Sequence record: ON287376.1
Reading direction: 5' to 3' (one strand)
DNA: 64,000 nt
The position numbers and the translations under genes are program-made. Below the pieces are notes generated by a model. That model was not told where the DNA came from and did not search any database. It saw nothing but the letters and a program-made list of their open reading frames with translations. Shown here in pieces: positions 1-64,000 of this stretch; the first letter of the stretch is position 1; each line of letters opens with the position of its first letter.

Positions 1-42
1 GTTAATGATAAAAACGTTGTAGTCTTCTATCACGATAGCTGC

Positions 43-918
43 ATGGACGGCTTCGCAGCCGCTGCGCTGATGTATACTCGTTATCCATTGGCCACGTATC
101 AACCAATTAACTACGGTCGTCCTAATACTCTGGACGTCGAAGGTAAGGTAGTCTTCTTCGTAGACTTCTGCCCTGACACTGAGTGGACAAGCGCTAACTG
201 GGAAAAGACCCAGCGTTGCATTCTACTCGACCATCACAAAGACTCTACTGACCGTGCTGGTCATGCGAAAGAGCACATGCGTCCAGGTGACCACATCGGT
301 TTCGATATGGCTCACTCAGGTGCAGGCCTGGCATGGGAATACCTCTATCCAAACGAACCAATGCCGCCTATGGTTAAATTGGTAGAACTGCGTGACCTTT
401 GGTTACTTACCCCGGACATGCGTAAGTATCACGAGTACTTCGCTACCTTCCTGGCTAAGGGTGAACCGGATGTTATCTTCCCGCCGTTCGTTAAAGTCCT
501 TTACACCCAAGACCAAGCTGGTGTAGATGAAATTACTGCGATGGCTGATATCCTGGTCAAAGCACGCGATCAGCAAGTAGAGTGGTTCATGAAGAATGCT
601 ACTTGGTGGTATCGCGGTCAGGTTATTCGCGGCCCTAAAGGTCAAGTCGATACCACCATCGCCGTTCTGAACTGCCCGCATATCTTCATCTCTGAGGTTG
701 CTTCTCAGATCATGGAGAAGAACCCGCGTGTTGATCTGGTGATCGGTACAAGTATTAGCGGCAAGGGTATGGGATTCAGTTTCCGTTCTCGTGCCGGTTC
801 CGGGTTAGCGTCCCATGTAGCTAAGAAGTTCTCTGGTGGTGGCCACCCTGATGCAGCAGGTGGTCGTTGTGCAGGTATTAAGAGTTACGAAGAACTGGTG
901 AAAGAGGCCTGTGAATGA
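43..918 (+). CDS. DHH/DHHA1-family phosphoesterase
   Basis: Motifs DG(F)AAA, VDF, LLDHH, a D-x-x-H-SGA segment, ELRDLW and the C-terminal DHHA1 signature FSGGGHPDAAG. Confidence 0.85.
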   Translation: MDGFAAAALMYTRYPLATYQPINYGRPNTLDVEGKVVFFVDFCPDTEWTSANWEKTQRCILLDHHKDSTDRAGHAKEHMRPGDHIGFDMAHSGAGLAWEYLYPNEPMPPMVKLVELRDLWLLTPDMRKYHEYFATFLAKGEPDVIFPPFVKVLYTQDQAGVDEITAMADILVKARDQQVEWFMKNATWWYRGQVIRGPKGQVDTTIAVLNCPHIFISEVASQIMEKNPRVDLVIGTSISGKGMGFSFRSRAGSGLASHVAKKFSGGGHPDAAGGRCAGIKSYEELVKEACE

Positions 919-1427
919 TCGAAGCTCCTGAACTCTCTATAGAGCCCTGCGGGGGCTCTAAACAAATGATTCGTTACGCCGGTACGACCATCGTAGTCGA
1001 CTTCGATACACTGGCGAACATTTCAATCAATAAACCAAATTCCTTTGGCTATCGTTCCTCGATAGTCTTTATTGACAACACCGGGTTCCAACAAGTCGTC
1101 CAAGTCGAAGGTAACGACTTTGCTCTCTACGAAGAGTTCACTCTCCGTGTTATCGATATCTGGAAAGTTTGGCTGCGTAACACTGCTGGCTTTGTTAACG
1201 ATATTGAACCGCCTGTTATGAGATATTATGCTGATAGAAAATTATTGGCTATCAAGTGGGGTGGTAATACAGTTAACGTCTACAAAGATGGACTCGAAAC
1301 TGTTAGGCATTTAGGTGACCAATTGGTCATCGATTACGGTAATCGAAAAGTTATCAGGCTGCTGAGTGCTCGAGTGGATCTCCTGGATACAGTTAACAAG
1401 GAGATACAAGGCAGACTGATAGTGTAA
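915..1427 (+). CDS. hypothetical protein (two beta-rich modules, each ending in a helix)
   Basis: ATGA overlap with the upstream stop; phage-like codon usage. Confidence 0.6.
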   Translation: MIEAPELSIEPCGGSKQMIRYAGTTIVVDFDTLANISINKPNSFGYRSSIVFIDNTGFQQVVQVEGNDFALYEEFTLRVIDIWKVWLRNTAGFVNDIEPPVMRYYADRKLLAIKWGGNTVNVYKDGLETVRHLGDQLVIDYGNRKVIRLLSARVDLLDTVNKEIQGRLIV

Positions 1428-1448
1428 TAATCACAGCAGAGTCCTCGT

Positions 1449-1724
1449 ATGCAAAAAGACATCTTTATGGCCCTTAACCAAGATGAGACTTCTTTCATCG
1501 TTAAGGATAAAAACAGTAACACTGTAGTAATGGCAGATAAGATCCTCAGTGTCGGTAATGTCTTCCGTCGTTGTCTGGTAGGATCTTGGTTCCTCGACTT
1601 ACGTTTCACCTCCGGTGAAGCCGTCAGGTTCGTGGCCAATCGTGATCAATTAATTCGCTTGAAGATCGCTTTGATCAGTGCGGTAGAAACTAACGCCCGA
1701 CGTTTACGTCGAAAGACCAACTAA
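1449..1724 (+). CDS. hypothetical protein
   Basis: Co-directional ORF within the operon. Confidence 0.55.
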   Translation: MQKDIFMALNQDETSFIVKDKNSNTVVMADKILSVGNVFRRCLVGSWFLDLRFTSGEAVRFVANRDQLIRLKIALISAVETNARRLRRKTN

Positions 1725-1737
1725 GAAAGGAAAGTAA

Positions 1738-2355
1738 ATGGAACAACAGCTCGCTCAAAATATTCCCGGTTACAAATTGTTTATTGTCTGGGATCTGGAC
1801 GATACCGTATTTGATACCGAACATGCTTTAGTTAATTGGATTAACAAAAAGTATAACGCCAACTATGTCTGGGGTAATCGACTGGGTCGTAAAGGTGTTG
1901 AAGGTGAACGCCTGATGGATGCACTGGAAGATGCATTCTTCATGCGCGACGGAGTATTCTGTCCGGGCTGGGAAAAGTTCCCTGAATGGTTACGCTTTAT
2001 GGAGTTCGCGTATCCTGAAGTTGGTCACCTCTTCGTTACTCACCGTGGTTACCACAAACGCGGCATGGAGTACACGTTAGAGAACTTCAAGAAACATGGC
2101 CTCGTTATGGAAGGCGTCGCTTTGGATCCTGAAGTTCACCCAGATAAAGAAGCCTGGCTGAAAACCCAGACTAACTTACCTTTCCTGTTATTCGACGATC
2201 GTCCTCATTGGACGAACGGCAATGGCGGATCGGATAATGTCATTTTGGTTAATCGGCCATGGAACTCTGAACTGCAGGGTTATCGTCGCGTTGAGTCTTT
2301 CAAGGATGTTCAGAAGCAAACGGTTGATTTCATTGTTTCTCATTTGGGTTATTAA
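1738..2355 (+). CDS. HAD-superfamily hydrolase, 5'(3')-deoxyribonucleotidase-like
   Basis: Motif I WDLDDTVFD, motif II VTHR, motif IV FDDRP and NRPWN; SD aggaaag. Confidence 0.8.
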   Translation: MEQQLAQNIPGYKLFIVWDLDDTVFDTEHALVNWINKKYNANYVWGNRLGRKGVEGERLMDALEDAFFMRDGVFCPGWEKFPEWLRFMEFAYPEVGHLFVTHRGYHKRGMEYTLENFKKHGLVMEGVALDPEVHPDKEAWLKTQTNLPFLLFDDRPHWTNGNGGSDNVILVNRPWNSELQGYRRVESFKDVQKQTVDFIVSHLGY

Positions 2356-2415
2356 AATAACGGAGTACGCTTTTGCGTACTCCGTTTATTTGTTTATGCA
2401 CTCTTTTATTTTTTA

Positions 2416-3102
2416 TTGAGGTATAACCTAATGATGGAATTCGATCGTAACACTGCTAAGGCTCTGCAAGAGTCTCTGAACGCTGCAGGTTTTAACTGCG
2501 GCACTCCTGACGGTATCTGGGGAAAGAACTCCCAGGCTGCGCTGGAAGCATCTTATAAGCAGTACGATATCGCTTGGTCGGGTAACAAGAACGTCAATGA
2601 CGAGTTCGTTACTAAGACTAAGAAAATTGCTAAGGATCTGCAGCAGACAGATGATGGCGGTTGGTTAATGTCTTGCATGGCATTCGAAACAGGGCGTACT
2701 TTCTCCCCTACCATCCAGAATGGCGCAGGAGCAAGCTACTGGGGCCTCGTTCAGTTTGGATCCATGGCGATGCAGGACATTGGTGTCACTAAAGCACAAC
2801 TGCTGACGATGACTGCAGTTCAGCAATTAGACTGCGTCTACAAATACTTCAAACCGTACACCGGTAAGCTCTACGATCTGACTTCATGCTACATGCGTAT
2901 CTTGTGGCCGGTTGGTGTTACCAAACCGAACTCTTACGTCATGTGGGATAAAAATATTCCAAGTCAAGCTAAGGCCTACGAGCAAAACCGTGGCCTGGAC
3001 GTGGATAAGGACGGTAAGATTACCCGTGCAGAAGTGGGTACTACCATTTGGAAAATCTACGGCGAAGGTCTTCTGATCAAGAACCGTAAGAAGATCGCGT
3101 AA
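2416..3102 (+). CDS. modular endolysin (peptidoglycan-binding domain plus lysozyme-like domain); true start probably ATG at 2431 or 2434
   Basis: N-terminal LQ..LNAAGF..GTPDGIWGKNSQAAL PG-binding motif; catalytic region FETGRTFSP...GLVQF; C-terminal Y.QN.GLD.DKDG.IT. Confidence 0.85.
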   Translation: MRYNLMMEFDRNTAKALQESLNAAGFNCGTPDGIWGKNSQAALEASYKQYDIAWSGNKNVNDEFVTKTKKIAKDLQQTDDGGWLMSCMAFETGRTFSPTIQNGAGASYWGLVQFGSMAMQDIGVTKAQLLTMTAVQQLDCVYKYFKPYTGKLYDLTSCYMRILWPVGVTKPNSYVMWDKNIPSQAKAYEQNRGLDVDKDGKITRAEVGTTIWKIYGEGLLIKNRKKIA

Positions 3103-3119
3103 CCTCGTAGGGGTGGCGT

Positions 3120-3242
3120 ATGAATGCAGAGATAGTAATTACTATTTCCGCAGCTGAGGTCTTAATCACTTCCGTGGTTATCTTGGCTATCCTGGTTGGG
3201 ATATCGGGAGCAATTGCGTTTGTTAAGTTTGGACCTAAGTAA
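3120..3242 (+). CDS. unannotated 40-aa single-pass membrane microprotein (holin-like candidate)
   Basis: Translated by hand: MNAEIVITISAAEVLITSVVILAILVGISGAIAFVKFGPK*. SD-like ggggtgg upstream; lies between the endolysin stop and the terminator. Confidence 0.6.
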   Translation: MNAEIVITISAAEVLITSVVILAILVGISGAIAFVKFGPK

Positions 3243-3252
3243 TAAAGCAAAC

Positions 3253-3281
3253 ATAGACCAGGGCGTTTTGCCCTGGTCTAT
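3253..3281. terminator. hairpin terminator between convergent lysis and tail genes (probably bidirectional)
   Basis: atagaccagggc-gtttt-gccctggtctat, a 12-bp perfect stem with A/T-rich flanks. Confidence 0.8.
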
Positions 3282-3297
3282 TATCTTATTTTGTCGA

Positions 3298-4167
3298 TTA
3301 GATACCGACACCGCCTTTGGACATTTTCTGCATCCACTCAACGTAACCAGTATCAGCAGCAGCAACGTCAGCTTCTGCGGATTGCAGGAAGGCCGGACGG
3401 GTGTTGATGTCAATACCAGTTTGACGAGCGCGATCCAGGAACTGCTGGCCCAGTTTACGAACACCGTCACCTACTTGCTGAATACCAGTGAAGGTAATCG
3501 AGTGAGTTACGGATTCAGGGGTAGCGGTGATGTCACGGCTACCTTCGTTACGTGGACCCTGCATTGGCATCATGTTGGTAACCAACCATGCTTCCTGGCA
3601 ATAACGCTGAGATGCATCCGGCTCTACGAAGAGTACGGTGAACGCAGTGTAGTCAGGGTAACTGGTACCAGGGGTGATGTTGCCTTTGGCGATGATGCCT
3701 GGAACGTTACTCTCTGGGTTACCCAGGAAGTAAATGATGTAGCGCTGCCAGAAGTTCAGGACCGGACGACCGATCTTCTCTACCCACTCGAACTGAGGAA
3801 CAGAACGAGCGCGGCGAACTTTAGCCAGAGACTGCATCATCTCACCAGAACCACCGAACGGGTTTTCGACGTATTCAACGTCCAACGACTGATCCAGGCC
3901 GGAGATAGAACGCGGGTGCAGTTCGATCAGGGCCTTCAGAGCTGCTTGCCATTTCGCCGGGTCATCCGTATCCAGCATTGCTGCAGGACATTCCAGAAGG
4001 AATGGGATAACCGGACGACGGGTGTAGTCAGCTGCACCGTGGTAGTAACGGAAATCAGGAGCGTACCCCATCATGCCTGAGTTAGGCAGGTTGGTTACGG
4101 GCCCGAAGGACCCGTTGACGTACGCTGTGTTGGAAGGGAGAATGGTATTTGGATCTTTCTTAGCCAT
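3298..4167 (-). CDS. tail tube protein (phiKZ gp30-like)
   Basis: 289 aa, coupled directly behind the sheath gene; strong codon bias; typical size and synteny. Confidence 0.8.
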   Translation of the reverse strand: MAKKDPNTILPSNTAYVNGSFGPVTNLPNSGMMGYAPDFRYYHGAADYTRRPVIPFLLECPAAMLDTDDPAKWQAALKALIELHPRSISGLDQSLDVEYVENPFGGSGEMMQSLAKVRRARSVPQFEWVEKIGRPVLNFWQRYIIYFLGNPESNVPGIIAKGNITPGTSYPDYTAFTVLFVEPDASQRYCQEAWLVTNMMPMQGPRNEGSRDITATPESVTHSITFTGIQQVGDGVRKLGQQFLDRARQTGIDINTRPAFLQSAEADVAAADTGYVEWMQKMSKGGVGI

Positions 4168-6238
4168 TCGCTAACTCCTCGGCGGTATAAGCTACGGACG
4201 ACATGTCCAATACGGTACGCATGTGGTTCGCACCGAAATCAACACGCAACGACCAGCTGTAACCACGTTCACGGTCACCGTCGGTGATCTGAGCATGAGG
4301 GATATAACGCAGACGGTTATCGAAGGCGTTTGCACCGCGATCAGTTACGATCTTCTCGGTACGTTCCAACAGCTGATCGTCAGACAGTTTACCGTTACCC
4401 GACAGATCACGCCATGCATCGAAGCCGAAGCGGTTGATGTTGGCAACCAGCAGACCAGTCATGGAAGACTTCAGCACAGAACCAGGTTCTGGGTAGAAGC
4501 TCTGCTGACCGGCATAGAACTGGGAGCGGGTGTCGTAGTCTTCCACGTACACCAGACCACTTGCCCACTGACGGCGTTTTACACGCCAGGACTTGTCGAG
4601 GTTGGTTACGTTTTTGACTACTTGAACGATACGGTTCGCACCGTCGTCGATCGCGTTTTCAGATTTCAGTACACCGTTAGCTGCGCCGGCATAAGAGCAC
4701 ATTGCAGCGAAACGGTCCAGGTTCAGCGGAACACGGAACTTGCGAGTAGTACCGGTGTAGTCGCCACACTGACCTACGATCTGACCACGGAATGCCGGGG
4801 TAGCGAAATCTGTAGAATCAGGGAACTGTTGGACACGGGTCAACAGAGACAGAGCGATGGACTCTTCTTCTTCGTTGGTGTTGTCCGGGAGGCTGATATC
4901 CTGTGTACACAAGCTGATCCAGGTATCAGCACGGAAGCCGATAATTGCCGGGATGAGTTGCTTGGTAGCCAGATCGTAACCGGAGTCCCAGAAGGCGTTG
5001 AACGGATAACGCGCCATGTTGCTCAGGTTGATACCGGTGTTGCTGGTCAGGTTACCCAGGATTTTAGCCACTGCCTTGTTAAAGGAAGCGTTACCCAGAG
5101 TACCGTCACCACCACCTACCATGTAGAAGGATGCGTTCTCAGAGAGAACAGTACCGCCTTCAGAAACCGGCTGGATTTGCACAGTGTGGTAAGGTACGCC
5201 TTCCACAGTTTGCGCGCCGAACAGGTTGATCTCGTACAGGTCATCCGGGTTGTCAGAGACAGCCGGGTTAGCCGCAGATTCCAGAGCCTGGATTTCTTTC
5301 AGCAGCATGTCTACGTTAGCCTGGTACAGATAAGGCTTATCGATTGGAGATTCCAACCAAGTAGACGGGTCGCTATCGTTGTAGCGCTCATCGATGCGTT
5401 CAGCGAAATCGTAAACGATCCCGGTTTCACGGTCGATGGTGTCAGTCCCCAGGCTTACCAATACGGAAGATTCCTGAGACAGAGTCTCAAGGATTGCCGG
5501 AGAAGACAGTTCGTTTTCACGAACCAGCATCTGGAAGCGATACAGGAAAGACTTCAGTCGAGCTTGCAGATCGGAATCTGCCGCTTGACGAGATTGGGTG
5601 GTCGGAGCCCAGATGCGCAGTGCGGTGTTTGGACCCAGAGACGATTTGTCGCGAGCGATCCAGTCTACCAACGGCAGCAACTGAGATTTACCCGCGGTGT
5701 CGTCACCCAGGGTACCGTCGGATTTTTCACGGCGGCCGTACATTGTTTGTTGGCTATCTTTGTCAACCGGAATCGCGCCGAAATGGAACGACATCAGGAT
5801 GCCAGGGATAGTGGTACCAGTTGCTTGCTTCTGGCCATTGGAGTCCAGAATGTAGCGACCTTCTTCGTCGCGTTTGTATTCTGGAAGATCTTTCTTCATC
5901 CAGTCTACAGACAGACCGAGAGTTGCTGGGTCGGGAATATCTTCCGGCTCAACACGCATTGCCAAGAACTGGTTGCCGGCTTTACGCGCTTCGATAACGA
6001 ATGGCGTAGAGTGAGTAGCATAAGGGGAGTTCAGGTCAACAGCTTCGGAACCGAAGATATCTTCGAACTTGTTCGGGTCGATCCACATCGGCGTAGTTGG
6101 CCCTTTCCGCGAGAAGAACGGAATCAGAGGACGGTGCAAAGGGAGCGTGGTTGGTGCCCCAGTGCTACGCTGATAAGATGTGTCCCGAGTACCCCGATAA
6201 TAAATATTGGGAGTAGAGCTTGTGATTTGCTCAGACAT
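4160..6238 (-). CDS. contractile tail sheath protein (phiKZ gp29-like)
   Basis: 692 aa; N-terminal P.H.PL..FF..KGP and C-terminal FWDSGY...K sheath-like segments; divergent from the structural/terminase operon as in phiKZ-like phages. Confidence 0.85.
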   Translation of the reverse strand: MSEQITSSTPNIYYRGTRDTSYQRSTGAPTTLPLHRPLIPFFSRKGPTTPMWIDPNKFEDIFGSEAVDLNSPYATHSTPFVIEARKAGNQFLAMRVEPEDIPDPATLGLSVDWMKKDLPEYKRDEEGRYILDSNGQKQATGTTIPGILMSFHFGAIPVDKDSQQTMYGRREKSDGTLGDDTAGKSQLLPLVDWIARDKSSLGPNTALRIWAPTTQSRQAADSDLQARLKSFLYRFQMLVRENELSSPAILETLSQESSVLVSLGTDTIDRETGIVYDFAERIDERYNDSDPSTWLESPIDKPYLYQANVDMLLKEIQALESAANPAVSDNPDDLYEINLFGAQTVEGVPYHTVQIQPVSEGGTVLSENASFYMVGGGDGTLGNASFNKAVAKILGNLTSNTGINLSNMARYPFNAFWDSGYDLATKQLIPAIIGFRADTWISLCTQDISLPDNTNEEEESIALSLLTRVQQFPDSTDFATPAFRGQIVGQCGDYTGTTRKFRVPLNLDRFAAMCSYAGAANGVLKSENAIDDGANRIVQVVKNVTNLDKSWRVKRRQWASGLVYVEDYDTRSQFYAGQQSFYPEPGSVLKSSMTGLLVANINRFGFDAWRDLSGNGKLSDDQLLERTEKIVTDRGANAFDNRLRYIPHAQITDGDRERGYSWSLRVDFGANHMRTVLDMSSVAYTAEELANG

Positions 6239-6347
6239 GGTGTTGCTCCGTATACAGAGTGATCTTACGTAAGTATGTACATATCACGTGTGACATTACG
6301 CGTCATAATAAGCATTTAAGCCTTAGTTAAACATTTGGAGAGTAGAA

Positions 6348-7283
6348 ATGTTCAAACGAACCTACGATACTACCGCAGGAAGTATCCACTACCAGAACAC
6401 TTTACCAGGTCGTCTGCTGGTAGCAAAAGCAGAACAAACCCTGACTGCAGATCTGATCCCTGGTATCCCTGACCTTTACTGTCTGGTAGAGAAGTCTGCT
6501 CGTACCGACATGATCCCGACTTTCTTCCACTTGATGAAAGTCTCAGCTTCCGCCAATGAAGCGCCGTTCTACGTTATCGACCTGCGTCCTTATCGTAGCC
6601 AACTTCGTGACGGTGGTAATGGTCGCCCTATCCTGTCTAACGAAGGTACTGTTGGTCACTTCACTCGCCGTGCTCTGCTGGAAATGCATTGGGACAAATT
6701 CGGTGGTCGTCCTCTGCTGTTCGCTGGGGATGTTCCGGTAGTTATCTTCGCACGTTGGATCGGCGGTCTGCTTCGTAGCCGTTTCAATCTGAACGAAGAA
6801 AGCTCTCCGCGTGTTCAGGTGTTTGCAGCTTACTACTACATGTGCCTGCACTTTAATAAGGAAGACTTCACTGCTGATTCGAACAAAATGCTGGCCGTTC
6901 GTATCTCACGTGCTCTTCGTCTCCCTGTACAGAAAGTCATCGACTGGGTAGCACCGCTTCCTTATTTAGCTAACCTGGACGACTTCTGCAATATCGCTCT
7001 GGTTAAGAACAGCGGTACTGTAGCGCTAAGCGGTATTGACCGTCGTGTTCTCTGGGCCATGACCGGTACCGGCTGGTTCGGCTCCGCTGATACTAAAGAA
7101 GTATTGGCTGTCTCTCTGGAGTTCCCTCCAGCGTTTGTTTCCATGGTTTATACCGGGACTACCGATCGCCTGGCTCGTAAAGCTGCTCTCAGTCAATTGA
7201 TTGAGAAAGAAGGTCGCACCCTGGGTGCACAGGCTTACTGTCAGCGGATCGATGGTCTGATTCGTGAATTGAAAATCGTTTGA
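6348..7283 (+). CDS. virion structural protein (phiKZ gp28 position)
   Basis: Synteny and size (311 aa); SD ggag. Confidence 0.6.
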   Translation: MFKRTYDTTAGSIHYQNTLPGRLLVAKAEQTLTADLIPGIPDLYCLVEKSARTDMIPTFFHLMKVSASANEAPFYVIDLRPYRSQLRDGGNGRPILSNEGTVGHFTRRALLEMHWDKFGGRPLLFAGDVPVVIFARWIGGLLRSRFNLNEESSPRVQVFAAYYYMCLHFNKEDFTADSNKMLAVRISRALRLPVQKVIDWVAPLPYLANLDDFCNIALVKNSGTVALSGIDRRVLWAMTGTGWFGSADTKEVLAVSLEFPPAFVSMVYTGTTDRLARKAALSQLIEKEGRTLGAQAYCQRIDGLIRELKIV

Positions 7284-7290
7284 TGCTAAG

Positions 7291-9858
7291 GTGCGCGACA
7301 TGAATAGTCTTACAGCTAGTTATTTACTCGATCATGCGCGCACTAACCTTTGGTGCGCACCATTCCAAGACCGACAGGTCATCTTAGACCTGACCCGTAT
7401 CAGCCGAGATGGCGGTGCTTTGCAATCTATCCTTGTTCAATGGACAGATATTCCACTGCCTACTAAGGATGAGTTCTACCACGTTTACCAGATCGGTAAC
7501 AACAGTAGCTGGCGTACTAACTTGCCTGACCAACGAAACATTTGGTTCCAGATGAGTGCATGGTCTGCTACGGGTAATCTCATTACTGACCTCTACCTGA
7601 ACAACGGGGAAAGAATCCCTACCTTCAGCAGTTACGTCCTTCGTACCAAGAATGACAACTTGATTGTCGCAGTGAAGCTGTATAAGTCTCGCTGGAATCT
7701 GGACGAAGACAATCTCTACCTCCGCATTTACAACAACGCCTTCTTCTCCTCTAAACGCTCAGCAACGATCGAAACGAAAGTTGCCTACGGCGGTGGTGAA
7801 TACAAAACCCCTAATGATGGGAAAACGTGGCGTGACGAAATTCGTGCATGGCGTAAGAAACGCGGCATCGTGAACGTATTCGTCAATGGGGTATGGGTAG
7901 ACGATTTAAATCTCTCTGCGATGGTTACAGGCGATTTGGTCGAATGGGTTTATGACAGTGCTGTCTCCCGTATCGTTGACTTTAAGTTGACGTCGTTACC
8001 GGACTTCACTTCTACCTTAGATAAAACGAAAAAGTATTTGCTCCACCCCAGTAAGAACTCTCATGAGGAAATGATCTACTATCGTGACGATGTGGACGTT
8101 TACCTTTATGCCAAGAGTGGTGATGGCAACGACAAGTTGATTGGTCGTTATTACCAGCGTAACCGAGAAGACTCGATGCGCATGGTCACTCACGCCGACT
8201 ACTCGATCCCAACGGGTTACATCTACAACTACGTCGTTGATGGGTGGACTAACCGTGACAACTTCTACATCCGTTTACATCTGCGTGACAGCGGATTTAA
8301 GCGTCCTCTCATTAATGAGGTCAACCGTATCCAAACTCTGTATCGTTTAGACGATATGGATATTCTTCGCGCTATGCTGGGCATTGATGCGACGATCAAG
8401 GAATGGAAGGTTGAGAATCTGGAAGAGTCCATGTACACCGCTATCATGCGTGACCAGTACGCAACCTTCACTGCAGAAGACGTAGTGAACGCTTACGGGT
8501 ATAACGCATTGGCTAAGCTGTTTGCTGACACCCCAGTAGAGAGTAACCCGGATAGTAATGGTGACTGGGCGCAAGTGCCATTCGGGATTCAACAAGGCGG
8601 GACATTCTTCGAGTACACCAAAGATGGTAAACTCTTAGGATGGAGTTTTGACGGGTTCAGCGATCGCTTCTTTACCAAGTTCGAAGGGACTGGAATGGTA
8701 GAGATGCTCATGGGTCACGGTAGAAAGGATATCAACTGGAATCCTTCTAACGACGATTTCCAGATGGGCGACAAGTACCAGTATTACTTCTTCGTAAGTC
8801 CAGTCAAGAACGGAGTTATTACCGGAGCATGGCGGCCTGCAGAGGAAGGTAAGGACTACATGGTTAGTCCTAATGGACTGGTTACCTGGATCCACGTAAA
8901 AGCGCGTAATATGGGTTTGGTGCTCTCTAACGAGTACTTCCTCTGTTACACCCAGGATGTTAATCCGTCCGATGGCATCATGCGGTTCTCCATCACCCAC
9001 TCTAATCAGCTGGGTACCGTACTTCCTATCCAACCTGAAGTTCTCGATATCTTCCAAGGGAGTTACTCGCTTATTGAAGGTTTGGACTATATCGTAGAGT
9101 GGCCGGTAGTTACGGTCATCACTCCGCGTTACAACGTGCCGGGTGATGTGCAGCGGTTTACCATTCGCGGTATGGGCTGGGAGACTCCGACTGTTAAACG
9201 TCGCAAGCCAGATGATGCAGGGTTCGCTTACCAAGGAATCTTGAGCCTCAACGGTCGCTTCGATGTACGTGACGATAAAGTCATGCGTTGCGTTGTTGAT
9301 GGTAAGCTCGGGATCGCAAGTGAATTGCCATTTGCTGAGAACTACGGTAAGCCAGGAATTATTACTGTCCCTAATGGTACGGCGTATTCAGAAATGACCA
9401 TGTACGTTCCGCTGTTCGGTTTGCCCACTAAACAGAATGAGATCCTCATGCTGCGTGGTGAAGAAAGCGATAAGCGTTTGAGCGATTACATGACGCTGAA
9501 GTACCCGGAAGTAGTGGTAGAAGGCCCGAACCCGATTGAGGAACATTATCGTCTCTTCAGTCCGTTGATCACCCGCCTCTACTATGAAATCAACTTGGGA
9601 ACATTGACTCCTCCGTCCAATCCAAAAGATCGCGTAACGCTCTCTAACGTGATCAATGATTATCTCGATTACTTGAACATCGACCCTTGTCGTTTCGATT
9701 TGAACGAGAACTATCTGCGGATTGATTGTCACCCGTTTGACGATATGCTTCCTATCGATAAAGCAACTTGGCTGTTCTTCGAGCAGGTTAACCAAGTGTA
9801 CCTTCGTGGGAAACTCAAGTTAAATAGCTTCTTCATCATCAAGGACAAAACTGTATGA
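7291..9858 (+). CDS. virion structural / baseplate protein (phiKZ gp27 position)
   Basis: 855 aa, N-terminal YL.DHA..NLWCAP.QDRQ; synteny. Confidence 0.65.
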   Translation: MRDMNSLTASYLLDHARTNLWCAPFQDRQVILDLTRISRDGGALQSILVQWTDIPLPTKDEFYHVYQIGNNSSWRTNLPDQRNIWFQMSAWSATGNLITDLYLNNGERIPTFSSYVLRTKNDNLIVAVKLYKSRWNLDEDNLYLRIYNNAFFSSKRSATIETKVAYGGGEYKTPNDGKTWRDEIRAWRKKRGIVNVFVNGVWVDDLNLSAMVTGDLVEWVYDSAVSRIVDFKLTSLPDFTSTLDKTKKYLLHPSKNSHEEMIYYRDDVDVYLYAKSGDGNDKLIGRYYQRNREDSMRMVTHADYSIPTGYIYNYVVDGWTNRDNFYIRLHLRDSGFKRPLINEVNRIQTLYRLDDMDILRAMLGIDATIKEWKVENLEESMYTAIMRDQYATFTAEDVVNAYGYNALAKLFADTPVESNPDSNGDWAQVPFGIQQGGTFFEYTKDGKLLGWSFDGFSDRFFTKFEGTGMVEMLMGHGRKDINWNPSNDDFQMGDKYQYYFFVSPVKNGVITGAWRPAEEGKDYMVSPNGLVTWIHVKARNMGLVLSNEYFLCYTQDVNPSDGIMRFSITHSNQLGTVLPIQPEVLDIFQGSYSLIEGLDYIVEWPVVTVITPRYNVPGDVQRFTIRGMGWETPTVKRRKPDDAGFAYQGILSLNGRFDVRDDKVMRCVVDGKLGIASELPFAENYGKPGIITVPNGTAYSEMTMYVPLFGLPTKQNEILMLRGEESDKRLSDYMTLKYPEVVVEGPNPIEEHYRLFSPLITRLYYEINLGTLTPPSNPKDRVTLSNVINDYLDYLNIDPCRFDLNENYLRIDCHPFDDMLPIDKATWLFFEQVNQVYLRGKLKLNSFFIIKDKTV

Positions 9859-11576
9859 CTGTCTTGAAAACGACTGGCGGTTTGCCTTACGTTACAGGAC
9901 TTACGGATACCACACCGGGCGATGTCCCGGTTTGGAACCCCAAGGCCCTGTGGCAGTATCGGCACATCAGTGAAATTTATAGGGGTCGTGAAAATATTGG
10001 CCAGGGTAATATCGGTCGTTATGTCCCTAATAAAGGCGATAAAGTATTTGACCCAGAAACGGGCGATTACCTGGTATCCGAAGTTGATCAATCAACTCTG
10101 CTCTCTACGTTGATCTCTTATACGCCGCCGACCACCGAAGGTTCCAATCTTCCTGATAAACTCCTCGGTGTTGGTCCGCGTTATCCGCAGGCCGGTTACT
10201 TTGTCTACGTTGACAGTACCGTTAACCCGCCACGGATGAGTTTCGACTCCATGCTTCACTACTACTCTAAGAGTGCGATTAAAGTTCGCGTCTATGCTGG
10301 AGAAGATATTACTTCTAACCCAGAGGTATTGTCTGCATGGTACGATCAGTCCGGTGTTTATCGTGGTGACACGATTGACCTGGTTAAGGTAAACGACATT
10401 GCCGGTAATGCCGACTACAAGGTTCCTCTGGAAGCCTGGTCTAAACGACCAATCAAACAGGGTGAATCCGTCATGGTTGTCTGCTACAGCGCGGAAGGTA
10501 TCCCTACTTCTAAAGTAGTGATGCGTGCCATCGACTCTGGTATCATCCGTCAGAACAACACTGCACAGCGCGAGATCCACTCTATTGAGTTGGTATCTAG
10601 TTACCTGTCACCTACCGATAAGACTCGTCTCCTGATTCCTTCTCAGGCTCTGATGGATTCTATCGACCTGGGTTGCCGGGTTACTTACAGCGACGGTACT
10701 GTATCTCCACTGAAACCGATCGATGACTCTAAGATTCGTCTATCTGGTTTCCGTGAGTACGTGTCTACTGAAGTTGGTCGTGAGAACCCGCTGACGCTGT
10801 TCTATCAACTGGATAGTACCGAGAGTTATTCCGGCACCAACACTTCGGCTAATGGCGTGGTTGCAGTTCGTTACACGATCGAAACAGTTGCTGTCCGTAA
10901 CGCATTTGCTGTTAAGCTGTTCATGTATCCTTACTGGGTAGATGATAACAACGGCTACCGTCTGCGCTTCTGGCTGCATTCCCTGGATCGTCTGTCGATG
11001 TACGACGTGACTAACTTGATCGAAATCTCTCCGAGCTCAGCTACCTGGGATCCGAAAGGTTACGGGATTAAACAACACATGCAGTTCGACTTGGACTTGT
11101 CTCGTGTTGATCCTAGCTATCAAGCGTATCGTCACACTCAACGTAACGACATCTCTCTGGTTCGTGACGGTGTTACCGATGACGGTACTGCTTGGTTCGT
11201 TAACTTCGAGAATGGTGACGAGGACTACGGCGGTGGTTTGGAATGTCGTCTGAAGTTCGTGAGTTCTCAGAACTGGAGCGTCGATATCGCTGCTCAGGCT
11301 AAAACCCTGGAAGAGTGGCTGGATCGCGTTTACTACCGTACTCACCCTCTGTACGATAGCAGCAACGAACTGGCACCTCCGGCTCCGACTCACTTCGTAC
11401 TGGTTGTTGACGGGATGCGTGTACGTCGTCCGATCTCTGATTGGAACCAACCGTTCACTGTTCCTACCGGTGGTAAAGTTGGTGATCTGGCAGCAGTTCA
11501 CTGGATCAAAGAAGTCGACGATGTCGATTTGCAGTTGGGTACTAGCGGCTTCATTATCCGCCAGAACATCCCATAA
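9855..11576 (+). CDS. virion structural protein (phiKZ gp26 position)
   Basis: 573 aa beta-rich protein immediately before the terminase; ATGA coupling. Confidence 0.6.
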   Translation: MTVLKTTGGLPYVTGLTDTTPGDVPVWNPKALWQYRHISEIYRGRENIGQGNIGRYVPNKGDKVFDPETGDYLVSEVDQSTLLSTLISYTPPTTEGSNLPDKLLGVGPRYPQAGYFVYVDSTVNPPRMSFDSMLHYYSKSAIKVRVYAGEDITSNPEVLSAWYDQSGVYRGDTIDLVKVNDIAGNADYKVPLEAWSKRPIKQGESVMVVCYSAEGIPTSKVVMRAIDSGIIRQNNTAQREIHSIELVSSYLSPTDKTRLLIPSQALMDSIDLGCRVTYSDGTVSPLKPIDDSKIRLSGFREYVSTEVGRENPLTLFYQLDSTESYSGTNTSANGVVAVRYTIETVAVRNAFAVKLFMYPYWVDDNNGYRLRFWLHSLDRLSMYDVTNLIEISPSSATWDPKGYGIKQHMQFDLDLSRVDPSYQAYRHTQRNDISLVRDGVTDDGTAWFVNFENGDEDYGGGLECRLKFVSSQNWSVDIAAQAKTLEEWLDRVYYRTHPLYDSSNELAPPAPTHFVLVVDGMRVRRPISDWNQPFTVPTGGKVGDLAAVHWIKEVDDVDLQLGTSGFIIRQNIP

Positions 11577-11589
11577 TCGATTATAGACC

Positions 11590-11624
11590 GAGAGGGGACC
11601 TTAGGGTTCCCTCTCTCTATTTTG
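11590..11624 (+). terminator. intrinsic terminator
   Basis: gagaggggacc-ttag-ggttccctctc followed by tctatttt. Confidence 0.7.
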
Positions 11625-11719
11625 TCTTATTGTGAGGCCCTATAGAGGCTACTAGCCTATTAACTGAGTCTTCTGGCTCGGTATTAACTATTAAAGCCAA
11701 CCGTTTATGGAGCAATAAG

Positions 11720-13834
11720 ATGATACTGCACAAAAAAGATTGGGATAAGTTCCCCAGCGCAATTCCGCATATTACGACAAAAAATAAATCGTTCAAACGA
11801 TTCGTCGGTGTGCTGCAGAAAATGGGGATCGAGAACTGTTGGTGGCCTTTGGCACTGCTCAACCCGGAGTTGGCTAATGTCGACCCATTCGACCCTAACC
11901 TGACTGACTCGCAGAAAGCAGCAGTCAAACTGGAAGCTGAATACAACATCTGGTATTACCTGAGGGAATGCGTTCTCGTACCTAACCCTGCAGGTGATGG
12001 TGGCGATATGTTCCGTGCTAACCGTGCGAACATGTCCTTGATCTGGTCTTACATGAATCACGTAGCATATCTTCTGATTCAGCCTCGTCAGACCGGTAAA
12101 TCAATTTCCTCTTACGTACTGTACAGCTGGTTACTTTACATCAAGTATCGTAAGACTCGTATCTCCCTGGTAACTAAGTCGGATGAACTTCGTGCTGAAA
12201 CCACAACTAAGGTTAGACAGATTCGCGAGCTTCTTCCTCCGTACATGACCATTACGGATAAGACCGATACCATCGCGGGTGACAAGGCTACTTACAACGT
12301 TCGTCAAAACTTACTGGCTGTTGCGGTATCGCGTTCTGACCCAGCGGGTGCTAACAAAGTTGGTCGTGGTAACACCTCCCCTACGGTAGGATGGGATGAG
12401 GCCCCCTTCATTACCCACATCAAGATTGCATACACCGCAGCAATGCCAGGTATGAACGCCGCGATCAAAGCAGCGCGTGACCGTGGTATGCCATACGGTA
12501 CCATCATGACAACTACTGCCGGTGAGCAAACAGACCGTGACGGTGAGTTCATCCACAAAATGTGGACTGAAGCAGCTCCATGGACTGAACACTTCCTGGA
12601 CGCAGGGGATCAGGATAAACTGGAAGGGATGGTTAAGTTATCCTGTAAAGGCCGTCAGGTTCTGATCAACGGTACGTGGTCACATACTCAGGTTGGTGTT
12701 AGTGACCGTGAGCACTACGATAACATGGCACGTGCGCAGGCTGATGGCCCAGAGGCAGACCGTGACTTCTTTAACATCTGGACTTCTGGCGGTGCTAATA
12801 ACCCATTGGATAAAAGTATTCTGGCTCAGATCGTTGCAAGTCAGCGTTACTCGGATTACTCTGAGGTATTCGCTGGCGGGTATGTTATCCACTGGTATTT
12901 GAGTAAAGAAGAGTTAGAGGAACGCAGACCTAACCTTCAGATGATTGTGGGTGCCGATACCTCCGAAGGTGGTGGTAACGATGCCTTGACGCTCATCTTC
13001 ACTGACCCGTATGATTTGTCGGTGCTAGGTACTTCGGTTATTAACGAGGCTCTTATTCCTAAGTACGCTGAGTTCCTCCATCAGATGTTAGTCCGTTATC
13101 CTAAGTCAGTCTTTATTCCTGAACGTAAATCAACCGGTCAAACCTTTATCGACTACTTGTGTATCATGCTGCACAAAGACGGCATCGATCCGTTCACTCG
13201 TATTTTCAACACCATCGTAGACGAGGCGGACAGTGACCGTGTTGCATTCCAGGAAATAAAAGGGTCGATGGATCATCGCGATGACTCGTTCTACATTCGT
13301 CGTAAAACAAAGTTTGGTTTCTGTACTGGTACCACAACTCGTCGTACTCTCTACAACGAAATTCTTCAGATTGCTGGTAAGAAAGGTGCGAGTCGTGTCC
13401 ATGATAAAGTACTGATCTCAGAACTGACTGGACTGGTGTCTAAGAATGGTCGTGTCGACCACGCTTCAGGCAAACACGATGATACCGTCATCGCATGGTT
13501 GCTGAGCGTTTGGCTGTGCGTATACGGTCGTAACCTCGATTACTACGGTATCGATGCACGTCGTGTAATGACACGTGCTCTGGAAAGCTCTGGGATGTCT
13601 AAGGAAGAAGAACAGCGTCACATGGACATCGAAGCGTTGCAACGTCAGATTGAAAGTACCCTTGAGCAACTCAAGAGTGCAGATAGTCCAGCGTTGGCTA
13701 TTCGCTACGAGAAACGAATCACTCACCTCAGCGAGATGTTAAGTGAGATGGGTATCGATTCTGTAAACATCTCAGGTAAGATCGAAGAGATCAATGACGA
13801 GCGGAGACGTAAGGTTTACAACAACTATTACTAA
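11720..13834 (+). CDS. terL: terminase large subunit
   Basis: Walker A PRQTGKS, Walker B VGWDE, coupling motif TTTAG, RNase H-like nuclease GADTSEG and HDD.VIAW. Confidence 0.93.
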   Translation: MILHKKDWDKFPSAIPHITTKNKSFKRFVGVLQKMGIENCWWPLALLNPELANVDPFDPNLTDSQKAAVKLEAEYNIWYYLRECVLVPNPAGDGGDMFRANRANMSLIWSYMNHVAYLLIQPRQTGKSISSYVLYSWLLYIKYRKTRISLVTKSDELRAETTTKVRQIRELLPPYMTITDKTDTIAGDKATYNVRQNLLAVAVSRSDPAGANKVGRGNTSPTVGWDEAPFITHIKIAYTAAMPGMNAAIKAARDRGMPYGTIMTTTAGEQTDRDGEFIHKMWTEAAPWTEHFLDAGDQDKLEGMVKLSCKGRQVLINGTWSHTQVGVSDREHYDNMARAQADGPEADRDFFNIWTSGGANNPLDKSILAQIVASQRYSDYSEVFAGGYVIHWYLSKEELEERRPNLQMIVGADTSEGGGNDALTLIFTDPYDLSVLGTSVINEALIPKYAEFLHQMLVRYPKSVFIPERKSTGQTFIDYLCIMLHKDGIDPFTRIFNTIVDEADSDRVAFQEIKGSMDHRDDSFYIRRKTKFGFCTGTTTRRTLYNEILQIAGKKGASRVHDKVLISELTGLVSKNGRVDHASGKHDDTVIAWLLSVWLCVYGRNLDYYGIDARRVMTRALESSGMSKEEEQRHMDIEALQRQIESTLEQLKSADSPALAIRYEKRITHLSEMLSEMGIDSVNISGKIEEINDERRRKVYNNYY

Positions 13835-13852
13835 TCCACTTAGATTGAGATC

Positions 13853-13870
13853 TATATTACTTTAATGATA
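13853..13870 (+). promoter_or_regulatory. early (virion RNAP-type) promoter, TATATTAC motif
   Basis: tatattac-ttta-atgata; same motif at 28406, 36453 (variant), 45151, 50338 and 60244; TATATTAC is the described phiKZ early promoter core. Confidence 0.7.
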
Positions 13871-13946
13871 GTTGAGTAGTGGCTTCGGTCACTACTCCTA
13901 TTTTACATCTATCCTGAAATAACTATGACCAACTGAGGAGAACATT

Positions 13947-14939
13947 ATGTCTGTTATGAACTTTGAGAAATTTGTTACCCGTGAAAAGAATCGTTATTCT
14001 GTTTACAAGCTTCATGAAATGTACATCATGAAAGATAACGATGAAATTATCTCGGTGCTACGTAAAGATCGCCCTCTGGATTCAGAAACAGAGATCGTCG
14101 TTATTACTGAGCGCGGTGAGTCGGGTATCTGGTATCTGGGCTTGCAGTCCGGCAACATGAATAACCGTAAGGAGATTAAACGTCTCCTGAAAAGAAATGC
14201 ACCTAAGGGCGTTAAGTTTGAGTTCTTCGAAAAGATCCGCTTCAAAATCGATGGCAATCAACGCTTCCTGACATCTGCGGGCAATCGTATCGCAGAAGGG
14301 GCAATGAACGAAGACTTCAACAACTGGCGTGGGCCATTCAGTGGCCGGCAGTGGAAAGAAGATCTGGGTGGTAAATTCAAAGACTACCTGAAAGAACAGT
14401 TCGACTTGCAATGGGCTCACAAAGCCATTTGTCAGCGTCGCGGTGAATATCAATATCTGCCCGATGTTGCGCTGTTCTTCGACACCACTAAAGATCTGGT
14501 ACTGAAGTTGATTAAGCGCCCCAATGACAAGGATAGCTGCGAAGGCTTCTACGTCGGTACGCTCTATGGTAAACCATTCGGTTACCACATAGACGGTAAT
14601 CAACCTAAGATCACTCAGATCGACGACTACGTCCGTCGGTCGGTTGCTGACATCACACAGACTCCAATCGAATCTGTCGAACTCGAAGGCGAACGCTTCG
14701 CTACGGATGTTAACTACGATCGCGTTGCTGACCGCTGGATTCTCAACTCTACGATCGGTGAGATTGGTCATTTGGTCAAGGGGGTTCGTCCTGATAACAC
14801 TTGTGATATTCGCAAGCACGTTAAATGGACATACCGCGTTAATGGATTTGCTCTCAACGAAATTCCATTGTTGGAACCGTTGTTGGTAGAAAGTTTCCTT
14901 CGTGGTTACCATCGTCTTATTCAGCACACCACCGTCTAA
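13947..14939 (+). CDS. hypothetical early protein (330 aa)
   Basis: SD gaggag; downstream of a TATATTAC promoter; followed by a terminator. Confidence 0.7.
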   Translation: MSVMNFEKFVTREKNRYSVYKLHEMYIMKDNDEIISVLRKDRPLDSETEIVVITERGESGIWYLGLQSGNMNNRKEIKRLLKRNAPKGVKFEFFEKIRFKIDGNQRFLTSAGNRIAEGAMNEDFNNWRGPFSGRQWKEDLGGKFKDYLKEQFDLQWAHKAICQRRGEYQYLPDVALFFDTTKDLVLKLIKRPNDKDSCEGFYVGTLYGKPFGYHIDGNQPKITQIDDYVRRSVADITQTPIESVELEGERFATDVNYDRVADRWILNSTIGEIGHLVKGVRPDNTCDIRKHVKWTYRVNGFALNEIPLLEPLLVESFLRGYHRLIQHTTV

Positions 14940-14946
14940 GTGGCAT

Positions 14947-14978
14947 AAAAGAAAGGGCATTGCGCCCTTTCTTTTTTT
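14947..14978. terminator. bidirectional terminator
   Basis: aaaagaaagggc-attgc-gccctttcttttttt between convergent genes. Confidence 0.85.
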
Positions 14979-14987
14979 GTGTTTTTT

Positions 14988-16241
14988 TTAAGCGGGACGA
15001 ACACCAGTACGAGAATGAGAACTGCCGCCAGCTTGATAATACTTCATCGTAACAGTACGCAGAACGATGTAGAGAATAACACCGGTACGTTCTGAACTTA
15101 CTGGGGTAGGCGGATTACGACCCGTGGCTTTACGAACGAGATCGTCGCCGTTGGTACGCAGGAACATGACATCCGGCTCTTTGTTACGCGAGGCGTTGAT
15201 AACACCTTTCAACCCAGAGATTAGCTCTGCCAGGTTTTGAGGGTTAATACCACGAGCATGGATAAAGTCGAAAGTATATTCCAACGTTCTCTCAACAAAA
15301 CTTTTCACCTTCTTGCCTTGTGGCTTAGAGTACATCGTAGAGATGAACGTAAGCGTCTCTGTTAAGAGTTTAGGCTGAAGGCTAGGGTTTGTCTTACTAA
15401 TCAGATCAACGAGCTCCGGTTTGACGAAGGAGCTTGTATCAGTGATAGTTTCGTTGAGGTAACGACGGTACATCGGGAACAGACGTTTAACGTCGCGTAC
15501 TTCTAACGAGCCATCTACTTCAACCATAGTCGATGTAGCAATTACACGGTCGCCTGCTTCTTTGACTTGATAGTACAGCGCAGTCAGCGTCTTGATCACT
15601 ACGCGGATACGGGTCTGTATATCTGACAGGATGTATTTCACATCGTCGTCGTCATTGAAACGAATAAAGGATTCGTAGTGAATCCCGTTAGTAGCGATGA
15701 TTGACTTGGCACGTTCCTCGATTAACTTAGCCCAGGTCTTGTATTGCTTAAGGTCGTACTTGTAGGACATTGCCTCGTAAGTACGCAGGGCGATCTGGGG
15801 ATCGGTACCGTACGGGAAGTACTGCGTTAAAATACCGCAGATGAACTTAAAGTGCAGGACACGAATAATGTCGATTGCGCAGTTCGTCTTTTGAGTCGGG
15901 TTCAACTTATCGCTAGTCAATACCCGGTGAACGAAGTAAATCGTTGTCAGGTTGAAAGCGTCAGTTGTAACGATGTGGTTAGGATCGATGTTGTCCAGGT
16001 TATCGATGTTGATCTTTAACGTGTCCATATCGGTCACTGCGATATTGTCGAACCATTCTTTCAGTTCGGTCATCGTCCAACGAACCTTGTGCGCTGCCAA
16101 TAGCCCTGAACCAAAGAAGGCTGAGTGCTCGCCTTTGTTCATGAATACACGGACAAAGGTATTTATTTTTTTGGCTAAGCTAGGGTCAAAGGAGATGTGC
16201 GAATAGGTGCTGTCGAAAAGCTGTTTGATTTCCACGGACAA
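14988..16241 (-). CDS. conserved phiKZ-like (probable virion) protein
   Basis: 417 aa helical ORF on the minus strand near the terminase; SD-like aagg; synteny. Confidence 0.55.
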   Translation of the reverse strand: MSVEIKQLFDSTYSHISFDPSLAKKINTFVRVFMNKGEHSAFFGSGLLAAHKVRWTMTELKEWFDNIAVTDMDTLKINIDNLDNIDPNHIVTTDAFNLTTIYFVHRVLTSDKLNPTQKTNCAIDIIRVLHFKFICGILTQYFPYGTDPQIALRTYEAMSYKYDLKQYKTWAKLIEERAKSIIATNGIHYESFIRFNDDDDVKYILSDIQTRIRVVIKTLTALYYQVKEAGDRVIATSTMVEVDGSLEVRDVKRLFPMYRRYLNETITDTSSFVKPELVDLISKTNPSLQPKLLTETLTFISTMYSKPQGKKVKSFVERTLEYTFDFIHARGINPQNLAELISGLKGVINASRNKEPDVMFLRTNGDDLVRKATGRNPPTPVSSERTGVILYIVLRTVTMKYYQAGGSSHSRTGVRPA

Positions 16242-16368
16242 GGTCCTTTGGTCAGTTATTCAAAAAGTTACATACCAACCGATTTCAAACAATTTTCAAG
16301 TCTATATAACCGTGGCGAATATCCAGAAGTAATGGGTAAAGTTTAATAATCGAATAGGGTAATTCTTA

Positions 16369-16701
16369 ATGGCTATCAATACTATCCTAGATGCAAAGGT
16401 TCGTCTCGAAGAACTTCGTAAAGTGGTAGGTTCCGTTTCTCTCAATAATGACGAATCGCGTAAGCACGCTTTTTTAACGGTGCGTACAATTACAGTAGGT
16501 ATTGCTGACGTCATCATGCATGACTTCGGTAACGATTACGCTCGGCTCTTACTCAGCGCCGATCATTATCAGCTTTATATCTGGGCAACCGCTACAGCGT
16601 TCTACTGCAGTAAGATGTTAACGGAAGATAACTCTTCTAAGTTAATTCGTGCAATCCATTTCCTCGACGATCAGATTGAAGATCAGCTCGAAAAACTGTA
16701 A
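16369..16701 (+). CDS. hypothetical protein
   Basis: ORF with plausible start context. Confidence 0.55.
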   Translation: MAINTILDAKVRLEELRKVVGSVSLNNDESRKHAFLTVRTITVGIADVIMHDFGNDYARLLLSADHYQLYIWATATAFYCSKMLTEDNSSKLIRAIHFLDDQIEDQLEKL

Positions 16702-16741
16702 TTCCATTTAATCCATTTTCACTAATAAAGAGGTATTTATC

Positions 16742-17176
16742 ATGGCTATCAACTTCACCGAAAAACAAACTCGTTCTATCACTGCTGCGCGTATCGCTGG
16801 TCTGGTTCAGGCATTGGCTCATGAAGTCGCAATGTTCGGCCGTGATCCACAAACTCTGCTGGAAACTGAATACCTGCCACTGTACTCTCAACTGCAGGAT
16901 CTGGGCTTCAATGCCAAAGGCGACATCAAATGGATGTTGCTGCAGGACCTGGAGCGCAACCACGGTATCGCGTTCCACAAAACCGATCTGGGTTTCGGCT
17001 TCCAGTTCAAAGGCCTGACTCTGGAAGTAGCTTCTAAAATCGAAGCGCAAAACTCAACTGGCGGTAAGGATTTTCCTTCCGTCATCCGTAACCGCGAAGC
17101 CAAATACAAAGGCTACGAAGTCGTTTACGCTGTTGCAACTAAAACCGGTAGCGACCACGCGATCGTACGCGCTTAA
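16742..17176 (+). CDS. hypothetical protein (strong codon bias, probably highly expressed)
   Basis: SD gaggt; C/T-ending codon bias. Confidence 0.7.
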   Translation: MAINFTEKQTRSITAARIAGLVQALAHEVAMFGRDPQTLLETEYLPLYSQLQDLGFNAKGDIKWMLLQDLERNHGIAFHKTDLGFGFQFKGLTLEVASKIEAQNSTGGKDFPSVIRNREAKYKGYEVVYAVATKTGSDHAIVRA

Positions 17177-17211
17177 AATCATCGCCGTTTTTCGATAAGT
17201 AAGGAAACAAA

Positions 17212-17976
17212 ATGACCATTAACAAATTCCCTCATGAAGTCTCTGAGAAATTGGGCTGGTACGTTTATACTCTCACTAATCCTCTGAATAATGACGAGGT
17301 GTTCTACGTTGGTAAGGGTTGTGGTAATCGCATCTTCGCTCATGTTAATGATCAACTCAAAGCCAAGGATGCGAGTAACCTTTCACTTAAACTGGGAACG
17401 ATTAAAGAGATTCATGAATCCGGTCTGGAAGTAGGTCACAACATCGTGGCCTACAACTTAAGGGATGAGGCGGAAGCCTTTGCTGTAGAATCTGCTTTGA
17501 TTAACGTCTACCCTAACTTGACAAATGAAGTCAAAGGACACGGTAATAAATTCGGCGTACTTACTGTCGAAGAAGCCATTGTCCAATACGGGGCTGAGGA
17601 AGCTGTTCTGGAAGATGACGTCTTGATCATTAAGATCAATGACAGTTACGATAAGATGAGTACTTACGACGCAGTACGTTTCTCCTGGCCAGTAGTCGTT
17701 AGTCGCGCTAGTAGAGCTAAAGCTGTGCTGGCTGTTGCTAACGGTATCGTACGCGGCGTTTTTGAAGTAGACAGTTGGAAACCTGCTACTCCAGAAAACT
17801 TCCCTGAGATGTATCGTTTAAGAACCATCGAAGATGTTGCTAAAGAAAGCAAAAGAAAAGCTTTCTCAGGAAGGGTGGCTTCAGAGCCACTCTATTCCCG
17901 TTACATTAACAAAAAGCTCCCTGCTGAATATTCCTTAAAAGGTTCTCAGCAATCAATCCGTTACAATTTCAAATAA
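17212..17976 (+). CDS. GIY-YIG nuclease-domain protein (LEM-3-like type)
   Basis: WYVYTL...VFYVGKG.GNR..AH, followed by A...ESALI; SD aagga. Confidence 0.8.
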   Translation: MTINKFPHEVSEKLGWYVYTLTNPLNNDEVFYVGKGCGNRIFAHVNDQLKAKDASNLSLKLGTIKEIHESGLEVGHNIVAYNLRDEAEAFAVESALINVYPNLTNEVKGHGNKFGVLTVEEAIVQYGAEEAVLEDDVLIIKINDSYDKMSTYDAVRFSWPVVVSRASRAKAVLAVANGIVRGVFEVDSWKPATPENFPEMYRLRTIEDVAKESKRKAFSGRVASEPLYSRYINKKLPAEYSLKGSQQSIRYNFK

Positions 17977-17986
17977 GGAAACCATC

Positions 17987-18337
17987 ATGCATAGCGTAAA
18001 CGCCATTATCCGTACTATCGAAACTAACCCAGAGTTTGACAAAATCGCTGCCCCGTTCAACCGTACCTTGGTTCTTACTCGTAAAGGTAAAGTCAAAAAG
18101 ATGATCAAAATGATCGAATCTTTGGCTAACGAGCCTACTGAACTGTACGTTATCAGAATCGAAACTGGCGATAGCTGGTTCAAAACTCCAGTCGGTGGTG
18201 ATCACTGGATCCTTAGCCGGACTGAAATCTCTCGTCTGCGTGCCGCACTTTATCGTGCGATCGAAAAGGACAGCTACCCTGTCAAGCTGAGCCGTACCAT
18301 CGTTCAGTATCAGCCGATCGTAAACTTCGTAAAATAA
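17987..18337 (+). CDS. hypothetical protein (paralog of 18359..18736)
   Basis: SD aagga; shares LSR....RL...L.R..E....PV with the next gene. Confidence 0.65.
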   Translation: MHSVNAIIRTIETNPEFDKIAAPFNRTLVLTRKGKVKKMIKMIESLANEPTELYVIRIETGDSWFKTPVGGDHWILSRTEISRLRAALYRAIEKDSYPVKLSRTIVQYQPIVNFVK

Positions 18338-18358
18338 TTAACTTCGAGGCCAGAACAA

Positions 18359-18736
18359 ATGAGCACCATGGAAATTCTGTTATCCCACGTCGAATCTAAA
18401 GTTTGGCACAAGACTATCGATATTAGCTATCGCGAAATGAAACGCGCTGTATCGGCTTTAGAAGAGTTGTTGGATGAACCTGTACAGTTTGTCAACTTTG
18501 AAGATGGCGCTATGCGTGATCGGATTAGCGACTCTGTGAATGAGGTTTTGGAGTTGTCCACCGCTAAGTTCTGGCCTGGTTGGAAATTCATCTACAAAAC
18601 CGAAATCGTTTATACTCTCAGTCGACTGGATGCAATCCGTTTAGTCGGTGAGCTGAAACGTCGTCTGGAAACCGGTAATACTGCGCCTGTAAGCTTCACT
18701 ATCGAACGCATTCGCAGACTGCCTATCATTCGTTAA
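18359..18736 (+). CDS. hypothetical protein (paralog of 17987..18337)
   Basis: SD gagg; motif shared with the preceding gene. Confidence 0.65.
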   Translation: MSTMEILLSHVESKVWHKTIDISYREMKRAVSALEELLDEPVQFVNFEDGAMRDRISDSVNEVLELSTAKFWPGWKFIYKTEIVYTLSRLDAIRLVGELKRRLETGNTAPVSFTIERIRRLPIIR

Positions 18737-18801
18737 TAAAACTATAGGAGAGGGCTACGGCTCTCTCCGTTTATTTTCTCTATTTTAAAAAGGATACTAT
18801 C

Positions 18802-19122
18802 ATGGAACAGCGCATCTTCGATTCAGTTTTGGTTGCAGACTACAAAAAGACTATCATCCGTACTTTAGATCGTAAAACTGTAGTTATTCCACTTGACCAA
18901 ATTCAAAAGGTCGCCTCTTTCGTTTCGATCACTAAAGATGAAGCTACCGGCTTTGTTCGTTTCTCTTTCTTTGGTGAGCGTAAAGATCTTTTTGTTCAAG
19001 TGGACTTCGGTAAGATGGACGAAGACACTCTGCAATACCCTGGACTGATCCGTGAAGGTATCCAAACTGTTCTGGATCGTATCATCGGCTGCTACAACGT
19101 CGACGCTATTGTTAATAAGTAA
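18802..19122 (+). CDS. hypothetical protein (possible PH-like fold)
   Basis: SD aagga; IPLDQIQKV segment, beta strands and a terminal helix. Confidence 0.55.
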   Translation: MEQRIFDSVLVADYKKTIIRTLDRKTVVIPLDQIQKVASFVSITKDEATGFVRFSFFGERKDLFVQVDFGKMDEDTLQYPGLIREGIQTVLDRIIGCYNVDAIVNK

Positions 19123-19132
19123 GGAGTCAGTA

Positions 19133-19543
19133 ATGAGTAAGAACGAAGAACATCACAATGCGGAAGCGCGCTTAACTGTACAATCTTTCTTCGAGGCCTT
19201 GGGTCTGCGTACTCAACCTAAGTTGCCGGAAGGGATTATTGGTTACAACGGCCAAGTAAACATTTCGTTGCTCCGTGGGATTATTAACGCGCATCCTCTG
19301 CGTCAGTTGATCCAGGTTTCTAAAGCCAAGTCTGACTTCACTAGTTTGCCTATGGCCGTGCAGGATATCGTCAAGGCACTGTCTCGTTATGAAGATAGCG
19401 AGTGGGTACTCACTAAGTTTGGGGTATTCAAGTTTAAGGTGAAGAAGCCGCAGGAAGAGATTCAAACCGTGATTGAAAAATACCGGAACGAGATTCCTAA
19501 CCACGTTTACGACAAACTGAAAAACGCATTGAAGTCGTGGTAA
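19133..19543 (+). CDS. hypothetical protein
   Basis: SD aaggag before ATG 19133 (MSKNEEHH...). Confidence 0.65.
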   Translation: MSKNEEHHNAEARLTVQSFFEALGLRTQPKLPEGIIGYNGQVNISLLRGIINAHPLRQLIQVSKAKSDFTSLPMAVQDIVKALSRYEDSEWVLTKFGVFKFKVKKPQEEIQTVIEKYRNEIPNHVYDKLKNALKSW

Positions 19544-19617
19544 ACCACTCCCTTTAATTCATTTTTTACGTCGTGTCTTATAGTGTGCTAAAAGCACACA
19601 AGACATCTCGCAAGAGG

Positions 19618-19690
19618 GGTCACGGCGGAGCCTGTGACTATTAGGGGTTAGAATGACTGAGGAATGTAATGACGAAAGGAATTCCCTAAG
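19618..19690 (+). ncRNA. repeated structured non-coding element, copy 1 of 3
   Basis: GGTCACGG-loop-CTGTGACT hairpin plus a TTAGGG...CCCTAA stem enclosing a purine-rich core; homologous to 60041 and 63857; behind a TTTTTTACG motif. Confidence 0.6.
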
Positions 19691-19756
19691 AGTACGGCTA
19701 GCTAAATACCCTAGATGAATTAGTGTGATTATAACTCAATAATCCACGTCTAAGAG

Positions 19757-20116
19757 ATGGAAAATACGATGAGAAGAAACCAAGCAGTAATCGATAAATC
19801 AATCGAAGAACTGAACGATCTGTGCATTGGTGGCCCAGAGACTAAAGAGAAAACTCTGGCAATCAGCTCTGCTATGATGCAGATCTTTACCAACGGCTTA
19901 GGCTTGATGGTAAGTGCCTCTGAGGAAGGGAAGTATCCTCTGGGCAAATACGATTCATTCGCTGAAGTAAGTTTAGCGTCTAGTCGTATCTACGGTCAGA
20001 TCGTAGTCTTCCGTGTACGCATTGGTTGGCAGGACACGACGTTCACTCGATTCGTGTTCCTGGATGAAGCAGGTGCTCCAGCCGCGGCCGTTGATGATAT
20101 CGGTACTCCGTACTAA
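19757..20116 (+). CDS. hypothetical protein
   Basis: ORF followed by a hairpin terminator. Confidence 0.6.
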   Translation: MENTMRRNQAVIDKSIEELNDLCIGGPETKEKTLAISSAMMQIFTNGLGLMVSASEEGKYPLGKYDSFAEVSLASSRIYGQIVVFRVRIGWQDTTFTRFVFLDEAGAPAAAVDDIGTPY

Positions 20117-20243
20117 GTAAAAATGATCCAGCTCATTCCTCTAACCAGGAGTGGGTTGGGTTATTCCTTTTATTTTTTGACGCTATGTATCCATGGTATA
20201 GCGATTATGCTAGTTTAACTATTGAAAACAAGGGAAGAGAAAC

Positions 20244-20891
20244 ATGTCTGATACTCGTAAGCCAACTAAGATCCTGAGCATGGGTAAGCTCGTAGTAGAA
20301 GAGCAAATGGTTCGTGTGGTCGATATTAATCTTCTGGATCAAAACGGTGCACAACGCCCGGATATGGAAGCATTCAATCCAGCCTTCGGCTTCACTAAAG
20401 ATCCGGTAGTATTCCAGAACCCAATGGCAATGTTCGGTTGCGCCAGCTCTATCGAAGAGCTGAACGAGGCGATTAAACCTCACTACGAAAACCTGCCGTG
20501 GGAACTGTTCGAACTGATCGCTACCTTCAGCGAGACGTTCCGTATCTCCATCATGGTGAGCGCTAACAAAACGATCACCGCGCTGCTGGAAAGCAACGAA
20601 AGTACCACGCTGGCCTGGTGGGTACCTAACCAGGGCGTGATCTATACTTCCTCTACCGATCGGGTACAGGCGATTCAACGTCGTCCACTCAACCCATCTG
20701 AAGTTCTGTATGCATTCAGCATTGCGTTGGCACAGCTCGGTATCGGCGCGCCAGCGGTTAGCATCTCTCGTACCGAAGACAACGAAGGCGTAGCGGTTAC
20801 TTATATCGACCAGGAAATGGCGATGAGCAACCCAGGTGCGTGTCGTATCTCTTTCGTGTTCCCATCCATGGCCACGGAAGTAAAACACTAA
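20244..20891 (+). CDS. hypothetical protein (highly codon-biased)
   Basis: SD gggaagag; the antisense ORF is its shadow. Confidence 0.7.
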   Translation: MSDTRKPTKILSMGKLVVEEQMVRVVDINLLDQNGAQRPDMEAFNPAFGFTKDPVVFQNPMAMFGCASSIEELNEAIKPHYENLPWELFELIATFSETFRISIMVSANKTITALLESNESTTLAWWVPNQGVIYTSSTDRVQAIQRRPLNPSEVLYAFSIALAQLGIGAPAVSISRTEDNEGVAVTYIDQEMAMSNPGACRISFVFPSMATEVKH

Positions 20892-21011
20892 TTCATTCGA
20901 CATGAGGGAGTTCGCTCCCTCTTTTTGTACAGGAGGATATAAACGCGAAGTGGTAACACTCTCCTCTCGCCAAGGTACTCGTTAAACACGACTACTTGAG
21001 GAAAAAAGAAC

Positions 21012-21680
21012 ATGCGCATGGTATTCTGGACTCTTGTCCTTTGCTTGGTAACCTTCAGTTTCCCAGCAACCGCATCTGTATCCGTGAACCAGGCCGGTTG
21101 GAATAAACACAAAACCGTCTTGCTTTCTACGTCCAAACGTACGGACGTAAACATGATGGATCTAGTCATTTTGGCTAGCATCGAATCAACTATGGGTCAA
21201 AACCGACATAACCGTTCCAGCTCCGCCGCAGGTCTGTTTGGGTTCACCGACAGTACGTGGCGTGTAATGGTTAAGCGTTACGGTAAGCAGTACGGTATTC
21301 GACCTGGCACCAGTAAACAAAACCCGCGGGCCAACGCTTTGATGGCTGCGGAATACATCAAGGAAAATCAACGATATCTTGAGAAGCAACTTCACCGTAA
21401 AGTCGGCATCGAAGAAATCTACATGGCTCACTTGCTCGGGCCTGGAGACGCTGTCAAGATCCTCAAAGCGCGTAACAACCGTTACGCTTCTTCCGTAACG
21501 CCTAGTGCTGCTCGGGGCAATAAAGCGTTCTTCTACGATAAAGGACGTGCTCGTACTGTAGCAGGATTTAAGCAATACGTTCATTCGAAAGTTAACAGCC
21601 ACCGTAAAGCTTATAAAAGCGAAGTGGTTCTCTTAGCTTACAAACATCAACTCCCCCTAACTTTAGCTGACGCAACTTAA
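21012..21680 (+). CDS. lytic transglycosylase (SLT-like) with N-terminal signal peptide
   Basis: IES...SSAAGLFGF..STW...YGKQYG...NPRANALM.AEYIKEN...Y.AH.LGPG, resembling the phiKZ gp144/gp181 catalytic domain; N-terminus MRMVFWTLVLCLVTFSFPATA. Confidence 0.85.
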   Translation: MRMVFWTLVLCLVTFSFPATASVSVNQAGWNKHKTVLLSTSKRTDVNMMDLVILASIESTMGQNRHNRSSSAAGLFGFTDSTWRVMVKRYGKQYGIRPGTSKQNPRANALMAAEYIKENQRYLEKQLHRKVGIEEIYMAHLLGPGDAVKILKARNNRYASSVTPSAARGNKAFFYDKGRARTVAGFKQYVHSKVNSHRKAYKSEVVLLAYKHQLPLTLADAT

Positions 21681-21768
21681 GCGTTCCGGGAATAACGAAG
21701 TGACCATGGCGAGAGTAACTCATCCTTTCCTCTAGTTAATTCTAGAGGAAAGGGATCTATTCACTATT

Positions 21769-22314
21769 TTGTTAAAACAAGGAAACAAAATGATTCACTA
21801 TTCTCTGACTTTTCCATGTGGTTTGATCGAACGTGTCTCTAAGAAAGGAGATGCAACTATCGTCACTGCTAATATCGCCAAGGGGAATTTCCACTTTAAC
21901 GTACGCGGTGTTCGGGTCTACGATTCTTCCGTAGATAAGAAGCTCCCTAAGGAACATAAGGCTGCTATCGAGAAGTGTGAGCTCTACGGAGTTTGGCTGC
22001 ATGTTCAGAAACACGGCGTCCCACCGAAGGTTCAGTTCTTCTCAGACCTGCCGTATTACTTAGACGACTCGAAAGAGTTCCCTAAGTTCGTTCAGAGTTT
22101 CTGTGGTAAAGATGCCTCTGTGGTCGAGCTCTATTTCAAGCCAGGTTATGACGATGACCTTTTCAAGTCTATCGTAGAGGCCGCAGGTCGACCGGTACCT
22201 TACCTCAACCCGATTAACCGACCTACGCTTTATGATGCGTTGACTTTCGACGTATTCGCGTCAGCGTTCAACCCTCGTGAACTTAAACAAAACATGTCTC
22301 GTGCAAAAGGATAA
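21769..22314 (+). CDS. hypothetical protein (start probably ATG 21790)
   Basis: SD aagga before ATG 21790. Confidence 0.6.
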   Translation: MLKQGNKMIHYSLTFPCGLIERVSKKGDATIVTANIAKGNFHFNVRGVRVYDSSVDKKLPKEHKAAIEKCELYGVWLHVQKHGVPPKVQFFSDLPYYLDDSKEFPKFVQSFCGKDASVVELYFKPGYDDDLFKSIVEAAGRPVPYLNPINRPTLYDALTFDVFASAFNPRELKQNMSRAKG

Positions 22315-22320
22315 CTGAAA

Positions 22321-22929
22321 ATGAAAACTGATTATATCCAAGTCTTTAACTCCGGCTCAGTAAACGTTGAATCTCGCAGAGTAGACAACGACCAACTCCA
22401 TTATGTCATTCGCATTGATGGTGGCGTTCAGGTTACATTCACCTCCGTAAAACTTCCACTGACCTTCGTACTCGAGCGAGCTTATATCCTGCACTACTAC
22501 GAAAACTATGGTGGTTCTAACTATTGGAAGAAAGCGGTCCCTTCTGCTATCGCGGAAGCCCTTCGTACCATCAGCACTACTCATCTGGTCGGGGAAGTTT
22601 ATCTCGATACTTTCAAGCGTCTGATCGTTTCCGGCCAGGGTCGTTTGAACATTCCCCACATGGTGAGGGAAGTTGCTAAGTTGATCGATATGGGTACCGA
22701 AGATTTTACTGTTAGGGTACAACGTTTCGAACTGAGTACCGACAGCAAGTTCCAGGTAATTCAAACTCTGTCAGCGGTATTCGATTTCGGCGAAGATCAT
22801 TTCCGCCCGACCAAAACGGTCACCTTCACCCGCGTCGTTCCACAAGGCGCCTATCCGTTTAATTACCAAGAATTGGCTCAAGCTATGCGCGCTGAAGTCA
22901 ATTTAGTTATCCGTGACATCAACGGCTAA
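22321..22929 (+). CDS. hypothetical protein
   Basis: Co-directional operon ORF. Confidence 0.6.
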   Translation: MKTDYIQVFNSGSVNVESRRVDNDQLHYVIRIDGGVQVTFTSVKLPLTFVLERAYILHYYENYGGSNYWKKAVPSAIAEALRTISTTHLVGEVYLDTFKRLIVSGQGRLNIPHMVREVAKLIDMGTEDFTVRVQRFELSTDSKFQVIQTLSAVFDFGEDHFRPTKTVTFTRVVPQGAYPFNYQELAQAMRAEVNLVIRDING

Positions 22930-22989
22930 ATAACAACATACTCGCCTAGGGAATTCCCTAGGCGTTTTATACCGTATATCGGAGTAGTC

Positions 22990-23568
22990 ATGAAAGATTC
23001 AATTAAACACGCGTTTCGTACCGTACTTGAAACATACCGTACTGAGATAGAGCCATCACGAGTCATTAGCGACCATGGTGGTATTGCCTTATTCCACCAA
23101 TTTGAAACTGATTTACCAGAAGAACACATCCATACGGCTGCATTGATTAACATTACAGATCACGTAGATCTCTTCGACATTGATCCTCTACGTGGTATCT
23201 GCCTACCCTGTGCATTATTTGTTACTGCCTATATGCAGGATGTTTACGGGTATGACGTAGTTAGGCAGGATCTTAAAGTACCGAATGAAGACTTCAGTGA
23301 TTCGGTATTCCTTCATACTTTCATCTTGGAAGACGGTCTGCACTTCGATACATGTTACGTCGAAGGTCTGCGCTATATCCACGATCATCCTTTACTGCGC
23401 CAATTCGATGAAGACGAAGATTGGTGGTTATCATTCTCGGATACTAAAGAAGATTACGGTATTATCCATAAGGGTACGGAACTTAGTGACTTCTTCGTTA
23501 AATGCGCTGATTTGATCTACCCCGCTGCGTGCTCCCGTACGGAATTCAAAAAGATATTCCTTAACTAA
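22990..23568 (+). CDS. putative papain/transglutaminase-like (Cys-His-Asp) protein
   Basis: G.C..CA ... HTF...DG..FD pattern, shared with 59559..59999; SD ggag. Confidence 0.45.
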   Translation: MKDSIKHAFRTVLETYRTEIEPSRVISDHGGIALFHQFETDLPEEHIHTAALINITDHVDLFDIDPLRGICLPCALFVTAYMQDVYGYDVVRQDLKVPNEDFSDSVFLHTFILEDGLHFDTCYVEGLRYIHDHPLLRQFDEDEDWWLSFSDTKEDYGIIHKGTELSDFFVKCADLIYPAACSRTEFKKIFLN

Positions 23569-23657
23569 GTTACGTAAAAAATAAACTCATCATCGTAGTC
23601 TATGTACGGGATTCTCTTTAGAGTATCCTTTAGTTCATTAACGAAGAGAGATTTCTC

Positions 23658-24257
23658 ATGGCTAAAAGTAATGAGAATGAAGTAGCGTTCTTCTTCCAGA
23701 TTACGCCCGAAACACGGCAGACTCTGTTGGAGACACCAGACTACCTCATCATCACTCAGTCGGAAATCCAAACCGTAGCCGACAACGGCCTGCGGTTAAC
23801 TAACCGTGTTCGTCGTACCGAAGCTGTTCAGGCTAAGACCTCAGTTGGGGTTGTGTTTGAGTGCGCGACTAAATATCGGTTCCCTGGTAAACCCGGCGAT
23901 ATGACTTCTCGTTGTCTGGAACGTGAATTCCAAGTTAGCGAAGAAGAATACGAACTTGCGTTGCCTTTTGGTGAGCGAGTTTACCACAAGCGTCGTTTCT
24001 CATTCAACTTAGCTGGATTTGAAGCAGACCTTGACTGGTTCGTCGAGAAAGAGTCTAACGACTTCGGCGAATGGGTTAAACTGGATATCAATGTTCCTGA
24101 GGAAGGCATCACTGACAGTAAGCTCTATCAGTTACTGACTAAGTTGCCGCAATCAGGCATCACTATTGCAAACCTGATTAACCCGCCTGGTATTTACAAC
24201 GAACGTATCAAATCCACTATTAGTGACCTGATGCAGAATACCTGGAACCTGGCATAA
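23658..24257 (+). CDS. CYTH-like (triphosphate tunnel) domain protein
   Basis: N-terminal ENEVAF, ERE..V, K.R..F, .D.D.F, W..LDI pattern. Confidence 0.55.
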   Translation: MAKSNENEVAFFFQITPETRQTLLETPDYLIITQSEIQTVADNGLRLTNRVRRTEAVQAKTSVGVVFECATKYRFPGKPGDMTSRCLEREFQVSEEEYELALPFGERVYHKRRFSFNLAGFEADLDWFVEKESNDFGEWVKLDINVPEEGITDSKLYQLLTKLPQSGITIANLINPPGIYNERIKSTISDLMQNTWNLA

Positions 24258-24327
24258 AGCCAACCGTACGGCGTAGGGGAATTCCTCTACGCCAAAATAC
24301 CCATTTATTTTTGAGGAGTATATCTCC

Positions 24328-24768
24328 ATGCGCAAACAATGTATTATTTGTAACGTAACCTTCGATCTTTCCCAATTCATGCGTGACGGTAAAGAACATG
24401 CCGATTGCAATGGTTGCAACTGCTTCCAAAAAGCGAAGCCTGCTGCCAAAGTATTTGAACGTGTTACTGAGGTAAAAGATACCTGCAAGTGCCCGACGTG
24501 TTTAGAAGAGAAATCGATTAAAGAGTTCACAAAGGACTACAAGGTATATCGTTATTGCAATACCTGTCGTACCGAAGCACTCGAAAAACGAAGTGCAAAA
24601 AACAAAGAACTCTTGGGTGCATTCGCGCCCAAATCTCAAACGCTTTGCCGCTGTTATCGTTGCGGTCGCATTAGTGCCACAACGAGTGGGGATTTTAAAA
24701 TATCAACAACCTCCGAAACAGGGTATAGCTTTTACTGTTATACGGTTTGTAAAGGGAGACGTGGATGA
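24328..24768 (+). CDS. tandem zinc-finger protein (three CxxC...CxxC units)
   Basis: CIIC..CNGC, CPTC..CNTC, CYRC..CYTVC; no nuclease motif seen. Confidence 0.65.
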   Translation: MRKQCIICNVTFDLSQFMRDGKEHADCNGCNCFQKAKPAAKVFERVTEVKDTCKCPTCLEEKSIKEFTKDYKVYRYCNTCRTEALEKRSAKNKELLGAFAPKSQTLCRCYRCGRISATTSGDFKISTTSETGYSFYCYTVCKGRRG

Positions 24769-25226
24769 AAGTCACCGTTAAACTTTCTGAAGGTATTGTT
24801 CAGAACGTTTCAGTGATCGATGATAGTAACGACGTAGTGCTGAACATCGCCCGTCGTTCCTCGGTAGCCAGACATTGTTTAATCGTTGGTACCAAAGACG
24901 GTTTACAAGTTTACCGCATTACTCGTACGCAGGCTGGTCGTAAGTTACCGATTCGCCCACTACTTAATCTCATCGAAGAAGATCTGAAAAGTCACTATAA
25001 CTTAATGTTCCGTGGCGTATGCTGGGGTAAGCCGTCCTACTCTGTTTACAATGGCGTTAACCACTTCGTACTCAATACCTGCTTTATTAGTACCTGGGAA
25101 GGCGAAATCACCGAAGTCTTTAAAGAGACTCTGGAAAAGGCTGGGCTAGACACAGTTCCCAAAGCTGGACTTGTCGAGTTCATCAAGTACTTTACCTTCC
25201 AAACACCTGAGCCAGAAGAAGAATAG
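24765..25226 (+). CDS. hypothetical protein
   Basis: ATGA coupling; SD ggag. Confidence 0.6.
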   Translation: MKVTVKLSEGIVQNVSVIDDSNDVVLNIARRSSVARHCLIVGTKDGLQVYRITRTQAGRKLPIRPLLNLIEEDLKSHYNLMFRGVCWGKPSYSVYNGVNHFVLNTCFISTWEGEITEVFKETLEKAGLDTVPKAGLVEFIKYFTFQTPEPEEE

Positions 25227-25301
25227 AGAGAGCCTCTGCACACTTTGTGTGCAGAGGTTTTTCTTTCTGTTACCCTCTTTTCTTTTTTGTTAGGAGTGCC
25301 C

Positions 25302-26108
25302 ATGGAACAAGTCACCTCAGCTATACCTGAGTCTACTGTAGATGAAAACAAGTATGCCATGACCTTCATGCTTTCTTTCAAACCAGAGAATGTAACACCT
25401 GGGTCATTGATTATCGACTTGTATGCCAATGGGGAAACTTACCCCGTACTGCTCTCTGTACCGCTGGGCTATGAAGTTCCATTTGAGAACACCGGGGACG
25501 TTAAGAAGATTATTGAAACCCTGATGAAAGGGGGTGCTAAGTTCACGGATGATTGGAGGATTGTTTCTACTTTCCTGGTCCACAAGGTCATCCTCATCGA
25601 CGATATGTATCGCTTTGAGTTTGGTGAAGTCGTTTGCGTTCCACACGTAGACGAAGATGGGTTCGTTAGCGACTATCAGGTTTTGGCTGACGATACTGAA
25701 CTCGATATGTCTGTTCACCGCATTGATCGCCATCTCATTGTTGTTCACGATAAAATCAGCAATGAAGATATTACCGTCCACATGGTGACTGAAGATCAAC
25801 CGGTTAAAACTGGGGACTGCATCGCCACAATCTTCGATATCGATACCAAGGAGAACTTCATCTACAACCTTTACAACTACAAACGTAAAGACGATGAAGA
25901 AAAGACCAACTACATCTGCGCCATGGTTTGGTTGACTCAAACTCAATCACTTGGTCAGTTTAGTTTCATGACAGGTGACTTCAGTTTGGCTAAGAGCGAC
26001 TTAGGTGATATTGACCCAGGTTACCTTGCAGCGACAGTAACAGAACCAGACGGAACTGAGTACGATTTCGAAATTCCTAAAGAGCACTATATCGCCTCAC
26101 TTCACTAA
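25302..26108 (+). CDS. hypothetical acidic protein
   Basis: SD aggag before ATG 25302 (MEQVTS...), within the track ORF 25245..26108. Confidence 0.65.
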   Translation: MEQVTSAIPESTVDENKYAMTFMLSFKPENVTPGSLIIDLYANGETYPVLLSVPLGYEVPFENTGDVKKIIETLMKGGAKFTDDWRIVSTFLVHKVILIDDMYRFEFGEVVCVPHVDEDGFVSDYQVLADDTELDMSVHRIDRHLIVVHDKISNEDITVHMVTEDQPVKTGDCIATIFDIDTKENFIYNLYNYKRKDDEEKTNYICAMVWLTQTQSLGQFSFMTGDFSLAKSDLGDIDPGYLAATVTEPDGTEYDFEIPKEHYIASLH

Positions 26109-26148
26109 AACAAAATAGGTAGGAGGGTTTCCCCTCCTACTTGTGACC

Positions 26149-26982
26149 TTACATGAATCCGCCGATAAGGTTTCGGTAATAGTTCCCAGCTGCACTGGCA
26201 TCCGAAAGGAAGTTGACAGCTTGCCATTCTTCCCTGAAGTATTCTTTATAGAGCTCTGCTGCATCCGAGTATCCGTCGACGAACTCTTGGATGACTGGCA
26301 TTTCACTACCACCTTCCAAGTAGCCCTGATTAAGACTTACCTTCAGATTATTATAGATCCATGCTTTCGTTGCATAGACGCACAGCTGAACAAATTGTGG
26401 AACAGCCCTAGGTGGCAGGGTATTCATATCAGCGTCATGGGAAACACGGCAGGTAATAGAGCCTTGTTTAACAGAACCCATGTAGTCCGTGATGAGAATC
26501 GTATTCTCACCAATCAGACGGACAGCTGCTGAACCCGTAAGACCACCTGGGGCGGCGGAGGTGAGGATTTTAGATGCGTAGTTCATCAACTGGGAGTTAC
26601 CGCAGTTGTTCATCGAGTAGTCGTTGTTCAACGTACCACCGATCATGGTTTGTGCACCCAGGTTATACGTATAGTTGAAGTACAACGTTTCAACAATAGT
26701 ACGACCTTGAGTTAAACGTTTAGGGATACGTACCACGGTACGATAGTCACCGGTTGGATCAGGGATAACTTCCGCTTGAGCTAATGGGATGTTAATCTCA
26801 AGAGCACCGAGAAGGTTACAATCTGCCCTGACTTTCGCATCGATAACTTTGTTACGGATCTCCCAGTCCAATGACCCCGGAGAGATTCGTTCCCTTCCTC
26901 GTTTACCGAGAAATGCTATTTCAAGGACATCGGTTGGAATTTCAAACCGAATATCCGAGATAACTTTATGAAGGACTGACAT
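26149..26982 (-). CDS. conserved phiKZ-like (probable virion) protein, divergent from phuZ
   Basis: 277 aa; SD aggagg on the minus strand; synteny. Confidence 0.6.
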   Translation of the reverse strand: MSVLHKVISDIRFEIPTDVLEIAFLGKRGRERISPGSLDWEIRNKVIDAKVRADCNLLGALEINIPLAQAEVIPDPTGDYRTVVRIPKRLTQGRTIVETLYFNYTYNLGAQTMIGGTLNNDYSMNNCGNSQLMNYASKILTSAAPGGLTGSAAVRLIGENTILITDYMGSVKQGSITCRVSHDADMNTLPPRAVPQFVQLCVYATKAWIYNNLKVSLNQGYLEGGSEMPVIQEFVDGYSDAAELYKEYFREEWQAVNFLSDASAAGNYYRNLIGGFM

Positions 26983-27012
26983 GGGCTACCTCCTAGTAGG
27001 GTCCGTCAGGTT

Positions 27013-27040
27013 ATTTTTTACATCTCTTCTGAAGATGTGT
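27013..27040 (+). promoter_or_regulatory. second promoter class (TTTTTAC-N13/14-RTRTG) upstream of phuZ
   Basis: ttttttacatctcttctgaagatgtg; similar spacing at 19562, 36292, 44238, 60006 and 63812. Confidence 0.5.
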
Positions 27041-27088
27041 AGCAATTACACAGATAAAGTAGTTTTTTCTTATCAGTAGTGAGGAAAT

Positions 27089-28051
27089 ATGCAAACTCGT
27101 AATAGCGTCTCTATCTATGGTTGTGGCGGTGCCGGTATCGACCTGGTAAACCGTCTGCTCGATCAAGACCTCAGTGGTCTGGCTTATGTCAACGCTGCCT
27201 TCGTAGACAGCAGCAAATCCAACTTCAACGGCCGCTACGATCCTAAGACGTGTTACGTCCTGGAAGGCGTAGATGGCTCCGGTAAAGAGCGTTCGATCAA
27301 CTACCCTCTGATCGCTCGTGCAGTAGACGATGTTCTGCTGTCACACAAACCATCCGACCTGAACATCCTGGTCTTCTCTGCATCCGGCGGTACTGGTTCA
27401 GTATTCTCACTGAAAATCGCCGAAGCGCTGTGGGAACAAAACAAAGCCGTTCTGCTGTTCGTCGTCGGTTCGACCGAAAGCGGTAAAACCACCGGTAACG
27501 TTCTGGATACTCTGTATTCGATCGATACCATGGCTCGGAAGAAAAACGTCTCTGCGGTTGTCTACTACGACACCAATGGCAGCAACGTCCGTAACTCTGA
27601 AGTCGACATCAACATGCTGACCGGTATGCGTTGGATCCTGGATCTCTACGCAGGTACTCACCACGGCCTTGATAGCGCCGATGTTCTCAACTGGGCTCGT
27701 CCTACTAGCGGCGCCAAGGTAACTCCTCAGCTCTGCCTGCTGGACATCACCGAAGATCGCAACGAAGCGATCGAAATCGAAGCACCAATCTCTGTTGCTG
27801 AACTGCACGGTGACGACTATCGTGGTGAAGGTACTATCGCCGCTGACTACAGCGCGTATGGTAACCGTCGCGAAAGTGGTAAAGGTTCTCTGTACTTCAG
27901 CATCTACACCCATGGCCTGGGTTCGCTGATGGATGAACTGAAAACCATCAAGGACGATTACGAGCGCCGTAAGGCCTCTCGTGAGAAACTGACTTCTTCT
28001 GTAATGAAGAACTCTGGGCCGTCCGAAGACGACGGGATGTTTTTCTCCTAA
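27089..28051 (+). CDS. phuZ: PhuZ tubulin (phage spindle)
   Basis: GCGGAG at the N-terminus, GSGK, tubulin signature SASGGTGS, acidic-aromatic tail EDDGMFFS. Confidence 0.93.
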   Translation: MQTRNSVSIYGCGGAGIDLVNRLLDQDLSGLAYVNAAFVDSSKSNFNGRYDPKTCYVLEGVDGSGKERSINYPLIARAVDDVLLSHKPSDLNILVFSASGGTGSVFSLKIAEALWEQNKAVLLFVVGSTESGKTTGNVLDTLYSIDTMARKKNVSAVVYYDTNGSNVRNSEVDINMLTGMRWILDLYAGTHHGLDSADVLNWARPTSGAKVTPQLCLLDITEDRNEAIEIEAPISVAELHGDDYRGEGTIAADYSAYGNRRESGKGSLYFSIYTHGLGSLMDELKTIKDDYERRKASREKLTSSVMKNSGPSEDDGMFFS

Positions 28052-28372
28052 TAGTATGTAGAAAACATTCTTCGTGTTTCAAAGTAGTTCAATCTTGATC
28101 TTCGGCAGTTAACGCTGCGCTTGGATTCGGATAAAACTCTGGGCGGGGTTAACCTCCCGCTCCGTTTAACAATTTGGAAAAGGTCTGAAGAAGACCAACC
28201 CCTCGCGGATTAAGTTCCGTACATTAGCCGACTAAATCGTATTCGGCTCTAAACAAGATATACCGCACTATAGATCTGCAAACAAACGTTGAACGATTGA
28301 ACGCTGTAGCGTCTTCCTTCCGTAGCTATCTCCCTCGGCGACCTTAACCGGTCGTCGGGGAGAGATATGCTA
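28052..28372 (+). ncRNA. hairpin-rich non-coding tract downstream of phuZ (possible sRNA or long 3' UTR)
   Basis: No ORF of 60 aa or more; at least five stem-loops ending in a long hairpin at 28327-28367. Confidence 0.35.
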
Positions 28373-28405
28373 TTATGACTTTTTTGCTCGAAATGATTTC
28401 AGAAC

Positions 28406-28423
28406 TATATTACTACATTGATA
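28406..28423 (+). promoter_or_regulatory. early promoter driving the small-gene array
   Basis: aaatgatttca-gaac-tatattac-taca-ttgata. Confidence 0.7.
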
Positions 28424-28538
28424 GGAGTTTTATACTCTAGAACTTACTGTATCAAATTGTACGTAGCTTTCACTTATAATGAGGGTAGTTGCTGCACATT
28501 TGGTATTAAATTGAATCTGGTGGATTACAGGGACAATT

Positions 28539-28931
28539 ATGATTGGGCAAACTACAGTAGTAGGTAACGTACCATTGCTGTTACGTTCTATCACGAAACC
28601 TTATCCTTACTTAGTCCATGAGAACACGATCTTCCAATTGATGTTATTCACTTGGTGGAGTGTAGGTGACCTCGGCTGGGCAGAGCAGTTGTATACCTGG
28701 GTAATCAGGACGGGTAAGGATGAGCTTCCTCGAGCAGCCATGCTACTACCGGGAAGGAACCCGGTCGATTACGATAGGATGTTATTCGAGATATTTGATA
28801 ACGTCTGTAATCACGAAGACATCCTCACTGACTACATGATCTCGAGCTTCGACCATTATCGACATCTGTACATTGAGGAAATCTATTTTAGGAAAAGGGA
28901 ATTCACACTGAAACTAGCGGTGAGAAAATGA
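28539..28931 (+). CDS. small hypothetical protein (array gene 1)
   Basis: First gene after the early promoter. Confidence 0.6.
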   Translation: MIGQTTVVGNVPLLLRSITKPYPYLVHENTIFQLMLFTWWSVGDLGWAEQLYTWVIRTGKDELPRAAMLLPGRNPVDYDRMLFEIFDNVCNHEDILTDYMISSFDHYRHLYIEEIYFRKREFTLKLAVRK

Positions 28932-29293
28932 TTATACTTTACGACATCAACACGATGATCAGTATAGCGAGAAAGATAGACCCAGAACTGAGCCAAGGAG
29001 ACTTGCTTGAAATATTCATATTTTGCATTACGAAAGACAATGATCTAAATTTGGTACATCCGACTTATATTGACGGATCAAACAGAAGAGTAGCTGAGAC
29101 AGTCAGGAGATTATGGCGGTTCATGCCAGGTTATAATTTCTTGGATATAGAGGATGTTCAACTCGCTCCATTCGGCCGTGTAGCAATACACGTAGATGAA
29201 GAGGAGTTCTACGACAGAAACCCTAATGCAATCCCTAGGAGTAAGTCATGGAGAGAATATACCGTCTCGACTACCCAATGTCTGTTCAAGTAA
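28928..29293 (+). CDS. small hypothetical protein (array gene 2)
   Basis: ATGA coupling. Confidence 0.6.
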   Translation: MIILYDINTMISIARKIDPELSQGDLLEIFIFCITKDNDLNLVHPTYIDGSNRRVAETVRRLWRFMPGYNFLDIEDVQLAPFGRVAIHVDEEEFYDRNPNAIPRSKSWREYTVSTTQCLFK

Positions 29294-29664
29294 TCCTGAA
29301 TAAGCTGGATGGTTTGGAAGCTAAATACCGATTCCTTTATTCGTTAGTGAACACCGCTATATGGACAGGGATCTACGAAGGGGAATCGGATAAAACCCTT
29401 TCCTTCAACGAACATTATTACAACGATCACATCGAGTACGTATACGACGACGAAGAGATGTCTGAAGAAACTCTACAGGCTAGGATGAAGGAGTTGGATT
29501 TCTTATCTGACTTATTCACTCGGCCTGAGGGAATCAATCTCTTCGAGAACAGCCTAGCTACAATGGGTCGTTCTTTGTCAGATATCGTAGACGGTTTAGC
29601 CGACCCAGTTCTGGCCGTAGAAACCGCCTTGATTAGTCACTACGATGTTTCAGTTATGGATTAG
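29248..29664 (+). CDS. small hypothetical protein (array gene 3)
   Basis: Overlapping co-directional ORF; SD ggag. Confidence 0.55.
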   Translation: MERIYRLDYPMSVQVILNKLDGLEAKYRFLYSLVNTAIWTGIYEGESDKTLSFNEHYYNDHIEYVYDDEEMSEETLQARMKELDFLSDLFTRPEGINLFENSLATMGRSLSDIVDGLADPVLAVETALISHYDVSVMD

Positions 29665-29673
29665 AGGATTGCA

Positions 29674-30153
29674 ATGGGCAAGTTAGTTGTCGTAGATAGT
29701 TATTCGTTAACCGGGTTCTTGCTCAGTACAATACGGCAGTTTATCCGTCGGTATCCTGAGTACCGTGAACGAATCGATCCGAACATTTCGATAAACAATT
29801 TGCAAGAAACCACCGAGCGCATCATCTGGAATATCATTCAGAAGGACAAGCGTTTCGGTTCCCCGGAGTATTGGGATGAGGTTCAGGAAATCGGGAAGTG
29901 GTTCAAGGGCTACGATCCCGAAGGCGTCTATATAGACGACCGTGGTGAAGAGCAAAATAGCGATGAGATGTCGGGTGAATTCTTCCGTGAAGTTATCGAC
30001 ATGTACGAAGTTCGTATCCGGTCAGTATTGGGATCGATCGGCGTAGATCTCAACTGGGAATATTTGGAGTACGAGAAATCTACACCAACCGCTCTTCTAT
30101 TACGGAGTCACGGTGACTATCGTATTTACGATTATCACAAACGTAATGGGTGA
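29674..30153 (+). CDS. small hypothetical protein (array gene 4)
   Basis: SD gagga. Confidence 0.65.
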   Translation: MGKLVVVDSYSLTGFLLSTIRQFIRRYPEYRERIDPNISINNLQETTERIIWNIIQKDKRFGSPEYWDEVQEIGKWFKGYDPEGVYIDDRGEEQNSDEMSGEFFREVIDMYEVRIRSVLGSIGVDLNWEYLEYEKSTPTALLLRSHGDYRIYDYHKRNG

Positions 30154-30156
30154 GTT

Positions 30157-30504
30157 ATGAGGACATGGTTGATTCCAGTAGAAACGCTACGGGCAAGATA
30201 CACGAGGTTACTCGATAATGTAGATCGGGATGCGAAGAACTCAGTTAACGTTGAAGTGCATCTGAAATACTTGTTGGCTAACCTCATGGAACCCGATCTC
30301 TTCTCCTACCGTGTTGATGAGATAGCGAACGACTTGAGTATGTTTGGTTTCGACCATATTGTCTTTGATTGTTTGGTCTTGGAGGTTAGTGATTTCTTCA
30401 AGAAACAAATCGTCTACCACACCGGATTACCCCCGCATCTTTTCGAAGGAAACTGGCACCTTGACTTCCCAACAAGAACGTTATCGGTCAGTGCATATTG
30501 TTGA
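30157..30504 (+). CDS. small hypothetical protein (array gene 5)
   Basis: Coupled to the previous stop. Confidence 0.6.
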   Translation: MRTWLIPVETLRARYTRLLDNVDRDAKNSVNVEVHLKYLLANLMEPDLFSYRVDEIANDLSMFGFDHIVFDCLVLEVSDFFKKQIVYHTGLPPHLFEGNWHLDFPTRTLSVSAYC

Positions 30505-30964
30505 TATCTCGAACCTACTCAGTCTATTTAAAGTCATGGTGAGTCCGTATGGGCTCTCCGTGGCTGATTGTGTTCGGGTAGCATTCCTTTATGCCATGAC
30601 CTATTCAGTAAACAGTGATGGATCCTCTGTCTTTGACATGAGGTTACGTTATCGTATCGTTAATGAGATGGAGGTACTGGTCGAGAAATCGTTGATCAAG
30701 AATCCACTTAATAACGAAGAGGAGTATGAATTACATCGGACTAATATCTACCTGATGATTCAGAAAATGTCTCGTAATCTAGGGCCGCAATCCTCAGGGT
30801 ACTTCGGCGTTATTGATTCTATAGAGGATATAATGTTCGATTTTGATCTCACCTTAGGAACGCTCTATGTTAGATTTAAGAAGCCCGCCTGGGAGGCATT
30901 CAAAGAGAATAGTTCTATATCTCGATTACAAAGAGGAAATCCACGATCTCTATCTCAGCCTTAG
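30491..30964 (+). CDS. small hypothetical protein (array gene 6; probable GTG start 30491 within track ORF 30344..30964)
   Basis: GTG CAT ATT GTT GAT overlaps the end of gene 5. Confidence 0.5.
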   Translation: MHIVDISNLLSLFKVMVSPYGLSVADCVRVAFLYAMTYSVNSDGSSVFDMRLRYRIVNEMEVLVEKSLIKNPLNNEEEYELHRTNIYLMIQKMSRNLGPQSSGYFGVIDSIEDIMFDFDLTLGTLYVRFKKPAWEAFKENSSISRLQRGNPRSLSQP

Positions 30965-31274
30965 TAAAGACTGGGGGATCATTGGAGCACCTCGATTGTT
31001 GATCGAAGGGGCTATCAACTCTATTACGGCCTCTACGCCTCCTAAGGTAATACTTAAGGAACTCTCCGAAATCATCATGTTAGTTCGTAATCCGTTCTTC
31101 CAGAAAGAGAATTGGGATATGAACAACTGGATGTCTGACGCGCTCGTTTTTTACGGCATGTTTCAAAAGTTCTATGCGCATGTTCTGCTTGCCAGGAACT
31201 TAACCGGAGAGTACTCCGTATCATCTATCGACTTCAGTCAATCTTCAATAAGGTTGATGTTGGAGAAACCATGA
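30867..31274 (+). CDS. small hypothetical protein (array gene 7)
   Basis: Overlapping co-directional ORF. Confidence 0.55.
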   Translation: MLDLRSPPGRHSKRIVLYLDYKEEIHDLYLSLSKDWGIIGAPRLLIEGAINSITASTPPKVILKELSEIIMLVRNPFFQKENWDMNNWMSDALVFYGMFQKFYAHVLLARNLTGEYSVSSIDFSQSSIRLMLEKP

Positions 31275-31711
31275 TTAACCGTAACTTCACTTCCACGGCA
31301 CTATTCGAGATTCGTGGATGGAATGCAAGTGTTCTAGATGCATTCGTAAAGAGGCACGCTCCGGATCTAACTGGCCCGGAGTTACTTAAGTATGCTGCTC
31401 AGTTGTCTTTGGATTACTACATCCATCCCAATGGAGAAGCGTTTGATAATCTCCAGGATAATCTTGAAGAACAGTTTGGTTATAACGAGTTGACGGAAGA
31501 TAGCCCGGATTACGTTTATGAGCAAATTGAACGTGAAGTGCAAGTATATGTGGAAATCGTATCTGACTTCGCAAGGTATCTTGATAAAGAAATCGAACGC
31601 ATCGCCAGCCGTATCGACATCCCGTTGAGCCGAGTCAGTATTGATCGTGCATTCGTACGCGGGCACACATTCGGTTTACAGTTAGTCGATTATGACCGGG
31701 AGGTTTGGTGA
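31271..31711 (+). CDS. small hypothetical protein (array gene 8)
   Basis: SD ggag; ATGA coupling. Confidence 0.65.
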   Translation: MINRNFTSTALFEIRGWNASVLDAFVKRHAPDLTGPELLKYAAQLSLDYYIHPNGEAFDNLQDNLEEQFGYNELTEDSPDYVYEQIEREVQVYVEIVSDFARYLDKEIERIASRIDIPLSRVSIDRAFVRGHTFGLQLVDYDREVW

Positions 31712-32163
31712 GCACCGTAGCTAAAGTAATTGTCTTTGAAGCACTTGAGTATTTAAGGCTGTTGGAAAACCTGTGTTCTGTAGTAGAAGCCTCTGACGAA
31801 ATGGTATATGTCAGCCGTGAAGGTATTACCCATTGTATTCTGGATGATATCATGAGCGGAGGCACATTCGAGGGTTCTATGCGGGGCTATGTGTTTGCCG
31901 ATAGCAAATGTAAAATGGATGTTGCTCTTGAAATAATCGAAGAGCAGCGTGAGTTATTAAGGAATGAATTGACTCAGGTAATGATGCGTCAGTGCATGGG
32001 TGTAATCAAAGATGCCTCTTTCATTGATAACTTCACCATACTCGGGTTAACTAAATCCATTGCGATGAGATACCTGACAAATGATTCTGAAATGTTACCA
32101 CAGCAGCGTATATCTCCCCGTCGTAATTGGGGAATACGTAGACGCGATAACCGGGCGTATTAA
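31705..32163 (+). CDS. small hypothetical protein (array gene 9)
   Basis: SD gggagg. Confidence 0.6.
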   Translation: MVSTVAKVIVFEALEYLRLLENLCSVVEASDEMVYVSREGITHCILDDIMSGGTFEGSMRGYVFADSKCKMDVALEIIEEQRELLRNELTQVMMRQCMGVIKDASFIDNFTILGLTKSIAMRYLTNDSEMLPQQRISPRRNWGIRRRDNRAY

Positions 32164-32461
32164 GAAAGAGGCTAGCGAGTCTGGGGTAGATCTGGAGATC
32201 GACCCCGTCTTCGTCATGGAAGAAGCCGTTAAAGAGATTGAATGGTGTTTTGTTGAACTGTTGTCTCTCGAGGAAGGGGCACCGCCTACTTTCGATTGGT
32301 TAATTAACTCGAGTTTACCTGCAATCAATTTCTATCGTTCTTTGATGGATACCGACGTCTTCACCCATCTACGCAATGAGGAGTTCGACTTCGTAAGTCT
32401 GGATGTTATGAATTCTTGCGAAATCTTAGTAACTCTGAAATGGAGAAGTAAAAATGGCTGA
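32081..32461 (+). CDS. small hypothetical protein (array gene 10)
   Basis: Overlapping co-directional ORF. Confidence 0.55.
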   Translation: MILKCYHSSVYLPVVIGEYVDAITGRIKKEASESGVDLEIDPVFVMEEAVKEIEWCFVELLSLEEGAPPTFDWLINSSLPAINFYRSLMDTDVFTHLRNEEFDFVSLDVMNSCEILVTLKWRSKNG

Positions 32462-32879
32462 AGCAGGTAACAAGATCCTGGGTAAGTTTAACCTGGGTGA
32501 TCGGGTTACGTTCCAGATTTACCCGGTGACACTTTACGGTGACATTTTCCGTAACTGCGTCCCTACTGACCTTATCTCGTTCAAGTCAACGCCTCGCTTT
32601 AATGTCGATGCTGCCGCTGAACACGCTAAGGTTTACAACTTACTTCCACCTGGCCAAGCGCCAAATGACCCTGCGGGTTATAAGTGGTTAGTAGTTACTC
32701 TGGAGAACGGCGATGAGCGCGTAATCGGGTTACCTTGGATTAAGGTTGATACAATCCAGGTAATCCAGGTGGTTAACACCTACGTGACTATCCCGAACAC
32801 TGCCCCAGAAGATCAAGAGAAGATTCGACTGGCACTCTCTGCCGCAGGTTTCAACGACGTCGAAATCAATCAGCGATAA
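32454..32879 (+). CDS. conserved hypothetical protein upstream of the DNA polymerase (SH3-like beta fold possible)
   Basis: SD ggag; normal phage codon usage resumes; terminator follows. Confidence 0.65.
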   Translation: MAEAGNKILGKFNLGDRVTFQIYPVTLYGDIFRNCVPTDLISFKSTPRFNVDAAAEHAKVYNLLPPGQAPNDPAGYKWLVVTLENGDERVIGLPWIKVDTIQVIQVVNTYVTIPNTAPEDQEKIRLALSAAGFNDVEINQR

Positions 32880-32996
32880 CATACTCCTCCCTCTGCCATT
32901 AGGCAGAGGGAGGGCTATTTATTCTCTTTCTTTTTTCTTTTACGTCATGGGCTGATGGTATAGATGAAAGTTTAAGATTAGAAAAAAGGGATTAAC

Positions 32997-35225
32997 ATGT
33001 CCGCTAATATTCAGAACCCATTTAATCGTCCTGCGTCACACTACACGCGTAACATCGATGTCATTACAGGCTACATCGAACAGAATACTTTACTCCTCCA
33101 TAAGTCAACTGGACTTCCGATGGATGAGTGTGAAGCTTTCGTAAGAGAAGAACTCTTCGAAGGCCCGAATAAAATGAAGGATCCTGAGTTCCTGTTATTG
33201 GAAAGGGACGACGAACTCGACCAGCATCCTAAAGCAGTGAAGTTTACTCAGTACATCAGTACAGTGACTTCAAACGGCTGGTTACTGGCACCTACCTTCA
33301 CTACGGTACTACCACCGCACATCAAACAGTCTCTGCTTTCCGAATACATCAAAGGAAACTTGAGCAAACGTTCCGCTGAGAAGCACTTGATGTTTGAAGC
33401 CGAGCGTAAAGGTAATGGTTTTAAAGCTACATTCCACAAGAACAACCAGAACAACAAAAAGATCCTGAACAACGCCATCTCTGGTAACCACCGTTCTGAG
33501 CACAGCCCGTTACATGACCGTAGTACTCACCCGGTGCTGACTTCGTGCTGTCGTATTGCTAACGGTAGCGCTAACTCCAACGATGATCGGCTGTTGTCCG
33601 GTAACCGTCACTATTGGAAGCCTGAAGTTGTACTGAACAATATCAGTAGTATCCTCAGCCTGAGCAATTGGGACGAAGTGGAAGAAGCGGTAGTGAAGCA
33701 TAACCTCCATATCCCGACAGTGGATGAAGTTATGGAAGTTATCCGTTGGGGTAGTGACCTTTATTGGGGCCGCGGTAACCCTGACTCACCGGCTCACCGT
33801 ACAATCCGTAAGTACGTAGAGGGTTGCACGGATATCGAGCGTGCAGGTATTGTTTATACCGGCGACCTTTACCACTTACGTAAATACAACGAACCGTTAG
33901 TACGTGACTTCATCTCTGGTTTGGTTACTCCGGCTACTGAGATTGACCCTGATCATGAAGCGTGGCTGAAACACGTAGATGATGACACCATCGCACAGAT
34001 GAAAGTTATGTTCCCACACATTCTCTTGGAAGAGGATCTTTGGGACGACTACGAAGAAGTGAGTCAGCGTGAAGGCTTTGGTCTGATGGGCACAACGTGC
34101 AAACAGATCTACCAGAAGCTGGACAAGTATAAGGAGATCATCAACGTCTTCTTCATGTCTAAGAACATTCCGTTCCTGACTTGTGACTTCCCTCACTCCA
34201 TCCGTCGTAGTGGTGTAGGTTCAGATACAGACTCCGCAATCTTTACGGTACAGGATTGGGTACAATGGTACTCTGGTCACAACCGCGTGAACCATGAGAA
34301 CATCATCATAGCCGAATCTATGGGCTTCATTGTATCTCAAACCACAACACACAACCTGGCTAGCTTGGCGGGTAACATGGGTGTTGTAGAACCTAAAGAA
34401 GTATTCCGTCTCTCAATGAAGAACGAATACCTGTTCCCTATCTTTACTCTTACGTCTCGTGCTAAGCACTACTTTGCTAACATGGCGGTACAAGAGGGGG
34501 TAATCTTTAAGAAGTATAAACGTGAGAAGAAAGGTGTGGAGTTAATCGCATCTAACTCACCGGCCGGGGTACGTGCTGACCTTGATAGAATCATCGAGGA
34601 AATCACTGACCTGGCTACGGAAGATAAAAAGATTAACCTTGCTCGTTACTTACGCTGGGTAGCTCGCTGGGAATACACCATTTACGATTCTATTCGTAAC
34701 GGTGAAGTAACTTACCTGAAAGCTGCTCGTGTAAAAGAGGAAGATGGTTACGAAGGTGAAAACACCCCTTACCTGAACTATGAGTTGTGGCAGGAAGTGT
34801 TCGCACCTAAGTATGGTTTGATCGAACCGCCTCCGTATTCTGCTTTGGCGTTTAGCATTATTCATGACACCAAGAAGAAAACGGATAACTGGTTGAATAC
34901 GTGGGAAGATCAGGAGATGGCGGGTCGCTTCCGTAAATGGTTAGCGTCTAAAGGGAAGGGTTACGTTGGCCGTATGTTGCTGCCTGAGAGTATCATTATC
35001 TCCATGGGTATTCCATCAGAGATTCTGGATGCAATCGACGTACGCAAGATTATCGGTTCAGCAATGAGCCCGATGTACCTGGTCTTAGAGAGCCTGGACT
35101 ACTATCTGTTTGACAGTAACCAGACTCGTCTTATCTTTGACCACATCGACCGTGACGTAGCCTTTATGGACGTAGACCAAGTGGACTCAGCACTTCGGAC
35201 TCAAGTAGCTGAAGAGTTCGATTAA
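32997..35225 (+). CDS. family B DNA polymerase, polymerase-domain subunit (phiKZ gp50-like)
   Basis: Motif B-like KILNNAISG and motif C SDTDSAIF; no N-terminal exonuclease domain, as for the split phiKZ-type enzyme. Confidence 0.85.
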   Translation: MSANIQNPFNRPASHYTRNIDVITGYIEQNTLLLHKSTGLPMDECEAFVREELFEGPNKMKDPEFLLLERDDELDQHPKAVKFTQYISTVTSNGWLLAPTFTTVLPPHIKQSLLSEYIKGNLSKRSAEKHLMFEAERKGNGFKATFHKNNQNNKKILNNAISGNHRSEHSPLHDRSTHPVLTSCCRIANGSANSNDDRLLSGNRHYWKPEVVLNNISSILSLSNWDEVEEAVVKHNLHIPTVDEVMEVIRWGSDLYWGRGNPDSPAHRTIRKYVEGCTDIERAGIVYTGDLYHLRKYNEPLVRDFISGLVTPATEIDPDHEAWLKHVDDDTIAQMKVMFPHILLEEDLWDDYEEVSQREGFGLMGTTCKQIYQKLDKYKEIINVFFMSKNIPFLTCDFPHSIRRSGVGSDTDSAIFTVQDWVQWYSGHNRVNHENIIIAESMGFIVSQTTTHNLASLAGNMGVVEPKEVFRLSMKNEYLFPIFTLTSRAKHYFANMAVQEGVIFKKYKREKKGVELIASNSPAGVRADLDRIIEEITDLATEDKKINLARYLRWVARWEYTIYDSIRNGEVTYLKAARVKEEDGYEGENTPYLNYELWQEVFAPKYGLIEPPPYSALAFSIIHDTKKKTDNWLNTWEDQEMAGRFRKWLASKGKGYVGRMLLPESIIISMGIPSEILDAIDVRKIIGSAMSPMYLVLESLDYYLFDSNQTRLIFDHIDRDVAFMDVDQVDSALRTQVAEEFD

Positions 35226-36261
35226 CGTCTACTCCGGTAATCCCATTGAAGTAGTTACCGTTCTTTAACCGATTGAAATAGCGATCGAGGTATTGAGCAA
35301 CGCGGGTATTGTTCTGCGTCTTAGTCTCTTTACCTGCCCAGGCAAGGAACGCCAGGTATCGCATATAAGCCAGGGTATAAATACCTAGGTTCTGTCGGTT
35401 GAAGAACGTATCCGGGATTCGCAGTTTATCTGCGAGGTTATCCAGGAAGATCAGAGGGATCTGAGCTGGCAAAGTAAGGAAGTCTTTGTTGGCAGTACGT
35501 AACCGATTGATCAAGTCGGCAATAACCGAATCTGCAGGTGTGTTTAAATCCACGGAGGCCAGCCCAATTCGTTTGGGTTGGCTTACCATGGGTTTATGCT
35601 CCCATCTCGCTGCCAGACGGTTAAAGAAGCAGGTATCGATATCGCTACTGATCATGTTCACCAATGGGTATTGATAAACGAACTGAGTAACCAGCGGTTT
35701 GACTTCGCTATATGCCTGGATATTAACTTTCCATTTAACAAACTGGAGAGCAAGTAAACCGATGTCCAATTCTAGGAAAGCACCAGCCTTACCGATCGGA
35801 TAATCTTCGCCGTTACGAGTCTGCATGGTCAAGTCGGTAAAAGGATGTGATATTACCTTAATAGGTTCCAAGTCCATCCAGATGTCTGTCACGTCCAAAT
35901 TGGTTGGGTAACGACGCTTGACGCAGATAATGAATTCTCGAACGCTTTTAGGGAAGAAAGAGTTCTTACTCAGCGCACCTGACAGTTGAACTTCATTGTT
36001 CAGCCCAAGTGCACGGATGATCTTATCAGCCTGGGTGTTAACACGGTAATAAAAGTCTTCATCATTACCCAGGTACTGGACTGCTACGTGCTGAAGAACC
36101 TGAACCAGGATATGGTCTGACTCCACTGCGTGTACAGATTTACGGTACCAGTATTTGGTACGAACCAAATTCGATTGAGCATTGTTCCTGAGGAGATTCA
36201 TGGCGCCAGGCGTATAATCCCTGACGTTATCTGTCCTTAGGTCTTTGAATATTTCGATCAT
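35164..36261 (-). CDS. conserved phiKZ-like (probable virion) protein
   Basis: 365 aa; SD gaggt; lies between the polymerase and chimallin, as in related phages. Confidence 0.6.
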   Translation of the reverse strand: MIEIFKDLRTDNVRDYTPGAMNLLRNNAQSNLVRTKYWYRKSVHAVESDHILVQVLQHVAVQYLGNDEDFYYRVNTQADKIIRALGLNNEVQLSGALSKNSFFPKSVREFIICVKRRYPTNLDVTDIWMDLEPIKVISHPFTDLTMQTRNGEDYPIGKAGAFLELDIGLLALQFVKWKVNIQAYSEVKPLVTQFVYQYPLVNMISSDIDTCFFNRLAARWEHKPMVSQPKRIGLASVDLNTPADSVIADLINRLRTANKDFLTLPAQIPLIFLDNLADKLRIPDTFFNRQNLGIYTLAYMRYLAFLAWAGKETKTQNNTRVAQYLDRYFNRLKNGNYFNGITGVDVNRTLQLLESEVLSPLGLRP

Positions 36262-36440
36262 CGTTTACCTCATGGGTAAAGGGTTAGGTAATTTTTTACA
36301 TACGATCCATTAGATATGTAAAAGTAACTATTCCGATTGGAATTGTTGCTAGGTACGTATAATCTATTATATGTACAAACTATTCTTGGGTGCCTCGGGG
36401 TGCTCAGGTCGTACTATAGGCTATATAGCCGAAATGAAAC

Positions 36441-36470
36441 TTTTTTCACGTCTATATTCCTACTATGAAG
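36441..36470 (+). promoter_or_regulatory. early-type promoter upstream of chimallin (TATATTCC variant)
   Basis: ttttttca-cgtc-tatattcc-tact-atgaag matches the spacing of the consensus. Confidence 0.55.
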
Positions 36471-36549
36471 ATAAACAAAGATGTTTGTTCTTCAACTAAT
36501 TACTTTCATTGCAATGAAACAATAAACAATGCTTTTAAGGAGCAAAACA

Positions 36550-38382
36550 ATGAGTCTGTCTGACCAAAACGTTAACGAAGCTAAAAACACCCAACGCGCT
36601 GCAGCTGCACAGGGTCAACAACCTCGCGAACAAGCAGGCCGTCGTCTGAACACCAACATCTTCGAAAGCGGCCAACTGGTACAAGCCGGCGTTTCCGGTA
36701 ACGAACTGACCACTTTCATCGAGCGCTTCAACGCTTATCACGACGCAAACAAAGCTGCTCTGTCTGCCGGCGGTCAACTGACCTGGGCCGTAATCCCAGC
36801 ATCTTCTGGCGAAACCAAAATGAAGCTGGATGCAGCTGTCGTTGTCGGTAAAGCCACTACCTCCGAAGGCGTGATCACCACTGCACTGACTCTGCTGTTC
36901 ACCGGCGGCCAGCCTCTGCCGAAGCAAGTCGTAGAGATCAGCAACCGTAACGAGCGTCAGTACTCTGCCGTCGCGAACGATCAGTTCACTGAAGCGTATC
37001 AGAAAAAGCTGACCGAAATCATCAACCGCAAAGCGCCTTACATGGGCGAAGCTGAAAACATCGTTCTGATGGGCGCCGTGGCAGTAACCAACGCGCAACT
37101 GAGCGAAGCGAAGTGCGAAGACCTGATCATCTCCGCGGTGAACTCCGTCTTCGGTTACCTGGGCAACATGCTGCGTACCGAACACTTCTCTCTGACCGAT
37201 GCGATCGACTCTCAGCGCAGCGAGTTCGTTTCTCGCGTGATCTACAATCAGGGCGATGCCCATGACGAAATCACCGAGCGTCCTCGTCGTCGCGATCTGG
37301 CCGTCGAAGTATCTCTGGCAACCAAAGGTCAGCGTAACCGTGTGTCTAACGCACTGGAAAACGCTGAAGGCGCAATGGACATCGCAACCATCGAAGGTTA
37401 CGTTGATCTGCTGTTCCTGGGTCGTCCGGATGGTCAGCAACGTCGTTCTCGCTACCGTTCTCAGCGTGAAGAAGACGCAGCGCGTCAGATCTACGGTAAA
37501 AACCTGGTCATCACCCACATGAAGCACGAAGCTTCTCCTGAGCACCTGTGCCTGGCACTGGCCCAGATCCCTGTACTGATCAACGAAAACGTTCTGACCA
37601 CTGGCCTGAAGCCAGCCGGCGACAACGCGAAACTGCGTACTCCGGTTGCTCTGACCTACGAGCTGGACGAAGAGTTCGAAGCAGTGCCGGACGTTCTGGA
37701 CGATGCAGAGTGGGCTGACCTGACCGACGTAGTGATCCAACCGGATCAGAACTTCGTAACCGTACTGATCGACGAAACCGGCATCACCACCCAACAGCAG
37801 AAACTGCTGCTGCAAGCGACCGACCGCATGAACCCGAACCGTGACCTGTTCGCAGACATGCTGGTACAAGCGGCTGATAACCTGACCAAAGGCGCCTTCA
37901 TGGAAAGCCTGGGCGCAGCGCGTATCAACCCGCTGGATATCGGCGAACGTCAAGACCGTATCGTCCTGCTGGGCGAATGGACTGACGACCGTGGCCAAAT
38001 CCGTTCTCTGACCGAAATCGACTACTACGCGATCCTGACTGCCTTCGGCCAGAAAGATCGTCGCATCGTAGAAGACTGGGATCGTTGCCAGAACGATGTA
38101 AGCCTGCCGATCGAAATCCGTCTGGCGAAAATGGAAGAGATCATCGACCAATTCACCGGCGGTTCCTACCGCATCACCGGTCACGGTGTTCCAGTACTGG
38201 TTAACACCCAGTGGCTGTTCACTCTGACCAACGCCGCAGAGCGCGCTGGTATGGTTACTCAGGCTGACGGTATCTATCAGGATACTCGTTTCCGTCGTGG
38301 TTTCCAATCTCAGTACGCTACTTCCGGTTACGCCGGCAAAGCGTTCCGTATGCGTGGTACTGGTCGCAACGATTACTTCTAA
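36550..38382 (+). CDS. chmA: chimallin, major nuclear shell protein
   Basis: About 610 aa, extreme codon bias, own promoter and terminator; located between the DNA polymerase block and the nvRNAP beta' gene, as in nucleus-forming phages; co-occurs with PhuZ; SD aaggag before ATG 36550. Assignment rests on synteny and size. Confidence 0.82.
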   Translation: MSLSDQNVNEAKNTQRAAAAQGQQPREQAGRRLNTNIFESGQLVQAGVSGNELTTFIERFNAYHDANKAALSAGGQLTWAVIPASSGETKMKLDAAVVVGKATTSEGVITTALTLLFTGGQPLPKQVVEISNRNERQYSAVANDQFTEAYQKKLTEIINRKAPYMGEAENIVLMGAVAVTNAQLSEAKCEDLIISAVNSVFGYLGNMLRTEHFSLTDAIDSQRSEFVSRVIYNQGDAHDEITERPRRRDLAVEVSLATKGQRNRVSNALENAEGAMDIATIEGYVDLLFLGRPDGQQRRSRYRSQREEDAARQIYGKNLVITHMKHEASPEHLCLALAQIPVLINENVLTTGLKPAGDNAKLRTPVALTYELDEEFEAVPDVLDDAEWADLTDVVIQPDQNFVTVLIDETGITTQQQKLLLQATDRMNPNRDLFADMLVQAADNLTKGAFMESLGAARINPLDIGERQDRIVLLGEWTDDRGQIRSLTEIDYYAILTAFGQKDRRIVEDWDRCQNDVSLPIEIRLAKMEEIIDQFTGGSYRITGHGVPVLVNTQWLFTLTNAAERAGMVTQADGIYQDTRFRRGFQSQYATSGYAGKAFRMRGTGRNDYF

Positions 38383-38422
38383 GTAATAGTTCGGAAGTAA
38401 TTGAAGTACTCCCGTAAGGGTG

Positions 38423-38454
38423 AGAAAGGGGGCGTTTGCCTCCTTTCTTTTTTT
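38423..38454 (+). terminator. intrinsic terminator after chimallin
   Basis: agaaagggggc-gttt-gcctcctttct followed by a T run. Confidence 0.85.
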
Positions 38455-38483
38455 CTATCTTTTCAGAAAAGAGGGGAAAGTAA

Positions 38484-39761
38484 TTGGGTGTTTATCTGTT
38501 AAATCCGGACTATGACAGGGATATCGCAGCTCTGCCTCGTCCTCCAATTATCCTCAATGATATCGACCCGGCGCATTATGAAGGTACTGATCCAGTCAAA
38601 GAACTGACCATGACCGAATATAGCGACGACTTCATTGAGACATTACCGGCGTGTGAGTGTGGCCACACCCATGGTCGGTATAATTCATCGAACGACCCAA
38701 GTATCCCTAACACGGTATGTCCGAAATGTCAGACTGAAGTGATGAGCCCAATCGATCGAGGGTTTAAATCTTCTGTGTGGCTGAGAGCACCTAACGGTGT
38801 TCGTGCGTTCATCCGTATCAATGCGTTGGTCATGTTGCTGAAGAACTTCACCCAGGAGAACTTCTCGGCAATTGAATGGCTCTGTAACACCAAATATAAG
38901 CCAACCAACGATACCAGTGCCACGTTCCGTCGGTTCAAAGAACTGAACATCCCTCGTGGCTATAATCACTTTATCGAGAACTTCGATGACATCCTGGGAG
39001 CGATGGTAGATAGTAAGATATTCAAGCCATCTGCTAACCGTAACGATGCGTTGGTGTATTTCGATAAGTTCAGGGATCTCCTGTTCCCAACCGTCCTCCC
39101 GTTGCCATCTCGCCGGTCTATCATCACGGAGCTTAGTAACAAAACTCGCTTCTGTGCTGAAGGCTATGCAGATGTTGTCGATGCCGCACGAGCTATTTAT
39201 AGCTTGGTCGGTAAAGATGAACCGCGTTATCAAGTGACTAAGGAATATCACGTATTCCGAGCACTGATGATGTTGGTGAAGTATCGGGAATATATCGACA
39301 AGAACATCCTGGGTAAGAAAGAAGGCTGGTTCCGTAAACAGATCTATGGATCTCGTACCGGACCAACTTATCGTGGCGTAGTAACGTCTATCGCGGGATC
39401 TCACGACTATGAAGAAATGCATATGCCGTGGGGGATTGCGTTAGGGGTTTATCACACCCACTTGATCGGAAAGTTAGTTCGTCGCGGATTCACCATCCAA
39501 GACTCTGAGGATCTACTGATCTCTTCAGTAGGGCGTTATAATCCGCTGATCTCCACACTGCTGGATGAGCTGATTGACGAATCTCCGTTTACGACAATTA
39601 GTGGTAAACGCGGGCTACCTCAGTTGCTGGGTCGAAATCCAACGTTGAACTTACGTTCGATTCAGAACCTGTTTGTCACCAAAATCAAAAGGGACGTGCA
39701 CGACAATACTATCGGCCTATCGCTGCTAGTGCTGAAGGCTCCGAACTGTGACTTCGACGGT
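38484..39761 (+). CDS. non-virion RNA polymerase beta' N-terminal subunit, exon 1 (phiKZ gp55-like)
   Basis: Zn-binding CECG...CPKC, KEG.FR..I.GSR, R.PTL, ending in APNCDFDG at the intron boundary. Confidence 0.9.
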
Positions 39762-40057
39762 AGAAGTAACCCAACTAAGTTGCCGTCTTAAAACTCCTTT
39801 AACTGCTGGGAACTCTTGCTAGGTAGATTGGCTACAACGTAACTGGAAACGGTAAGCGTGAATGCTTGAAAACAATCTAATAGAGACAATCAGCATCCAA
39901 GCTCCTGTAAAATGGAGAAGGTTCAACGACTATCGAAAGCACGTAACACGGATGTGGTAAACGTAGTGAGTAGAGTAGGGGAAACCCGAAACGAGGAGCA
40001 CTTGAACGATTCAAGTGAAGATATAGTCTGTTAAGTACTCGGTGCATTTAGCCGAGG
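39762..40057 (+). ncRNA. group I self-splicing intron (IA-like, no ORF), 296 nt
   Basis: P1: exon GACGGU pairs with IGS GCCGUC (39782-87), with U.G at the splice site. P AACTGCTGGGAA (39801), Q AATCAGCATCCAAG (39888), R GTTCAACGACTA (39921), S AAGATATAGTCT (40018). P3 CTCCT/AGGAG, P8 CACTTGAA/TTCAAGTG, P9 hairpin, terminal G at 40057. Confidence 0.92.
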
Positions 40058-40231
40058 GACATGTTGGGCGGGATGCCTATCCTGAGTAAGGCGGATTATC
40101 ATCGTGTGCGCAAATTAGCTCCTCACACGGGTACATTCGATCTGAACAAACCGCACGCCTTGAACAACAATATGGCGTTGGGTGCTCCGGTAAGGGCTAC
40201 GATAAACAACTACCTTCACAGGAGGAAGTAA
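40058..40231 (+). CDS. nvRNAP beta' N-terminal subunit, exon 2 (phiKZ gp56.1-like; absent from the ORF track)
   Basis: Splicing restores DFDG|D: DMLGGMPILSKADYHRVRKLAPHTGTFDLNKPHALNNNMALGAPVRATINNYLHRRK*. Confidence 0.88.
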   Translation, partial: DMLGGMPILSKADYHRVRKLAPHTGTFDLNKPHALNNNMALGAPVRATINNYLHRRK

Positions 40232-40852
40232 TTGAAAATTTCTATAGTTAGCGGAGACGAGCGATCGTTCCGAGCGGCTGCGTTCGGGATGCCTGATCGT
40301 GACTCCGTAGAGCGGACATATTCTCGTCTGGAAGAATTCAGTCGTGGGTTGTCTTCTCGGGCAAGGGAAGGTCTGGAGCGTACTCGTGGGTTGATTGAAT
40401 CCATGTATGACGATACGGTGCGTAACTCGCTGCGTATTCTGGGCCGGGTTAAACGCGGGCTGTTCCGTGATGACGTTATCCAGTTCTTGGATGATCAGAC
40501 GGAAATTGCCACAGCACCGATGACCATGCGTCGTTGGATTCTGGCGCACCCATTCATCCGTAGTCGTTATGATACCCAGTCCATTGATGCTTGGGGTAGT
40601 AAACCCGGTCAGTGGGATCTGGAAGGTAAAGGCTATGAAGATCTCTTCTATCGTGCAGCGACCAATGGTCTGGCAACGAAGAACGAGAAAGGTGAATGGT
40701 GGAGCGAATATACGTTTGGTGGTTGTTCTGTTCCTGGTGCGGGTACTATCTCTCTGGAAGAGCAGATGGATATCCTGGCTACCTGGGATATTATTGACGA
40801 CTGCATCGCAGACGGAATCGATCCGACTTCAGTAATGAAAGAGCGTCTTTAA
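40232..40852 (+). CDS. conserved hypothetical protein
   Basis: SD aggagg; TTG start right after the exon 2 stop; terminator follows. Confidence 0.7.
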   Translation: MKISIVSGDERSFRAAAFGMPDRDSVERTYSRLEEFSRGLSSRAREGLERTRGLIESMYDDTVRNSLRILGRVKRGLFRDDVIQFLDDQTEIATAPMTMRRWILAHPFIRSRYDTQSIDAWGSKPGQWDLEGKGYEDLFYRAATNGLATKNEKGEWWSEYTFGGCSVPGAGTISLEEQMDILATWDIIDDCIADGIDPTSVMKERL

Positions 40853-40934
40853 TAGACGAAGAAGAGGGGCATTTGCTCCTCTTCTTTTTTTGTTCGAATT
40901 CTATGGACAAGTAATCATTCATTAGGAGTTCTAG

Positions 40935-41330
40935 ATGGCAACTGTACATGCCTCTTTAAACGGGTACGGTTACACCAAAGACCCAACTATCATTGCCGAT
41001 GAGTTATTCGGCGAGAGCATCTATAGCAGGCGCTCTCAGACCGAGATCTACTTCGGGAAGATCGTCTCCTTGGACGACATGATTCGACAATTCAGCGATC
41101 GACCTACTGAGCTTTGTAAGGAGTTGGAAGATCAATACACTGAGTTGTTTGGTCGTCACTTTGTGGACGTACGGGTTCAGGCTACTTCCGAGGAGCCTGA
41201 AGGTAAAGACACTTTCAACGTAGTGTTAAAAATTAGATATCTGCGAGATGGTATACGGTACGACTTCGCGCGTGTCATCGAGCACTACGATGGCGTCGTT
41301 AAAGAGATTACAAGGATACTTGACAAATGA
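40935..41330 (+). CDS. conserved hypothetical protein of the core block
   Basis: SD aggag. Confidence 0.7.
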   Translation: MATVHASLNGYGYTKDPTIIADELFGESIYSRRSQTEIYFGKIVSLDDMIRQFSDRPTELCKELEDQYTELFGRHFVDVRVQATSEEPEGKDTFNVVLKIRYLRDGIRYDFARVIEHYDGVVKEITRILDK

Positions 41331-41890
41331 CCGATCTCACTCCTCCAATTCCTCAGGAAGATACTAGCTTCCTGGATGCGATCTTAGACTGGAGCGAAGC
41401 CTCCATCGGATCCATCGATAAAGAAACCTTTGCCCGTACCTGGCTCCCTGCCTTGACCAGCGAAGATAAAGTTATTCGTGAAAACGCCTGGCGTGCCTGG
41501 GAAGCTGACGTTGCCAAAAGCTTTTCCTTGCCGGTCTATGTTACCGAAGACGGCGAACGTAAGTGGTTAGTTCCCCCTGTCATTGGTACCATTAACTCGG
41601 GTTACACTGCCAACCCGATGTCAGTAAATACTCAGAACCAGATGGTAGCAACTATGCGTAACCGTCTGCTCGCCAACGGCGACATTGCCCAGGACAAAAT
41701 GTTCGAGGGTATCGCCAATGCAGATGGCACTGCCGCAGATATCAATAAGTTCTATCAGCTGAACTGGTTTGTTATTCTCCGTGACTTCGGTCACCTGAAA
41801 GATGAATCTGGAAAGGCGGTTGCTGCTACTAATGTAGACGCGGCTAATGGTACTGATGATGTCTACGAAGAAGGCGAGTATGATTTCTGA
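41327..41890 (+). CDS. conserved hypothetical protein with acidic tail
   Basis: ATGA coupling. Confidence 0.7.
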   Translation: MTDLTPPIPQEDTSFLDAILDWSEASIGSIDKETFARTWLPALTSEDKVIRENAWRAWEADVAKSFSLPVYVTEDGERKWLVPPVIGTINSGYTANPMSVNTQNQMVATMRNRLLANGDIAQDKMFEGIANADGTAADINKFYQLNWFVILRDFGHLKDESGKAVAATNVDAANGTDDVYEEGEYDF

Positions 41891-43004
41891 CGAAAAAGGC
41901 CTGCGTATTGGGCTCGTCAGTGATGTTCACTTTTTCCATAAACGGACTCGGTCGCCACGTATGTTGGCGGCCATCCGTCGTCTATTTCCGGATAATGACG
42001 AAACGGGAGAATTAGACATCATTGCGATCACCGGTGACTGGACAGATCACTTGGTATCGTTAGATGATCCCGATGTATATTTCGCCCAGGAAGCGGCGAT
42101 TTATTTGATGCGCCTCTGTGCCAAACGGGACATTGACCTTATCGTCCTGGAAGGTACCAAATCCCATGACCGAAACCAAAACATCATGTTCGATAAATTG
42201 AACAAGATACTGGAATTAGGTTGTAACGTTATCTACCGAGACACGCTGTGTATTGAGTATCTGGAAAAGCACGGGATTAACATTCTGTTCTTACCTGATG
42301 AATGGTCACCTAATGCTGAAGTTACTCTGCAACAGGCCAAAGACTTGATTCACTCTCGTGGCTTGGCAAAAGTTGACTTTGTCTTTATGCATGGCGGCTT
42401 CACTTACCAATTACCCGGCATCCCATCTCCAGCGTTGCACGACGCAGTAGCTTGGAGTGAGTTAGTTGAGTATGCGGTATTTAGTGGGCACATCCACACT
42501 CACTCTCGTTATCTTAACGTCATGTCTGTAGGCTCTCTGGAGCGCCTTGGGCACGGCGAAGAAGAAAACAAGGGCGTAGTCTACATGACCTATGCAAATG
42601 GGCGTGAGACGGACTACGTGCGTAAATTCAACCATGATGCCAGGATTTACCGTACCCTCGATGTTCAGGGTATGGAGATCAACGACGTCTTACAGATTAT
42701 TGATTCAGAGGGGCCGTGGGAACCCGGTTCTGCGATTCGTCTTCTGTTCGATCCTGAAGATCCTAAGATGGCTATAATGGAGGCGGTAAAAGCAATATAC
42801 GGAGATATTGAGTTTACTGAGAAAGTCAACGGTAAGAAGTTAAAAACAATGCATCGTGGTACTGCGTTTGTCCAGCAGAGATACGTAGCTACGCCGATTA
42901 CTCGTGCAAACGTATCTTCTCTTTTAGAGAAGCGCTGGTCTGATCGCGGTACTGATTCAGCAACCATCGAAGAACATCTTGATTTGGTAAGGGGACTTTT
43001 GTGA
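41880..43004 (+). CDS. SbcD/Mre11-like metallophosphoesterase nuclease
   Basis: Motifs SDVH, GDWTD, GTKSHD, HGG and GHIH; probable start ATG 41880 (MISDEK). Confidence 0.85.
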   Translation: MISDEKGLRIGLVSDVHFFHKRTRSPRMLAAIRRLFPDNDETGELDIIAITGDWTDHLVSLDDPDVYFAQEAAIYLMRLCAKRDIDLIVLEGTKSHDRNQNIMFDKLNKILELGCNVIYRDTLCIEYLEKHGINILFLPDEWSPNAEVTLQQAKDLIHSRGLAKVDFVFMHGGFTYQLPGIPSPALHDAVAWSELVEYAVFSGHIHTHSRYLNVMSVGSLERLGHGEEENKGVVYMTYANGRETDYVRKFNHDARIYRTLDVQGMEINDVLQIIDSEGPWEPGSAIRLLFDPEDPKMAIMEAVKAIYGDIEFTEKVNGKKLKTMHRGTAFVQQRYVATPITRANVSSLLEKRWSDRGTDSATIEEHLDLVRGLL

Positions 43005-43405
43005 AGGCAATTGTTAGAAACTCAATGGAGGTCACCGTAGACAATACGGTGCCTTATATCCTACTTTTGGCTTTGTCGCCTGTATTGGGACTTATCGCTA
43101 AGGTAACGTTCTGGTCGTTTTACGGTGGCTCCAGTATTTTGATCTTCGGGGCAGGCGTTGGGTTAATCGTTCACTGGTGTTCGTGGGTGATGACTAACAC
43201 TACTGAAAACGACGGTATCCCTGGCTGGTTAGCTGGGGTAATGTCTTACCTGGCTGTCAGTATTGGTTTTGTTCTGATCAACTGGGGACTCCACCTTATC
43301 GACTACAGAGTACGAGTTGATACAGCTAACGCATCTATCGTCTGTCTGTTAGCGGCATCTGCCGTACCGTTGATTCGCTTATGGTTCGATAAACGAAAAG
43401 GGTAA
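43001..43405 (+). CDS. multi-pass membrane protein (about 4 hydrophobic segments)
   Basis: Hydrophobic stretches throughout; basic C-terminus; coupled to both neighbours. Confidence 0.6.
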   Translation: MKAIVRNSMEVTVDNTVPYILLLALSPVLGLIAKVTFWSFYGGSSILIFGAGVGLIVHWCSWVMTNTTENDGIPGWLAGVMSYLAVSIGFVLINWGLHLIDYRVRVDTANASIVCLLAASAVPLIRLWFDKRKG

Positions 43406-43408
43406 GTT

Positions 43409-44233
43409 ATGAACGCATACGACGTCCTTTCTCAGCGGGCTGTCGGCGAACTTCCGATTTCTATAGGCACGGCTCTAGCTCTTGAGGGGCTAGAGAAAAA
43501 CATTAGCGCTGGTGATTCTGGTAATCAGCGCTATGGTGCTTTGTGGATTAACATTCGCACGCTGTACCGTAACATCTACGAATCGGTGGAGAATATCCGC
43601 CGACCTTTATTAACGCCAAAAGCAATTGCGGATACATTGATCGAAGAAGTTCAGTATATTCGTCGTTTTGCTAGCGGTAAGATTGACCACGTTCAGTTGT
43701 ATCACCGTGAGTACGCAGATCTACTTCGTCGGTTCCCGAAAGCGTACATTAAGGTTCCTAATACCCCGTTGCAAAAACAATACGATGCGTTCATGAACAA
43801 GACACTGGACATTGTCATTGCTCGTGATGTCGACCAAAGTATTGAATGGGATAAGGGATCGATATTGCGCGGTGAGCCTACCAAAGCGTTGATCATTACT
43901 CACTACCCGGTTGACTTACTTTCTCGTACCAAGTTCACCCAGCTACGTTTGCTGGAGTCGTACACGGCTGCGATTAAGTCTAAGTCGCAATGGAACACGA
44001 AGTTGACGGAAGGTAAGAACCTCAAGAACATGCCTTTCAACGATTTCACTATTCAGGTCTTTGGCGATGGCCCGACGCAGTTCTTGCGTATGCCAATTGC
44101 AATTCGCCGAGCAGTTATCGATTGTGCAATTAAGTACAAATGGACACCGATGACCACCACTGAAAAGATCCGTCAGAACATCCAATGGATACCTGACAAA
44201 TCGATCGTGGAGCTACTCAGAGAGGCTCTCTAG
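43409..44233 (+). CDS. conserved core hypothetical protein (possible nuclease-like alpha/beta fold)
   Basis: 274 aa with WINIRTLYRN and LIITHYPVDLL segments; synteny. Confidence 0.6.
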   Translation: MNAYDVLSQRAVGELPISIGTALALEGLEKNISAGDSGNQRYGALWINIRTLYRNIYESVENIRRPLLTPKAIADTLIEEVQYIRRFASGKIDHVQLYHREYADLLRRFPKAYIKVPNTPLQKQYDAFMNKTLDIVIARDVDQSIEWDKGSILRGEPTKALIITHYPVDLLSRTKFTQLRLLESYTAAIKSKSQWNTKLTEGKNLKNMPFNDFTIQVFGDGPTQFLRMPIAIRRAVIDCAIKYKWTPMTTTEKIRQNIQWIPDKSIVELLREAL

Positions 44234-44310
44234 TAGTATTTTACGCCGGCTCTAGTGATATGAGCCAACTTACAAATTTATCTTCAAACCGAATATTAAG
44301 GGTTTACCAA

Positions 44311-45093
44311 ATGGCAGAACAAAAGTCTTATAGCCTGGGTCGTCGCGAACGTGCACTCGATGATTGGGCATGTCGCCTGTTTGCTCCGGCTACTCAAAAC
44401 AGCGATGGTAAAGAACCATTCCTGTTTATTGATTTCCGCTACAATCATCAGGATAAAGTTCGCGATATCCAGATGGGTGTAAACCTGCGCAAAGGCGGTA
44501 AAGACGGTAAGATCGACTTCTTCCCTAACCTGGTTCAGTTCAACGCGCTGTGCGAAGCTATCCGCATGGTAGCTAACGACCAGATCCCTGACGGTATGGT
44601 CAAAATGGAAGTCATGACCACGTTCATGTTCGGTAAGAAACTGGATCGTCCAGAAACCGAATTCATGATCGTGGTCGGGAAAGACCAGGAAGGCGTATTC
44701 ATCGGGATCACTCAGAAAGGCCGCGATAACGTGAAGTTCTACTTCACCGGTCCGCGCATGACCGTTCTGCGCAACCGTGCAGGTGAAGTGTTCGATAACT
44801 CGGTCACCAGCAAAATCTTCGCGATCGCTCGTGCGAACATGTGGGAAAGCCACATCAACTATCTGATGCAAAGCGCATACCTGGACGCTCCTGAACTGGA
44901 GCAAGCAAAGGAAGCGAAGAAACGCGCCAACCAAGCACGCTTCAGCCAGAACCAAGGTCGCCAGGGCGGCGGCGGAAATTCATGGGGCGGAAATGGTGGT
45001 GGTAACGGCGGCGGCAATAGCTGGGGCGGCGGTCAGCAACAACAATCTGCTCCTCCAGCCGATGGCGGCTTCGATAACGACATTCCGTGGTAA
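44311..45093 (+). CDS. putative nucleic-acid-binding protein with Gly-rich linker and SSB-like tail (phiKZ gp67 position)
   Basis: C-terminus GGGNSWGG repeats, QQQQ, ...GGFDNDIPW; start uncertain (44260 or 44311). Confidence 0.55.
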   Translation: MAEQKSYSLGRRERALDDWACRLFAPATQNSDGKEPFLFIDFRYNHQDKVRDIQMGVNLRKGGKDGKIDFFPNLVQFNALCEAIRMVANDQIPDGMVKMEVMTTFMFGKKLDRPETEFMIVVGKDQEGVFIGITQKGRDNVKFYFTGPRMTVLRNRAGEVFDNSVTSKIFAIARANMWESHINYLMQSAYLDAPELEQAKEAKKRANQARFSQNQGRQGGGGNSWGGNGGGNGGGNSWGGGQQQQSAPPADGGFDNDIPW

Positions 45094-45150
45094 TACGGTA
45101 AAGCTGCTGAGGGCTACTTGCCCTCAGCAGTCTCTACTATTTTTCACGTA

Positions 45151-45168
45151 TATATTACCTAATTGATA
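45151..45168 (+). promoter_or_regulatory. early promoter upstream of the gp68-like subunit
   Basis: tttttca-cgta-tatattac-ctaa-ttgata. Confidence 0.7.
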
Positions 45169-45196
45169 ACAAACCAAATGGTCTACAGGAGACTTC

Positions 45197-46714
45197 ATGG
45201 AAATCTATTTTGATCCGGAAATCGACGAGAAACAAAAGCTCGTTTTGATGGGACATCCCGGAGAAGAACCGTTGGTCTGGGACATGCGTTATTACAAGAA
45301 GGTAAACGCGGAAATGTTCCGGGACATCAACGATTTCTGGCGGTGGCGTCCAGAAGAAGAACAGGCTGCGATCTTCCAGGCGTTCAGGAATATCCGCGAT
45401 GTGCTCGGTGTAGTATTCGATCCAAACGTTCTGTTCAGTATCATCAACAAGGAAGTCATTAAGATCGCGAAGTATCATCCGATCGACCTGGTTGATCACT
45501 GGGTAAGAACGCGTTCTCAGATTCGTTTTCCGGATAACCTGAAAGACGAAATGGATGAGCGTGACCGGCCTGAGCAAACGTATCTGCGTGACGACTATCG
45601 TCAGCTGACGTCTCTGTCGGTAATCCTGAAGTTCATGTTGCCGATCTGGTCTGAGTATACCATGCTCAAACTGGGGTTGCGTGAGAACCAGCAGGAAGTA
45701 GTATCCATGGCGTTGCTGCAACGTAGTGGTATTGAAGAGAGTGCCCCATTCCAGCGGTTCCGCGTATTCGTGGATTATATCGCATCGGATAACGATCCGG
45801 GTATGAGAAACATTCTCGAAGGTATCGGAACGTTGGACATGCCAGAGTGGATCTTCAGTCTGATGATGGTAGAGCGACTGGCGGCGGCGGTAGTGTCTCA
45901 CAACGACGATGCGAACAAAGAGCAAACAGTTAACCTGATCTCTACGCTCTGGGCACAAACTCGGGCTAAACTGAGTCCTGACCAGAACCGTAAGAAAGGG
46001 GATGTTCGTCCTAAGACGTTTACGTCGGCGAACGGTAGCGAAGAAGACAACTCGTCTACAGCGGAAAGTTATAAGCCCAAGGAACGTATCAGTGATGGTA
46101 CTCGAATTGAGTTCGACTATTCTGCAGCAGATGCGGCGTTGATGGGTCGTCGGTTGATGAACGATATCGATCTGGATCTGTTGAAACGACTGGTCCGTCG
46201 TAATTCGCTTCGTAAGTATTTCAACCCGACCGAAGAGCAAGTTAAGTTAACGGCACTGACGTTAGCGAAAATTAACCCGACTCGTGCAATGCCTCACACC
46301 GATCGTACCGGTGCGATTAACATGTTGTCGGTAGCTCAGACCTATCTGCATCAGAAAGGGTTCTCTACTCTGGCTGATCTGTTAGGTGCAAGTCGCGGTG
46401 AGCCGTGTAATACGATCTCTGGTAGCGAACAGATCAAAGATCACCACAAAACTATACTGGCAACCATCTATCCATATCGTCGCCAAGTAAAAGCGGGTAC
46501 TGGCTCTAAGACGGTATTGAAAGATCCGGGCACAATTGCCATTGAAACATTAACAAGTAAATTCGCAGGCTATTATTGGTATCGTGATACTGATGACGTC
46601 ATTGCGGAAAGCTCCAAGATGGTTATTCGGGAAGGCGGTATGGTTATCCCTAGCGATATCCGACTGATCCTGGCTGACTTCATCATTGCATTAAACGGCC
46701 CAACTGGCCTGTAA
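45197..46714 (+). CDS. non-virion RNAP specificity (sigma-like) subunit, phiKZ gp68-like
   Basis: 505 aa helical protein in the gp68 position ahead of gp69/gp70/beta; early promoter. Synteny-based. Confidence 0.7.
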   Translation: MEIYFDPEIDEKQKLVLMGHPGEEPLVWDMRYYKKVNAEMFRDINDFWRWRPEEEQAAIFQAFRNIRDVLGVVFDPNVLFSIINKEVIKIAKYHPIDLVDHWVRTRSQIRFPDNLKDEMDERDRPEQTYLRDDYRQLTSLSVILKFMLPIWSEYTMLKLGLRENQQEVVSMALLQRSGIEESAPFQRFRVFVDYIASDNDPGMRNILEGIGTLDMPEWIFSLMMVERLAAAVVSHNDDANKEQTVNLISTLWAQTRAKLSPDQNRKKGDVRPKTFTSANGSEEDNSSTAESYKPKERISDGTRIEFDYSAADAALMGRRLMNDIDLDLLKRLVRRNSLRKYFNPTEEQVKLTALTLAKINPTRAMPHTDRTGAINMLSVAQTYLHQKGFSTLADLLGASRGEPCNTISGSEQIKDHHKTILATIYPYRRQVKAGTGSKTVLKDPGTIAIETLTSKFAGYYWYRDTDDVIAESSKMVIREGGMVIPSDIRLILADFIIALNGPTGL

Positions 46715-46746
46715 AATAAATCGACTAAGAAAAGGAAAGACAATAA

Positions 46747-48240
46747 ATGAAACCTCAAGTTATCGACGCAATCTTCTTCGAATCTTCTAACTACGATGAT
46801 CAGTTCTCTCGTTCTTTCGATACTCACTTCGACGGAGATGTATCGAATGACCTGTTGCGTAACACCAACAACGGTCGTAACTTGTCACCGACTGCATTGT
46901 CCCGTTCTGTGGGTTCTGCGATCACGATGCAATCTCGTCACCGTGGCGAAATCGTAATCCCAGGCGGCTGGGGCGAAAAACGTCTCAGTTTCATCATCAC
47001 TGTACTGATCGACGATTATAATGGTCGTAGTCGTCGTCAGGTATTGACTGGCTATACTGACTATAACGGCGTGTCTCGTGTAAGTGGTTCTCTGGATGAT
47101 GAGATGTTGCTGTATGTCAACAACTCCACCACTATCGCAGATACCGTGTTCAGCACCGGTCGTGGTAATACTCGTCGTTCTCGTATTGAGAGCAACGATT
47201 ACATCATCCGACCAAACGCGCTGCGTAACGACCGTACTCGTCGTCTGGGCTTTGACGAACCTGAACGTCTGCTTCGTCCAAACGATATCTTCAATAACCG
47301 TTCTATTGCAGAACAAACTCGCTTCCTGGGCGGTAGTGACGAAATCATCGATACTCGTGGCGATCTCGGTAACGAAATCAAACTGGGTCGTCGTACTGAT
47401 AACAATGCGTCCAACTATCTGTCTCGCGTTCTTCGTGCAGGGATCATGGCTGAAACTAACACTCAGCCGGAGTTCAATGTCGAATCTCGTTTTGCGGCAG
47501 AAGAGCTGACTCCAGCGGAACATGCAGCAGCGGCAACTATGCCGAACGATATCGGTTCAAACACACTGTTCATGGAATTCCTGGCCAGCTGTGATTTCGG
47601 CGTAAGTGGTTCCATCACTCTGCGTGAGTTTGCAGACTGCACCGATTGGGATGAGCGTGCAACGCGCTTCATCGATGCCGGCGAAGTGGGTAAACGTGGC
47701 TATACTGGTTACGAACGTGGTCGTGGTAGCGACTGGAAAGGCTCTGACCGTAAGACCATCGCAGCATCTATCATCGCGCAATCTGTTCCGGCGTTGATGA
47801 TGCAACACTTCATCTCCGATGCTATCATTAAGATCACTAATGATACATTGACTGGTGAAATGAAAGCGCTGGTAGAAGGCCCTCGTGCAATGATCCCAGG
47901 TATGGACGTAACTCCGTATCTGACTCCGCTGGAAGACCTGCTGGTTCTGCAAGTCGGCGAAGTGGTATCGCACAACAACCAAATGTTGATCGATGTTCAG
48001 ATCGACTGTTCTGTCATTACCGATATCAAAATCACCATCAGCATTGAAGGTGATGAGGACGAAGAGTTCGTAGCTCCGTGCTTCTGTGATGGCCTGACTT
48101 CTCCGATGAAAACTCCTGACTACGATCAGGCAGCTAAGATCGGTAACGACCTGAGCGCAATCATCGACGATGTCGTAGACCAAATGCGTGCTGAAACCGA
48201 TGAGCCAACTCGCGATTACTTCGACCGCGACGGTTATTAA
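46747..48240 (+). CDS. picA: probable nuclear protein importer PicA/Imp1 (phiKZ gp69-like)
   Basis: 497 aa immediately after the gp68-like gene and two genes before the nvRNAP beta subunit. Synteny and size only. Confidence 0.65.
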   Translation: MKPQVIDAIFFESSNYDDQFSRSFDTHFDGDVSNDLLRNTNNGRNLSPTALSRSVGSAITMQSRHRGEIVIPGGWGEKRLSFIITVLIDDYNGRSRRQVLTGYTDYNGVSRVSGSLDDEMLLYVNNSTTIADTVFSTGRGNTRRSRIESNDYIIRPNALRNDRTRRLGFDEPERLLRPNDIFNNRSIAEQTRFLGGSDEIIDTRGDLGNEIKLGRRTDNNASNYLSRVLRAGIMAETNTQPEFNVESRFAAEELTPAEHAAAATMPNDIGSNTLFMEFLASCDFGVSGSITLREFADCTDWDERATRFIDAGEVGKRGYTGYERGRGSDWKGSDRKTIAASIIAQSVPALMMQHFISDAIIKITNDTLTGEMKALVEGPRAMIPGMDVTPYLTPLEDLLVLQVGEVVSHNNQMLIDVQIDCSVITDIKITISIEGDEDEEFVAPCFCDGLTSPMKTPDYDQAAKIGNDLSAIIDDVVDQMRAETDEPTRDYFDRDGY

Positions 48241-48272
48241 TCCAACCCAATTTTAAAAGAGAGTAAAGTATA

Positions 48273-49598
48273 ATGAGCGCAGAGAACAAAAAGAAACTGA
48301 CTACGATCTATAAAGAGATCATGATCGCATTAGGTTTCGAAGTTGATTCCAAGATGCACGTACTGCTGAACGAGGCCGGGGTGAAAACCCCGTTCACGAT
48401 CAAAGGTAAGCAACTGATCATCCCGACCGATGAGTGGTTGAAGAATCCGGACTACGATAACCAGATCCCGTTCCATCCTCTGTCTGAGAACGTACGTCGT
48501 AAGAAATCCGAAGTCCAGGAACGTCTGGCGCTGGCGGTTTCTAATCGGGTATATCGCGTAACCTGCACTCTGCTGAACTTCATCTTCACGCTGGCGCTGG
48601 ATACTGACAAACACCCGCAGTTGACTCCGGAACAACGTGAGTATCTGCGCGACGTGCCGGACGTGACCAAGAAGACGCTGACTGCGGTGCAGAAGCTGAT
48701 CCAGGAGAAAGTAGACTTCAAAGGTCAGTATGCCCTGGTCAACATGTTCGTGAAACGTAGCGGCCTGTGGAAGGGTGAGGAATATCCTCGTGTCTGTACG
48801 ACCACCTTCCCGATCATGGACGAAGAGCATTCTCCGGAAAAGAAAATCTTCGACGTACCGTTCCTGGTTCGCGATCGCAGTACCTTCTTCAAAGTGATGC
48901 GTCGGATCTTCCCGAACATCGATACTTCCATGGACGACTATTCTTACGGTAGCCGTTCTCAGGTAGCGCCAAACTTCCACAGTCTGATGATGGCGTTCTC
49001 TCTGCTGGCCAATGACCTGAACAAGGTCACCAAAGTATTCTGCGAAGACTTCGCGGAGCTGGAAGGTTGCATCATCCAGACTAACTGGGTGAAAAACATG
49101 GCCGACCTGAACGACTACAAAAACGATATCCCGCCACTGGACGGTAATATCGGTGAAGCGAATGAAGATGAACTCGCTGAGATGAAGTCTCGTCAGGAAG
49201 AGAAAGTGAAACGTGAAGAGCGTCGTACTCTGCGTCGTGAAGTGTCTGCAGGTCGCCAGAGTATCCTGCGTCCTCGCGACGAAGGTAACCGCTTCGTGCG
49301 TCAGGAAGAAAGTCGTGAAGATGAAAGAACTGTTAGCTGGCGTGGTCGCGCTGGTCGGGACGACGATCGCGGATATGATCGTGAAGATCGTTATCGCGAT
49401 CGTCGTGATGATCGCTACGACGATCGTGATCGTGGCCGGGATAGCCGTTATCGTGATGAACGTGATGACCGCGGATTCGGTCGTCGAGACGACCGGTATA
49501 GCCGTGAAGACCGGTTCAGTCGCGATGATCGCCGAGATACTCGCGGCGGTAATGACGATTCCTGGTTCGACAACGTAAGTACTCGTCGCCGTTGGTAA
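48273..49598 (+). CDS. conserved core protein (phiKZ gp70 position) with Arg/Asp-rich low-complexity tail
   Basis: 441 aa; roughly the last 130 aa are dominated by R, D, E, G and Y. Confidence 0.7.
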   Translation: MSAENKKKLTTIYKEIMIALGFEVDSKMHVLLNEAGVKTPFTIKGKQLIIPTDEWLKNPDYDNQIPFHPLSENVRRKKSEVQERLALAVSNRVYRVTCTLLNFIFTLALDTDKHPQLTPEQREYLRDVPDVTKKTLTAVQKLIQEKVDFKGQYALVNMFVKRSGLWKGEEYPRVCTTTFPIMDEEHSPEKKIFDVPFLVRDRSTFFKVMRRIFPNIDTSMDDYSYGSRSQVAPNFHSLMMAFSLLANDLNKVTKVFCEDFAELEGCIIQTNWVKNMADLNDYKNDIPPLDGNIGEANEDELAEMKSRQEEKVKREERRTLRREVSAGRQSILRPRDEGNRFVRQEESREDERTVSWRGRAGRDDDRGYDREDRYRDRRDDRYDDRDRGRDSRYRDERDDRGFGRRDDRYSREDRFSRDDRRDTRGGNDDSWFDNVSTRRRW

Positions 49599-49606
49599 GT
49601 TAAGCA

Positions 49607-49638
49607 TAGAGGAGGGGTAAAACCCTCCTCCCTATTTT
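49607..49638 (+). terminator. intrinsic terminator
   Basis: gaggaggg-gtaaaa-ccctcctc followed by cctatttt. Confidence 0.75.
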
Positions 49639-49651
49639 GTTCGAGGAAACT

Positions 49652-49861
49652 ATGTCTGGATGTAAAGAAGTTAGCGGTATTGTGAAAGAAGCTGTTCTGT
49701 TATACGGGGAAGTTCTTGAGCTATCTCTGTGGCGCCAGGTTCAGGTTGCAAAAGAGAAATCGATTGACGATGAAACTATCGCAGCCGTATTGGATATCTC
49801 GGTTGAAGAAGTCCAACAGTATTCCAACTCCACCGAAGCAGAAGTCGTTCGTTGGTTCTGA
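49652..49861 (+). CDS. small HTH-like protein
   Basis: IDDETIAAVLDISVEEVQQY helix-turn-helix pattern; SD gagga. Confidence 0.55.
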   Translation: MSGCKEVSGIVKEAVLLYGEVLELSLWRQVQVAKEKSIDDETIAAVLDISVEEVQQYSNSTEAEVVRWF

Positions 49862-49962
49862 CATAGCCCTCTCTACCTATTAAGGTAGAGAGGGGATCTA
49901 TGTTTAGTCGATTTATTTTTTACGTAAATAGGTCGCAATTTACGCCGGCTACACTTGATTTG

Positions 49963-50310
49963 TTAACTGGCTTTAAAGGCCAAATACTTTTCCATCAGGG
50001 TTTCAATCTTACCATCTTTAGGGATGAGTATCTCATGCCAATTCTCATCGAACTGAATCGGTGAGGTCATGTTATTAACTCTGAGGATCGTGTAGTAGTA
50101 CTCCGGTTTATTGGCGTTCACTACATCGCGAAGGAATGCATAAAAGCGGCCGTAATAGCGGTGAGCTTCCATCCCGCTGACTTTGTGAAGATTAGAGTTT
50201 GCCGGATCTTGGAGCCACTGCAGATGATCTTCTACGATATTGTAGAACCCGCGTTCGTAGTAGATAGCTGGCCCAGGATTATTCATTGCGTCGATTAAGT
50301 TAGTCGCCAT
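49963..50310 (-). CDS. conserved small protein (possible baseplate/LysM-like)
   Basis: ILRVNNMTSP..F...W..I.IP pattern; minus-strand gene inside the RNAP block. Confidence 0.5.
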   Translation of the reverse strand: MATNLIDAMNNPGPAIYYERGFYNIVEDHLQWLQDPANSNLHKVSGMEAHRYYGRFYAFLRDVVNANKPEYYYTILRVNNMTSPIQFDENWHEILIPKDGKIETLMEKYLAFKAS

Positions 50311-50337
50311 GATGATTTCCTAAAATGATTTCATGTA

Positions 50338-50355
50338 TATATTACCTAAATGATA
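50338..50355 (+). promoter_or_regulatory. early promoter upstream of nvRNAP beta
   Basis: aaatgatttca-tgta-tatattac-ctaa-atgata. Confidence 0.7.
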
Positions 50356-50430
50356 GGTAAATCAAAACAAAAGAAAGGTGTTGGTTTAAAAGCCAACACC
50401 AGTATTATTCACTATTCCATCGAGGAGCGT

Positions 50431-52680
50431 ATGACTGAATATCAGATGTCGGAACTAGAGCAAGGACAAGTGGACGTAAGGGTAGCGGGAACAGCGACCA
50501 ACTTGGCACCGTATGCTCCGTGTACATCTCCAAGTCGTCTGGTGATGTTAGGTTCTCAGATTCAGCAGAAGCTGTTGACCAAAGGACTGAAGCGTCAACG
50601 ATTCTTCACCGGTGTTGAACACGAGTATGCCAAGTATACTTTTGGCGTTAAAGTGGACGAGCCGGTAGAGATCATCGCAGCAATCGATAAATATAACGTC
50701 GGGTTCGGTGAGCGTAGTTTCAAATATAACCCAACTCGGTATCTGTTCGTCTTCAACGTGAAGAAGCAAGAATATGACTTGATGGAAGTCACTAAGTATT
50801 GCTCTCATCACAATAACTTTGGTTTTGAGTTCGACATCAATGAAGAAGCGATGTTCCGTACTCAAGCGGGTAACGTACTTCAAGCAAATACCTGGTTGAC
50901 AAAAAGTCCTGGTGTTATGCCTGAGGGTGATTATATCTTCGGTACCCCAACCAAAACGGCGTTCATGTCGTCGCACTATGTTACCGAGGATGGTTTCATG
51001 GTGTCTCAGGAGTGGTGTGAGGAAAACACTACAACTGGCTATGGCGAGATTGTCATCAACGTACCTAAGGGTAAGTATCTGACTAACAGCTATGGGTCGA
51101 AAGGGTCGTATATTCCGTTCCCAGGTCCGGGTGATAAAATCCGTCCAGATGGACTGATTGCATCTCTTCGGGATTATGATGATATCCTGGGTGCGGTAGA
51201 GATGACCGAAGACGCCATGGGTACAGTGGATCACTTCTTCGATGAGCGTTATTACATCGAGGCGGGTTCTCTGAATGCCCGTGTACTGGATGTCGATATC
51301 TGGTGTACTGACGGCGACGGCGTTGATAAGATGCCGACGTTTGAAGCCACTGGTCCGAATGAGTCTGACTATATCGACAAGTTCTGGAAAGCTAAGCAGA
51401 AGTTCCACAAGCAAGTAGATGCTGCCTATACGCTGATCAAGAACCGTAGCCGTGGGAAACCTCGTCTGAGCCGTGCACTTCATCGGTTCATTACAGACTC
51501 CCGTGACTTCATGCTGACCAAACCAGGGAAGCGTCGTTATCGTTACAAGAACACTCCGATCCCAACGGTGCGTATTGCGATTCGTTTCATGTACGATATC
51601 GTGCCGACGATCGGTTTCAAATTAACCAATATGTACGGTGGCAAGGGCGTAATCTGTCGCATTAAACCGCGTTCGGAGATGCCAACTTATCCTGATGGTA
51701 CAGTTGCTGATTTCATCGGCGATGGCTTAAGTACTATCAACCGTATGAACCCGTCGGTCTTGTTCGAGCATTACATGAACTATAAGGCCGAAGAGGTTGA
51801 GAAGAAAGTCCGGGACTTCGTTGATCAGGATCGTTGGGAAGATGCCTTCGATATTCTGATGACGTATTATCGGGCAGGTGTTCCGCTGTATTACAACAAG
51901 ATCGTTTCTCAGAACTGGTCGGAGAAGCGTCGTCGTGAGCATGTGAAAGCTGTCTATGACGATAAGATCTTTGCGTATATGCCGCCGAATACTCCTGGGT
52001 TAGGTATTGAGCAAATTGGTCGGGTTGAAGATGCGTTACCTTCTAAGGTAGAGCATGTAACCTGGATCGGTGATTTGGGTCGTGAAGAACGTAGTGTTGA
52101 TCCGGTAATGATCGGCGACATGTATATCATGGTGCTCGAGAAAACTGGTCACGACTGGTCTGCAGTCGATGTACCGAAACGTCAGGTACACGGCGTTCCA
52201 ACTAAGGTGAGTGCTCGCGATAAGCACAACTTACCGTATCGTCAGTCTCCGCTCCGATTCTTCGGTGAAGCAGAGATCCGTAACTATTCAGGTATCCTGG
52301 GTGGTGACTGGGCTGCCGATATGTTGGATCGTGCAAACAACCCGAAAGCTCAAGAAGCAATCTGGAAACAGGTTATCGAGAATGAACGTCCAACCGATCT
52401 GGACATCACTATCGATCGTAATCAGATCCCAGTAGGCAACTCGTTGTCTCTGAGTTATCTGAACAATGCGATGTATTGTAACGGCGCTCAGTTCGCATAT
52501 GCTGAAGTCGATACTGCATCGGATCTGGAAATCGAGATGCTTCGTAAATACCCTGATCCAATCAACCGCCCACGGGTAAGTTCATTGGCTAAGTCCTTGG
52601 AAGAAGTCGTCGAGGATGAGGACGAAGAAGAGTACATTGAACCTGAAGCTGACTACGACGATGAAGGTGAAGAAGAGTGA
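50431..52680 (+). CDS. non-virion RNA polymerase beta C-terminal subunit (phiKZ gp71-73-like), uninterrupted
   Basis: SPSRL.MLGSQ.QQ, GF..S, GDKIRPDG, GFKLTNMYGGKGVI, GD.YIMVLEK, RFFGEAE; SD gaggag before ATG 50431. Confidence 0.9.
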   Translation: MTEYQMSELEQGQVDVRVAGTATNLAPYAPCTSPSRLVMLGSQIQQKLLTKGLKRQRFFTGVEHEYAKYTFGVKVDEPVEIIAAIDKYNVGFGERSFKYNPTRYLFVFNVKKQEYDLMEVTKYCSHHNNFGFEFDINEEAMFRTQAGNVLQANTWLTKSPGVMPEGDYIFGTPTKTAFMSSHYVTEDGFMVSQEWCEENTTTGYGEIVINVPKGKYLTNSYGSKGSYIPFPGPGDKIRPDGLIASLRDYDDILGAVEMTEDAMGTVDHFFDERYYIEAGSLNARVLDVDIWCTDGDGVDKMPTFEATGPNESDYIDKFWKAKQKFHKQVDAAYTLIKNRSRGKPRLSRALHRFITDSRDFMLTKPGKRRYRYKNTPIPTVRIAIRFMYDIVPTIGFKLTNMYGGKGVICRIKPRSEMPTYPDGTVADFIGDGLSTINRMNPSVLFEHYMNYKAEEVEKKVRDFVDQDRWEDAFDILMTYYRAGVPLYYNKIVSQNWSEKRRREHVKAVYDDKIFAYMPPNTPGLGIEQIGRVEDALPSKVEHVTWIGDLGREERSVDPVMIGDMYIMVLEKTGHDWSAVDVPKRQVHGVPTKVSARDKHNLPYRQSPLRFFGEAEIRNYSGILGGDWAADMLDRANNPKAQEAIWKQVIENERPTDLDITIDRNQIPVGNSLSLSYLNNAMYCNGAQFAYAEVDTASDLEIEMLRKYPDPINRPRVSSLAKSLEEVVEDEDEEEYIEPEADYDDEGEEE

Positions 52681-54668
52681 AAACCCGTTACGCTCGTGAA
52701 TTAGTTAACTGGCAAGAACGTGAGATCTGGGCACACGCAGAAGACCCAGAGGAATTCATTATCGTCTTTGATGATGGTGAGTTACCAACTCATTGGGAAC
52801 AGGTTTTAGTATCCTGGTATTTCTGGCAGTATCATCGGGAATATCCGAACGTACCATTGGAACTGAAACACTTCCTTTGGGACGATCGTCTGGAACCTGG
52901 CATGGAAGACAAGCTCCGTAACCGCGGCATGAACTCTGTTCTAGCGGTGCATCCGGAAACCGATCGTGAAGATCTGCAAGCGACTGCATATCGGTTGTCT
53001 AACATGCTTCACAACGCATTCTCGTCTGAAGGGGAAAGTTATCAGGCTTCTGTAGATGCGCTGGCGTTGTTGCAAATCCACAGAGATCCGGATATCTCTA
53101 AAGCGTTGAACGAAACCCGCCACACCAAGGCGGGGATTAACGAACTGTACTCTCGTATCAATAAGGTCTTGATGGATAAACCGAGTCTTCGGTTCAATCC
53201 GATGGTTGCAGCTAACCGCAACAAACAAATCAAGATCGCTCAGTTTGACCAGGTAGTCGGTGCCAGGGGATTCTGTTCTGAGATCGATCAGACCATTTTC
53301 CCAACCATGGTATCGTCTGGGTTCTCTCGCGGTCTGCATCGGTTGTCTCATTATCTGATGTGTAGTCGAGATGCATCTAAAGCGATGCAAGCAACCGATG
53401 ACCCGGTAAAACAAACCGAGTATTATAACCGAGAGCTGCAGCTCTTTACGTTCGTCGTGAAAAGTATCTGGGTTGGTGACTGTGGTTCCACCGAGACAGT
53501 TCCGTGGTTAGTGGAAGCTGATGAGCTGGATACAATCCTGCCAGGGAAACGATATGTAGCAGAAGACGGCACGTTGAAGATGATCAAGCCGAGCGATCGT
53601 CATCTCCGTGGTAAAGTCATTCAGCTGCGTAACGTAGCCAGCTGTTGGCATCCGGACGATGGGGTAATCTGTAGCACCTGTATGGGTGATATCGGTGAGT
53701 CCATCCAGCGCGGTACCAACCTCGGCCATGCCTGTACTGTAACTCAGAACGAACGTGTATCTCAGGACGTAATCTCAACGAAGCACTTATTGATCTCAGC
53801 GACCAGTGAAGGCTTTGAAGTAGATCCGTTCTATTCGGAGTATCTGGTTAACGCCGGTGACATCTCCGAGATCATGTTCTCCACGGGTGTTTGGGATAAA
53901 CGCGTAGAGATCGAAATTGATCTGGCCGATATCCCTCGTCTGTCTGACATCACTGTAATGAAGAACCTGAGTAACGCAGAGCTGGCGCGCTTCTCTGTTA
54001 TTCGTAGTTTGACATTGCTGATCCATAACGACGATGAAGATAAGTCTATCACGACAGTCATCGTACCTACATCCCATGGCTCCTATCGTCCGTTCCTGAC
54101 GGAAGTGATGGTTAAGCACATGCTGGATTATGGTTATGAAACGTTAGGGAAGAAGATTAAGATCGACATGACTAACTGGGATAACACAGAGTCCATCCTG
54201 CGATTCCCAGAACGTCACCAATCTACCCTGGAGCTGATGGCTGAACTGAAGTCTGCATTGTTCATGTCTACCAAAGAATCGAAAGCCAAGCTGCGCTATG
54301 ACCTGACTGACCCGGACATTCTGTCCATGGCCATGAAGGACATGTGTGAGATGACTAACCGTAAGTTCTCGGTTAACTTGGCAATCGTCGAAATGGTACT
54401 CTATGCGATGATGTCTCGTGATCCTGCCAACGGCGATTATCGTCTGCCGAAGAAAGGAACTGGGCGTTGGTTTGACAGTAAATCTTCGATCATGAACGGG
54501 CGCTCCTTGTCTGTTAAGTCCAGTTACGAGCAGCAGTATGAAATGCTTCAGTCTGCGAGTAGTTACACGAACCCAGTAAGGGCAAATCATCCATTTGACC
54601 ATCTATTAGTAGACGTGGAACATTGGCGCCGTAAGCACCGTCGTAACGGTACTGAGATAAAGGCGTAA
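52677..54668 (+). CDS. non-virion RNA polymerase beta' C-terminal subunit (phiKZ gp74-like)
   Basis: DCGST, LR....CW...G.IC..C.G zinc site, SQDVISTKH; GTGA coupling. Confidence 0.88.
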   Translation: MKTRYARELVNWQEREIWAHAEDPEEFIIVFDDGELPTHWEQVLVSWYFWQYHREYPNVPLELKHFLWDDRLEPGMEDKLRNRGMNSVLAVHPETDREDLQATAYRLSNMLHNAFSSEGESYQASVDALALLQIHRDPDISKALNETRHTKAGINELYSRINKVLMDKPSLRFNPMVAANRNKQIKIAQFDQVVGARGFCSEIDQTIFPTMVSSGFSRGLHRLSHYLMCSRDASKAMQATDDPVKQTEYYNRELQLFTFVVKSIWVGDCGSTETVPWLVEADELDTILPGKRYVAEDGTLKMIKPSDRHLRGKVIQLRNVASCWHPDDGVICSTCMGDIGESIQRGTNLGHACTVTQNERVSQDVISTKHLLISATSEGFEVDPFYSEYLVNAGDISEIMFSTGVWDKRVEIEIDLADIPRLSDITVMKNLSNAELARFSVIRSLTLLIHNDDEDKSITTVIVPTSHGSYRPFLTEVMVKHMLDYGYETLGKKIKIDMTNWDNTESILRFPERHQSTLELMAELKSALFMSTKESKAKLRYDLTDPDILSMAMKDMCEMTNRKFSVNLAIVEMVLYAMMSRDPANGDYRLPKKGTGRWFDSKSSIMNGRSLSVKSSYEQQYEMLQSASSYTNPVRANHPFDHLLVDVEHWRRKHRRNGTEIKA

Positions 54669-54677
54669 TAACGTCAT

Positions 54678-54707
54678 AAGGGGAGCTTCGGCTCCCTTTC
54701 TTTTTTT
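54678..54707 (+). terminator. intrinsic terminator with UUCG loop
   Basis: aaggggagc-ttcg-gctcccttt followed by a T run. Confidence 0.85.
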
Positions 54708-54785
54708 GTTTTCACCATGAGGGAGGGCGTAAGAAAGCACGTATCCGCTTCTAGTTATGGAGCGATATTTTCTACGAGGACTGTT

Positions 54786-56303
54786 ATGGTAGAGTTTAAG
54801 ATCACTCGATACAGTCACTATTTCTCAGTGGCGGCGATAACTGCCAAGGCTCGCGGATTCCGTAGGTCTATAGCAGAGACGCTTATCGAGAGTAACCTAA
54901 CCAAGAAACGTGGACGCTTTGTCCAAGAGCAAAAAAGGATCTATGCTCGTCGTGACTTGGAAAGAGAAGAAATCTGTTTCCATGATAACCTCTGGGAAGA
55001 GTTCTATCAAAAGGCGATGTATGAGGGATTCAATGAAGACTCTTTTGAGATCGACGTTGTCCCGATGTATGAGCCCGTTAGATTCGACTTTGAGATCGAT
55101 GCTACCCCCTGGGAAGAGCAAGTTCCGATTATCGACTTTGGTCTGAGCGAAGGCAAGCAAAAGGTCATCACTGCCCAGGCTGGTTTCGGTAAGACGTTAT
55201 GTTCTCTCTATGTTGCTGCTAAGTTAGGGATGAGATTTGCAGTAGTTACATTGGGCGGCTATGAGGATCGTTGGGTACCCGAGTTCTATCGTTTACTTTC
55301 ACTTAAACCTGAAGAGGTTAGATCCTGCTGCGGTTGTGTTAAGTTGTATAAGCTGCTGAGGGAAGTGAAAGAGACGGGTATTCCAAACGTAAAGGCTATC
55401 TTCATCTCCACGGCTACTCTCCGAGACTTCTTTAAGAACTATCGGAATGGTAAGGTAGTCGGTACTGGATGTGAGGATATCGATCCTAAGGACATTTGGG
55501 AAGTACTGGGTGTTGGTCTACGTATTACGGATGAGGTTCACAAGGACTTCCATGCGAACTTCGTAGCTGACTTATATACTCACCTACCTAAAGCCATGTA
55601 CTTATCCGCTACACTGTTCTCTAACCAGGACTTCATGAAGCGGATGTACGAGGTTCTTCTGCCACGACATTCTCGTAAAGAGGGCGGTAAACTCAACGTC
55701 TATGTCGAAGCAGTTCGTGTTCTGTATCGTCTCAAAGACCCTAGTAAGGTTAGGTTCAATGGCGGACAAGGGAGTTATTCCCACACGGCTTATGAAGCGT
55801 GGATAATGAAAGATGCCGAAAGAGAAAAGAACTACATCGAAGCTATCTATAAGTACGCTTTGAATCAATGGGTTCTGAGTAAACTGGACGGCCACAAACT
55901 ACTGATCTTTGCTGCTACGATAGAGCTTTGTCAGAAAGTCAGGGACTTGTTACAACAACGACTACCTGACCTGATTATCAATAGTTATACGGCTGGTGAC
56001 GATTATCAGATTCTTCTGGATTCTGACATCATCGTTTCTACAATCGGTAAATCCGGTACTGCAGTAGATATTCCTGACTTGACTCAGGCTATCATGACCG
56101 TAGCTATCGATTCACCGAATGCTAACGTTCAGGCGTTGGGTCGTTTACGTGAACTGAAGGGTGACAAGAAGTTCCCTCAGATCTTCCATTACTTTGTCTG
56201 TATGGATATTCAGAAACAGATCGACTATGCCAAGAGTAAGGAACGGCTGTTCAGCAATCGTGTAACGAAAGTTAGGACAGAACACTTACCTGGTGTCATT
56301 TGA
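54786..56303 (+). CDS. superfamily 2 (DExH) helicase, phiKZ gp75-like
   Basis: Walker A AQAGFGKT, DEVH, motif III SAT, motif V GTAVDIP, motif VI QALGRLR; SD gagga before ATG 54786. Confidence 0.9.
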   Translation: MVEFKITRYSHYFSVAAITAKARGFRRSIAETLIESNLTKKRGRFVQEQKRIYARRDLEREEICFHDNLWEEFYQKAMYEGFNEDSFEIDVVPMYEPVRFDFEIDATPWEEQVPIIDFGLSEGKQKVITAQAGFGKTLCSLYVAAKLGMRFAVVTLGGYEDRWVPEFYRLLSLKPEEVRSCCGCVKLYKLLREVKETGIPNVKAIFISTATLRDFFKNYRNGKVVGTGCEDIDPKDIWEVLGVGLRITDEVHKDFHANFVADLYTHLPKAMYLSATLFSNQDFMKRMYEVLLPRHSRKEGGKLNVYVEAVRVLYRLKDPSKVRFNGGQGSYSHTAYEAWIMKDAEREKNYIEAIYKYALNQWVLSKLDGHKLLIFAATIELCQKVRDLLQQRLPDLIINSYTAGDDYQILLDSDIIVSTIGKSGTAVDIPDLTQAIMTVAIDSPNANVQALGRLRELKGDKKFPQIFHYFVCMDIQKQIDYAKSKERLFSNRVTKVRTEHLPGVI

Positions 56304-56355
56304 ATCATAGGCGGAGGGGAAACCCTCCGATCTATTTTGTTTTAGGAGAAATACG

Positions 56356-56847
56356 ATGTTCGATTATGTTGAATGTAATGATGCTAACCAATTCTTTATT
56401 CTGGCTTCGGAAAACAGCTTACATCTCCCTCGTGGGATTATGATGCGTACTATCAGAAGCGCTGCCGATGAAGCTGATTATAGTTTCAAAGGCGTCTTAG
56501 TTTACGCTAATGGTAAATGTTGTGCGCTCGGTTGTATTACCAGGAAGAAGCCAGAGGCTGCGTACCGTCTTATGCTTTACGTAAAGACCTGGTTACGTGG
56601 CATGGGTATCGGCTATGAATTAGTCCGGCAGTTAATCAAAGCGGCAGAAGGTCGTCGCGTATTCTGTTTTCCTTGGGATAGCAGAAGCGTTATCTTCTAT
56701 CGTAAATGCGTCGATAAAGAAATCGTTACGTTAGATAACTTCCAGGCGTATGAACGAAGATTAGTTAGCGACGAAAGTCTTCAATGGACTTTAGGCTCGG
56801 GGGATAATAATGGCAATCGTAAGGGTGTTGAAGTCCAACGTATTTGA
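56356..56847 (+). CDS. GNAT-family acetyltransferase
   Basis: Motif [17 protein letters not shown] and A/S..FY motif B; SD aggag. Confidence 0.75.
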
Positions 56848-57265
56848 AAGTGATCGGGAGATCATCGGAGTTACAGTTAACTGCGTCGGTGTTGCCGGGG
56901 CGGGGAATGCTAAAGAATGGAAGGAGCGCTATCCTGAGCAATATGCCAGGTACAATGCGCTATGTCGTAAAGGTAAGTTTTTCCCTGGTAGTCTCTTGTT
57001 GATGCCAACTAACGACGGGTCTGGTAAAAAGATCCTCCTGATGGCGACCAAGAAACACTGGAAAGATAAATCTGAAATGGAGTGGGTGGCTCGTATATTC
57101 TCGGCGCTGGCGGCACGATGTGAGGAGTTTAACATCGACGAGCTGGCTATACCTTATCCCGGCTGCGGCCATGGCGGATTGAAACGTAGTGAGGTCTTCG
57201 ATGTCATTCACAAGGCTATGGAAGATACGCTAGTAGAAATCGATCTGCACGACTATCGTTCTTAA
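56810..57265 (+). CDS. macrodomain ADP-ribosyl hydrolase, DarG-like
   Basis: [18 protein letters not shown]...[14 protein letters not shown]. Confidence 0.85.
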
Positions 57266-57326
57266 ACAACAAACGAGTAGGGCAAACGCCCTACTCTATT
57301 CACAATCGCTTACAGGGCGTCTAATC

Positions 57327-58385
57327 ATGGGTTATTACTCAGTCCTTATCTTCTTTCCTGGTTTATTAATTATTCTGGGATCTAAGTATTTCTTTCCTCG
57401 TCAAATTACCGGGAAGGAGTTCATGGTTCAGTTGGGGTGTCTTGTTGTCTCGACTGCTATAGCGACTGCAGCATTGTCTGCCGGTCAGTTATACAAGACA
57501 TCTGATTTCAATATCCTAAACGGCGTAGTTACCGATAAGAAGCGGGTAGAAGTTTCATGCGAACATCAGTACCAGTGCGACGAAATATGCTCAGGTACTG
57601 GTAAAAATCGAAGCTGTACTCCAGTCTATTGCGATGAGCACGATAACGACTGGGATTACAATGTCTACACCACCGTCGGTAAGTTTGAAATAAAACGACT
57701 GGATGATCAGGGAGCTCGTACACCGCCTCGTTGGTTGGCGGCTAAGATTGGCGAGCCCGCTGCAAAAGTAGAATCGGTCACCAACTATACGTTAATCGAT
57801 GATGAACGTTATAAGGCTGAGGAAGCGAGTGAACTTAAGTACAAGGGTAAGTTACCTGATTATCCTAAGACTGAGGATTACTATCGCTATAATCGTATCG
57901 TAAATACCACTCCGTTCTCGTTCGGTTATTTGAACAACTACCTCAATCGAATGCTGATTGAATACGGTGCGAAGAAACAACTGAATGTTATCCTGGTTAT
58001 TACCGAAAATGATCCTGACTACTGGAAGGCACTTCGTAGCCACTGGAAAGGGGTTCGGAAAAACGATGTTGTATTAGTTTACGGTATCGGGGATAATAAT
58101 GAGATCAAATGGTTCGAAGCAGAGACATTCGCTGACGGGGAAGGTAATCGTAGATTGATTACTGATCTGGAAGGGATGGCGCGGAACAATCGTTTGGGTT
58201 ACGATCTTGTACATCAGCAGTTTGAACATATCGTTACCGAGTATGTCCGTAAACCGAACGCCGAGTTCGCGTATATGGCCAGTAATTACTCTCCGCCTAT
58301 TTGGTGGATTGTTCTAATCATTTTCATCAACATGCTCGTCACTGGTGGCGTGGCTATATACTTCAAAGACAACAGAGTCTTTTAA
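57327..58385 (+). CDS. membrane protein (2 N-terminal TMs, large extracytoplasmic domain with Cys motif, 1 C-terminal TM)
   Basis: Hydrophobic termini; SCEH.YQC...C...C.P.YC.EH..D.DW. Confidence 0.7.
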   Translation: MGYYSVLIFFPGLLIILGSKYFFPRQITGKEFMVQLGCLVVSTAIATAALSAGQLYKTSDFNILNGVVTDKKRVEVSCEHQYQCDEICSGTGKNRSCTPVYCDEHDNDWDYNVYTTVGKFEIKRLDDQGARTPPRWLAAKIGEPAAKVESVTNYTLIDDERYKAEEASELKYKGKLPDYPKTEDYYRYNRIVNTTPFSFGYLNNYLNRMLIEYGAKKQLNVILVITENDPDYWKALRSHWKGVRKNDVVLVYGIGDNNEIKWFEAETFADGEGNRRLITDLEGMARNNRLGYDLVHQQFEHIVTEYVRKPNAEFAYMASNYSPPIWWIVLIIFINMLVTGGVAIYFKDNRVF

Positions 58386-58402
58386 TTAAGGAATAAAATA
58401 CC

Positions 58403-58984
58403 ATGGGTGTTTCTGCAGATAAAACCGCTTTCTCTTTCGCTAAAGCTTTAGTAGTAGCGATGTTACTTTCCGGCGCTGTGATTGTAGGGGTTACAGTCGC
58501 ATACGTATCCGCTTACAATGAAGGTAATAAGAGCGAAGAACAAATCAAGTATCTGAATACTGAATCAGAGAACCGTCTGAGCTCCTACACGAACTCTGTG
58601 CTGGAGCAAGCACAAATTCCAGAGAAGTACAAGGACAACTTGAAAGACGTCCTTAAAACGGCTCTGGAAGCTCGTTATGGCGATACCGGTAATAAGTCTA
58701 CTATCTCCTTTATCCAGGAGCACGCAGTTAACTTCGACAGCAAGATGTACGAAAACATTCAGGCGACTATCAAGTCTGGCCGTGAGGAGTTCCGTATCTC
58801 TCAAACTCGTAAGATTGAAACCTGCCGTAACTACCGGACTTCCCTGGGTTACTTCTGGAAAGGGACTTTCTTGAAGTTTGCCGGTTATCCGAAAGTTAAC
58901 CTGGACGATGTCTGCGCCCTGGTGAGCGATGAGCGCTCCATGGAAGCATTCAAAACCAAAAAGACATCACCAATCAAACTGTAA
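58403..58984 (+). CDS. LemA-like membrane-anchored helical protein
   Basis: N-terminal TM followed by YN.....E..I helical bundle; SD aagga. Confidence 0.5.
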   Translation: MGVSADKTAFSFAKALVVAMLLSGAVIVGVTVAYVSAYNEGNKSEEQIKYLNTESENRLSSYTNSVLEQAQIPEKYKDNLKDVLKTALEARYGDTGNKSTISFIQEHAVNFDSKMYENIQATIKSGREEFRISQTRKIETCRNYRTSLGYFWKGTFLKFAGYPKVNLDDVCALVSDERSMEAFKTKKTSPIKL

Positions 58985-59050
58985 TAATAAAACCCTCAGA
59001 GAGCCGCTTACGCTCTCTGAGGGCCTATAACGTTTAATAGAGGAAGTGTA

Positions 59051-59608
59051 ATGGAAACTCGTATGGTCTTTAGTAACCTTCGTCGTACTGCGGGTAAGTT
59101 GTTCCGTAATGTAGGCTTTCGTGAGGAGGGTGCTCAAACTAACCTCAACTCACTGAATACGGCTCAGTACGAAGTAGTGACTTTCTTGAATCAGTCGCTT
59201 AATGCTGGCGTTAACAATATTATCAAAAGCATCGCCAGTGAGTCCACTGTAGAGGAAATGGCGCATTTATTCCGCCATGCCCATACGCTGGGTTTCCTAA
59301 AGTGCGATGTCGCCGTCCTGACCTGTAAGCGAGGTTTTCAGAAGGGGTCGTTCTACGTCTACCTTCATGAAGAAAGCCTGAGTAAGAAAGTTTACCTGGA
59401 ATGGGTAATTCATCAGGTAGGGCTGATGTGGGGAGTTAACCTTCCGATTAAGGTTGTAACTGACTGTCAGTACGTTAGCGACACTCGAGTTAACCCTAAT
59501 GAACTAAACGACCTCGATCACTTGAGTTTGTACTATCAACTCATCTCGTTTGGGGTAGATGTTTATCCTGGTAATGCTGATAAAGAATCGGCGTTCCTCA
59601 TTCAGTGA
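59051..59608 (+). CDS. hypothetical protein
   Basis: SD gagga. Confidence 0.6.
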   Translation: METRMVFSNLRRTAGKLFRNVGFREEGAQTNLNSLNTAQYEVVTFLNQSLNAGVNNIIKSIASESTVEEMAHLFRHAHTLGFLKCDVAVLTCKRGFQKGSFYVYLHEESLSKKVYLEWVIHQVGLMWGVNLPIKVVTDCQYVSDTRVNPNELNDLDHLSLYYQLISFGVDVYPGNADKESAFLIQ

Positions 59609-59612
59609 GGGT

Positions 59613-59999
59613 ATGATGTCAAGTGATATTATTACCGAGGTACTCATTAACCTAAATGAAGAGCTGGATCTTCGTAGGGTAGAATTGAGTCAGTGGTTGT
59701 TTGGTGAGGTCATGGATATTCCAGCTAGGGTTATGGTTGCGTCTGGGCTTTGTCATGGTTACGCTAAAATTGCCTCTGAACGTTTACTTGATCTAGGTGT
59801 GGTCGTTAGATTAGTCGGCTCGCCTACTCACGTATTCCTAACGGATGGAGAAAAGTACTACGATAGCATGTTAACTCAAGGTGCGGAATTAAGTCAGTTA
59901 ACTCGATGGAATAAACCTTTGATTGAATACGACGAAGATACTCTGATTAAAGAGTTCTACAGTTATCATGAAGGGTTAGTTTTGTTACGTAATAGTTAA
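59613..59999 (+). CDS. putative papain/transglutaminase-like (Cys-His-Asp) protein
   Basis: GLCHGYA ... THVFLTDG..YYD; SD gaggg; start approximate within track ORF 59559..59999. Confidence 0.45.
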   Translation: MMSSDIITEVLINLNEELDLRRVELSQWLFGEVMDIPARVMVASGLCHGYAKIASERLLDLGVVVRLVGSPTHVFLTDGEKYYDSMLTQGAELSQLTRWNKPLIEYDEDTLIKEFYSYHEGLVLLRNS

Positions 60000-60040
60000 C
60001 TCTCATTTTTTACGTACGTTTCAATTATGTGTCAGAACTT

Positions 60041-60124
60041 GGTCACGGCCCGGAGGGTCTGTGACTATTAGGGGTTTTAGAGTGAGCTAGGATGACCAAA
60101 GGGAAGACGAAGTGAGCTCCCTAA
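60041..60124 (+). ncRNA. repeated structured non-coding element, copy 2 of 3
   Basis: ggtcacggcccggagggtctgtgact-attagggg...ccctaa behind a ttttttacg motif. Confidence 0.6.
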
Positions 60125-60243
60125 ACGCGTGGATAATTAACCCCATTTAAACTAAATTGATATTCACTGGTAGATTAAGTTCTACTGGTGAGTATTGATC
60201 TATTTTGTAAAATTACCAATATACCTCCATTGGATCTCAGGTA

Positions 60244-60261
60244 TATATTACCAGATTGAAT
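60244..60261 (+). promoter_or_regulatory. early promoter for the 60.3-63.8 kb gene cluster
   Basis: ggatctca-ggta-tatattac-caga-ttgaat. Confidence 0.65.
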
Positions 60262-60317
60262 AGATTACTACAAAGAAGAATAATCTTTTAACTTAAAATT
60301 CAGGAGAAGGGTAAAAA

Positions 60318-60584
60318 ATGTCGCCATTTAAGAAAGTGTTAGTAGTACTCAAAGGCCATGTCATCGATAATGGGGTAACTGAACGCGAGTTTACTTTTGA
60401 CCCCAGTGATAGGAAAAGCATTAGCACTACTTCCGATACCATATGGGCGTTTATACGCACTGCTAGTTATGGTTGCGAAGATACCTCTATTTCAGATATT
60501 GAGAGCGCAATGGTTGCTGCAGCGGCTGTGGAAATACATCTCAATGAGGCCATCATGACCATTGAGCAAGTTGACGAGGATTAA
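60318..60584 (+). CDS. small early hypothetical protein
   Basis: SD aggag; resembles 61132..61392. Confidence 0.65.
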   Translation: MSPFKKVLVVLKGHVIDNGVTEREFTFDPSDRKSISTTSDTIWAFIRTASYGCEDTSISDIESAMVAAAAVEIHLNEAIMTIEQVDED

Positions 60585-60589
60585 AAGTA

Positions 60590-61132
60590 ATGAAACACTT
60601 ATCAATTACCGCTGGTTGGGGTAGCGTTAAGAACACTACGATCATCAGCTACGAAGATAATGATACCTTATCTCGTGGATTACTCCATGCGTTCATTAAC
60701 GAAGCAGGTGGGAGTTTCTGCCTGGATCATCTGGAAGCTATCGCTAAAGTGGTACGTGGCATTGTCAGCGGTGAACTGCGCACAGATGAGGATATCATTG
60801 TAGTCCCTTTTTACCTCACAGTTTCATACAGTCAGAATATTGCCACTTGGAATACGGCTGAATTTAAGTTGTTCGTAGATAACCGGTTAATCTTTAAATG
60901 GGATTTCGCATTAGATGTCACTGGTGACTTTAAAACTAGCTGGGCTGTACGTGCTTGGTTGGCTAAATCGATGACTTCGGTCGATCTGGGTTTAATGGAA
61001 CACGCAGTCACCATAACTCACCAGGTAAGGACAGCAGAAAATCTCAAGAAGCAACTAGTAGTAGAACGCTTTGTTATCAATGGTAAAGAAGTTATTGCCA
61101 ACGTGTCTAAAAGCTACCGAGGAGCTAAGTAA
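60590..61132 (+). CDS. early hypothetical protein
   Basis: SD gagga. Confidence 0.65.
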   Translation: MKHLSITAGWGSVKNTTIISYEDNDTLSRGLLHAFINEAGGSFCLDHLEAIAKVVRGIVSGELRTDEDIIVVPFYLTVSYSQNIATWNTAEFKLFVDNRLIFKWDFALDVTGDFKTSWAVRAWLAKSMTSVDLGLMEHAVTITHQVRTAENLKKQLVVERFVINGKEVIANVSKSYRGAK

Positions 61133-61392
61133 TGTCCAGAGAAAGTATCGTTAGTGTTACACTGAAATCCGAATACTGCGATGTTAGTGAGAAAGAGTTT
61201 TCTTACTACTGCGGCGAAGAGCGTTCTCTCATGTGCGTTGCTGATGAGATTGCTGAATGGATCGAAGAGTGTAGCGCAATGCTCTGCCCTGAGCCAGACG
61301 ACATCCAAGAGGCGTTGGAAAACCTTTATCTCAACGGCTCGTCTAAAATGGATACACTGGATGAAACGGAAGTCTTGTTCCGGAAAGTTTAA
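61132..61392 (+). CDS. small acidic early hypothetical protein
   Basis: SD aggag; TAATG coupling. Confidence 0.65.
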   Translation: MSRESIVSVTLKSEYCDVSEKEFSYYCGEERSLMCVADEIAEWIEECSAMLCPEPDDIQEALENLYLNGSSKMDTLDETEVLFRKV

Positions 61393-61403
61393 AGGAGCCT
61401 GTT

Positions 61404-61976
61404 GTGAAAAACAAAGAATACATTTTAACGGTTAAAGAAAACGTTATCCGCGTTAAGTTGCCGGGCGAGACTACGAAAGAAGAGTTCGTTCGCAAAGTCT
61501 CCAAAGAAATCCGTAAACAACTCAGCCGCGTGGCAAGTAAAGTCATCGTGGAAGGGTTGACGTCCCAATTACCGGAATACCTGGGTAAGTATTATCAGGA
61601 AACCGAGCAGTACAATTACGCGATGCTCTCAGCGGCTTATAACCTTTCGCTGTACGTTATCCCTATCGATGATACTCAGGTAGAATTAAAACCGGTTATA
61701 CGTTCTCTGGGAGCGTGTCGTGGGCACATTACGTACAAAGGTCAGAAGAGCCCGTTCATCCTCATGGAAGGAGATAGCCTGGAAGAGGCGGTAACAAAAG
61801 TCCATCGTCGCTTGGCTACTAAAATCAAGGAAACTAATTTCCCTGAAGACCTGGAACTAATCGAGTCAGGTCTAGCTAAAGATTCCATTACGGAAATCCT
61901 GAGCTACTTTGCAAACGATGGTGAGCGCGGGTCAACTATCGAACACCCGTGTGGCATCATTCTCTTTATCGAATAA
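61404..61976 (+). CDS. early hypothetical protein
   Basis: SD aaggag. Confidence 0.6.
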   Translation: MKNKEYILTVKENVIRVKLPGETTKEEFVRKVSKEIRKQLSRVASKVIVEGLTSQLPEYLGKYYQETEQYNYAMLSAAYNLSLYVIPIDDTQVELKPVIRSLGACRGHITYKGQKSPFILMEGDSLEEAVTKVHRRLATKIKETNFPEDLELIESGLAKDSITEILSYFANDGERGSTIEHPCGIILFIE

Positions 61977-61988
61977 TTACCTGGAGCA

Positions 61989-63143
61989 TTGAAAGTGAAA
62001 AAAGAAAAGATGGTTAAAGTAGAAATCGTAGTTAATGGTCAGCATCGCCTGACTCGTATTTTTGACGTCGATGACCTTAACGCTGTGTCAGATGCCATTG
62101 TGGAAAACAAAGAAGTATTCTCCGGTGACGAATTTAAACAATTAACCGATAACTACATGGAAAGCGTCAAGTGGCGTATTCGCGATGGCTTTATCGGTGT
62201 AATTGGACTCGGTACTTCACTGAACATTTCCGCCTGCGTATCCAAACCTACCGATCTGGAACTACAGCGCGTTAGCGTTTCTCTCCGAGCCCCTGGGAAT
62301 CTATCGACTCGATTGATCCGCACGATCTGCTATCGTGGTGAGATCCACGATATGTTCTCGCTGTTTAAAGTTAACTTACTTCGTAGACTGTCTTTGACGG
62401 CCAGGGCGTTTTTGAGCTCACTTAAGTACGAAGACTGGAGCAAACTACGTTCTGGGGATAATGAGTTAGCCCTCATGGGGAGTGACTACACGCTGGTAGT
62501 TACACCGGTAGGCCAACCTGCTGAGAAAATCGTTCAGATCTTCACGCCTGTGGAAATCAGAGAAATCATCGAGAGCCCGCAGGCAATTAAGAAGGATACT
62601 ATCGATTTGCCTCCGGAATTACTTGAGGCGATCGGTACGGTTTCTGAGTTACATCGCCGTAAAGCTCAGAACGGTGGTCGTTGGGAACTTCGGGAATTAG
62701 CTAATCCTGAATTACAATTGAAGGTATGTTCGGCCGCTGTTTCGCCAATCACGGATTGGGCCAGTAATACACTGCAATATCTCGTGTCCCCACGTCGGGT
62801 TGGTAAACATTCGGTGGAAGAGGTATTCAAAAAGCTATCGGCTCGGCACGAGGAACTTCAGGCACTATGTAAACGCGGCGAAGACATGAGTAAGGTCATC
62901 GTCTATCGTGGCTCCGCCGAGGCCAATGGTAAGAAGACCAACTTCGTTTTGACCTACGATATGGTCTACGGTAAACAAGAGGGGTTTAGCTGGGTCATCG
63001 ACCGCGTAGCTCGCCAGATTAAACGTAACTTGGGCGAAGACATTTCTCCTCCTATCCTCTATCATGCGTTCCATATCACTAACTTGGGGCACTGGGTAGA
63101 ATTAGTCCCTGGACTTAATATCCGCATTGAAGCTGTACTTTAA
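61989..63143 (+). CDS. early hypothetical multi-module protein
   Basis: SD ggag; repeated beta-beta-alpha modules. Confidence 0.6.
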   Translation: MKVKKEKMVKVEIVVNGQHRLTRIFDVDDLNAVSDAIVENKEVFSGDEFKQLTDNYMESVKWRIRDGFIGVIGLGTSLNISACVSKPTDLELQRVSVSLRAPGNLSTRLIRTICYRGEIHDMFSLFKVNLLRRLSLTARAFLSSLKYEDWSKLRSGDNELALMGSDYTLVVTPVGQPAEKIVQIFTPVEIREIIESPQAIKKDTIDLPPELLEAIGTVSELHRRKAQNGGRWELRELANPELQLKVCSAAVSPITDWASNTLQYLVSPRRVGKHSVEEVFKKLSARHEELQALCKRGEDMSKVIVYRGSAEANGKKTNFVLTYDMVYGKQEGFSWVIDRVARQIKRNLGEDISPPILYHAFHITNLGHWVELVPGLNIRIEAVL

Positions 63144-63207
63144 ACCCGTCATAGGCCCGTAGGATTAACCTACGGGCTACTATAATCTTTTTTAGAAGGA
63201 AAATAAA

Positions 63208-63801
63208 ATGAACTATCGTGGCAAAGTAAATGGCGATGAATACCTGGCATCTGTAGTTAAGTCTGTTCTGTTCTCTGGCTCGGTACCTGATGCAGATTCC
63301 CGCAGTGAACTTCATTGCGTTTCAGTTGCAATCCCTAAGTTCGATGTCATCAAAGAAGTTAAGTTCAACTTCGCCGGCGGGGCATCTTGCTTGGATGAAT
63401 ATCAATACCCCGTACGTGAGGTCTGTGAGACGCTACAGGCCATGGGCGTTAAAGGTGTCACTCTGGTAACCCAGAGACTTGTTCGTGCCTTAGAGGCTCG
63501 TCTGACGACGATTGTTCCAAACATGGATGACTTCTCCGTCGACCAGTATTGTGAATGGTTGAAAGTTACCATCCGTGAAAAGATTGCATTGTGCTATCCG
63601 GATATGTTAGCCGTGTATGTCGAACCTAACCCTGATCTGTTCGTTGAAGATGAGTTTGAACAACCTTGCCCTACCGATTCGGTCAATGTAGTTATGGCTG
63701 ATATGGTTGGTTCAGTATTCGGTTGTGAATTGTATTCGTGTACTTACTTCACGGATGATGGTGTTATCAATCCGTTATTCAAGTTTGTACTTAAACAGTA
63801 A
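63208..63801 (+). CDS. hypothetical protein
   Basis: SD aagga after a hairpin. Confidence 0.6.
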   Translation: MNYRGKVNGDEYLASVVKSVLFSGSVPDADSRSELHCVSVAIPKFDVIKEVKFNFAGGASCLDEYQYPVREVCETLQAMGVKGVTLVTQRLVRALEARLTTIVPNMDDFSVDQYCEWLKVTIREKIALCYPDMLAVYVEPNPDLFVEDEFEQPCPTDSVNVVMADMVGSVFGCELYSCTYFTDDGVINPLFKFVLKQ

Positions 63802-63856
63802 TAATCTCTCATTTTTTACGTCACTTCTCTTTAGTTTGTCAAAACAATACCACTCA

Positions 63857-63934
63857 GGTCACGGCCGTAGGCCTGTGACTAATAAGTACCCGTATGACTG
63901 AAGAACGTAGTGATGAAAGGAATACATCTTGGGT
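63857..63934 (+). ncRNA. repeated structured non-coding element, copy 3 of 3
   Basis: ggtcacggccgtaggcctgtgact hairpin; closing stem swapped to TACCC...GGGTA; 26/30 core identity with copy 1. Confidence 0.6.
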
Positions 63935-64000
63935 AAAAAGAGAGTTAAGTAAGGTTAAATTAACTCTATTGATAAAGAGTAATAATCATGAATAATACTC

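Follow-up and report, generated by a model that had tools for sequence, protein, structure and literature searches.

Three intergenic cassettes in the genome of Serratia phage vB_SmaM-Kodama (ON287376.1; 275,052 bp; genus Moabitevirus, within Chimalliviridae) are, very probably, functional RNAs of an uncatalogued kind. They lie in the 64-kb stretch of DNA analyzed here (the window), which forms the end of the record (211,053–275,052); unless the record is named, positions are those of the window, and all features described are on the + strand. Each cassette carries a leader with conserved boxes, a first hairpin (P1), and a second hairpin in which Watson-Crick steps alternate with tandem G·A mismatches (the GA rod), and in this rod a folded + sense single strand is under selection. 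Judging from their sequences, we favor, with slightly better than even confidence, the reading that the cassettes are genus-specific, paralogous structured RNA modules, serving as leaders or as discrete RNA, that would be bound by a protein and would set the fate of their transcripts.

The motif GGTCACGG-(variable)-CTGTGACT has exactly three occurrences, at 19618, 60041, and 63857 (chance expectation 0), as does CATTTTTTACG, at 19560, 60004, and 63810, where it stands 4–17 nt past a stop codon in all three cases. The common architecture of three loci and their start soon after a stop codon, both reported in a preliminary description of this DNA, are thus present as described. From the T-run through the core, the three regions align at ∼60–70% identity and are therefore paralogs. 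The preliminary description had also proposed searching the rest of the genome with a covariance model; seven versions of the element served to build a sequence profile (nhmmer) and a covariance model, both of which found only these three sites in the whole 275-kb genome.

The phage collection contained eight near-identical Moabitevirus genomes and one diverged relative, Totoro, which is ∼79% identical to Kodama around copy 1, and the element was present at three sites per genome in all nine. No relatives outside the genus were found by blastn among 50,697 phage records. Pattern scans of IMG/VR returned, beyond chance, only the 2050HW genome; one loose scan yielded chance matches only, and a single IMG/VR match inside a coding region was inspected and judged to be chance. 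Scans of metagenomes and of GTDB genomes gave nothing above chance, and the latter thus contained no host counterpart of the element. A protein flanking the element is likewise restricted to the genus (tblastn). The earlier impression that the loci belong to no named RNA family agrees with the Rfam results: a gathering-threshold scan of the whole window with Rfam 15 found only a group I intron, away from the three loci, and permissive scans of the loci themselves produced only matches far below threshold (E 0.1 to 10). ARAGORN found no tRNA or tmRNA in the window.

Each module opens with a T-run box, the most conserved block among the three paralogs, followed 10–12 nt later by a second conserved box. 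In copy 1, the T-run box (19560–19570) lies 17 nt past the stop of the upstream ORF (19133–19543), and the remainder of the leader (19577–19616) holds the second box (TTATAGTGTGC..) together with two small hairpins specific to this copy, GTGTGC/GCACAC (19583–19599) and CTC-GNRA-GAG (19607–19616). The tetraloop of the latter is GCAA in Kodama; in Totoro it is GAAA, which preserves the GNRA form. The corresponding leader of copy 2 (60004–60038) comprises a T-run box at 60004–60014 and a TATG-containing second box at 60026–60038, and that of copy 3 (63810–63845) a T-run box at 63810–63820 and a second box at 63830–63845.

P1 follows at 19618–19639 in copy 1, where a 6-bp outer stem, a bulged U, and a 3-bp GC apical stem lead to a GGA loop. 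In copy 2 (60041–60066) the apical stem has 5 bp, including one G·U pair, and again a GGA loop, and in copy 3 (63857–63880) it has 4 bp and a GUA loop. The six outer pairs and the bulged U are identical across all copies and all genomes. Predicted folding energies are −10.4, −14.8, and −13.7 kcal/mol for copies 1, 2, and 3 (z −2.7, −2.9, and −3.8). Aligned P1 columns contain no compensatory substitution; support for the fold comes from matched C/G insertions, which give tips of 3, 5, and 4 bp in copies 1, 2, and 3, and from G·U pairs that suit the + strand only. The co-variation of the inner hairpin arms noted at the outset is therefore real, in the form of apical arms lengthened by matched insertions. 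When run on a plain MAFFT alignment of all copies, RNAalifold recovered P1 alone, because copy 2 is out of register with copies 1 and 3.

The purine-rich core 3′ of P1, which the preliminary description took to be poorly pairable, is instead a covarying hairpin in which Watson-Crick steps are combined with tandem G·A pairs. It is separated from P1 by an 11–13-nt linker, and its Watson-Crick steps of 1–4 bp stand between tandem G·A mismatches. The copy 1 rod (19651–19684) is a 34-nt hairpin with nine Watson-Crick pairs, three tandem G·A steps, and a 3-nt loop, and the minimum-energy fold of copy 1 by itself already pairs the core internally. Copy 3 (63892–63925) has a 34-nt rod of the same architecture, and copy 2 (60080–60119) has a 40-nt rod with 11 pairs and one G·A module more than the other two.

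We tested the structure ((((..((..(..((...))..)...))..)))) on an ungapped alignment of the three distinct versions of the copy-1/3 rod, namely Kodama copy 1, Totoro copy 1, and copy 3. All 27 cells were paired (27/27), and five of the nine pairs carried double changes, with no one-sided and no broken pairs. Sliding the partners by 1–3 columns, as a control, left no compensated pairs. The 11 variable columns consist entirely of the five compensated pairs and the middle loop base, and the G and A of the three internal 2 × 2 loops (one of them 2 × 3) are invariant. Under random placement of an equal number of substitutions, the probability of no broken and at least three compensated pairs was 2.5 × 10⁻⁵ for Kodama copy 1 versus Totoro copy 1 (seven substitutions) and 8 × 10⁻⁶ for copy 1 versus copy 3 (six substitutions), the two comparisons sharing one pair. 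In the copy 2 rod, 43 of 44 cells (97.7%) were paired across four variants, in which G·U is replaced by A-U and U·G by U-A, with one G·G break in Totoro. The sample thus comprises three distinct copy-1/3 sequences and four copy-2 sequences from one genus. A simple 5-bp stem closing the copy 2 core was also considered and rejected, as Yaphecito and Haymo alter both of its arms in parallel; the longer rod with its G·A steps accommodates these changes.

By the nearest-neighbor model, copies 1 and 3 have weak rods (−2.4 to −4.8 kcal/mol, z −1.0 to −1.7), and for copy 3 taken alone an alternative fold is marginally better than the rod. The copy 2 rod is more stable (−9.5 kcal/mol, z −2.8). Within the genome, a descriptor search for the rod matched copies 1 and 3 alone; in 1.05 Mb of unrelated viral DNA it matched nothing. 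The G·U pairs of P1, of the copy 2 rod, and of a 19-bp hairpin located further downstream in copy 2 are compatible with the + strand only.

Selection on the fold, as proposed in the preliminary description, is borne out by this core hairpin, with its nine pairs and five double changes, and not by the stem that had been cited for it. That stem was said to enclose the core and to keep its pairing while changing its sequence between copies. Its arms are indeed present in the window: TTAGG/CCTAA in copies 1 and 2 and TACCC/GGGTA in copy 3 can close the core in Kodama. However, a helix of equal length between the linker and the 12 nt past the core arises in 19–50% of shuffles, and in Totoro copies 1 and 2 the 3′ arm is altered, leaving 4 bp with wobble. 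A distal partner for the outer stem can be drawn in each copy, but its register shifts. Because its length lies within that of shuffled sequences and because it is lost in Totoro copies 1 and 2, the outer stem is no evidence for selection, and we rejected it as covariation.

Downstream of the rods, the copies differ. The tail of copy 1 (19685–19768) is poorly conserved, extends to the start of a downstream ORFan (19769–20116), and includes a degenerate early-promoter-like box near 19727–19747. That of copy 3 (63926–63987) has an AT-rich hairpin at 63941–63967 and a degenerate box of the same kind at ∼63955–63975. In copy 2, the rod is followed after ∼40 nt by a 19-bp hairpin that includes five G·U pairs and runs into a U tract (60156–60206). 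It folds at −21.8 kcal/mol (z −6.3), three Moabite substitutions convert its wobbles to Watson-Crick pairs, and the site is annotated as a terminator in Moabite; its sequence resembles that of an intrinsic terminator. No terminator-like site separates the element from the next gene in copies 1 and 3. No U tract follows P1 or any of the rods, and neither hairpin is called terminator-like.

The copy 2 cassette also contains a consensus box, TATATTAC-N3-ATTGAATAG, at 60244–60263, one of 13 in the genome, which is a likely early promoter of the variable genes 3′ of copy 2. The full bipartite form, (T)TTCAnGTA-TATATTAC-N3-A(A/T)TGATAG, has its 13 copies on the + strand, 40–90 nt upstream of genes, five of them in the window (13853, 28406, 45151, 50338, and 60244) and eight outside it. 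Its sequence and placement suggest that it probably serves the genus as its early (virion polymerase) promoter, and it fits the AT-rich early-promoter motif known for such phages (PMC7598289, PMC8244752). At two sites (window 13853–13900 and L130:6526–6600), the bipartite box is followed at once by a GC hairpin and a T tract ending in TATTTTAC, so that a promoter-like site immediately precedes a terminator-like one.

A T-run box followed 11–14 nt later by a TATG-type box is found at ∼6 other intergenic sites in the genome, and the pair recalls the late promoter of phiKZ, which has a TATG motif (PMC7598289). The second box reads TAG in copies 1 and 3 versus ATG in copy 2 and the similar sites. 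The T-run box resembles the tail of Kodama's intrinsic terminators and therefore need not be a promoter. As a promoter class, the combination of T-run and TATG is suggestive, not established; in copy 2, the T-run and second box together are a candidate promoter on sequence grounds. In all three copies, the interval from the stop codon to the rod is free of sigma-70-like sites. Kodama's intrinsic terminators typically end in hairpin-(C)TTATTTTAC(G/A), and TTTTACG is concentrated between genes: 12 of its 25 occurrences fall in intergenic DNA, which makes up 5.5% of the genome. A long intergenic region outside the window (record 165515–165785) shows a similar layout in unrelated sequence and may be a further small transcription unit: its T-run, which ends in ACG, is followed by a TATG box and, ∼50 nt further on, by a GC hairpin and then a consensus TATATTAC box.

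The modules lie in a mosaic context. Across six genomes the copy 2 cassette (∼60000–60271) is 97–98% identical, and the genes flanking it occur in three upstream and three downstream versions. The leader and P1 of copy 1 are 97–100% identical between Kodama and Totoro, against 60–90% for the flanking genes. At copy 3, Kodama–Totoro identity collapses just 3′ of the rod, and the downstream proteins are 40% identical. Neighboring genes share no homology among the three loci, and the genes adjoining the copies are ORFans; searches of Pfam and PHROGs assigned no family to the neighboring proteins, with the exception of a helix-turn-helix (HTH) protein adjoining copy 2 in Moabite and Totoro. In these two phages, the gene directly 3′ of the copy 2 cassette (L005:1511–2254 and L004:1301–1970) codes for a protein of 247 aa that carries a Cro/C1-type HTH domain at its C terminus; other genes occupy this place in Kodama and 2050HW. 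The reading frame of the gene 3′ of copy 3 stays open from an ATG at 63988 and passes through the origin of the circular record (into L126:1–542). This ATG is 13 codons upstream of the annotated start and agrees with the annotation of Yaphecito and Haymo, and the 2050HW record has one frameshift in the ORF.

In comparison with known systems, the element is not a member of the PeSL, K-turn, hammerhead, or CsrB-type families, and probably not of the put RNAs, and shares individual features with several of them. PeSL (promoter-early stem-loop) cassettes are found in T4-type phages at ∼50 per genome (PMC2839356, PMC4122927). They share with the Moabitevirus modules their small size, conservation, and intergenic location, a start at the stop codon of the upstream gene, the combination of a promoter-like part and a stable stem-loop, ORFan neighbors, and a position at points of insertion, deletion, or replacement between related phages. 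The stem-loop has its counterpart in P1 (−10.4 to −14.8 kcal/mol, z −2.7 to −3.8), and the junction feature in the three-plus-three gene contexts of copy 2 across six genomes and in the identity drop at copy 3; the copy number is only three per Moabitevirus genome, with ORFan neighbors. PeSL cassettes have sigma-70-type promoters, which the Moabitevirus module lacks, and the PeSL hairpin is a simple terminator, whereas the module has in addition a G·A-rich hairpin whose covariation points to selection on the RNA fold.

The put RNAs of phage HK022 are cis-acting antitermination RNAs that act on the host polymerase; they are a few paralogous two-hairpin RNAs located downstream of promoters and upstream of terminators. 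The likeness is one of layout only, two adjacent hairpins near a promoter-like box, and no sequence or Rfam similarity of the element to any antitermination RNA was found. Chimalliviridae, in contrast, transcribe with their own multisubunit polymerases (PMC7598289).

In K-turn and box C/D RNAs, tandem sheared-type G·A/A·G steps form protein-binding platforms (PMC2952850, PMC1874613). The rod likewise has tandem G·A steps flanked by Watson-Crick pairs, and copy 3 contains box-C-like and box-D-like words. It differs in having three to four G·A steps in series versus one and in lacking the 3-nt bulge beside the G·A: its steps are bordered on both sides by Watson-Crick pairs, and the sole asymmetry is one extra A. 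The Rfam C/D-box match to the element was noise (9.9 bits versus a threshold of 42, E = 6). Part of the core also resembles the 5′ half of the hammerhead core, but the base after the second G·A step is paired (columns 11–23, covarying). The hammerhead core requires an unpaired A at that base, and no hammerhead match was obtained in the Rfam scans at E up to 10. Within Chimalliviridae, dRNA-seq of phiKZ (PMC8244752) and ChmC eCLIP peaks in PhiPA3 (10.1101/2023.09.22.559000) revealed unannotated intergenic RNAs, which also come from short intergenic regions of nucleus-forming jumbo phages, regions suspected of yielding non-coding RNAs. Those are RNA signals without a defined conserved structure, whereas the Moabitevirus element has a conserved structure defined from sequence, and no sequence relation between them was found.

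Taken as structured RNA modules, the three copies would work as follows, with the transcription start, strand, and 3′ ends that we infer for them. The T-run and second box would form a phage-polymerase promoter, so that a transcript would begin with the module. The copy 2 transcript would end at the 19-bp hairpin and U tract, giving an RNA of ∼175 nt upstream of a separate early promoter; such separate transcription is plausible for copy 2 only, given its terminator-like hairpin. In copies 1 and 3, transcription would continue, and the module would be a 150–190-nt leader of the ORFan gene. A common protein, of phage or host, would bind P1 and the rod and thereby set the stability, translation, or elongation of the transcript. 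Protein binding appears the likeliest mode because the rods are marginally stable yet their G·A positions are invariant and because P1 keeps sequence as well as pairing. In addition, the modules behave as conserved junctions between swappable gene cassettes.

Alternatively, the three copies could be stand-alone trans-acting small RNAs, short transcripts that titrate or guide a protein, for instance as a sponge or decoy of a host RNA-binding protein or nuclease, and are not leaders at all. This suits copy 2, whose own terminator-like hairpin precedes a separate promoter-like box and which persists as a cassette whatever genes adjoin it, and unannotated intergenic RNA peaks are on record for another phage of the family (10.1101/2023.09.22.559000). 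We nevertheless consider it rather unlikely, as copies 1 and 3 have no terminator-like site ahead of the next gene and no host counterpart turned up in GTDB genomes. A sponge for CsrA/RsmA, one of the roles proposed in the preliminary description, is not supported, since GGA is not conserved: the P1 loop of copy 3 is GUA, covariation removes the first G of one core GGA, and the remaining core GGAs sit within the G·A pairs of the rod. The decoy and export roles proposed alongside it are neither supported nor contradicted by the data. The mosaic context fits a mainly DNA-level, PeSL-like cassette, in which the boxes and P1 would be promoter and attenuator and the shared sequence a crossover point for ORFans; the variable genes on both sides of a constant copy 2, the loss of Kodama–Totoro similarity 3′ of the copy 3 rod, and the ORFan neighbors all agree with it. 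Yet it leaves unexplained why the rod shows compensatory changes and unvarying G·A steps, which call for selection on a folded single strand, and the modules have three copies per genome rather than the ∼50 of T4-type phages (PMC2839356) and no sigma-70-type promoter. We regard a mainly DNA-level role as unlikely, and crossover at shared sequence is compatible with the structured-RNA explanation as a side effect.

By analogy with put, the element might act in cis by modifying the phage RNA polymerase for processive antitermination, allowing it to read through a downstream terminator. Two adjoining hairpins soon after a promoter-like box, the strong terminator-like hairpin ∼40 nt past the copy 2 rod and upstream of genes, and an invariant P1 stem sequence that would suit direct contact are in line with such a role. 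Set against this are the lack of sequence or Rfam similarity to antitermination RNAs and the absence of a terminator before the next gene in copies 1 and 3; moreover, we know of nothing on termination control of jumbo-phage polymerases, and we find the idea improbable. That the modules are small coding regions or relics of gene starts is less probable by far, even though the core opens with ATG and the copy 1 and 3 peptides (21 and 33 codons from 19653 and 63894) share an acidic N-terminus, with ∼10 of the first 14 residues in common. Across the five distinct versions, the reading frames have 21, 4, 7, 33, and 14 codons; that of Totoro copy 1 meets a stop at codon 5, a corresponding frame is missing from copy 2, and there is no consistent ribosome-binding site. 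Kodama–Totoro differences in copy 1 do fall at every third base, a pattern that results from the symmetric compensated pairs of the rod. With ORF length and frame differing among copies and orthologues, a conserved peptide was rejected, and the same peptide start was found nowhere else in the genome. Finally, tandem G·A pairs and GC hairpins are stable in single-stranded DNA too, and the three copies lie within 45 kb of each other, as might be the case for DNA hairpins used in replication, packaging, or recombination. This seems extremely improbable: every copy reads in the same sense as the genes around it, the many G·U positions become A·C mismatches on the opposite strand, and each element is placed precisely between one gene's stop codon and the gene that follows, beside promoter-like and terminator-like signals.

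To our knowledge, how nucleus-forming jumbo phages control their genes is little understood, with middle and late promoters barely defined and small RNAs suspected but none characterized. The mRNA of these phages must exit the phage nucleus. More speculatively, P1 and the GA rod could be the recognition element of a dedicated RNA–protein system in nucleus-forming phages, either a tag that a phage RNA-binding protein reads at the nuclear shell or a cis-acting RNA that reprograms the phage's multisubunit RNA polymerase. We think this doubtful; if true, it would be the first defined RNA signal of gene control in Chimalliviridae. The covarying three-copy module offers a concrete target in transcript maps and RNA–protein interaction data, and a hairpin with three to four serial tandem G·A steps kept by compensation is an unusual RNA architecture of structural interest. 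With one genus and three copies per genome, the general importance of the element may be small.

The group I intron detected in the window (RF00028, 57 bits; 39738–40047) lies at the 3′ end of an ORF annotated as RNA polymerase beta′ (38484–39791). The ORF that follows it (40232–40852) is annotated as hypothetical, and the frame leading in from the intron end contains a stop.
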